IMG/VR virus record: IMGVR_UViG_2734482572_000009
DNA length: 4,509 nucleotides
Reading direction: 5' to 3' (one strand)
Source: a virus
Lineage: Duplodnaviria > Heunggongvirae > Uroviricota > Caudoviricetes
The notes under the pieces were generated by a model. That model saw nothing but the letters and a program-made list of their open reading frames with translations, ran no database searches and was not told where the DNA came from. This document shows positions 1 to 4,509 of this stretch, one piece after another. The position numbers were made by a program, and so were the translations under genes. The stretch's first letter is position 1. Every line of letters begins with the position of its first letter.

Positions 1-60
1 CTCTCGTCTGGGGAATATCTCCCCGGCAGCCTTCAGGGAAAAATATCATCAGATGGCTGC

Positions 61-414
61 TTAAAAAAAGAACAAATGGTAGTGTCCGCTATTGCCAGTA
101 CACCTCAATTGCTCTGCGGCTTCGCTCAGAGCTGGCGTATGTTCCCGGCCTACTGATTCACACAGGTAATCAACGAAACCGGACACCAGTTTTCGTTCGC
201 GAGGCGTGATCGCCCCACCGACCGGAGTCCAGTAATCGAAACCCAGTTGCAGGAGTTTGAAAAAACGCTTGTGGAATGCGTAGTTACACACACGCTTAAA
301 GTCTGCGTGTATCCACTCACCTATTTTGATTTGATGCAGAAAATCGCAACTCTCCGGCGTCGCCGGGAGAAGTAATCCGGAAGAGGTTTGTTTGACCAGT
401 TGTATATGTGCCAT
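61..414 (-). CDS. hypothetical small prophage protein, about 117 aa from the ATG at 412-414; the ORF track extends it to a TTG at 454-456 (131 aa)
   Basis: Open frame ending at TAA 61-63. The ATG at 412-414 is preceded by GGAG about 7 nt upstream; the TTG at 456 overlaps the upstream stop (TTGA) but has no well-spaced SD. Protein is Cys/His/aromatic rich; no family recognised. Co-directional with and directly downstream of the 453..740 ORF. Confidence 0.5.
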   Translation of the reverse strand: MAHIQLVKQTSSGLLLPATPESCDFLHQIKIGEWIHADFKRVCNYAFHKRFFKLLQLGFDYWTPVGGAITPRERKLVSGFVDYLCESVGREHTPALSEAAEQLRCTGNSGHYHLFFF

Positions 415-452
415 CGGCTTTCTCCGGTGGCACGGTGTTACACAGCAGGAGT

Positions 453-740
453 TCAATCCTGCTCAAGATTGTAGATGAGTTTATTCTTCAGCAAAAGCAG
501 AAAACCAGCCTTAAAACCAATCTCTTTCAAAACCCGTAATGATGTGACAAATTCGTCCTCACGCAAAATAAAACCGTCCGTCAGAAGTCCATTACAAAAA
601 TAAAATAACACAGCACCGCTCTTCCTTTGTTGAGATTGCAAACATCTAATGCGGCAATGGCTGACAATCGCTCCATTCTCAACGCGCACAGCATAGAGGC
701 CATTTTCACTAAAAATTTCACGCAATTCTTCGATTTTCAT
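453..740 (-). CDS. hypothetical prophage protein, 95 aa
   Basis: ATG at 738-740 preceded by GGAAGGA about 8 nt upstream; stop TGA 453-455. Sits about 75 nt downstream of a sigma70-like promoter (822..849). No family recognised. Confidence 0.5.
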   Translation of the reverse strand: MKIEELREIFSENGLYAVRVENGAIVSHCRIRCLQSQQRKSGAVLFYFCNGLLTDGFILREDEFVTSLRVLKEIGFKAGFLLLLKNKLIYNLEQD

Positions 741-821
741 CTTCAGAATCCTTCCAGATAAATAGCTCTCCCCTGTTCGGGGTCCATCCCTCTTCTCCCT
801 GCGCGCTACTTAAGTGAGTCG

Positions 822-849
822 ATTCTATCTGCGAAGGTGCGCGAATCAA
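822..849 (-). promoter_or_regulatory. putative sigma70 promoter for the 453..740 / 61..414 cassette
   Basis: Minus-strand reading TTGATT (849-844), 16-nt spacer, TAGAAT (827-822). Lies just downstream of the hok terminator-like hairpin and about 75 nt upstream of the 740 start. Confidence 0.35.
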
Positions 850-865
850 ATTCACCGGAAATAAA

Positions 866-914
866 CAACAAAAAACCCGCCGAAACGCTGAGAGATCACA
901 GCGATGGGCGGGTT
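866..914 (-). terminator. putative intrinsic terminator at the 3' end of the hok transcript
   Basis: Minus-strand RNA: AACCCGCC, interrupted loop containing an inner CGCUG/CAGCG helix, GGCGGGUU, then UUUUUUGUUGUUU. GC-rich interrupted hairpin followed by a U-tract, about 80 nt past the hok stop. Confidence 0.4.
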
Positions 915-953
915 AAGTGCGGGTGCGTTGAGGATGCCTGACACATCAGAGGT

Positions 954-981
954 GGGCGGGGATGGGATCAGCTCCCCGCCC
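954..981 (-). other. GC-rich perfect stem-loop immediately 3' of hok (mRNA structural element, not a canonical terminator)
   Basis: GGGCGGGGA (954-962) and TCCCCGCCC (973-981) form a 9-bp perfect inverted repeat with a 10-nt loop. No U-tract follows on either strand. Position matches the 3' hairpin of plasmid R1 hok mRNA. Confidence 0.35.
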
Positions 982-989
982 GGTCACTC

Positions 990-1145
990 TTACTTCCTGG
1001 ATTCGTAGTCTACGAAGACAGCGACCTCCGTCTGGCCGGTTCGGATTCGTACCTCACAGAGGTCTTTCCTCGTTACCAGTGCCGTCACTATGACGGTTAA
1101 ACAGATGACGATCAGGGCGATTAACATCGCCTTTTGCTGCTTCAT
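990..1145 (-). CDS. hok: Hok/Gef family type I toxin (HokD/RelF-like small membrane peptide, 51 aa)
   Basis: Translation MKQQKAMLIALIVICLTVIVTALVTRKDLCEVRIRTGQTEVAVFVDYESRK: hydrophobic transmembrane segment plus conserved RKDLCEV and TGQTEVA motifs typical of Hok/Gef. AAGGAG SD about 9 nt upstream of the ATG at 1143-1145. The ORF track's 990..1202 is the same frame extended to an upstream ATG. Confidence 0.9.
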   Translation of the reverse strand: MKQQKAMLIALIVICLTVIVTALVTRKDLCEVRIRTGQTEVAVFVDYESRK

Positions 1146-1158
1146 AGCCTGCTTCTCC

Positions 1159-1187
1159 TTGCCTTTCGGCATGTAAGAGGCTAACCT
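1159..1187 (+). promoter_or_regulatory. putative sok promoter (antisense to hok leader)
   Basis: Plus-strand TTGCCT (1159-1164), 17-nt spacer ending GTAAGAGGC, TAACCT (1182-1187). Same architecture and position as the R1 sok promoter as I recall it (TTGCGC-N17-TATCCT). The -10 is weak as written. Confidence 0.3.
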
Positions 1188-1193
1188 ACATGT

Positions 1194-1266
1194 GCAAAGC
1201 ATGAAATTGGCCTCAGATTAATGTTAAGCGTCTTGCCGGACGCGTAATGTTAACTGGGGCTTTTCT
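1194..1266 (+). ncRNA. sok: putative Sok-like antisense RNA
   Basis: Antisense to the hok leader, covering the upstream in-frame ATG (1200-1202) and its GAGG SD. Ends in GGGGCTTTTCTCT, resembling the R1 Sok 3' end. Boundaries inferred, not measured. Confidence 0.35.
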
Positions 1267-1321
1267 CTATCTGCCTTTTGGTGTTCATGCCTGAAGCAGA
1301 TAGCCTCAAGCACCCGCAGTC

Positions 1322-1351
1322 ATTCTACTTACCTCGCCAATATGAAATCAA
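1322..1351 (-). promoter_or_regulatory. putative hok promoter
   Basis: Minus-strand TTGATT (1351-1346), 18-nt spacer, TAGAAT (1327-1322). Predicted TSS near 1315 gives a 5' end GGGUGCUUGAGGCUAUCUGC, close to the R1 hok mRNA 5' end (GGCGCUUGAGGCUUUCUGCC). Confidence 0.4.
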
Positions 1352-1372
1352 TCAGAAAGGTGCCCCATAAAA

Positions 1373-2059
1373 TCACTCCTTCTCTTCTTTACCGTAGTGG
1401 AGTTGACCAATTTTGATAAGAGGGCGTCCCTGAGATTTGCGGTGTAGATTGGTATCGCGCAGAGAATACACACAGCCACAATATTCCTGCTGATAGAATT
1501 TTTCGCGCTTGCTGATTTCAATCATACGGGACGAGCCGCCCTGCTTGCGCCAGTTATAATCCCAGTACACCATGCCCGGATAATGCGCGACGGCTCGCCG
1601 CCCACAGTCGTTAACCTGCTGCATATTTTTCCAGCGTGAAATGCCCAGTGAACTGCTGATCACACTGAAACCATTTTCAGCGGCGTACAGCGCTGTCCGC
1701 TCAAAACGCATGTCAAAACACATGGTGCAACGGATCCCTCGTTCGGGCTCCCATTCCATTCCTTTGGCTCGTTCAAACCAGTTGTCTGTGTCGTAATCAG
1801 CATCAATAAACGGCACGCCGTGTTGTTCAGCAAAGCGAATATTCTCATCCTTACGAATTAAATACTCTTTCTGAGGATGAATGTTCGGGTTGTAGAAAAA
1901 GATGGTGTAGTCGATTCCCGAGGCCTGAAGCGCCTCCATCACCTCACCGGAACATGGAGCACAGCAAGAGTGCAGTAGTAGTTTGTTTGCCCCGTTTGGG
2001 AGCTCCAATTTGGGCCGTTTGAAATCAGCAACTGTCATAAATATGTTTATTGGGGTCAT
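1373..2059 (-). CDS. queH: epoxyqueuosine reductase QueH homologue (DUF208 family), 228 aa
   Basis: Contains the motifs I associate with QueH: [11 protein letters not shown] near the N-terminus, [22 protein letters not shown], and C-terminal [15 protein letters not shown] at 2057-2059 with no obvious SD; alternative ATG at 2036-2038. The internal 1660..1848 ORF is an overlapping alternate-frame artefact. Confidence 0.8.
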
Positions 2060-2206
2060 AAAAATATCAAAGAGTGTAGCATTAGAACGGGGCTATCGGA
2101 AACAGATGTGTGACTGCTCCCCGCCCTTTCGGGTGGTCTCCTGATGATTTGAGGGTGCAGAAATCCCTCCGGTTAAGGATTAAATTTTTAACAGTGCTAA
2201 ATTTAA

Positions 2207-2620
2207 TTATTCAGTTCTGGATTTTGTCGCCCTGCGTATCCGCGCTTTCGCGTTACGCTCAATCTGTATCAGCTTTTCTATATTTCTCCGCCTTTCCTGT
2301 TCCTCCTGGCGCAATAGCCTTACATCATCTGCCAGTCTGGTTTCTCTTTTTGCCACAGAGAGCATCCAGTCAAACGGCTCCACAACCGCACCGCAGATTT
2401 TACAGCGGACCTGACGCTCTTTTTCGTCAACCCGTACAGAGGCGTGATGGCAATATGGTCTTTCCGATGGCTCATAAAGAAAATTAACCTGATTACGAGG
2501 GTCATCCTCTTTTACCGGAAATAAAACGATATTGCTTAACTCATCTTCTGGTTTTATTTCCATGCTCCTCTCCTTTGATGCGAATGCCAGCGGTAATTGA
2601 AGCCTGATAGCTAATTTCAT
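2207..2620 (-). CDS. small Cys/His-containing hypothetical protein with putative zinc-ribbon-like motif (137 aa; more likely 118 aa from the ATG at 2561-2563)
   Basis: ATG at 2618-2620 abuts the upstream stop (TGAATG). The internal ATG at 2561-2563 has a strong SD (AAGGAGAGGAGC, 6-nt spacing). Motif YCHH..(14)..CKIC followed by a basic, coiled-coil-like Arg/Glu-rich tail. No family recognised. Confidence 0.6.
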   Translation of the reverse strand: MKLAIRLQLPLAFASKERSMEIKPEDELSNIVLFPVKEDDPRNQVNFLYEPSERPYCHHASVRVDEKERQVRCKICGAVVEPFDWMLSVAKRETRLADDVRLLRQEEQERRRNIEKLIQIERNAKARIRRATKSRTE

Positions 2621-3043
2621 TCACAGTATCGCCTCCTGAAAATTACCCTGATAGAAAGCCAGTACACGCTGCATAGCTTCGCTCTTCCGGCACTCGCGAC
2701 AGATTATATTCAGGCGCCTGTCGTAGCGGCGTATTTCTCCGTCAGGTAATGACCAGATAAGGTCCGGATCAACAACAACCGGTTTCCTCACCTTTACTCT
2801 CGAGAGTTTTTTGCGGGCGCTTTGCCAGTCCTTGCGAGCCTGTTCAGACGGGAATAAGCCGTAGCCAGAATTATATACATCACCACTTGCGACCAGTTCT
2901 ATGCATAAGCGACCGACAGACGCACGACTGATACCTGTTTCATCTGACAACTGCCGAATCGTGACCCGACCGTCCTGATGCACGAGTTCCACAATTCGCG
3001 TCTTCAGTTCTTCCCGCTGTTCGGGAGTAAAAGGTTTCGCCAT
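2621..3043 (-). CDS. winged-helix HTH protein, tentatively Ren-like (lambda ren position), 140 aa
   Basis: ATG at 3041-3043 with AGGAGG SD 4 nt upstream, 14 nt after the DnaC-like stop. N-terminal HTH-like segment (VTIRQLSDETGISRASVGRLCIEL). The C-terminal CRECRKSEAMQRVLAFY resembles what I recall of the lambda Ren C-terminus, and the gene sits directly after the P-equivalent gene as ren does in lambda. Confidence 0.65.
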   Translation of the reverse strand: MAKPFTPEQREELKTRIVELVHQDGRVTIRQLSDETGISRASVGRLCIELVASGDVYNSGYGLFPSEQARKDWQSARKKLSRVKVRKPVVVDPDLIWSLPDGEIRRYDRRLNIICRECRKSEAMQRVLAFYQGNFQEAIL

Positions 3044-3057
3044 AAATCCTCCTGAAA

Positions 3058-3740
3058 CTACTTAACAACCCTCGAATGGCTAACATTCGGACGCCAGCTC
3101 TCCCAGTTAAAATTCACCCAGCGCCCGNNNNNNNNNNNNNNNNNNNNNNNNNNNNNNNNNNNNNNNNNNNNNNNNNNNNNNNNNNNNNNNNNNNNNNNNN
3201 NNNNNNNNNNNNNNNNNNNNNNNNNNNNNNNNNNNNNNNNNNNNNNNNNNNNNNNNNNNNNNNNNNNNNNNNNNNNNNNNNNNNNNNNNNNNNNNNNNNN
3301 NNNNNNNNNNNNNNNNNNNNNNNNNNNNNNNNNNNNNNNNNNNNNNNNNNNNNNNNNNNNNNNNNNNNNNNNNNNNNGATAGCTGCCGCTAAGTGATTCT
3401 TCCCGGTACCAGGTTTTCCGCTGAACGCAAAATTTGTACACCCGGTCATCAGTTCATCGGCGATGGATTTCGCCTGGCTTAACGCGTATCGCTGGCCGTC
3501 GTTCTGCACCTGGTAATTCGCAAACGAGCATTTACGGTGCAACGGCTGGATGCCTGAGCGATTCAGAATTTTTTCCACCCGCAACTGGCGATTCAGGCGG
3601 TTGATCTCCTCGCTACGTTTCTGGCCTTCAGCAAGTTGCCACTCGCGCCACTCCGCTACCGTTCTGAATGGGGCGGTTACATGTGGCGGGGTCAGTCGGC
3701 GGATGCGTTCCAGAACGCCGCCTGTCGCAATATTTTTCAT
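3058..3740 (-). CDS. DnaC-like replication protein / helicase loader (lambdoid prophage P-equivalent, YdaV-like), interrupted by assembly gap
   Basis: N-terminal 121 codons (3378-3740) align closely with E. coli DnaC through the Walker A motif FSGKPGTGKNHLAAAI. After the N-run, the C-terminal 22 codons (GRWVNFNWESWRPNVSHSRVVK, stop TAG 3058-3060) match the DnaC C-terminus (LWVIFNWDSY...). The frame differs across the gap, so the gap length is arbitrary. ATG at 3738-3740. Confidence 0.85.
3128..3377. other. assembly gap (250 N)
   Basis: Continuous run of N from 3128 to 3377 inside the DnaC-like gene. Confidence 0.97.
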
Positions 3741-3746
3741 GGTCCG

Positions 3747-4016
3747 TTACCCCCTGAAGCCTGGCGGGATCGCACTGTCCGGCAACGAGACGGTGTTAAC
3801 CTGTCGGAGCAACGTCTCAGGCCGAACACCTTTCGGCGCGAACAGGCCCTGGTATTCATTGGCGATGCTGTGTCGAATCACCTGCTCAGGTGTAAAACCC
3901 TGCTGACGGAATTTTTCCAGTTCCCGTATCGCCCCGTTAGCGCCCTGCTCCGTTCGAATCGGTTTTCGCAATGCCTGTCTGAACCGGACCCACTCATGCC
4001 AGAGTGTTTCCGGCAA
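3747..4016 (-). CDS. DnaT-like (primosomal protein I) C-terminal domain of a phage replication initiator; apparent frameshifted fragment, coding frame continues upstream to 4082 without a start codon
   Basis: C-terminus RQVNTVSLPDSAIPPGFRG closely matches the E. coli DnaT C-terminus ([20 protein letters not shown]); PDW.P motif also shared. The listed start is a TTG at 4014-4016, but the same frame stays open and protein-like (SPPRQKRASKKFEPEAIELPDW) up to a stop at 4083-4085 with no ATG/GTG/TTG. Stop TAA 3747-3749, 6 nt before the DnaC-like ATG. Confidence 0.7.
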   Translation of the reverse strand: MPETLWHEWVRFRQALRKPIRTEQGANGAIRELEKFRQQGFTPEQVIRHSIANEYQGLFAPKGVRPETLLRQVNTVSLPDSAIPPGFRG

Positions 4017-4094
4017 CCAATCGGGCAGCTCAATAGCCTCCGGCTCGAATTTTTTAGACGCTCGTTTTTGGCGAGGGGGAGATCAGTATTTAGA

Positions 4095-4115
4095 TCTTCC
4101 TCTTCCTCTTCCTCT
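4095..4115. repeat. tandem hexanucleotide repeat (TCTTCC)x3 plus TCT
   Basis: Plus strand 4095-4112 is TCTTCC three times. On the minus strand in the third frame it encodes EEEEEE(D), an acidic linker. Confidence 0.6.
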
Positions 4116-4185
4116 GGTAACGCTTTTTGATCCGTTTGTGTAACGCTGGCAGCGTTACCTTTTCGTTTCAGTTCGCGTATTTTTG

Positions 4186-4509
4186 TTACTCGCTCGTTTG
4201 TAACCGCCCGTTTTTTTTAGAGCTTTTTCCGTTATGACGTTCAAAGTTAGGTAGAGAAAGCCCTCCGTCATTTTCGACCAGCCATCCAACCTGAATTAAC
4301 GCATCAGCAAAACCAGACATAAAAGTGATGCGATCTATTGCACTTTTTGTAACGCCGCGAGCGTTACAATCTGCATTACCGTCTATCATTTGTTGATCCG
4401 CCCATGCCCAGAAGCGAATAACCTGAGGTAGCCTGAGTTTAACGGACACTCCTTCCTGAAATAGAATGGCATCAGAAGGAGCTAATAATGAGCAGAAAAA
4501 CCCAACGTT
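4186..4509 (-). CDS. N-terminal segment of the replication initiator (probably the same gene as 3747..4082 before frameshifting); 5' end beyond window
   Basis: Frame is open from the window edge (4509) to TAA at 4186-4188. The ORF track starts at GTG 4447-4449, but the adjacent GGAAGGA has no usable spacing, so the true start is probably outside the window. Ends ...NFERHNGKSSKKNGRLQTSE. No family recognised. Confidence 0.5.
   Translation of the reverse strand, partial: NVGFFCSLLAPSDAILFQEGVSVKLRLPQVIRFWAWADQQMIDGNADCNARGVTKSAIDRITFMSGFADALIQVGWLVENDGGLSLPNFERHNGKSSKKNGRLQTSE

Follow-up and report, generated by a model that had tools for sequence, protein, structure and literature searches.

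The window analyzed here is a stretch of 4,509 nucleotides from a Caudoviricetes virus (IMG/VR record IMGVR_UViG_2734482572_000009). Judged by its sequence, the region 1351→870 on the minus strand of this window is a complete hok/sok-type type I toxin-antitoxin cassette, with the in-frame genes mok and hok on one predicted mRNA and a predicted antisense RNA, Sok, running against them (Table 1). The first-pass annotation had proposed a complete locus of this type with an architecture like that of plasmid R1, and the proposal was borne out: both the Rfam family RF01794 and the Pfam family PF01848 score above their thresholds, mok is intact, and the cassette is ~91% identical to the characterized hokW-sokW locus. 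All the elements that had been named were found; the strand, which had been left unstated, is minus.

A covariance-model search of the hok-sense strand matched the hok mRNA family RF01794 over the full model (positions 1-157) with 117 bits, nearly twice the gathering score of 59 (E=3.9e-27), and this match extends over 1315→1140. At the protein level, the Pfam profile HOK_GEF (PF01848) was covered at positions 1-42 of 42 with 79.9 bits (cut-off 22), and the PHROG family 'MokW-like host killing' was matched with E=3e-32. Related copies are carried by 4713 of 5426 complete E. coli genomes. A RefSeq copy with 100% identity has its ORF annotated as HokD (WP_014532198.1); in such identical copies the toxin ORF alone is labelled, and mok, Sok, tac/fbi and the terminator carry no annotation.

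Table 1. Features of the hok/sok-type cassette in the 4,509-nucleotide window
Feature	Position	Strand	Details
Predicted hok/mok promoter	1322..1351	-	-35 TTGATT 1351-1346, 18-nt spacer, -10 TAGAAT 1327-1322; consensus scan
Predicted full-length mok-hok mRNA, ~446-448 nt	870..1315	-	5' end from RF01794 match; 3' end inferred from terminator
tac (translational activator element), GGGUGCUUGAGG	1304..1315	-	mRNA 5' end; pairs with fbi in full-length fold
ucb / anti-SD (AAGCCCC)	1256..1262	-	from folds; pairs with mok SD region in full-length fold and with tac in isolated 5' 60 nt (predicted for processed form)
Sok-target stem-loop in hok leader	1212..1255	-	complement of Sok terminator hairpin; Rfam consensus helix
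mok frame, 70 codons	990..1202	-	SD GAGG 1214-1211, ATG 1202; in frame with hok
hok toxin, 51 aa, MKQQKAMLIALIVICLTVIVTALVTRKDLCEVRIRTGQTEVAVFVDYESRK	990..1145	-	SD AAGGAG 1160-1155; PF01848; ORF intact
GC-rich stem-loop just 3' of hok stop	945..990	-	fold -23.4 kcal/mol, z -3.4
fbi (fold-back inhibitory element), CCUCAACGCACCC	921..933	-	pairs with tac, C927 bulged
Predicted intrinsic terminator	870..914	-	stem AACCCGCC/GGCGGGUU, inner 5-bp hairpin, then U6 875-870; fold -24.7 kcal/mol, z -5.4
Predicted sok promoter	1159..1187	+	-35 TTGCCT 1159-1164, 17-nt spacer, -10 TAACCT 1182-1187; hexamers as in Sp5 sokW
Predicted Sok RNA, ~71 nt	1194..1264	+	ends by homology to the 71-nt sokW misc_RNA of AP000422 and gap-free alignment

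The sigma70-like promoter that had been pointed out upstream of mok matches the consensus at 9 of 12 positions, and the scan gave two sites in 800 nt, where 0.8 were expected. Its -10 and +1 regions are conserved across homologs, and the sequence upstream of about -20 varies by context. The -35 hexamer is supplied by lineage-specific flanking DNA and is set at a suboptimal spacing of 18 nt, which we count against R1-like working. In transcript sense, the predicted mRNA 5' end (GGGUGCUUGAGGCUAUCUGC) begins at G1315, and position 1 of the RF01794 model coincides exactly with this nucleotide.

Element names and the regulatory model used below follow PMC9841398. When the 448-nt transcript 1315→868 was folded (MFE -191.2 kcal/mol), tac (1315-1304) and fbi (933→921) formed a helix of 12 bp in which every pair had p≥0.97. 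A fold-back element complementary to the 5' end with one bulge had been predicted here; the complementarity and the bulge (C927) were found as described, but the element extends over 933→921 and does not begin at 936. Nowhere else on the mRNA-sense strand of the window does tac have as good a partner as the fbi site, and when the 3' UTR was dinucleotide-shuffled 2000 times, 11 of the shuffles equalled the energy of the tac/fbi duplex. Conservation was assessed in 81 distinct loci from at least six genera (Escherichia, Shigella, Kluyvera, Photorhabdus, Erwinia, Pantoea, Citrobacter) and phage contigs. Across them tac is nearly invariant, and 95.1% of tac/fbi cells are paired, compared with at most 51% when the partner is slid. 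The pairing is kept, with compensatory change at pair 1312:924, where 67 loci have U-A, 11 have C-G and 2 have U-G. Column-based covariation is blurred in the distal half of the helix (12-14 "unpaired" cells) because loci that have no bulge are shifted by one column. An alignment-free duplex calculation resolved this: all intact loci have duplexes of -18 to -27 kcal/mol, and decayed ones have lost the duplex.

Folded alone, the 5' 60 nt form the tac/ucb hairpin (z -3.5). Across the 81 loci, 99.6% of the cells of this helix are paired, but it gives no covariation evidence because its columns are invariant; the adjoining stem has four compensatory pairs. The Sok-target hairpin has 91.2% of its cells paired and six pairs with compensatory changes in the same loci (e.g., AU:53 / GC:27). 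MFE folds of transcripts truncated at the 3' end (ends 940, 934 and 928) did not contain the tac/ucb hairpin and had an alternative 5' hairpin instead, and the same truncations in silico gave no rise in the accessibility of the mok SD. We treat MFE structures of 380-nt RNAs as uninformative for kinetic refolding and rely on the Rfam structure match and the fold of the isolated domain instead.

The mok frame adds 19 N-terminal codons (MLCTCRLASYMPKGKEKQA) to hok, and its SD sits 8 nt upstream of the ATG. This in-frame extension is kept in 59 of the 81 homologs.

On the opposite strand, the -35 of the candidate sok promoter and the complement of the hok SD region overlap. By our reading, the -10 of this promoter agrees with TATAAT at only three of six positions, and the consensus promoter scan did not list the site; its support is that both hexamers are identical to those of the sokW promoter of phage Sp5, the spacer differing by one substitution. 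The predicted Sok RNA folds into a 15-nt single-stranded 5' tail that spans the mok start, a hairpin and a final UUUU (-28.6 kcal/mol, z -4.7). The sequence features expected of the antisense promoter and Sok-like RNA that had been placed over the upstream start are present, match sokW and are convergent with hok, which is consistent with that proposal.

The 3' region holds both a GC stem-loop after the stop codon and a U-tract terminator, as the first-pass annotation had stated, and fbi falls between these separate structures (990-945 and 914-870). Because of the R1 model, we assign the GC hairpin a probable role as a block to 3' exonuclease, so that the processed mRNA would end there. It is found at this position in all homologs; its column score in the 81-locus alignment (62.9% paired) is low, which we read as an alignment artefact because the register differs in the lineage of the window. 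Most homologs have a compact CCCGC-UUCG-GCGGG-U6 terminator, and this lineage has a loop insertion of ~23 nt, which also counts against R1-like working. A generic terminator scan of positions 700-1500 reported no terminator. We reject absence of a terminator, since folding reveals a strong hairpin followed by U6 and the loop of ~25 nt is too long for the scanner.

The closest relative is hokW-sokW (with mokW) of the Stx2 phage Sp5 / VT2-Sakai in E. coli O157:H7 (AP000422; Takada et al. 2021, PMC8621323), with 91.1% identity between the hok -10 and fbi, both included (positions 14-441 of a 486-nt query spanning the cassette). The toxins are identical at 50 of 51 residues, the sole difference being ...YESRK in the window and ...YESEK in HokW. 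The tac and fbi elements, the Sok-target hairpin and the sok -35 and -10 hexamers are all identical, and the layout of mok is the same. Differences lie in the Sok 5' tail, where mok codons 2-4 read MLCTC... in the window and MLNTC... in Sp5, in the hok -35 and its upstream flank, and downstream of fbi, where Sp5 does not have the CCCGCC...GGCGGG-U6 terminator of the window. The Sp5 locus has been studied experimentally (PMC8621323): hokW is toxic and HokW is found in the inner membrane; sokW rescues, partly depending on RNase III and Hfq, and the rescue is lost when its -10 is mutated. Comparison of primer YO-421 with the Sp5 sequence suggests that the promoter-less sokW construct, with which protection was lost, alters exactly the -10 shared with the window. 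Smaller hokW RNAs were also seen in that work.

The R1 hok/sok locus (parB; IncF plasmids) belongs to the same Rfam and Pfam families, and an R1-type plasmid locus (L132) follows the same plan. Its tac at the 5' end (GGCGCUU) pairs with the fbi sequence AAGCGCC in the 3' UTR, mok begins 57 nt before hok in the same frame, the sok promoter (TTGCGC-N17-TATCCT) and the complement of the hok SD region overlap, and a GC hairpin after the stop codon is followed by the terminator. The tac/fbi helix of the R1-type locus has an internal mismatch, whereas that of the window has a single bulge. HokW and R1 Hok share ~44% identity (PMC8621323). At the DNA level, the match to R1 is limited to a block of ~47 nt near the hok SD. 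The R1 locus is plasmid-borne with proven post-segregational killing, whereas that of the window is chromosomal and lies in a prophage remnant.

Among chromosomal relatives, K-12 hokD (relF, in the Qin cryptic prophage), after which PGAP names the ORF, is 90% identical over window positions 1159→908, which include the hok SD and coding sequence, the GC hairpin, fbi and the start of the terminator. It, too, has an early-right location within a lambdoid cryptic prophage, and K-12 HokD was toxic in an assay reported in bioRxiv 10.1101/2025.08.07.668861. Upstream of the hok SD, however, K-12 hokD has none of the elements of the window (hok promoter, tac, ucb, mok start or Sok target), and it is directly downstream of relBE, which is not in the window. 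The toxin of the window is thus HokD-like, but the locus is organized otherwise than hokD/relF, and K-12 hokD would appear to be a truncated derivative that keeps the 3' half of the full architecture. The hokC/sokC/mokC (gef) locus of E. coli has the same order of elements and the same tac sequence, with mokC in frame with hokC; nucleotide identity to the window is ~75%, and the hokC target hairpin is 18 nt shorter. Non-K-12 hokC loci retain the tac/fbi pairing, and K-12 hokC has lost fbi next to IS186. We therefore reject a pseudogene or remnant of the K-12 hokD or hokC kind, because the window locus keeps both the upstream half and tac/fbi. The earlier view that the locus is not a decayed remnant agrees with this, since tac/fbi is kept and covaries here and is lost from the decayed K-12 copies. 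Judged by sequence and predicted fold, every element of the locus is present, intact and conserved, and the window very probably holds an intact cassette of the hokD/hokW subgroup that is run by the R1 hok/sok mechanism.

Under this mechanism, in which we infer transcription of both RNAs, processing of the mRNA 3' end and a trigger, the promoter at 1351-1322 on the minus strand would yield a mok-hok mRNA of ~447 nt. The 12-bp tac/fbi helix would close the full-length mRNA, keeping it stable, untranslatable and inaccessible to Sok. Slow 3' trimming would then strip the terminator and fbi and halt at the GC hairpin, after which the 5' end may refold into the tac/ucb hairpin and expose the mok translation start and the Sok target. 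As long as the locus is transcribed, the short-lived 71-nt Sok, made from its own promoter, would use its single-stranded 5' tail to pair with the region of the mok start, and the duplex would be destroyed (by RNase III in the R1 model; in hokW-sokW the effect of the antitoxin is partly dependent on RNase III and Hfq). Once Sok synthesis stops, possibly because the DNA is lost, an infecting phage shuts off host transcription or the prophage is induced, ribosomes would translate mok and, by coupling, hok, and the 51-aa Hok would insert in the inner membrane and kill or arrest the cell.

The surroundings of the cassette are considerably less well preserved. The locus had been described as lying inside the prophage; its origin is indeed prophage-derived, but the description is overstated, as the window holds a 4.3-kb prophage segment flanked by two direct copies of IS600. 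The window has truncated versions of the O-like replication gene and the DUF1367 gene, and neighbouring genes are truncated or frameshifted, whereas every element of the 480-bp cassette is preserved. The cassette is part of the early-right (nin-like) region and reads in the direction of the replication genes; no terminator was detected from QueH to hok. In the full prophage that matches best (FDAARGOS_943), the terminase is interrupted by an IS, a head-morphogenesis pseudogene contains an internal stop, and the integrase is partial. A fixed QueH-hok-DUF1367 context was considered and rejected: among 80 viral contigs QueH was upstream in three, and DUF1367/orf95 was downstream in ~40%. A related APEC O1 prophage keeps the QueH-hok order and has an additional gene, for a Doc-family toxin, in the same slot.

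What the cassette would do in this IS600-bracketed remnant may be approached from its closest homolog. In Sp5, hokW-sokW is expressed and works at its native place in the prophage, and after induction it helps phage to be released: the loss of sokW depends on RecA, HokW appears ~1 h before endolysin R, and a deletion mutant releases ~2-fold fewer phage (PMC8621323). A corresponding lysis-helper role, in which Sok would disappear upon induction and Hok would be made before holin and endolysin to raise phage release, appears quite unlikely in the window. The nin-like position, the co-orientation with the replication genes and the lack of a detected terminator from QueH to hok suit it, because read-through could cross the cassette, and such induced transcription could oppose the sok promoter. 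However, the prophage piece in the window measures just 4.3 kb between IS600 ends with truncated O-like and DUF1367 genes, so that the role would require the rest of the prophage nearby, and productive phage release is unlikely even for FDAARGOS_943 because of its terminase, head-morphogenesis and integrase defects. Arguments from position are not transferable between the two loci either, because the Sp5 copy lies at the attachment-site end of its prophage, next to the wrbA junction, and the window copy in a nin-like slot after QueH. It is less likely still that the cassette is a silent relic, intact in appearance but inert, as other chromosomal hok loci are reported to be, through weak transcription or an mRNA that is never activated, which would have no phenotype and persist only because it is recent. 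Its place within a decaying, IS600-bracketed fragment, the lineage-specific -35 with its 18-nt spacer and the terminator insertion would fit such a state, but no inactivating lesion was found of the kind in K-12 hokD (nothing upstream of window position 1159) or K-12 hokC (fbi lost next to IS186), the whole 480-bp cassette is preserved amid truncated or frameshifted neighbours, and the ~91% identical hokW-sokW is active at its native position.

The first-pass annotation had suggested lysogen protection or prophage stabilization, which on our analysis differs from the phage-release role measured for the closest homolog. This proposal, that the cassette aborts lytic phages that shut off host transcription or kills cells that have deleted the IS600 segment, is somewhat unlikely when taken as a whole. 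R1 hok/sok is cited as having lowered the plating of T4 by 42% and the size of its plaques by ~85%, although this effect, as cited, required a high-copy plasmid (PMC8621323). Genes of the hok type are ~4-fold enriched in prophages, but they were reported in bioRxiv 10.1101/2025.08.07.668861 not to be enriched near defence systems; according to the summary given there, chromosomal hok loci tested earlier failed to mediate post-segregational killing. Loci of the hokD/hokW type are not known to have either activity. On the other side, recombination between the two direct IS600 copies would delete sok and hok together, and a stable toxin mRNA with a labile antitoxin would be expected to kill the IS600-IS600 deletant; the Doc-family toxin gene in the APEC O1 slot also speaks for such a role. 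When the possible roles are separated, selfish or anti-deletion stabilization is conceivable, though still short of probable, phage exclusion is unlikely, help in lysis is rated low as above, and the remaining probability falls to no net role.

One mildly new point is a hotspot of variability in the Sok 5' tail. In 54 close relatives, the most variable segment of the transcribed unit is 1208-1185, with at least 20 variants and almost invariant flanks. It coincides exactly with Sok's single-stranded 5' tail and the target of that tail at the mok start. One Shigella flexneri genome contains three co-resident copies, each with a different variant. A speculative reading, which we hold with considerable doubt, is that the cassette carries a fast-evolving "address" here, perhaps shaped by diversifying selection that insulates co-resident copies from each other's antidotes; taken with the IS600 context, an insulated and still-active cassette might then serve as an anti-deletion device that keeps the prophage remnant in the chromosome.

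The cassette is of an already known type, and nothing found here alters the current understanding of hok/sok; the locus matters little beyond annotation. Because the toxin ORF alone is labelled ("HokD"), the record hides a complete and probably live toxin-antitoxin unit, and the name itself was taken from K-12 hokD, apparently just a truncated half. The locus could thus serve as a reference example of the intact hokD form, and the hotspot in the Sok 5' tail may be used for studying antisense specificity between co-resident paralogs. With an intact killer cassette amid neighbours that are being eroded by IS600, the locus would also lend itself well to the question whether hok/sok units on chromosomes can resist being deleted.

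The cassette on the minus strand of the window (1351→870) was confirmed to be a hok/sok-type type I toxin-antitoxin locus, as proposed in the first-pass annotation, and this interpretation is supported by Rfam and Pfam matches, by the conserved pairing of tac (the mRNA 5' element) with fbi (its 3' UTR partner), and by 91% identity to mokW/hokW/sokW of the Stx2 phage Sp5/VT2-Sakai (AP000422), the closest studied relative. All of its cis elements are present and intact and show evolutionary constraint. The element order was read from the minus-strand sequence 1400→840. A promoter scan of 800 nt found two sites versus 0.8 expected, one of them being the hok promoter. The sole Rfam match in the whole window is RF01794 (1315→1140, minus strand; model positions 1-157; 117 bits, with a gathering score of 59; E=3.9e-27), which, though named "sok", models the leader of the hok mRNA in the hok sense. 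This match starts exactly at the mRNA 5' end predicted earlier. The 70-aa ORF 1202→990 matches Pfam HOK_GEF (79.9 bits) and the PHROG "MokW-like host killing" (E=3e-32). Its mok frame is shared with hok and has 19 extra codons, and such an extension is kept in 59 of the 81 homologs. The terminator loop contains an insertion of ~23 nt (window 876-912, minus strand) that folds as an inner 5-bp hairpin; a compact CCCGC-UUCG-GCGGG-U6 terminator is present in most homologs, and the insertion is common only to a near-identical lineage (loci L002, L005, L006 and L052-L055). The -35 region is also specific to the lineage of the window.

Elements of the hok/sok cassette and their positions in the window
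Element	Position and motif	Strand	Basis or remark
hok promoter, sigma-70-like	TTGATT 1351-1346, N18, TAGAAT 1327-1322	minus	promoter scan
mRNA 5' end GGGUGCUUGAGGCUAUCUGC	first base G1315	minus	6 nt past TAGAAT
mok start	GAGG 1214-1211, ATG 1202	minus	
hok	SD AAGGAG 1160-1155, ATG 1145, stop codon 992-990	minus	
GC hairpin	between hok stop codon and fbi	minus	
fbi CCUCAACGCACCC	933-921	minus	
Terminator	914-870	minus	hairpin + U6
sok promoter, putative	TTGCCT 1159-1164, N17, TAACCT 1182-1187	plus	both hexamers identical to those of Sp5 sokW
Sok RNA, predicted, 71 nt	1194-1264	plus	homology to sokW

The 448-nt transcript has a minimum free energy fold of -191.2 kcal/mol, in which 1315-1304 pair with 921-933, C927 is bulged and every pair has a probability of at least 0.97. 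When the 3' UTR was dinucleotide-shuffled 2000 times, just 11 shuffles equalled the tac/fbi duplex (-21.5 kcal/mol), and within the whole window in the mRNA sense, tac finds its best partner at the fbi site. Homologs were gathered from species-representative genomes (47 loci) and viral contigs (80 loci), and alignment A2 holds 81 distinct intact loci. Across these, standard pairs fill 95.1% of cells at the 12 tac/fbi pairs, compared with 32-51% in a control that displaces the 3' partner by 1-3 columns. At pair 1312:924, for example, 67 loci have U-A, 11 have C-G and two have U-G. Without any alignment, the duplex reaches -18 to -27 kcal/mol in every intact locus; in Photorhabdus and Pantoea, GGGCGC... 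pairs with ...GCGCCC without a bulge, and the bulged base varies freely across homologs (C, U or A). Pairing is lost in decayed loci, including K-12 hokC (beside IS186), K-12 hokD and several truncated copies. Because the complementarity is kept across homologs, the concern that it might not be conserved can be set aside.

The first 60 nt, in isolation, fold into the hairpin of tac with ucb that the Rfam consensus shows (-24.1 kcal/mol, z -3.5). Over the 81 loci this helix is 99.6% paired, yet its columns are invariant; compensatory changes are seen at four pairs of the adjoining stem and at six pairs of the Sok-target hairpin (e.g. AU in 53 loci and GC in 27). The ends of Sok, the plus-strand antisense RNA, were placed from a gap-free alignment and the sokW misc_RNA annotated in AP000422. 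In its fold (-28.6 kcal/mol, z -4.7), the predicted RNA has 15 unpaired nucleotides as a 5' tail, followed by a long hairpin and UUUU. The putative sok promoter is absent from the generic promoter-scan list, and by our reading its -10 hexamer matches the consensus at only three of six positions. Comparison of primer YO-421 with the Sp5 sequence, from which we infer the position of the mutation, indicates that the published promoter-less sokW mutant, in which protection was lost (PMC8621323), changed exactly TAACCT.

It is very probable that the cassette works by the R1-type mechanism, whose regulatory model comprises tac/fbi, ucb, dcb, a metastable 5' hairpin, 3' processing and RNase III (PMC9841398). 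The R1-type plasmid locus resembles the window in its in-frame mok 57 nt upstream, in having a tac/fbi helix and in the location of its sok promoter. Sp5 hokW-sokW is a working type I system in which HokW arrests growth and sokW expressed from its own promoter prevents the arrest; this protection is partly RNase III- and Hfq-dependent, and HokW is located in the inner membrane (PMC8621323). The 51-aa Hok of the window differs from HokW at one residue, and by analogy with this ~91% identical system, toxicity, antisense neutralization and membrane targeting would be expected here. Transcription of both RNAs, 3' processing and the trigger are presumed.

Two RefSeq E. coli chromosomes, FDAARGOS_943 and FDAARGOS_944, contain the cassette at 100% identity, and in them the toxin ORF alone is annotated, as HokD. 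K-12 hokD in the Qin prophage (locus L004, 4045-4289) aligns with window 1159→908 only, i.e. the 3' half. Promoter, tac, ucb, mok start and Sok target are all missing from it, and its immediate upstream neighbor is relE. The name "HokD" given by PGAP to the window ORF therefore masks a real architectural difference, and by this alignment the window appears to carry the intact form of a cassette kept as a fragment in K-12 hokD. Related cassettes were found in 4713 of 5426 complete E. coli genomes (median two and maximum nine places per genome) and in 110 phage records. Given this wide occurrence, the HokD annotation and the identity to hokW-sokW, the finding is correct and the locus is an already known kind of system. 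A recent survey reports 44,248 Hok homologs with a 4-fold prophage enrichment (bioRxiv 10.1101/2025.08.07.668861). The cassette is a discrete module that occurs in several different neighborhoods; its similarity to other copies usually extends from about -20 relative to the hok promoter to a point shortly after fbi. As a separate observation, UACG (the Tyr47 codon and next base, 1007-1004, minus strand) is invariant in 81/81 aligned loci and is a possible editing site. The same survey, summarizing the literature, describes TadA A-to-I editing of hokC, hokD and hokE mRNAs that recodes the corresponding Tyr as Cys, and a disulfide from the edited cysteine that is needed for full HokB toxicity (bioRxiv 10.1101/2025.08.07.668861).

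The earlier placement of the locus inside the prophage overstates its context. Since both window ends are IS600 (1-107 is the right end of one copy, and 4424-4509 is the left end of a second, like-oriented copy, with the orfA start ATGAGCAGAAAA at 4488), the prophage DNA is a 4.3-kb fragment (108-4423) between direct copies, and these junctions were found in no complete E. coli genome of the collection. The DUF1367 (NinB-like) gene (108-414, minus strand) is cut by IS600 at 108 and keeps roughly its first 102 codons (Pfam profile positions 1-102 of 198), and the O-like replication initiator gene (3747-4449, minus strand) is cut at 4423 and split across two frames; window 3378-4424 is 98.2% identical to FDAARGOS_943 with four gap openings. 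A 250-N run (3128-3377) masks the middle of the ydaV/DnaC-like ATPase gene, so ORF calls across it are not meaningful. The full-length epoxyqueuosine reductase QueH gene (1373-2059, minus strand; Pfam 220.6 bits) is the next gene upstream of hok and shares its orientation, and a terminator scan between the two detected none. In a related prophage of APEC O1, the QueH-hok adjacency recurs, with a Doc-family type II toxin gene beside hok. The hok promoter hexamers recur just past the hok terminator in a second promoter-like site (TTGATT-N16-TAGAAT, 822-849, minus strand), which lies ~80 nt upstream of a 95-aa ORF (740→453) that has a phrog_340 match and no Pfam match. In FDAARGOS_943, a Rac/lambdoid-type prophage carries the cassette in its early-right (nin-like) region, in the order cI/cro-like, YdaT, O-like, ydaV (DnaC-like), DUF977, hypothetical, QueH, hok, hypothetical, DUF1367, DUF1364, DUF1133, tRNAs and lysis genes. 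That prophage is full of IS600, IS1 and IS2 and carries pseudogenes.

In the window, the neighboring prophage genes are decaying and the cassette is still intact. In the Sp5 lysogen, mitomycin C makes sokW disappear and HokW is produced RecA-dependently, with phage release ~2-fold above that of the deletion mutant (PMC8621323). By analogy, the cassette could be a lysis helper, but this role requires an inducible prophage, which the window remnant probably is not. Phage exclusion or anti-deletion stabilization would be a plausible role. Chromosomal hok loci were negative in earlier post-segregational killing tests, as summarized in the survey (bioRxiv 10.1101/2025.08.07.668861).

Among 54 close relatives, 1208-1185 is the most variable stretch of the transcribed unit, with at least 20 sequence variants and mean column entropies of 0.84 and 0.68 in two 12-nt bins versus 0.02-0.16 in adjacent bins; neighboring segments are almost invariant. 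It coincides exactly with the single-stranded 5' tail of Sok and mok codons 1-6, and the mok start codon (ATG) and frame are largely preserved despite this variability. One S. flexneri genome holds three copies (L006, L011 and L013), each with a different variant. This pattern may fit selection for non-cross-reacting antidotes, that is, insulation between paralogous antidotes.

Follow-up and report, generated by a model that had tools for sequence, protein, structure and literature searches.

A strongly conserved queH gene in Escherichia coli prophages as a candidate B12-independent second route to queuosine

Introduction

QueH is an iron-sulfur tRNA epoxyqueuosine(34) reductase, which converts epoxyqueuosine (oQ) into queuosine (Q) at the wobble position of tRNA-Asp, tRNA-Asn, tRNA-His and tRNA-Tyr. 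Escherichia coli is incapable of synthesizing cobalamin (vitamin B12) de novo. Its own QueG (b4166), a cobalamin- and [4Fe-4S]-dependent enzyme (PMC4646009, PMC5175355), carries out the same oQ-tRNA to Q-tRNA reaction, as set out in PMC5372724, whereas its fold and cofactor set are unrelated to those of QueH and it needs cobalamin. PMC5615194, PMC6461909 and PMC5372724 describe QueH as a non-orthologous replacement of QueG that works without cobalamin; the last of them also indicates that E. coli supplies the QueH substrate (Tgt, QueA and the preQ1 pathway being present).

The PDB holds structures of the Thermotoga maritima QueH (7LC5, 7LC7 and 9DEU), and mutant entries C9S and D13N also exist. 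The CCxP(C/D), RCxxC and CGC motifs of this enzyme reportedly provide the ligands of a [4Fe-4S] cluster and an adjacent iron. Two other described systems bear on the phage side of the question. In phage clusters for the 7-deazaguanine modification of DNA (Dpd clusters), queuosine-pathway enzymes are borrowed together with DpdA (FolE, QueD, QueE and QueC, and sometimes QueF, ArcS or Gat-QueC). The morons of lambdoid phages are variable, single foreign genes that lie between conserved phage modules (here the replication module and the nin/Q region), adjoin other cargo, and are recognized by a promoter and a terminator of their own and a distinct G+C content. A 2019 survey reported no homologues of QueA, QueG or QueH in the viruses it analysed (PMC6884629).

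Results and Discussion

The prophage gene encodes an ordinary QueH protein

The stretch of DNA analysed here, of 4,509 nt and hereafter called the window, is 99.9% identical over its whole length to a prophage of E. coli FDAARGOS_944. Its minus strand carries an open reading frame of 228 amino acids, running from an ATG at 2059 to a TGA at 1373-1375, which a sequence-only reading had taken for a full-length QueH homologue. The profile search bears this out, as Pfam QueH (PF02677, DUF208) matched the protein over profile positions 1-174 of 175 (E 1.9e-65; 220.6 bits for a gathering cut-off of 23.5 bits), and phmmer against the PDB found the T. maritima QueH 7lc5 (E 5e-22, residues 27-203 of the window protein). 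By these comparisons the family match is far beyond chance, and the identification itself is already known, RefSeq naming the gene. The protein matched no NCBIfam family at E ≤ 0.01, so that the name QueH given by PGAP must have another basis; the assignment made here rests on Pfam, the PDB and the fold.

The second in-frame ATG, at 2038, is probably the true start of queH, rather than the ATG at 2059 that would add seven residues. First, it is the start chosen by PGAP (WP_012421537.1). Second, the N-termini of the orthologues coincide with it. Third, the homology between the window gene and the Rac-type allele ends 4 nt upstream of it. With this start, the queH coding sequence spans 1373..2038 (minus strand) and encodes 221 amino acids.

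All four signature motifs announced from the translation were found (228-residue numbering): HSCCAPCS at 30-37, NPNIHP at 57-62, RCTMCF at 110-115 and YCGCVYS at 193-199. The seven cysteines C32, C33, C36, C111, C114, C194 and C196 are all present and invariant in a 45-sequence alignment of the family, which answers the question of cluster-ligand conservation raised by the sequence-only reading. They align with C9, C10, D13, C87, C90, C169 and C171 of the T. maritima enzyme. Hence, Asp13 (changed to Asn in the depositors' mutant 9DCO) is replaced by a cysteine in the window protein, which is the norm at this position (70 of the 75 non-gap representatives sampled).

The predicted structure was likewise compared with that of the Thermotoga enzyme. 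The AF2 model of the window protein (pLDDT 93.9, pTM 0.90) matched 7lc5 in Foldseek with an E-value of 7.7e-15, a target-normalised TM-score of 0.93 and an rmsd of 1.2 Å over 179 columns. The top matches were T. maritima QueH throughout (target-normalised TM-scores 0.90-0.93; rmsd 1.2-1.9 Å), and the next fold class, TtuA and LarE, came at about 1e-5. Similarly to the T. maritima enzyme, the window protein thus shows the fold, the three ligand motifs and a full-length profile match, whereas the two proteins are only about 30% identical and the window protein is longer, by 19 residues at its N-terminus (26 when counted from the upstream ATG) and by about 25 basic residues at its C-terminus. Both extensions are common to proteobacterial orthologues. 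In Pfam and in the 45-sequence alignment, the window protein appeared to be an ordinary QueH without any additional domain, and we infer that prophage queH encodes an enzyme able to turn oQ-tRNA into Q-tRNA in E. coli.

Close relatives reside on enterobacterial chromosomes

The nearest relatives of the window protein (89-92% identity) are encoded on the chromosomes of Scandinavium, Kluyvera and Enterobacter, by queH genes that do not belong to phages, so that, as these sequences indicate, QueH is not foreign to Enterobacterales. More widely, the chromosomal proteins of Scandinavium, Kluyvera, Enterobacter, Erwinia, Providencia, Photorhabdus, Serratia and Pantoea are 80-92% identical to the prophage protein and equal to it in length, with the same N- and C-termini. 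The view that enterobacteria normally complete Q with QueG thus stands for E. coli, but not for the many Enterobacterales that have a chromosomal queH.

The four chromosomal loci whose flanks were read (Providencia, Erwinia, Scandinavium and Enterobacter) are non-phage settings, in which queH has ordinary neighbours, whereas the window gene is part of a prophage and its host possesses QueG as well. The neighbours are core genes in one Erwinia (order purL-queH-glrK) and in Providencia (tmcA-DUF441-queH), and SDR, MBL-fold, DeoR and LysR genes in Scandinavium and Enterobacter. When flank genes (purL and glrK of Erwinia sp. P7711; tmcA, DUF441 and purC of Providencia; and the window's own neighbours) were searched with tblastn in 80 genome loci, matches occurred only in an E. 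albertii prophage and in one Providencia MAG. Judged from this near-absence of flank-gene matches, queH has no fixed chromosomal position across genera, and no donor locus for the prophage gene could be named from these 80 loci.

queH occupies an accessory slot behind the replication module

The gene was expected to lie between the replication/ren module and a hok/sok locus, and so it does. On its upstream side, the last gene of the replication module is a DUF977 or 'Ren-like' gene (2621..3043, minus strand; Pfam DUF977, E 1.1e-33; phrog_142). It is followed by a Zn-ribbon-like open reading frame (2207..2620, minus strand; phrog_1621, E 5e-56; PGAP start at 2563), which is annotated as a hypothetical protein and has a weak Zn_Ribbon_TF match below the Pfam cut-off. 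On the downstream side lie a type I toxin, the mok/hok frame (990..1202, minus strand; hok coding sequence 990-1145; HOK_GEF, E 9.8e-23; hokD in PGAP), and a match to the Rfam sok family that marks the hok/sok regulatory RNA region (RF01794; 1140..1315, minus strand; E 3.9e-27; 117 bits for a gathering score of 59). The neighbouring O-like replication gene is split into three frames in the window, and queH is intact.

The same arrangement was met elsewhere. In all prophages examined, the DUF977 gene is upstream of queH, directly or with one small open reading frame in between, and in the seven prophage or phage contexts read queH comes after the DUF977 gene and before either hok/sok or a restriction-modification system. 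In the O157:H7 prophage, the latter is a pair comprising an NgoMIV-family endonuclease and a cytosine methyltransferase. These contexts agree with the proposal that queH sits in the accessory (nin-equivalent) slot of lambdoid prophages.

Since this slot otherwise holds defence-type cargo, hok/sok here and the restriction-modification pair in O157:H7, and a preprint ties Q to phage resistance in Shewanella, one may ask whether QueH has a second role beyond Q completion, in defence or counter-defence, for instance against superinfecting phages or toxins that target Q-tRNA. The ordinary QueH sequence, devoid of an additional domain, speaks against such a role, which we regard as very unlikely. 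Even less credible is a co-option of QueH for a 7-deazaguanine modification of phage DNA, an alternative put forward by the sequence-only reading. In its favour, phages are known to use enzymes of the Q and archaeosine pathways on DNA (PMC6884629). Such a modification requires a DpdA/TGT-like transglycosylase and usually folE, queD, queE and queC. By annotation, neither DpdA/TGT-like or preQ0 genes nor queA occur among the 61 features of the 40-kb prophage stretch, from the integrase to the tail/baseplate genes, or in a 12.7-kb stretch of phage HannyBb, so that the likeness to Dpd clusters stops at the borrowing of a pathway enzyme. Furthermore, the substrate of QueH is oQ in tRNA, at a step that follows QueA, and the 89-92% identity to ordinary chromosomal QueH gives no sign of a changed specificity.

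A comparison with lambdoid morons favours the proposal that queH could be a moron, which Rac-, Qin- and lambda-like prophages of E. coli carry in the accessory slot that follows their replication module. Like a moron, it is a single gene with the replication module on one side and the nin/Q region on the other, it adjoins other cargo, it varies between genomes (being found in 18% of them) and it has a putative promoter ahead of it. Unlike a moron, it has no terminator of its own (none was found between queH and hok in a scan of 900-2700), and its G+C content (0.45-0.53 across the gene) is not distinct from that of its flanks, so that a foreign origin deduced from a G+C anomaly was rejected. 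A promoter-like site found by consensus scan, TTGATT-18-TAGAAT (1322..1351, minus strand), begins 22 nt past the queH stop and is probably the promoter of the hok mRNA. As promoter-like sites in this region are at chance level by count, this site is a positional lead only.

A -10-like element is conserved ahead of queH

The spacer between the upstream open reading frame and queH (2039..2206, minus strand) reads as an A/T-rich leader. It comprises the 147 nt between the ATG at 2059 and the upstream stop (2207) that the sequence-only reading had counted, and, as that reading had also stated, it lacks an AGGAG-like Shine-Dalgarno sequence, upon inspection ahead of either ATG. To see whether the leader contains a riboswitch, of the preQ1 class or any other, the window was scanned against Rfam, and only the sok match came back. 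The two-hexamer sigma-70 scan upstream of queH on the minus strand gave no site, and the terminator scan of 900-2700 found no terminator-like site, in this spacer as elsewhere.

The absence of a clear promoter had been taken to mean that queH is expressed by read-through from the early operon. This conclusion is challenged by the comparison of the upstream regions of orthologues, from which the promoter lead solely came. A putative extended -10-like element, TGCTACACT (2073..2081, minus strand), ends 34 nt before the ATG at 2038. It is the sole match to TGNTAYAMT in the window, a single match that is not significant alone (0.33 expected in 4.5 kb). In 10 of 11 aligned sequences (4 from phages or prophages, 7 chromosomal), an element of this type lies 34-35 nt ahead of the start codon, a near-constant distance, and its GCTAC core is invariant in all 11. 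Most of the closest chromosomal orthologues have TGCTACA(C/A)T before the start, as in the prophage copy, and the TG dinucleotide is found at an equal distance from the ATG in 4 of the 7 chromosomal sequences. It is worth noting that the flanks around the element are otherwise unrelated between the prophage and chromosomal copies. This near-constant distance amid unrelated flanks points to a promoter belonging to queH, and not to read-through alone, but the -35 sequence is weak (TTCCGA) and, as said, no two-hexamer site was matched. We propose that the likeliest origin of queH is an enterobacterial chromosome, from which it would have been taken up as a compact cassette of the coding sequence together with about 50 nt that hold the promoter and leader.

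Because queH has the orientation of the early rightward operon (cro-O-ydaV-DUF977) and no terminator separates them, read-through transcription could also occur on induction. This leads to another explanation, in which queH serves the phage cycle: transcribed mainly by read-through from the early operon upon induction or infection, it would raise Q over oQ and tune the decoding of NAU/NAC codons for the synthesis of phage proteins, instead of serving the lysogen. That queH invariably follows the replication module closely, with at most one small open reading frame between it and the DUF977 gene, fits this explanation, and in Shewanella, according to a 2026 preprint, Q rises via queG upon phage infection, so that the oQ-to-Q step can respond to phage. 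We nevertheless find it unlikely for two reasons. First, the -10-like element is shared with chromosomal orthologues, which have no phage operon upstream. Second, queH is intact in cryptic prophages (Rac, and a Qin-like prophage in E. coli B) and beside the frameshifted replication gene of the window, which argues for selection in the lysogen.

The gene is widespread and kept by purifying selection

Among 5426 complete E. coli genomes, 995 (18%) have a gene that RefSeq names 'epoxyqueuosine reductase QueH', and these include O157:H7, O104:H4, ST131 and an E. coli B derivative. This makes the presence of the gene in a prophage less notable than first thought. The survey of hosts for queG, which had also been called for, found it in all 5426 genomes, so that queG is core and queH accessory in E. 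coli.

The gene is intact in all 87 phage or prophage copies. Among the 20 distinct alleles of 666 nt (86 of the 87 copies), 45 codons vary synonymously only and 9 alter the amino acid, never at a ligand position. The pairwise dN/dS values of the prophage alleles are 0.03-0.08 (dS up to 0.43), in part owing to a generally constrained fold, since QueH proteins are unusually alike across the family, with 75-80% identity reaching as far as Sphingomonas and Pseudomonas. Judged by these substitution patterns, the prophage alleles are under strong purifying selection.

It could be argued that queH is a functionless and neutral host gene, captured too recently to have decayed, as assorted cargo gathers in prophage accessory slots and E. 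coli already has QueG. A dS of about 0.4 combined with such low dN/dS, the integrity of every copy, and the presence of the gene in 18% of complete genomes, on prophage backbones of several kinds, make this very improbable.

A proposed role in lysogens

Together, these lines of evidence make it probable, in our opinion, that prophage queH is an intact and selectively kept gene, which was captured as a cassette and would provide the lysogen with a second, B12-independent route to Q. This backup role is suggested by the constant presence of QueG in E. coli, its need for cobalamin and the inability of the host to make this cofactor. The benefit would most likely arise when corrinoids are scarce or their uptake is lost; gut corrinoids are usually available, however, so that QueG may seldom be limiting. 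The lysogenic conversion suggested by the sequence-only reading is therefore plausible, as queH would be the second route in hosts that all possess queG, and it fits the purifying selection. Altogether, the observation made by that reading was confirmed, and its interpretation was partly supported, its statements on the promoter, DNA modification and notability having fared less well. A fuller version, in which queH is a lysogenic-conversion gene with its own promoter that frees Q completion, in about one strain in five, from its dependence on the supply of vitamin B12 and on uptake through BtuB, is possible but more tentative.

A literature search on QueH in phages and prophages returned mostly false matches (the author name Quehenberger) or mere mentions of QueG/QueH, with no experiment or expression data for this gene. 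The annotation of the gene in phages is also poor. In PHROGs, queH has no assigned function and its profile starts only at residue 41, past the first cysteine motif, and phage HannyBb has it as hypothetical; such gaps may contribute to its absence from surveys of Q-pathway genes in phages. Separately, phage-collection matches with 'Acinetobacter phage MD-2021a' (328-378 kb), unannotated Staphylococcus and Listeria records and short faecal contigs were left unused as instances of phage carriage, as they may be bacterial DNA.

If the enzyme is active, prophages would deliver a strongly conserved, B12-free second route to Q to almost one in five complete E. coli genomes, major pathogen lineages among them. 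Under B12 shortage, the tRNAs of lysogens would then not have the same oQ versus Q state as those of non-lysogens, with a bearing on studies of Q-dependent translation, biofilm and virulence. If lysogenic conversion is true, lysogens would have Q where non-lysogens have oQ under corrinoid limitation, with downstream effects on the decoding of NAU codons, on biofilm or virulence traits, or on phage susceptibility. The gene would then encode a tRNA-modification enzyme that is carried by phage and acts on the tRNA of the host, a kind reported as absent by the 2019 survey of viral Q-pathway genes. Finally, if expression strains of the B lineage carry queH, its activity would also bear on the tRNA prepared from such strains.

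The prophage gene encodes a full-length QueH

A long minus-strand frame at the queH locus runs, by direct translation, from the ATG at 2059 to the TGA stop codon at 1373-1375. It specifies 228 amino acids (the numbering used here), including all four motifs quoted in the sequence-only reading, namely HSCCAPCS (30-37), NPNIHP (57-62), RCTMCF (110-115) and YCGCVYS (193-199). The proposal of a full-length QueH is upheld by the profile search that was suggested with it, which matched Pfam QueH (PF02677, formerly DUF208) along its full length (profile positions 1-174 of 175; E = 1.9e-65; 220.6 bits, far above the cut-off of 23.5), and by a phmmer search of all PDB chains, in which Thermotoga maritima QueH (7lc5 and its variants) was the only match (E = 5e-22, residues 27-203). 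The start requires adjustment, as translation probably begins at the second ATG (position 2038), which yields 221 amino acids. First, PGAP takes 2038 as the start. Second, the chromosomal orthologues begin at the equivalent methionine. Third, nucleotide homology to the most divergent prophage allele stops 4 nt upstream of it.

We aligned the protein by MAFFT with T. maritima QueH and with 86 further sequences, each representing one cluster at 50% identity. Its residues C32, C33, C36, C111, C114, C194 and C196 align with T. maritima C9, C10, D13, C87, C90, C169 and C171, respectively. Since 70 of the 75 non-gap relatives sampled have a cysteine in the D13 column, the aspartate of T. maritima is the odd one out, and C36 the ordinary state. 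As for the proposed check of the cluster ligands, all seven cysteines are invariant among 45 full-length relatives, with identities as low as 35%, in a second alignment. The AlphaFold2 model built from these 45 sequences (mean pLDDT 93.9, pTM 0.90) has the same fold as Thermotoga QueH, the comparison proposed earlier: five T. maritima QueH entries head the Foldseek list against the PDB (E = 5e-15 to 1e-12; target-normalised TM 0.90-0.93; rmsd 1.2-1.9 Å), and the next class, the PP-loop-type sulfurtransferases TtuA and LarE, is ten orders of magnitude weaker. It is worth noting that, according to the entry titles, the structure depositors mutated two of the aligned residues (C9S in 9D86, D13N in 9DCO). 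By every in silico criterion of family membership the protein is a QueH, with a predicted catalytic activity.

Prevalence and annotation of queH

A megablast search found queH in 995 of the 5426 complete E. coli genomes (about 18%), 985 of these matches covering at least 80% of the gene, and the matched feature is labelled 'epoxyqueuosine reductase QueH' in 75 of 75 records among the matches listed. In IMG/VR, at least 215 viral contigs encode a relative, the best 80 of which are 99-100% identical. As RefSeq and IMG/VR records thus carry or name the gene, its identity is already in public annotation (RefSeq), and the family, the structure and the reaction are known; the sequence-only reading was a correct and careful one of a gene of known identity. 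Phage pipelines fail to recognise it, as judged from the PHROGs family phrog_3217, labelled 'unknown function' (its profile corresponds to residues 41-228 and so starts at Met41, downstream of the first cysteine motif, CCAPC), and from the isolated temperate phage HannyBb, where queH is annotated as hypothetical. A 2019 survey of viral queuosine and archaeosine genes reported no QueA, QueG or QueH homologues in the viruses analysed (PMC6884629), and our literature search found neither a paper on prophage queH in E. coli nor a published functional test of it.

Location of queH in prophages

A prophage of E. coli FDAARGOS_944, with its integrase next to ybhA, matches positions 108-3127 of the window at 99.9% identity. 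The gene order of this reference prophage is cI-like repressor/cro, ydaT, O-like replication gene, ydaV (DnaC-like), DUF977 ('Ren-like' in PHROGs), a small Zn-ribbon ORF, queH, hokD, a 95-aa ORF, DUF1367 (NinB-like), DUF1364, DUF1133, four tRNA genes and the lysis genes. The Pfam and PHROGs matches of the window ORFs agree with this order and, together with the Rfam sok match at 1140-1315 (minus strand), they bear out the placement of queH between a replication/ren module and hok/sok. The gene also lies downstream of a DUF977 gene, directly or after one small ORF, in other prophages and in a phage: in a Rac prophage (racR-ydaS-ydaT-ydaU-ydaV ... DUF977 ... queH, near trkG), in ST131 and E. albertii prophages and in HannyBb. 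It holds this same place in the Qin-like dicB/dicC prophage of the E. coli B derivative B-ZidR (queH at locus L011, 5990-6655) and in O157:H7 strain Z892, where a restriction-modification pair directly downstream of queH (locus L092, 2306-4316), made up of an NgoMIV-family endonuclease and a DNA cytosine methyltransferase, replaces hok/sok.

Several neighbouring features deserve mention. The ORF between the DUF977 gene and queH (2207-2620, minus strand; 118-137 aa) carries a CxxC ... CxxC Zn-ribbon-like segment, belongs to phrog_1621 (unknown function) and matches Pfam Zn_Ribbon_TF below the cut-off; at this point other prophages carry either a methyltransferase fragment or another small ORF. 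The 95-aa ORF between hok and the NinB-like gene (453-740, minus strand) belongs to phrog_340 (unknown function), is hypothetical in RefSeq and has no Pfam match. The four tRNA genes preceding the lysis genes of the reference prophage (L001, 17102-17412; Gly, Thr, Arg, Ile) include none for a queuosine-modified tRNA. A run of 250 N (3128-3377) in the middle of ydaV corresponds to 314 nt in L001 (21756-22069), which indicates either masking that did not preserve length or a 64-nt deletion in the source. Positions 1-107 have no match in the reference prophage, and the DUF1367/NinB-like ORF (61-456, minus strand) is cut to 131 aa (profile positions 1-102 of 198; residues 1-106 of the 199-aa reference); there is therefore a junction at about position 100.

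Selective constraint and origin of queH

Four phage or prophage alleles differ by a dS of up to 0.43 and a dN of 0.010-0.016, giving dN/dS values of 0.03-0.08 (Nei-Gojobori). The frame is intact in 87 of 87 phage or prophage copies, 86 of which are 666 nt and one 669 nt long. The 666-nt copies fall into 20 distinct alleles, between which 45 codons show synonymous variation only and nine alter an amino acid, none of the nine at a ligand or motif position. The window queH is intact although the neighbouring O-like replication gene (3747-4449), an intact CDS of 262 aa in the reference prophage, is here split over three frames; the breaks, near 4073-4082 and 4207, lie in or beside homopolymer runs and reflect either prophage decay or sequencing errors. 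A neutral passenger is at odds with the low dN/dS, the uniformly intact copies and a queH left untouched beside a broken gene.

The view that QueH is foreign to enterobacteria holds for E. coli insofar as queG is present in 5426 of 5426 complete genomes, so that all carriers of prophage queH among them also have QueG. It fails for many Enterobacterales, which carry a queH 79-92% identical to that of the prophage: Scandinavium (92%), Kluyvera (91%), Enterobacter (89-90%), Symbiopectobacterium (87%) and, within the same range, Erwinia, Providencia, Photorhabdus, Serratia, Pantoea, Dickeya and Rahnella. At the loci examined, these copies have ordinary neighbours on the chromosome: purL-queH-glrK-glrR-glnB in one Erwinia; tmcA-DUF441-queH ... 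purC-bamC-dapA in Providencia; short-chain dehydrogenase, metallo-beta-lactamase-fold and DUF1543 genes in Scandinavium; DeoR, GH28 and LysR genes in Enterobacter. The most plausible reading of prophage queH is thus a common enterobacterial queH acquired by a lambdoid phage. In the genome-contig loci (L012-L091), the chromosomal position differs between genera, the neighbourhood varies even within Erwinia, and identity to the E. coli prophage QueH is 75-80% even in Pseudomonas, Stenotrophomonas, Sphingomonas and Neisseriaceae. This high identity and shifting neighbourhood point to strong constraint on the protein, to a compact cassette that is often transferred, or to both.

A conserved promoter-like element upstream of queH

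No Shine-Dalgarno sequence precedes the queH start, as noted previously, and neither a two-hexamer sigma-70 scan nor a terminator scan found a minus-strand site upstream of the gene. The earlier proposal of expression by read-through, for want of a clear promoter, stands in part, in that read-through from the early operon is possible in addition to a promoter; it overlooked TGCTACACT (2081-2073, minus strand), an extended -10-like element (TGn + TAnnnT) whose 3' end lies 34 nt before the ATG at 2038, and which is the sole TGNTAYAMT match in the window. We aligned eleven upstream regions, four from phages or prophages and seven chromosomal (Scandinavium, Kluyvera, three Enterobacter, Symbiopectobacterium, Erwinia). 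Upstream of the start codon, no block other than GCTAC, inside TGCTACACT, is invariant; the element lies 34-35 nt from the start in 10 of the 11 regions, and the surrounding sequence is unrelated. Other Erwinia and Pantoea keep TACACT and lack the TG, and the -35 of the putative promoter is poor. From this conservation with the chromosomal orthologues, we infer as the simplest reading that queH brings its own putative promoter, which would have entered the phage together with queH.

It is possible that queH acts in the lytic cycle via read-through transcription, as it is co-oriented with the early operon with no terminator upstream; both the conserved promoter-like element and the retention of queH in cryptic prophages argue against such a role. 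Downstream, a scan placed a promoter-like site for hok (minus strand) 22 nt after the queH stop codon, and the queH cassette is therefore devoid of its own terminator. The hok/sok regulatory region (1140-1351, minus strand) thus starts 22 nt past the stop with no terminator between, so that queH transcripts could extend into the leader of the hok mRNA and the target of Sok.

Likely function of prophage QueH

E. coli performs no de novo cobalamin synthesis and relies on BtuB-mediated uptake. The step from epoxyqueuosine (oQ) to queuosine (Q) is reportedly cobamide-dependent in E. coli and Salmonella, as indicated by the title of a 1988 paper by Frey et al. QueG is a cobalamin/[4Fe-4S] enzyme (PMC4646009, PMC5175355), and QueH has been described as its cobalamin-independent, non-orthologous replacement in this last queuosine step, oQ-tRNA to Q-tRNA (PMC5372724, PMC5615194, PMC6461909). 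For these reasons, the best-supported reading makes the prophage the source of a second enzyme for the oQ-to-Q step, one independent of B12. Provided that QueH is active in E. coli and expressed in the lysogen, the latter would benefit by completing Q when corrinoids are absent or their uptake is lost.

Co-option of QueH for a 7-deazaguanine DNA modification, the alternative raised in the sequence-only reading, lacks its defining parts: neither a DpdA/TGT-like gene nor preQ0 genes appear in the annotation of the 40-kb stretch around queH or of the part of HannyBb examined, and the protein does not diverge from housekeeping QueH. A second, defence-related role is pure speculation, prompted only by the neighbours of queH (hok/sok or a restriction-modification system) and by a Shewanella preprint that connects Q with phage resistance.

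Prophage queH is no surprise in kind; its main interest is that of a strongly conserved, apparently self-expressed tRNA-modification enzyme, prophage-borne in about 18% of complete E. coli genomes. If BL21 and REL606 share the queH of the B derivative, the tRNA of expression strains could differ from that of K-12 in oQ/Q status under B12-free conditions.

Follow-up and report, generated by a model that had tools for sequence, protein, structure and literature searches.

Do two small genes, one directly behind the other and both downstream of a helicase-loader gene, work as a pair? The question is raised by a window of 4,509 nucleotides, meaning the whole stretch of DNA that we analysed. Within positions 2207-3043, two open reading frames were confirmed on the minus strand, of 140 amino acids (3043..2621) and 137 amino acids (2620..2207). 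A preliminary description had tentatively taken the first for a Ren-like helix-turn-helix protein and the second for its possible zinc-binding partner.

Both small genes are real and already catalogued. The RefSeq DUF977 gene WP_001118169.1 has 99.8% DNA identity to the upstream gene and, for the downstream gene, PGAP calls a 357-nt CDS (WP_001343130.1). The two open reading frames have their home in a lambdoid prophage remnant of 4.3 kb, between two direct IS600 copies. Note that IS600 has replaced the upstream promoter region in the window. Hence, neither gene may be expressed here. The cargo genes QueH and hok/sok are neighbours in the window.

The upstream gene and lambda Ren

The features of this part of the locus are as follows.

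3058..3740, minus strand: DnaC/YdaV-like helicase-loader gene, listed as context, with its stop codon at 3058-3060
2621..3043, minus strand, stop codon included: Ren-like/DUF977 protein of 140 amino acids (Pfam, phrog_142, hhalign)
2855..3025, minus strand: winged helix-turn-helix (wHTH) domain of the Ren-like protein, residues ~7-63 (AF2, Foldseek, Pfam HTH_24)
2648..2710, minus strand: C-terminal Ren signature, residues 112-132, NIICRECRKSEAMQRVLAFYQ (BLASTP, DUF977 alignment)

The interior of the helicase-loader gene is N-masked at 3128-3377; this 250-nt run of N stands for 314 nt of a 99.8% identical copy, in which PGAP labels the loader 'ydaV ATP-binding protein'. As described previously, the Ren-like gene starts exactly 14 nt (3044-3057) after the loader stop codon (3060..3058).

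The 140-residue protein matches Pfam DUF977 (PF06163) at 1.1e-33, with 116.5 bits against a gathering cut-off of 22.1, and its residues 1-136 align with positions 1-134 of the 134 in the model. This full-length PF06163 match is shared with YdaW of the Rac prophage and 'LygF' of Salmonella and E. coli prophages. Similarly, LygF- or DUF977-annotated proteins of Rac-like and Stx phages are 74-77% identical to the window protein. There is no difference of substance from DUF977/YdaW/LygF, and the window protein is a member.

Lambda Ren itself (NP_040633, 96 aa) is not picked up by the Pfam DUF977 model. The full-length family common to both proteins is phrog_142, 'Ren-like exclusion protein', which matches the 140-residue protein at 2.7e-44 and lambda Ren at 1.6e-41. 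In hhalign, the DUF977 alignment pairs with lambda Ren residues 5-93 at 95.5% probability (E 1.5e-8). The Ren assignment, offered as tentative in the preliminary description, is borne out by these matches and by the Ren position after the helicase loader. Both proteins combine an N-terminal wHTH with the C-terminal motif CRECRxSxAMxRVLAxY, written [CK]-E-C-R-x-S-x-A-M-x-R-V-L-A-x-Y for the comparison with Ren. The signature that contains it is invariant across DUF977 alignment A3 and, by BLASTP, 12 of 20 positions are identical to lambda Ren residues 73-92 (E 3e-7); AF2 confidence over the signature is just 62-69. In both cases the gene immediately follows that for the helicase loader. More widely, DUF977/Ren genes are found directly downstream of P (lambda), DnaC (DnaC/YdaV in the window) or O (vB_EcoS-640R1, ON470612). 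Phage vB_EcoS-640R1 has the zinc-ribbon gene as well.

The proteins also differ. Identity is only ~25%, and the window protein has 140 residues to the 96 of Ren. The additional ~30-45 residues separate the wHTH from the C-terminal motif, and comprise a basic helix (67-83) and a Pro/Asp-rich stretch; this basic linker helix is absent from lambda Ren. In addition, a CxxC of the window protein (C115, C118) corresponds to a single Cys in lambda Ren. For the N-terminal domain, AF2 predicts helices at 7-24, 29-36 and 40-53, and a beta-wing at 57-63, with pLDDT >90. Foldseek returns IclR/MarR/GntR/DtxR wHTH domains with probability ~1.0, yet with E values of 5e-3 or weaker; Pfam HTH_24 matches at 7e-6. 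The preliminary description had named Foldseek and profile comparisons as the check on both proteins. Both identify the upstream product as a wHTH protein, and the profiles place it in the Ren family. Profile searches place the zinc protein in no characterised family. We conclude that the 140-residue protein, to judge from its sequence, is a true relative of lambda Ren and a member of phrog_142.

What might such a protein do? Resistance to Rex exclusion, reportedly described by Toothman and Herskowitz in 1980, is a genetic phenotype, and is known for lambda only. PADLOC-DB searches with the DUF977 protein gave only weak, wHTH-type matches (E 1.7e-3 or weaker). The literature on LygF, DUF977, the accession numbers and the phrog identifier held nothing functional, and DUF977 was mentioned in passing. 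For lambda Ren, two-hybrid contacts with RexA and RexB have been reported, and the authors describe ren as 'likely involved in DNA replication' (preprint 10.1101/2021.04.19.439022). By extension from lambda, the upstream gene product may act via protein contacts at the replication/Rex interface, and not as a classical repressor. The gene itself travels with the replication module. Pfam DUF977 (YdaW/LygF) is now tied firmly to lambda Ren, a relationship missed by the Pfam model, so findings are transferable both ways.

The start of the downstream gene

Two further features concern the junction and the gene that follows.

2564..2620, minus strand: 57-nt spacer between the genes, with a non-conserved upstream ATG (2618-2620) and the Shine-Dalgarno sequence AAAGGAGAGGAGC (2564-2576)
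2207..2563, minus strand, stop codon included: zinc-ribbon/long-helix protein of 118 amino acids, phrog_1621 (profile, PGAP, alignments A1 and A2)

In the preliminary description, the genes were considered tightly coupled, since the stop codon of the first abuts the next ATG. The abutment is literal (TGA at 2623..2621, ATG at 2620..2618). However, translation of the downstream gene probably begins elsewhere than at this ATG, which makes coupling doubtful. Family members all begin at the codon equivalent to M20 of the 137-residue frame, and no homologue from another context or genus has the 19 extra residues. The phrog_1621 match (5.1e-56) aligns residues 20-136 of the 137-residue frame with positions 1-120 of the 134 in the profile. 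Where the upstream neighbour is different, homology to the window starts only ~20-40 nt before M20. Among 15 DUF977-adjacent junction haplotypes, the codon at -57 is ATG in 1, GTG in 10 and GTA, a non-start codon, in 4. The M20 ATG is invariant in the same haplotypes, and the Shine-Dalgarno sequence persists, altered by single-base changes in four of them.

Could the 137-residue form still be a real product, made from the ATG abutting the DUF977 stop codon by termination-reinitiation coupling? That ATG, at 2620, is right after the TGA and has AGGAGG 11 nt upstream. The long version is given in some phage annotations and chosen by some gene callers, and GTG occupies -57 in 10 of the 15 haplotypes. 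Set against these points are the extension missing from all homologues elsewhere, the PHROG profile and PGAP call that both start at M20, the GTA codon in 4 haplotypes, and the invariant M20 ATG with its optimally spaced AAGGAG. We think the longer product quite improbable. The 57-nt spacer yielded no stable fold when searched for an RNA element (z = +1.1). Similarly, no RNA element, promoter or terminator was found in the spacer or its flanks, nor any promoter- or terminator-like site on the minus strand of the spacer.

We conclude that the downstream gene most likely starts 57 nt beyond the TGAATG and would encode 118 amino acids (2563..2207), a correction from 137. The likely layout is stop codon, 57-nt spacer, strong Shine-Dalgarno sequence and then ATG. 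The stop/start abutment is read as a coincidence of one allele.

Association between the two genes

If the Ren-like protein has a dedicated zinc-binding partner, as had been proposed, the genes should be found together. Mostly, they travel separately when the content of this slot is compared across prophages. Counting by record, the phage collection has 22 records with the zinc-ribbon gene, 25 with DUF977 and only 4 with both; 18 of the 22 have the zinc-ribbon gene without DUF977. Among complete E. coli genomes, again counted by record, 1,679 carry the zinc-ribbon gene, and 960 of these (~57%) have the DUF977-zinc gene junction. DUF977-like sequence occurs at 5,014 places in 3,617 complete E. 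coli genomes (about two thirds), mostly with no zinc-ribbon gene after it. Among 80 IMG/VR loci, the genes are adjacent in 41 and separated in 28, and DUF977 is absent from 11.

Other neighbours are common. The zinc-ribbon gene follows ead/Ea22, in the other early operon, in ArgO145 and other Stx2a phages, and it is also found after DUF4406. At 15 loci from other genera, none of which has DUF977 directly upstream, the upstream neighbour is NinG, RusA, YbcO or HNH in 13 and an unclassified open reading frame in two. The antiterminator gene Q, which belongs to three unrelated families, is downstream in all but one of these loci. More distant family members have a nin-region or early-region context. 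The alleles tell a similar story: zinc-ribbon genes that are 98-100% identical sit beside DUF977 alleles that are just 55-100% identical. Hence, there is no signal of co-evolution.

The possibility that a Ren-like protein is fused to the zinc-binding partner had also been raised. Database entries that appear fused (P0040, P0042, P0060, P0002, P0122) were considered as a Rosetta stone and rejected, since they are recombinant hybrids and not domain fusions. Those involving DUF977 are deletion hybrids, which join the N-terminal half of the zinc-ribbon protein to the C-terminal half of DUF977 and lack the helix or the wHTH. Those involving Ea22 are in-frame run-ons at a mosaic joint.

Note that a dedicated and translationally coupled module, anti-exclusion or regulatory, in which the zinc-ribbon protein is the partner of Ren, would account for some observations. 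These are the literal TGAATG of the window allele, the side-by-side arrangement at 41 of the 80 IMG/VR loci and in 960 E. coli genomes, and the spacer, which is kept even beside divergent DUF977 alleles. Conversely, the abutting start is not conserved (GTA in 4 of 15) and is outside the family-wide N-terminus. Furthermore, most DUF977 genes have no zinc-ribbon gene after them, 18 of 22 zinc-gene phage records have no DUF977, and the gene follows Ea22, DUF4406, NinG, RusA, YbcO and HNH genes elsewhere. Finally, the alleles do not co-vary and the 'fusions' are truncated recombinants. We rate such a module as very improbable and, in its obligate form, already largely refuted. We conclude that the two genes are independent, and do not form a dedicated or obligate pair of Ren and zinc partner. 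Since the genes are often adjacent in E. coli (57%), with conservation of the 57-nt spacer between them, a lineage-specific functional link may still exist there.

The zinc-ribbon protein and its possible role

Three parts of the 118-residue protein were delimited (118-aa numbering throughout).

2516..2548, minus strand: short N-terminal motif, residues 6-16, EDELSNIVLFP, in an acidic, low-confidence tail (A2 alignment)
2378..2452, minus strand: zinc ribbon, residues 38-62, C38-x-H40-x13-C54-x2-C57 followed by a DPFD-type cap (conservation, AF2)
2213..2377, minus strand: long amphipathic helix that spans residues 63-117 and ends in a basic, near-invariant stretch, NIEKLIQIERNAKARIRR (AF2, conservation)

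The tail has pLDDT ~56, and residues 1-37 carry a net charge of -5. Its motif has the family consensus E-L-x-N-V-V-x-F-P (NVVxFP). In alignment A2, E6, F15 and P16 are invariant, and E8, L9 and N11 are at least 90% conserved. Distant members have similar acidic and N-[VI]-[VI]-x-[FL] strings near the N-terminus. We rejected a beta-clamp-binding reading of NIVLF, given that position 4 of that motif is variable in the family.

In the ribbon, the predicted metal ligands are C38, H40, C54 and C57. Conservation among 127 representatives is 0.99 for C38, 0.92 for H40 (Cys in 6%), 0.98 for both C54 and C57, and 0.94 for R50; of the two His in 'CHH', the first is not conserved. AF2 places strands at 43-46 and 51-54 with moderate confidence (ribbon pLDDT 72-76). 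The YCHH..CKIC motif and long, basic, Arg/Glu-rich helix of the preliminary description are both present, and AF2 models the latter as a single helix (63-117). Here, pLDDT is 82-96 over the C-terminal 40 residues and 93-96 over 81-110, although pTM for the whole monomer is 0.40. The helix has a heptad-like hydrophobic seam, and residues 94-118 carry a charge of +5. Family-wide conservation is 0.91 for L98, 0.83 for E102, 0.89 for N104, 0.82 for K106 and 0.91 for R108, within a near-invariant end, ERNAKARIRR. By eye, a bZIP-like reading of this end was rejected: the N/A/R spacing departs from that of the bZIP basic region, and the basic part comes after the zipper. With four conserved Cys/His ligands, and two knuckles on predicted beta-hairpins, the protein is assigned to the zinc-ribbon class.

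The family is large, with 1,621 representative clusters (50% identity) at E<=1e-3. That the protein resembles nothing recognised, as stated previously, agrees with our searches of PDB, Pfam, NCBIfam and PADLOC, which found no characterised homologue. Briefly, Pfam, NCBIfam and PADLOC models were compared with the window protein and with six to ten of its distant relatives, and gave no family. PDB sequence and profile searches with the family also gave none, the profile search being empty at E<=10. An alignment of distant members retrieved only entries named 'hypothetical protein', with no Pfam domains, informative names or fusions.

One specific reading is that the ribbon is a primase-type CHC2 finger, like the zinc-binding domain of DnaG, in a ssDNA-recognising replication accessory linked to the helicase loader. 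The CxH...CxxC ligand set resembles CHC2 and, in hhalign, A2 aligns with the E. coli DnaG N-terminus over residues 41-84 at 66-70% probability. However, with the broad alignment DnaG scores 53%, against 74% for TFB and 69% for S27e. Pfam zf-CHC2 has no match at E<=0.1, the first knuckle is CxH where DnaG has CxxH, and the gene is mostly not found beside replication genes. DnaG zinc-binding-domain structures are deposited in the PDB, all sequences of which were covered by the empty profile search. A CHC2 finger is exceedingly improbable.

We consider it reasonably probable that these are two independent accessory genes of a rightward early operon, in a Rac/lambda-like prophage, and that the downstream gene is a mobile adaptor cassette. 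It would be free-standing, with its own Shine-Dalgarno sequence and 118-residue frame. The predicted product has an acidic disordered tail, a CHCC zinc ribbon and a helix of ~55 residues, the heptad seam of which suggests a parallel coiled-coil oligomer. The basic helix end would present an invariant face, E-R-N-x-K-x-R. Our committed guess is an oligomeric adaptor, with the ribbon and basic helix end binding nucleic acid, that may work in early DNA transactions such as replication, recombination or junction processing. The gene has a fixed place at loci from other genera, the lambda NinH position, with the junction-nuclease slot (NinG/RusA/YbcO) on one side and Q on the other. In E. coli and Shigella, its position beside Ren would stem from a common hot spot for insertion between ren and ninB.

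The nucleic-acid-binding role is a guess from architecture, charge distribution and neighbourhood, and a protein target would explain just as well why polar helix residues are so extremely conserved. Hence, we also considered a protein-binding factor for host takeover or counter-defence, with the helix face and NVVxFP docking on a conserved host machine or defence protein that is inhibited or redirected. E102, N104, K106 and R108 are polar yet near-invariant across phyla, and the disordered acidic tail has a short conserved linear motif. The gene also has a moron-like mobility among early-operon slots, including the exo-xis/Ea22 region, and cargo genes as neighbours in the window. Conversely, no PADLOC model or named anti-defence family was matched and relatives have no informative domain fusions or names. 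Moreover, the fixed nuclease-Q position in other genera resembles the core nin region, rather than a variable counter-defence island. On balance, we see a takeover factor as somewhat unlikely. A bolder version is doubtful: that these are cross-phylum phage early proteins with a single conserved target, engaged via the E-R-N-x-K-x-R face and NVVxFP. They could, for example, be a new takeover or counter-defence class directed at a universal machine for replication, recombination or transcription, and might also cooperate with the Ren family in E. coli.

The value of these results is mostly housekeeping, and no new system or mechanism is opened. Even so, phrog_1621 and its relatives are very widespread, sharply conserved and have no curated model. 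They are candidates for a new Pfam entry and for accessory-gene screens.

Returning to the adaptor that we favour, how does it compare with known systems? It shares a two-knuckle, four-ligand ribbon, with short beta-hairpins, with TFIIB/TFB (PF08271) and S27e. Profile similarity to these generic ribbons is weak: Pfam Zn_Ribbon_TF (TFIIB-type) is below threshold (21.1 bits against a gathering cut-off of 29; 2.2e-4), S27e (1qxf) has an E value of 0.55, and hhalign gives 69-74%. The generic ribbons are C4 rather than CHCC, and neither TFB nor S27e has an acidic tail before the ribbon and a 55-residue helix after it. DksA/TraR and YabA are also small, and pair a four-ligand zinc module with an extended helical or coiled-coil part. 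There is no significant sequence match (YabA weakly matches one distant family member only, E 0.059) and the helix of the window protein is single rather than folded into a hairpin. The domain order is also opposite, with the zinc module C-terminal in DksA/TraR and YabA. NinH, a small Fis-like DNA-binding nin protein, has no detected sequence or fold relationship with the zinc-ribbon protein. Rather, it is a positional analogue: both proteins are small and basic at one end, and the nuclease-Q slot of the zinc-ribbon gene in other genera is the place of ninH/ninI in lambda.

Gene order in the prophage remnant

The window begins and ends with the two termini of IS600, an IS3 family element (positions 1-107 and 4424-4509, 100% identity, same orientation). 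Hence, the DNA between is a 4.3-kb prophage remnant flanked by direct IS600 copies. The joints truncate a NinB-like DUF1367 gene and a YdaU-like initiator gene, and the promoter-proximal region is absent. Positions 108-3127 match a Rac-like prophage of E. coli FDAARGOS_943 at 99.8% identity. The minus strand carries every gene.

Features of the remnant, in order of transcription
cut at about 4424, minus strand: YdaU-like replication initiator (first)
3740..3058, minus strand: DnaC/YdaV-like helicase loader, partly N-masked
3043..2621, minus strand: 140-aa ORF (gene 1)
2620 or 2563..2207, minus strand: second ORF (gene 2)
start 2038 (PGAP) or 2059 (ORF list), end 1373, minus strand: QueH
about 990-1315, minus strand: hok/sok
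740..453, minus strand: phrog_340 ORF
cut at about 108, minus strand: DUF1367/NinB-like gene (last)

The helicase loader gene has an apparent frame break because a 250-nt run of Ns (3128-3377) takes the place of 314 nt in the near-identical copy from E. coli. The break is a masking artefact, or reflects the 64-nt length difference. Further upstream, positions 3378-4424 and the reference copy are only 98.2% identical, and their alignment opens 4 gaps. The initiator is split into two ORFs in different frames (4449..4186 and 4016..3747), and this region is probably a pseudogene.

Start of the second gene

The preliminary description placed the two genes at 2207-3043, and gave a 14-nt gap after the DnaC-like stop, an abutting TGAATG, and YCHH..CKIC with an Arg/Glu-rich segment in the second protein. 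These features and coordinates are right: the DnaC-like stop is at 3060..3058, 14 nt before the 140-aa start, and TGA-ATG is at 2623..2618. Tight coupling of the two genes, via the abutting ATG, did not hold up. On comparative grounds, the ATG at 2620 is probably not the start codon. Rather, the codon equivalent to Met20 of the 137-aa ORF, which is codon 1 of a 118-aa form, comes first in all family alignments (a dozen enterobacterial genera). The phrog_1621 profile starts at the same residue, and PGAP annotates a 357-nt CDS. Among 15 distinct junction haplotypes where the gene adjoins DUF977, the Met20 ATG is the same in all; the codon 57 nt upstream is ATG in one, GTG in 10 and GTA in four. 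We conclude that a 57-nt spacer separates the two genes. The Shine-Dalgarno sequence AAAGGAGAGGAGC before Met20 is kept, with single-base changes in 4 of the 15 haplotypes. Where the upstream neighbour differs, similarity to the window begins only about 20-40 nt before Met20.

The spacer (2564-2620) has no predicted RNA structure (z = +1.1), and no promoter-like or terminator-like site was found on the gene strand. Upstream of gene 2 in loci L032-L105, it is almost invariant, even beside a DUF977 allele only 55% identical. Hence, a recombination joint is located within DUF977 or at its 3' end.

Distribution of the two genes

The two genes had been proposed to form a Ren-like and zinc-binding pair, perhaps with an anti-exclusion role. 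Phage collection records do not support this: gene 2 is in 22 and DUF977 in 25, with both in only four, adjacent in three of these. Among 80 IMG/VR loci, all with a gene 2 at least 97% identical, DUF977 is directly upstream in 41. Intervening genes (DUF4406, Ea22 and others) occur in 28, and 11 have no DUF977 in the available flank. Identity of the adjoining DUF977 alleles spans 55% to 100%. Record-level counts for 5,426 complete E. coli genomes put gene 2 in 1,679 genomes (2,135 places) and DUF977-like DNA in 3,617 (5,014 places); a junction-spanning 257-nt probe matched 960 at a coverage of at least 80%. Other arrangements include DUF977-DUF4406-Ea22-gene 2 in E. coli VL40, and gene 2 after ead/Ea22, in the leftward early region, in ArgO145 and Stx2a phages. 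A more distant member, in a lambda-like prophage, is flanked by an MT-A70 methylase and RusA. This evidence, drawn from genome comparison, says that the genes are not a pair, at least not obligately.

Database 'fusions' (proteins P0040, P0042, P0060, P0002 and P0122) were rejected as domain fusions; they are recombinant hybrids. In some, the DUF977 C-half is joined to the zinc-ribbon N-half. Others are Ea22-like proteins that continue in frame into the zinc-ribbon protein. Such ORFs indicate frequent illegitimate or homologous exchange at mosaic joints.

Outside Escherichia (15 loci, within L012-L027, with the match at about position 6001), DUF977 is never directly upstream of gene 2, and a Ren-like gene occurs once, two genes away. 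The upstream gene encodes NinG, RusA, YbcO or HNH in 13 of the 15, often with an ATGA overlap, and is an unclassified ORF in two. Directly downstream is a Q antiterminator (14/15), from three unrelated families (PF06323, PF06530 and PF03589). We conclude that gene 2 is a self-contained mobile cassette, of Shine-Dalgarno sequence plus ORF, from a large uncharacterised family.

For E. coli and Shigella, the cassette would have been inserted between ren and ninB. This interval appears to be a hot spot for cargo, since in the window it also holds QueH and hok/sok. QueH is an epoxyqueuosine reductase (1373-2059, minus strand; PF02677, 1.9e-65; phrog_3217, 'unknown function'), lying as cargo within the nin region, with the zinc-ribbon gene on one side and hok on the other. 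A queuosine-pathway enzyme alone in a lambdoid prophage is unusual. The hok/sok type I toxin-antitoxin module (990-1315, minus strand) is complete, with a Hok/Gef ORF (PF01848) and an Rfam match to sok at 1140-1315 (117 bits).

E. coli-type copies of gene 2, with 95-97% identity, also occur in a Collinsella sp. MAG contig (L011) and a 233-bp contig of Ursidibacter maritimus (L016). The taxa are unrelated, and contamination or mis-binning of contigs is the most likely source.

Identity and possible function of the two proteins

Each protein has a RefSeq entry with at least 99% identity, named 'DUF977 family protein' and 'hypothetical protein', respectively; the second protein is uncharacterised. 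These are two real genes, of families already catalogued. Overall, this account is probably right, chiefly as to the identity and independence of the genes. What remains of value is how widespread and how sharply conserved the zinc-ribbon family is.

The 118-aa protein belongs to phrog_1621 (unknown function) and to no family in Pfam, NCBIfam or PADLOC. Close relatives are found in Escherichia, Shigella, Salmonella, Klebsiella, Kluyvera, Yokenella, Erwinia, Serratia, Pluralibacter, Yersinia and Morganella. Searching 1.84 billion representatives by profile gave 1,621 clusters with E<=1e-3 and 276 with E<=1e-10; the composition of some suggests high-GC and low-GC hosts. The core across 127 representatives is C38-x-H40 (Cys for His in 6%), R50, C54-x2-C57, a DPFD cap and helix residues L84, E87, L98, E102, N104, K106, A107 and R108. 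An E-L-x-N-V-V-x-F-P motif is conserved in the tail, with similar strings in distant members. In the AF2 model (mean pLDDT 74.6), an acidic tail of low confidence precedes a small ribbon of two strands, and residues 63-117 form a single uninterrupted helix (pLDDT up to 96). V81, L84, I95, L98, I109 and A112 make up a heptad-like seam along the helix, in which some core positions have a conserved Glu. Residues 1-37 carry a net charge of -5, and residues 94-118 one of +5. Fold searches were uninformative, and an hhalign similarity to the CHC2 finger of DnaG (66-70% probability) vanished with controls.

The ribbon, the probable coiled coil, the invariant basic end of the helix and the acidic tail, together with the gene's usual place after a junction nuclease and before Q, favour a nucleic-acid-binding accessory. 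Tentatively, the protein might act in this way, as an oligomer, in early DNA transactions. A close second, in itself unlikely, is a protein-targeting takeover or counter-defence factor.

For the 140-aa protein, the tentative Ren assignment proved correct at family level. It matches Pfam DUF977 over its full length (116.5 bits) and phrog_142, 'Ren-like exclusion protein' (2.7e-44). Lambda Ren (from NC_001416) also matches phrog_142 (1.6e-41), and has no match to Pfam DUF977. BLASTP aligned the two proteins over a C-terminal motif only (12/20 identical). Ren residues 5-93 align to a DUF977 profile, of 42 sequences from the fetched loci, with 95.5% probability. The AF2 model (mean pLDDT 77.6) comprises a winged helix (7-63, pLDDT above 90), a basic helix (67-83) and a low-confidence C-terminal part bearing the Ren motif. 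Foldseek matched only IclR/MarR/GntR/DtxR-type wHTH domains. Previously, ren was described as 'likely involved in DNA replication', and two-hybrid assays had both Ren and O contacting Rex proteins (10.1101/2021.04.19.439022). Ren is dispensable for P-lethality or replicative killing (PMC3640518). We conclude that gene 1 encodes a homologue of Ren, linked to the replication module. Compared with lambda Ren, it is a long form, with about 30-45 extra residues.

Follow-up and report, generated by a model that had tools for sequence, protein, structure and literature searches.

The closest described relatives of the gene studied here are the 262-residue YdaU-family proteins of Rac-like prophages in Escherichia coli, such as WP_038340159.1 (FDAARGOS_944), WP_001737256.1 (COL60J), and the ydaU product of Escherichia phage Rac (MN652886). 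The synteny of intact loci runs from a cI-like repressor through a cro-like gene, ydaT, the initiator, ydaV (DnaC-like), DUF977, a small ORF, and QueH to hokD. The Rac-type YdaU of E. coli K-12 (285 aa, DUF1376) is likewise positioned upstream of ydaV. Its C-terminal 124 residues, which form a DnaT-CTD-like module, are 81% identical to those of the family described here, while BLASTP finds its N-terminal domain unrelated. As only the C-terminal 124 residues are shared and the N-termini are unrelated, the family is modular. Such a mosaic can be likened to the origin-specific N-terminal domains of lambdoid O proteins. A further relative is the E. coli primosomal protein DnaT (PDB 2RU8, 9ZBT, 6AEP), which has its C-terminal domain in common with the initiator, including the conserved NTVS.PDS.IPPGFRG tail. 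The rest of DnaT is not shared, and the initiator's N-terminal domain and genomic context are phage-specific. In the preprimosome, the C-terminal domain of DnaT assembles into filaments on lagging-strand ssDNA (PMC13377028). A literature search for a functional study of a YdaU/YdaV-type initiator found none. On the side of genome decay, IS600 is one of five insertion sequences expanded in all Shigella, and each of the Shigella reference genomes studied has at least 199 pseudogenes (PMC7373316).

We analysed a 4,509-nt stretch of DNA from the IMG/VR virus record IMGVR_UViG_2734482572_000009, which is referred to as the window. It carries the same gene as the E. coli 262-residue proteins with the same synteny, ydaT being upstream and ydaV downstream. 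Positions 3747-4423 (minus strand) are almost certainly a pseudogene with three independent lesions, in which the 3' 87% of a replication-initiator gene of the YdaU family is left; the gene comes from a Rac-like lambdoid prophage of Shigella sonnei. The parts of the remnant and its downstream neighbour are as follows.

4219..4423, minus strand: segment 1 of the ydaU-family remnant, residues 36 to ~105 of the intact 262-aa protein (N-terminal domain), from alignment to intact loci and the identical repaired translation.
4081..4210, minus strand: segment 2, the charged linker in the second frame, residues ~105-150.
3747..4073, minus strand: segment 3 in the third frame, residues 154-262 and the TAA stop.
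~3750-4028, minus strand: DnaT C-terminal-domain-like module, residues 170-262, from matches to DnaT in PDB.
3114..3740, minus strand: ydaV, a DnaC-like helicase loader and downstream partner, from annotation of homologous loci; broken by a 250-N run at 3128-3377.

Frame inspection of 3747-4509 placed the pieces of one protein in three frames of the minus strand between 3747 and 4449. The first frame runs from the window end to the stop TAA at 4186-4188, shortly past an A8 run (T8 on the plus strand, 4211-4218), and past this run it reads NGRLQTSE before the stop. The second is open over 4216..3881 and encodes the charged stretch KKRAVTNERVTKIRELKRKGNAASVTQTDQKALPEEEEEEDLNTDLP. The third is open over 4082..3750, ends with TAA at 3747-3749, and has TTG 4014-4016 as its earliest start codon. 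A G5 run occupies 4075-4079 of the plus strand. These frames, stops, and homopolymer positions are as given in the preliminary description, which also proposed that one A and one C added to the two runs would produce a single ORF of about 235 aa or more. Its arithmetic is right, since the A9 plus C6 edit was computed to yield one ORF of 234 codons from GTG 4449. Such an ORF would nevertheless not restore the gene, because codons 1-35, together with the ribosome-binding site and the upstream region, are cut off from the remainder by IS600.

Alignment to intact homologues demonstrates that the three segments are collinear with one protein. A megablast search of 5,426 complete E. coli genomes matched the region 4424..3741 in 681 genomes, where a single CDS of 789 nt (262 aa) covers the matched region and is labelled either 'hypothetical protein' or 'phage replication initiator YdaU family protein'. 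In the intact 262-aa homologues of E. coli prophages and phage Rac, all three pieces are in one ORF. Homologues number more than 1,200 across Enterobacterales, most of them 255-290 aa long. When the indels were undone with a homologue as guide, we obtained a sequence of 227 residues that is 100% identical to residues 36-262 of WP_038340159.1. At the DNA level, an S. sonnei assembly with a ydaU remnant identical to the window's differs from the FDAARGOS_944 locus by one substitution and the two indels across a 1.5-kb stretch that reaches from the IS600 junction to the end of ydaV. Judged by these alignments, collinearity of this degree goes far beyond what chance would give.

Over its residues 1-262, the intact homologue is matched by PHROG 2509 'replication initiation protein' (E=1.2e-89), and the repaired window sequence is identical to residues 36-262 of this homologue. 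A near-identical E. coli homologue is annotated as a YdaU-family phage replication initiator and lies directly upstream of the DnaC-like ydaV. The place of the gene in the prophage replication module, after cro/ydaT and directly before ydaV, is the same in annotated and S. sonnei loci. The remainder of the window follows the gene order of intact loci, and the ydaV ATG at 3740 is 7 nt past the stop of the remnant. Annotation, profile matches, and synteny thus point to the intact protein being a replication initiator, in agreement with the preliminary description of a prophage replication initiator. Neither the intact protein nor either of the two fragments gave a Pfam match at E<=0.1, and the DUF1376 N-terminal domain that is present in K-12 YdaU was not found.

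The C-terminal module is related to DnaT in one domain. Residues 170-262 align with DnaT residues 92-179 (PDB 2RU8, E=9.5e-5; 9ZBT, E=3.2e-4) and comprise the C-terminal three-helix ssDNA-binding domain together with the IPPGFRG tail. Against the full-length DnaT model (NCBIfam NF002770) the score is 16.2 bits versus a cutoff of 201 and covers the last 19 residues. As this score is far under the cutoff, only the domain is in common. The DnaT alignment begins at LPDW, upstream of TTG 4014-4016, which bears out the earlier remark that DnaT-like homology starts before this codon. The TTG is merely a mechanical start.

The three intact loci aligned with the window locate two of the lesions; a repeat array nearby is listed with them.

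4211..4218, minus strand: lesion 2, the A8 run; A6 in intact homologues, +2 frameshift.
4074..4080, minus strand: lesion 3, the sole remaining TCCCCCT; TCCCCCTAAATCCCCCT in intact homologues, -10 bp, with residues 151-153 lost and a frameshift.
4095..4115, minus strand: GAGGAA hexamer array, encoding a poly-Glu stretch, from a tandem repeat finder.

At the first site, intact CTCT-AAAAAA-CGGG (A6) corresponds to CTCT-AAAAAAAA-CGGG (A8) in the window, a gain of two bases. At the second, intact GATC-TCCCCCTAAA-TCCCCCT-CGCC corresponds to GATC-TCCCCCT-CGCC, and one 10-bp direct-repeat unit is gone. The net change of -8 nt explains why 684 bases of the window align with 692 intact ones. The A6 run would have become A8 by strand slippage in the homopolymer. 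One unit of the direct repeat TCCCCCTAAA|TCCCCCT was lost by slippage or by recombination between the 7-bp direct repeats. The two indels put the remaining coding sequence into three frames. The preliminary description had read them as two homopolymer-associated +1 shifts, which does not hold against the common intact allele. A prescription of one base per homopolymer can thus mask a +2 change and a 10-bp direct-repeat deletion. A partial protein labelled S. sonnei (P0003) has KKK at this position, an in-frame A9 allele, with an intact N-terminus. The KKK allele is recorded under EJV2569514.1 and EOW8492911.1. In light of this sequence, A8 could have arisen from A9 by loss of one base rather than from A6 by gain of two, which would fit the proposal to add one base.

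The GAGGAA array varies in length among S. sonnei assemblies, with unit counts of 2, 5, and 6. It has the same size in the window and in loci L006, L007, and L011, is 18 bp longer in L008-L010 and L012, and is 24 bp longer in L013; in these longer loci (L008-L010, L012, L013) it is found around 10330-10390. The array is a possible VNTR marker.

The remaining lesion lies at the end of the window.

4424..4509, plus strand: left end of IS600 (IS3 family), with the terminal inverted repeat starting TGAGGTAGCC and the orfA ATG at 4488.
4421..4423, minus strand: 3-bp target-site duplication GGT (ACC on the plus strand), within codons 35-36 of the initiator gene.

Similarity to the initiator gene ends at 4423. 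All 86 nt of 4424-4509 are identical to many Shigella and E. coli plasmid copies annotated as 'IS3-like element IS600 family transposase', the flanks of which diverge exactly at TGAGG. Both the IS600 terminal sequence and the beginning of orfA are present, the latter reading MSRKTQR from the ATG at 4488. GTG 4449 on the minus strand, the mechanical start of the first ORF, falls inside the terminal inverted repeat. What had been called an N-terminal segment is hence not the N-terminus of the protein. In the S. sonnei locus L006, the first 105 nt of the gene are found across a 1.26-kb IS600 with GGT at both junctions, whereas the intact locus L001 has a single GGT (GGGAAGGTTATTCGC). With its 3-bp duplication, the event is a simple IS3-family transposition. 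Insertion into codons 35/36 displaced the first 35 codons by 1.26 kb, and with them the start codon and the ribosome-binding site. This insertion, which was missed by the preliminary description, brings the number of lesions to three.

The locus is heavily decayed, and other insertion sequences are found around it. Window positions 1-108 are the right end of a second IS600 in the same orientation, which truncates a DUF1367 gene (117 aa versus 199 aa in L011). The window extends from one IS600 copy to the next, which accounts for the length of 2-5 kb in most contigs that include it. Further IS elements and a truncated integrase are near the locus. In the S. sonnei assembly GCA_001248565.1 (L011, 7176-9962), the far side of the same IS600 copy holds, in place of the 5' piece of the initiator gene, a Rac-type ydaU that is intact (285 aa) and a ydaV of reduced length (241 aa). 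This arrangement reflects either recombination of two prophages through IS600 or chimerism of the contig.

Compared with the intact 262-aa proteins, the window copy has the IS600 insertion at 4424, A8 for A6 with its frameshift, and the 10-bp deletion; it is non-coding as a whole and has no single uninterrupted ORF with its own start. The three lesions together abolish the coding capacity for the initiator. The remnant is a pseudogene of the YdaU family and not a functional member.

We then considered whether homopolymer miscalls in a draft assembly produced the frameshifts, the organism itself having an intact gene. The record is indeed a draft with a 250-N run nearby, and one of the lesions is in an A8 homopolymer, a kind of run that some technologies miscall. 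The preliminary description had offered homopolymer under-calling in a draft assembly as one of two explanations and took the N gap as its support. However, A8 and the 10-bp deletion are present, identically, in all eight S. sonnei assemblies fetched, which were deposited independently; five of these have the locus on contigs of ~4.8 Mb, and three are 100% identical to the window across 830 nt. The exact 87-aa ORF, which needs both the IS600 junction and A8, was found on 492 contigs; S. sonnei records name it, for example as FORC11_0721, and the 89-aa C-terminal ORF is FORC11_0720. Among the complete E. coli genomes, A8 is in none of the 684 (of 5,426) carrying the site, the best match (96.7%) having A6, and the 10-bp deletion is in none of the 643 (of 5,426) carrying the direct-repeat site. 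Since S. sonnei assemblies share these alleles and the complete E. coli genomes lack them, they are real and arose in the S. sonnei lineage. The N run is inside ydaV rather than the initiator gene. The 314 nt that it replaces belong to ydaV, a DnaC-like gene that other S. sonnei assemblies, L006 among them, carry intact at 248 aa; outside the run the window is 100% identical to other S. sonnei assemblies. Neither the loss of a 10-bp direct-repeat unit nor an IS insertion that duplicates its target is a homopolymer error; a systematic caller error common to all platforms, formally possible, is very unlikely for these two. We therefore regard an artefact as highly improbable, and genuine decay in a cryptic prophage, the other explanation in the preliminary description, is the correct one. 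A three-frame split beside homopolymers need not mean sequencing error. As an observation on the neighbouring gene, the frame change of ydaV across the N run is an artefact, the run not being length-preserving.

Another explanation is programmed recoding, in which ribosomal frameshifting or transcriptional slippage at a slippery A8 would yield a full-length initiator, as likened to Shigella mxiE and the IS3-family transposases. Runs of at least eight A or T can cause slippage of RNA polymerase, and slippage at A8 would make a small fraction of A9 transcripts, which are in frame past the first lesion. Against this, homologues use a single frame with A6 at the site and have no conserved shift site, the second shift has no slippery sequence and is the 10-bp deletion, and the start codon and first 35 codons are lost to IS600. 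Recoding thus has hardly any chance of being right.

That the 87-aa and 89-aa ORFs are separate functional genes, e.g. a free-standing DnaT-CTD-like protein from TTG 4016, is extremely unlikely: deposited annotations of S. sonnei list both as hypothetical proteins (FORC11_0721 and FORC11_0720), and the 89-aa ORF contains most of the DnaT-CTD-like domain, but the 87-aa ORF begins in the IS600 terminal repeat and ends out of frame, the TTG is downstream of the start of DnaT-like homology (LPDW), and no relative is normally split in this way, other split alleles breaking elsewhere. FORC11_0720 and FORC11_0721 are pieces of a single dead prophage replication gene, for which the proper annotation is a pseudogene beside IS600.

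Independent frameshifts elsewhere in the same gene are seen in P0094 (S. flexneri, 243 members), P0104, P0112, and P0132; the gene has decayed repeatedly in different lineages. The ydaT-toxin-family gene upstream (L006 8273-8578) encodes 101 aa in S. sonnei loci versus 140 aa in E. coli loci, and it may be damaged too.

The remnant also preserves two copies of a palindrome.

4140..4158: perfect 19-bp palindrome GTAACGC-N5-GCGTTAC within the sequence that codes for the linker; a candidate origin element or binding site for the initiator.
4349..4367: second 19-bp palindrome of the same sequence, inside the N-terminal-domain coding region.

No occurrence of this palindrome is expected by chance, and it is conserved in all related loci. 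Intact loci have a third copy directly upstream of the initiator ATG. In L001 the three are at 2866-2884, 3058-3076, and 3265-3283, with spacings of ~192 and 207 bp, and none was found elsewhere in the 13 fetched loci. Palindromes inside the gene recall the origin iterons inside lambda O. In S. sonnei, IS600 lies between the first palindrome site and the other two.

Domain matches, synteny, and the DnaT literature (PMC13377028) suggest how the ancestral protein may have worked. Its N-terminal, phage-specific domain would bind the origin, plausibly at the 19-bp palindromes; the charged linker would join this domain to the DnaT-CTD-like ssDNA-binding module; and this module, with the adjacent DnaC-like YdaV, would load host DnaB. 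We tentatively propose, as a possibility somewhat on the unlikely side, that YdaU-type initiators hold the origin in the gene, with three 19-bp palindromes ~200 bp apart, and fuse an origin-binding N-terminal domain to a DnaT-CTD-like ssDNA-filament module, borrowing the hand-off of replication restart to load DnaB via YdaV. If an in-gene origin is true, IS600 divided both the gene and its origin when it inserted in S. sonnei. For the question of how replication starts in Rac-like prophages, the palindromes and the DnaT-like module offer modest leads. In the window, the initiator cannot be made from the pseudogene, and the prophage would not replicate autonomously.

Elsewhere, the window has a hok/sok module (~990-1315), a type I toxin-antitoxin of the prophage.

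990-1202, minus strand: hokD-type toxin ORF.
1140-1315, minus strand: sok antisense RNA (Rfam RF01794, 117 bits).

The biological weight of the remnant is small beyond its correct annotation. It is an ordinary, lineage-fixed pseudogene in a cryptic prophage, and the kind of decay is already known. Pseudogenization in Shigella is driven by insertion sequences (expansion of IS1, IS2, IS4, IS600, and IS911) and by frameshifts, and the window repeats this pattern with an IS600, its 3-bp duplication, and small indels in a dispensable gene (PMC7373316). Compared with known Shigella genome decay, nothing notable differs, and the gene is one more case, here in a cryptic prophage.
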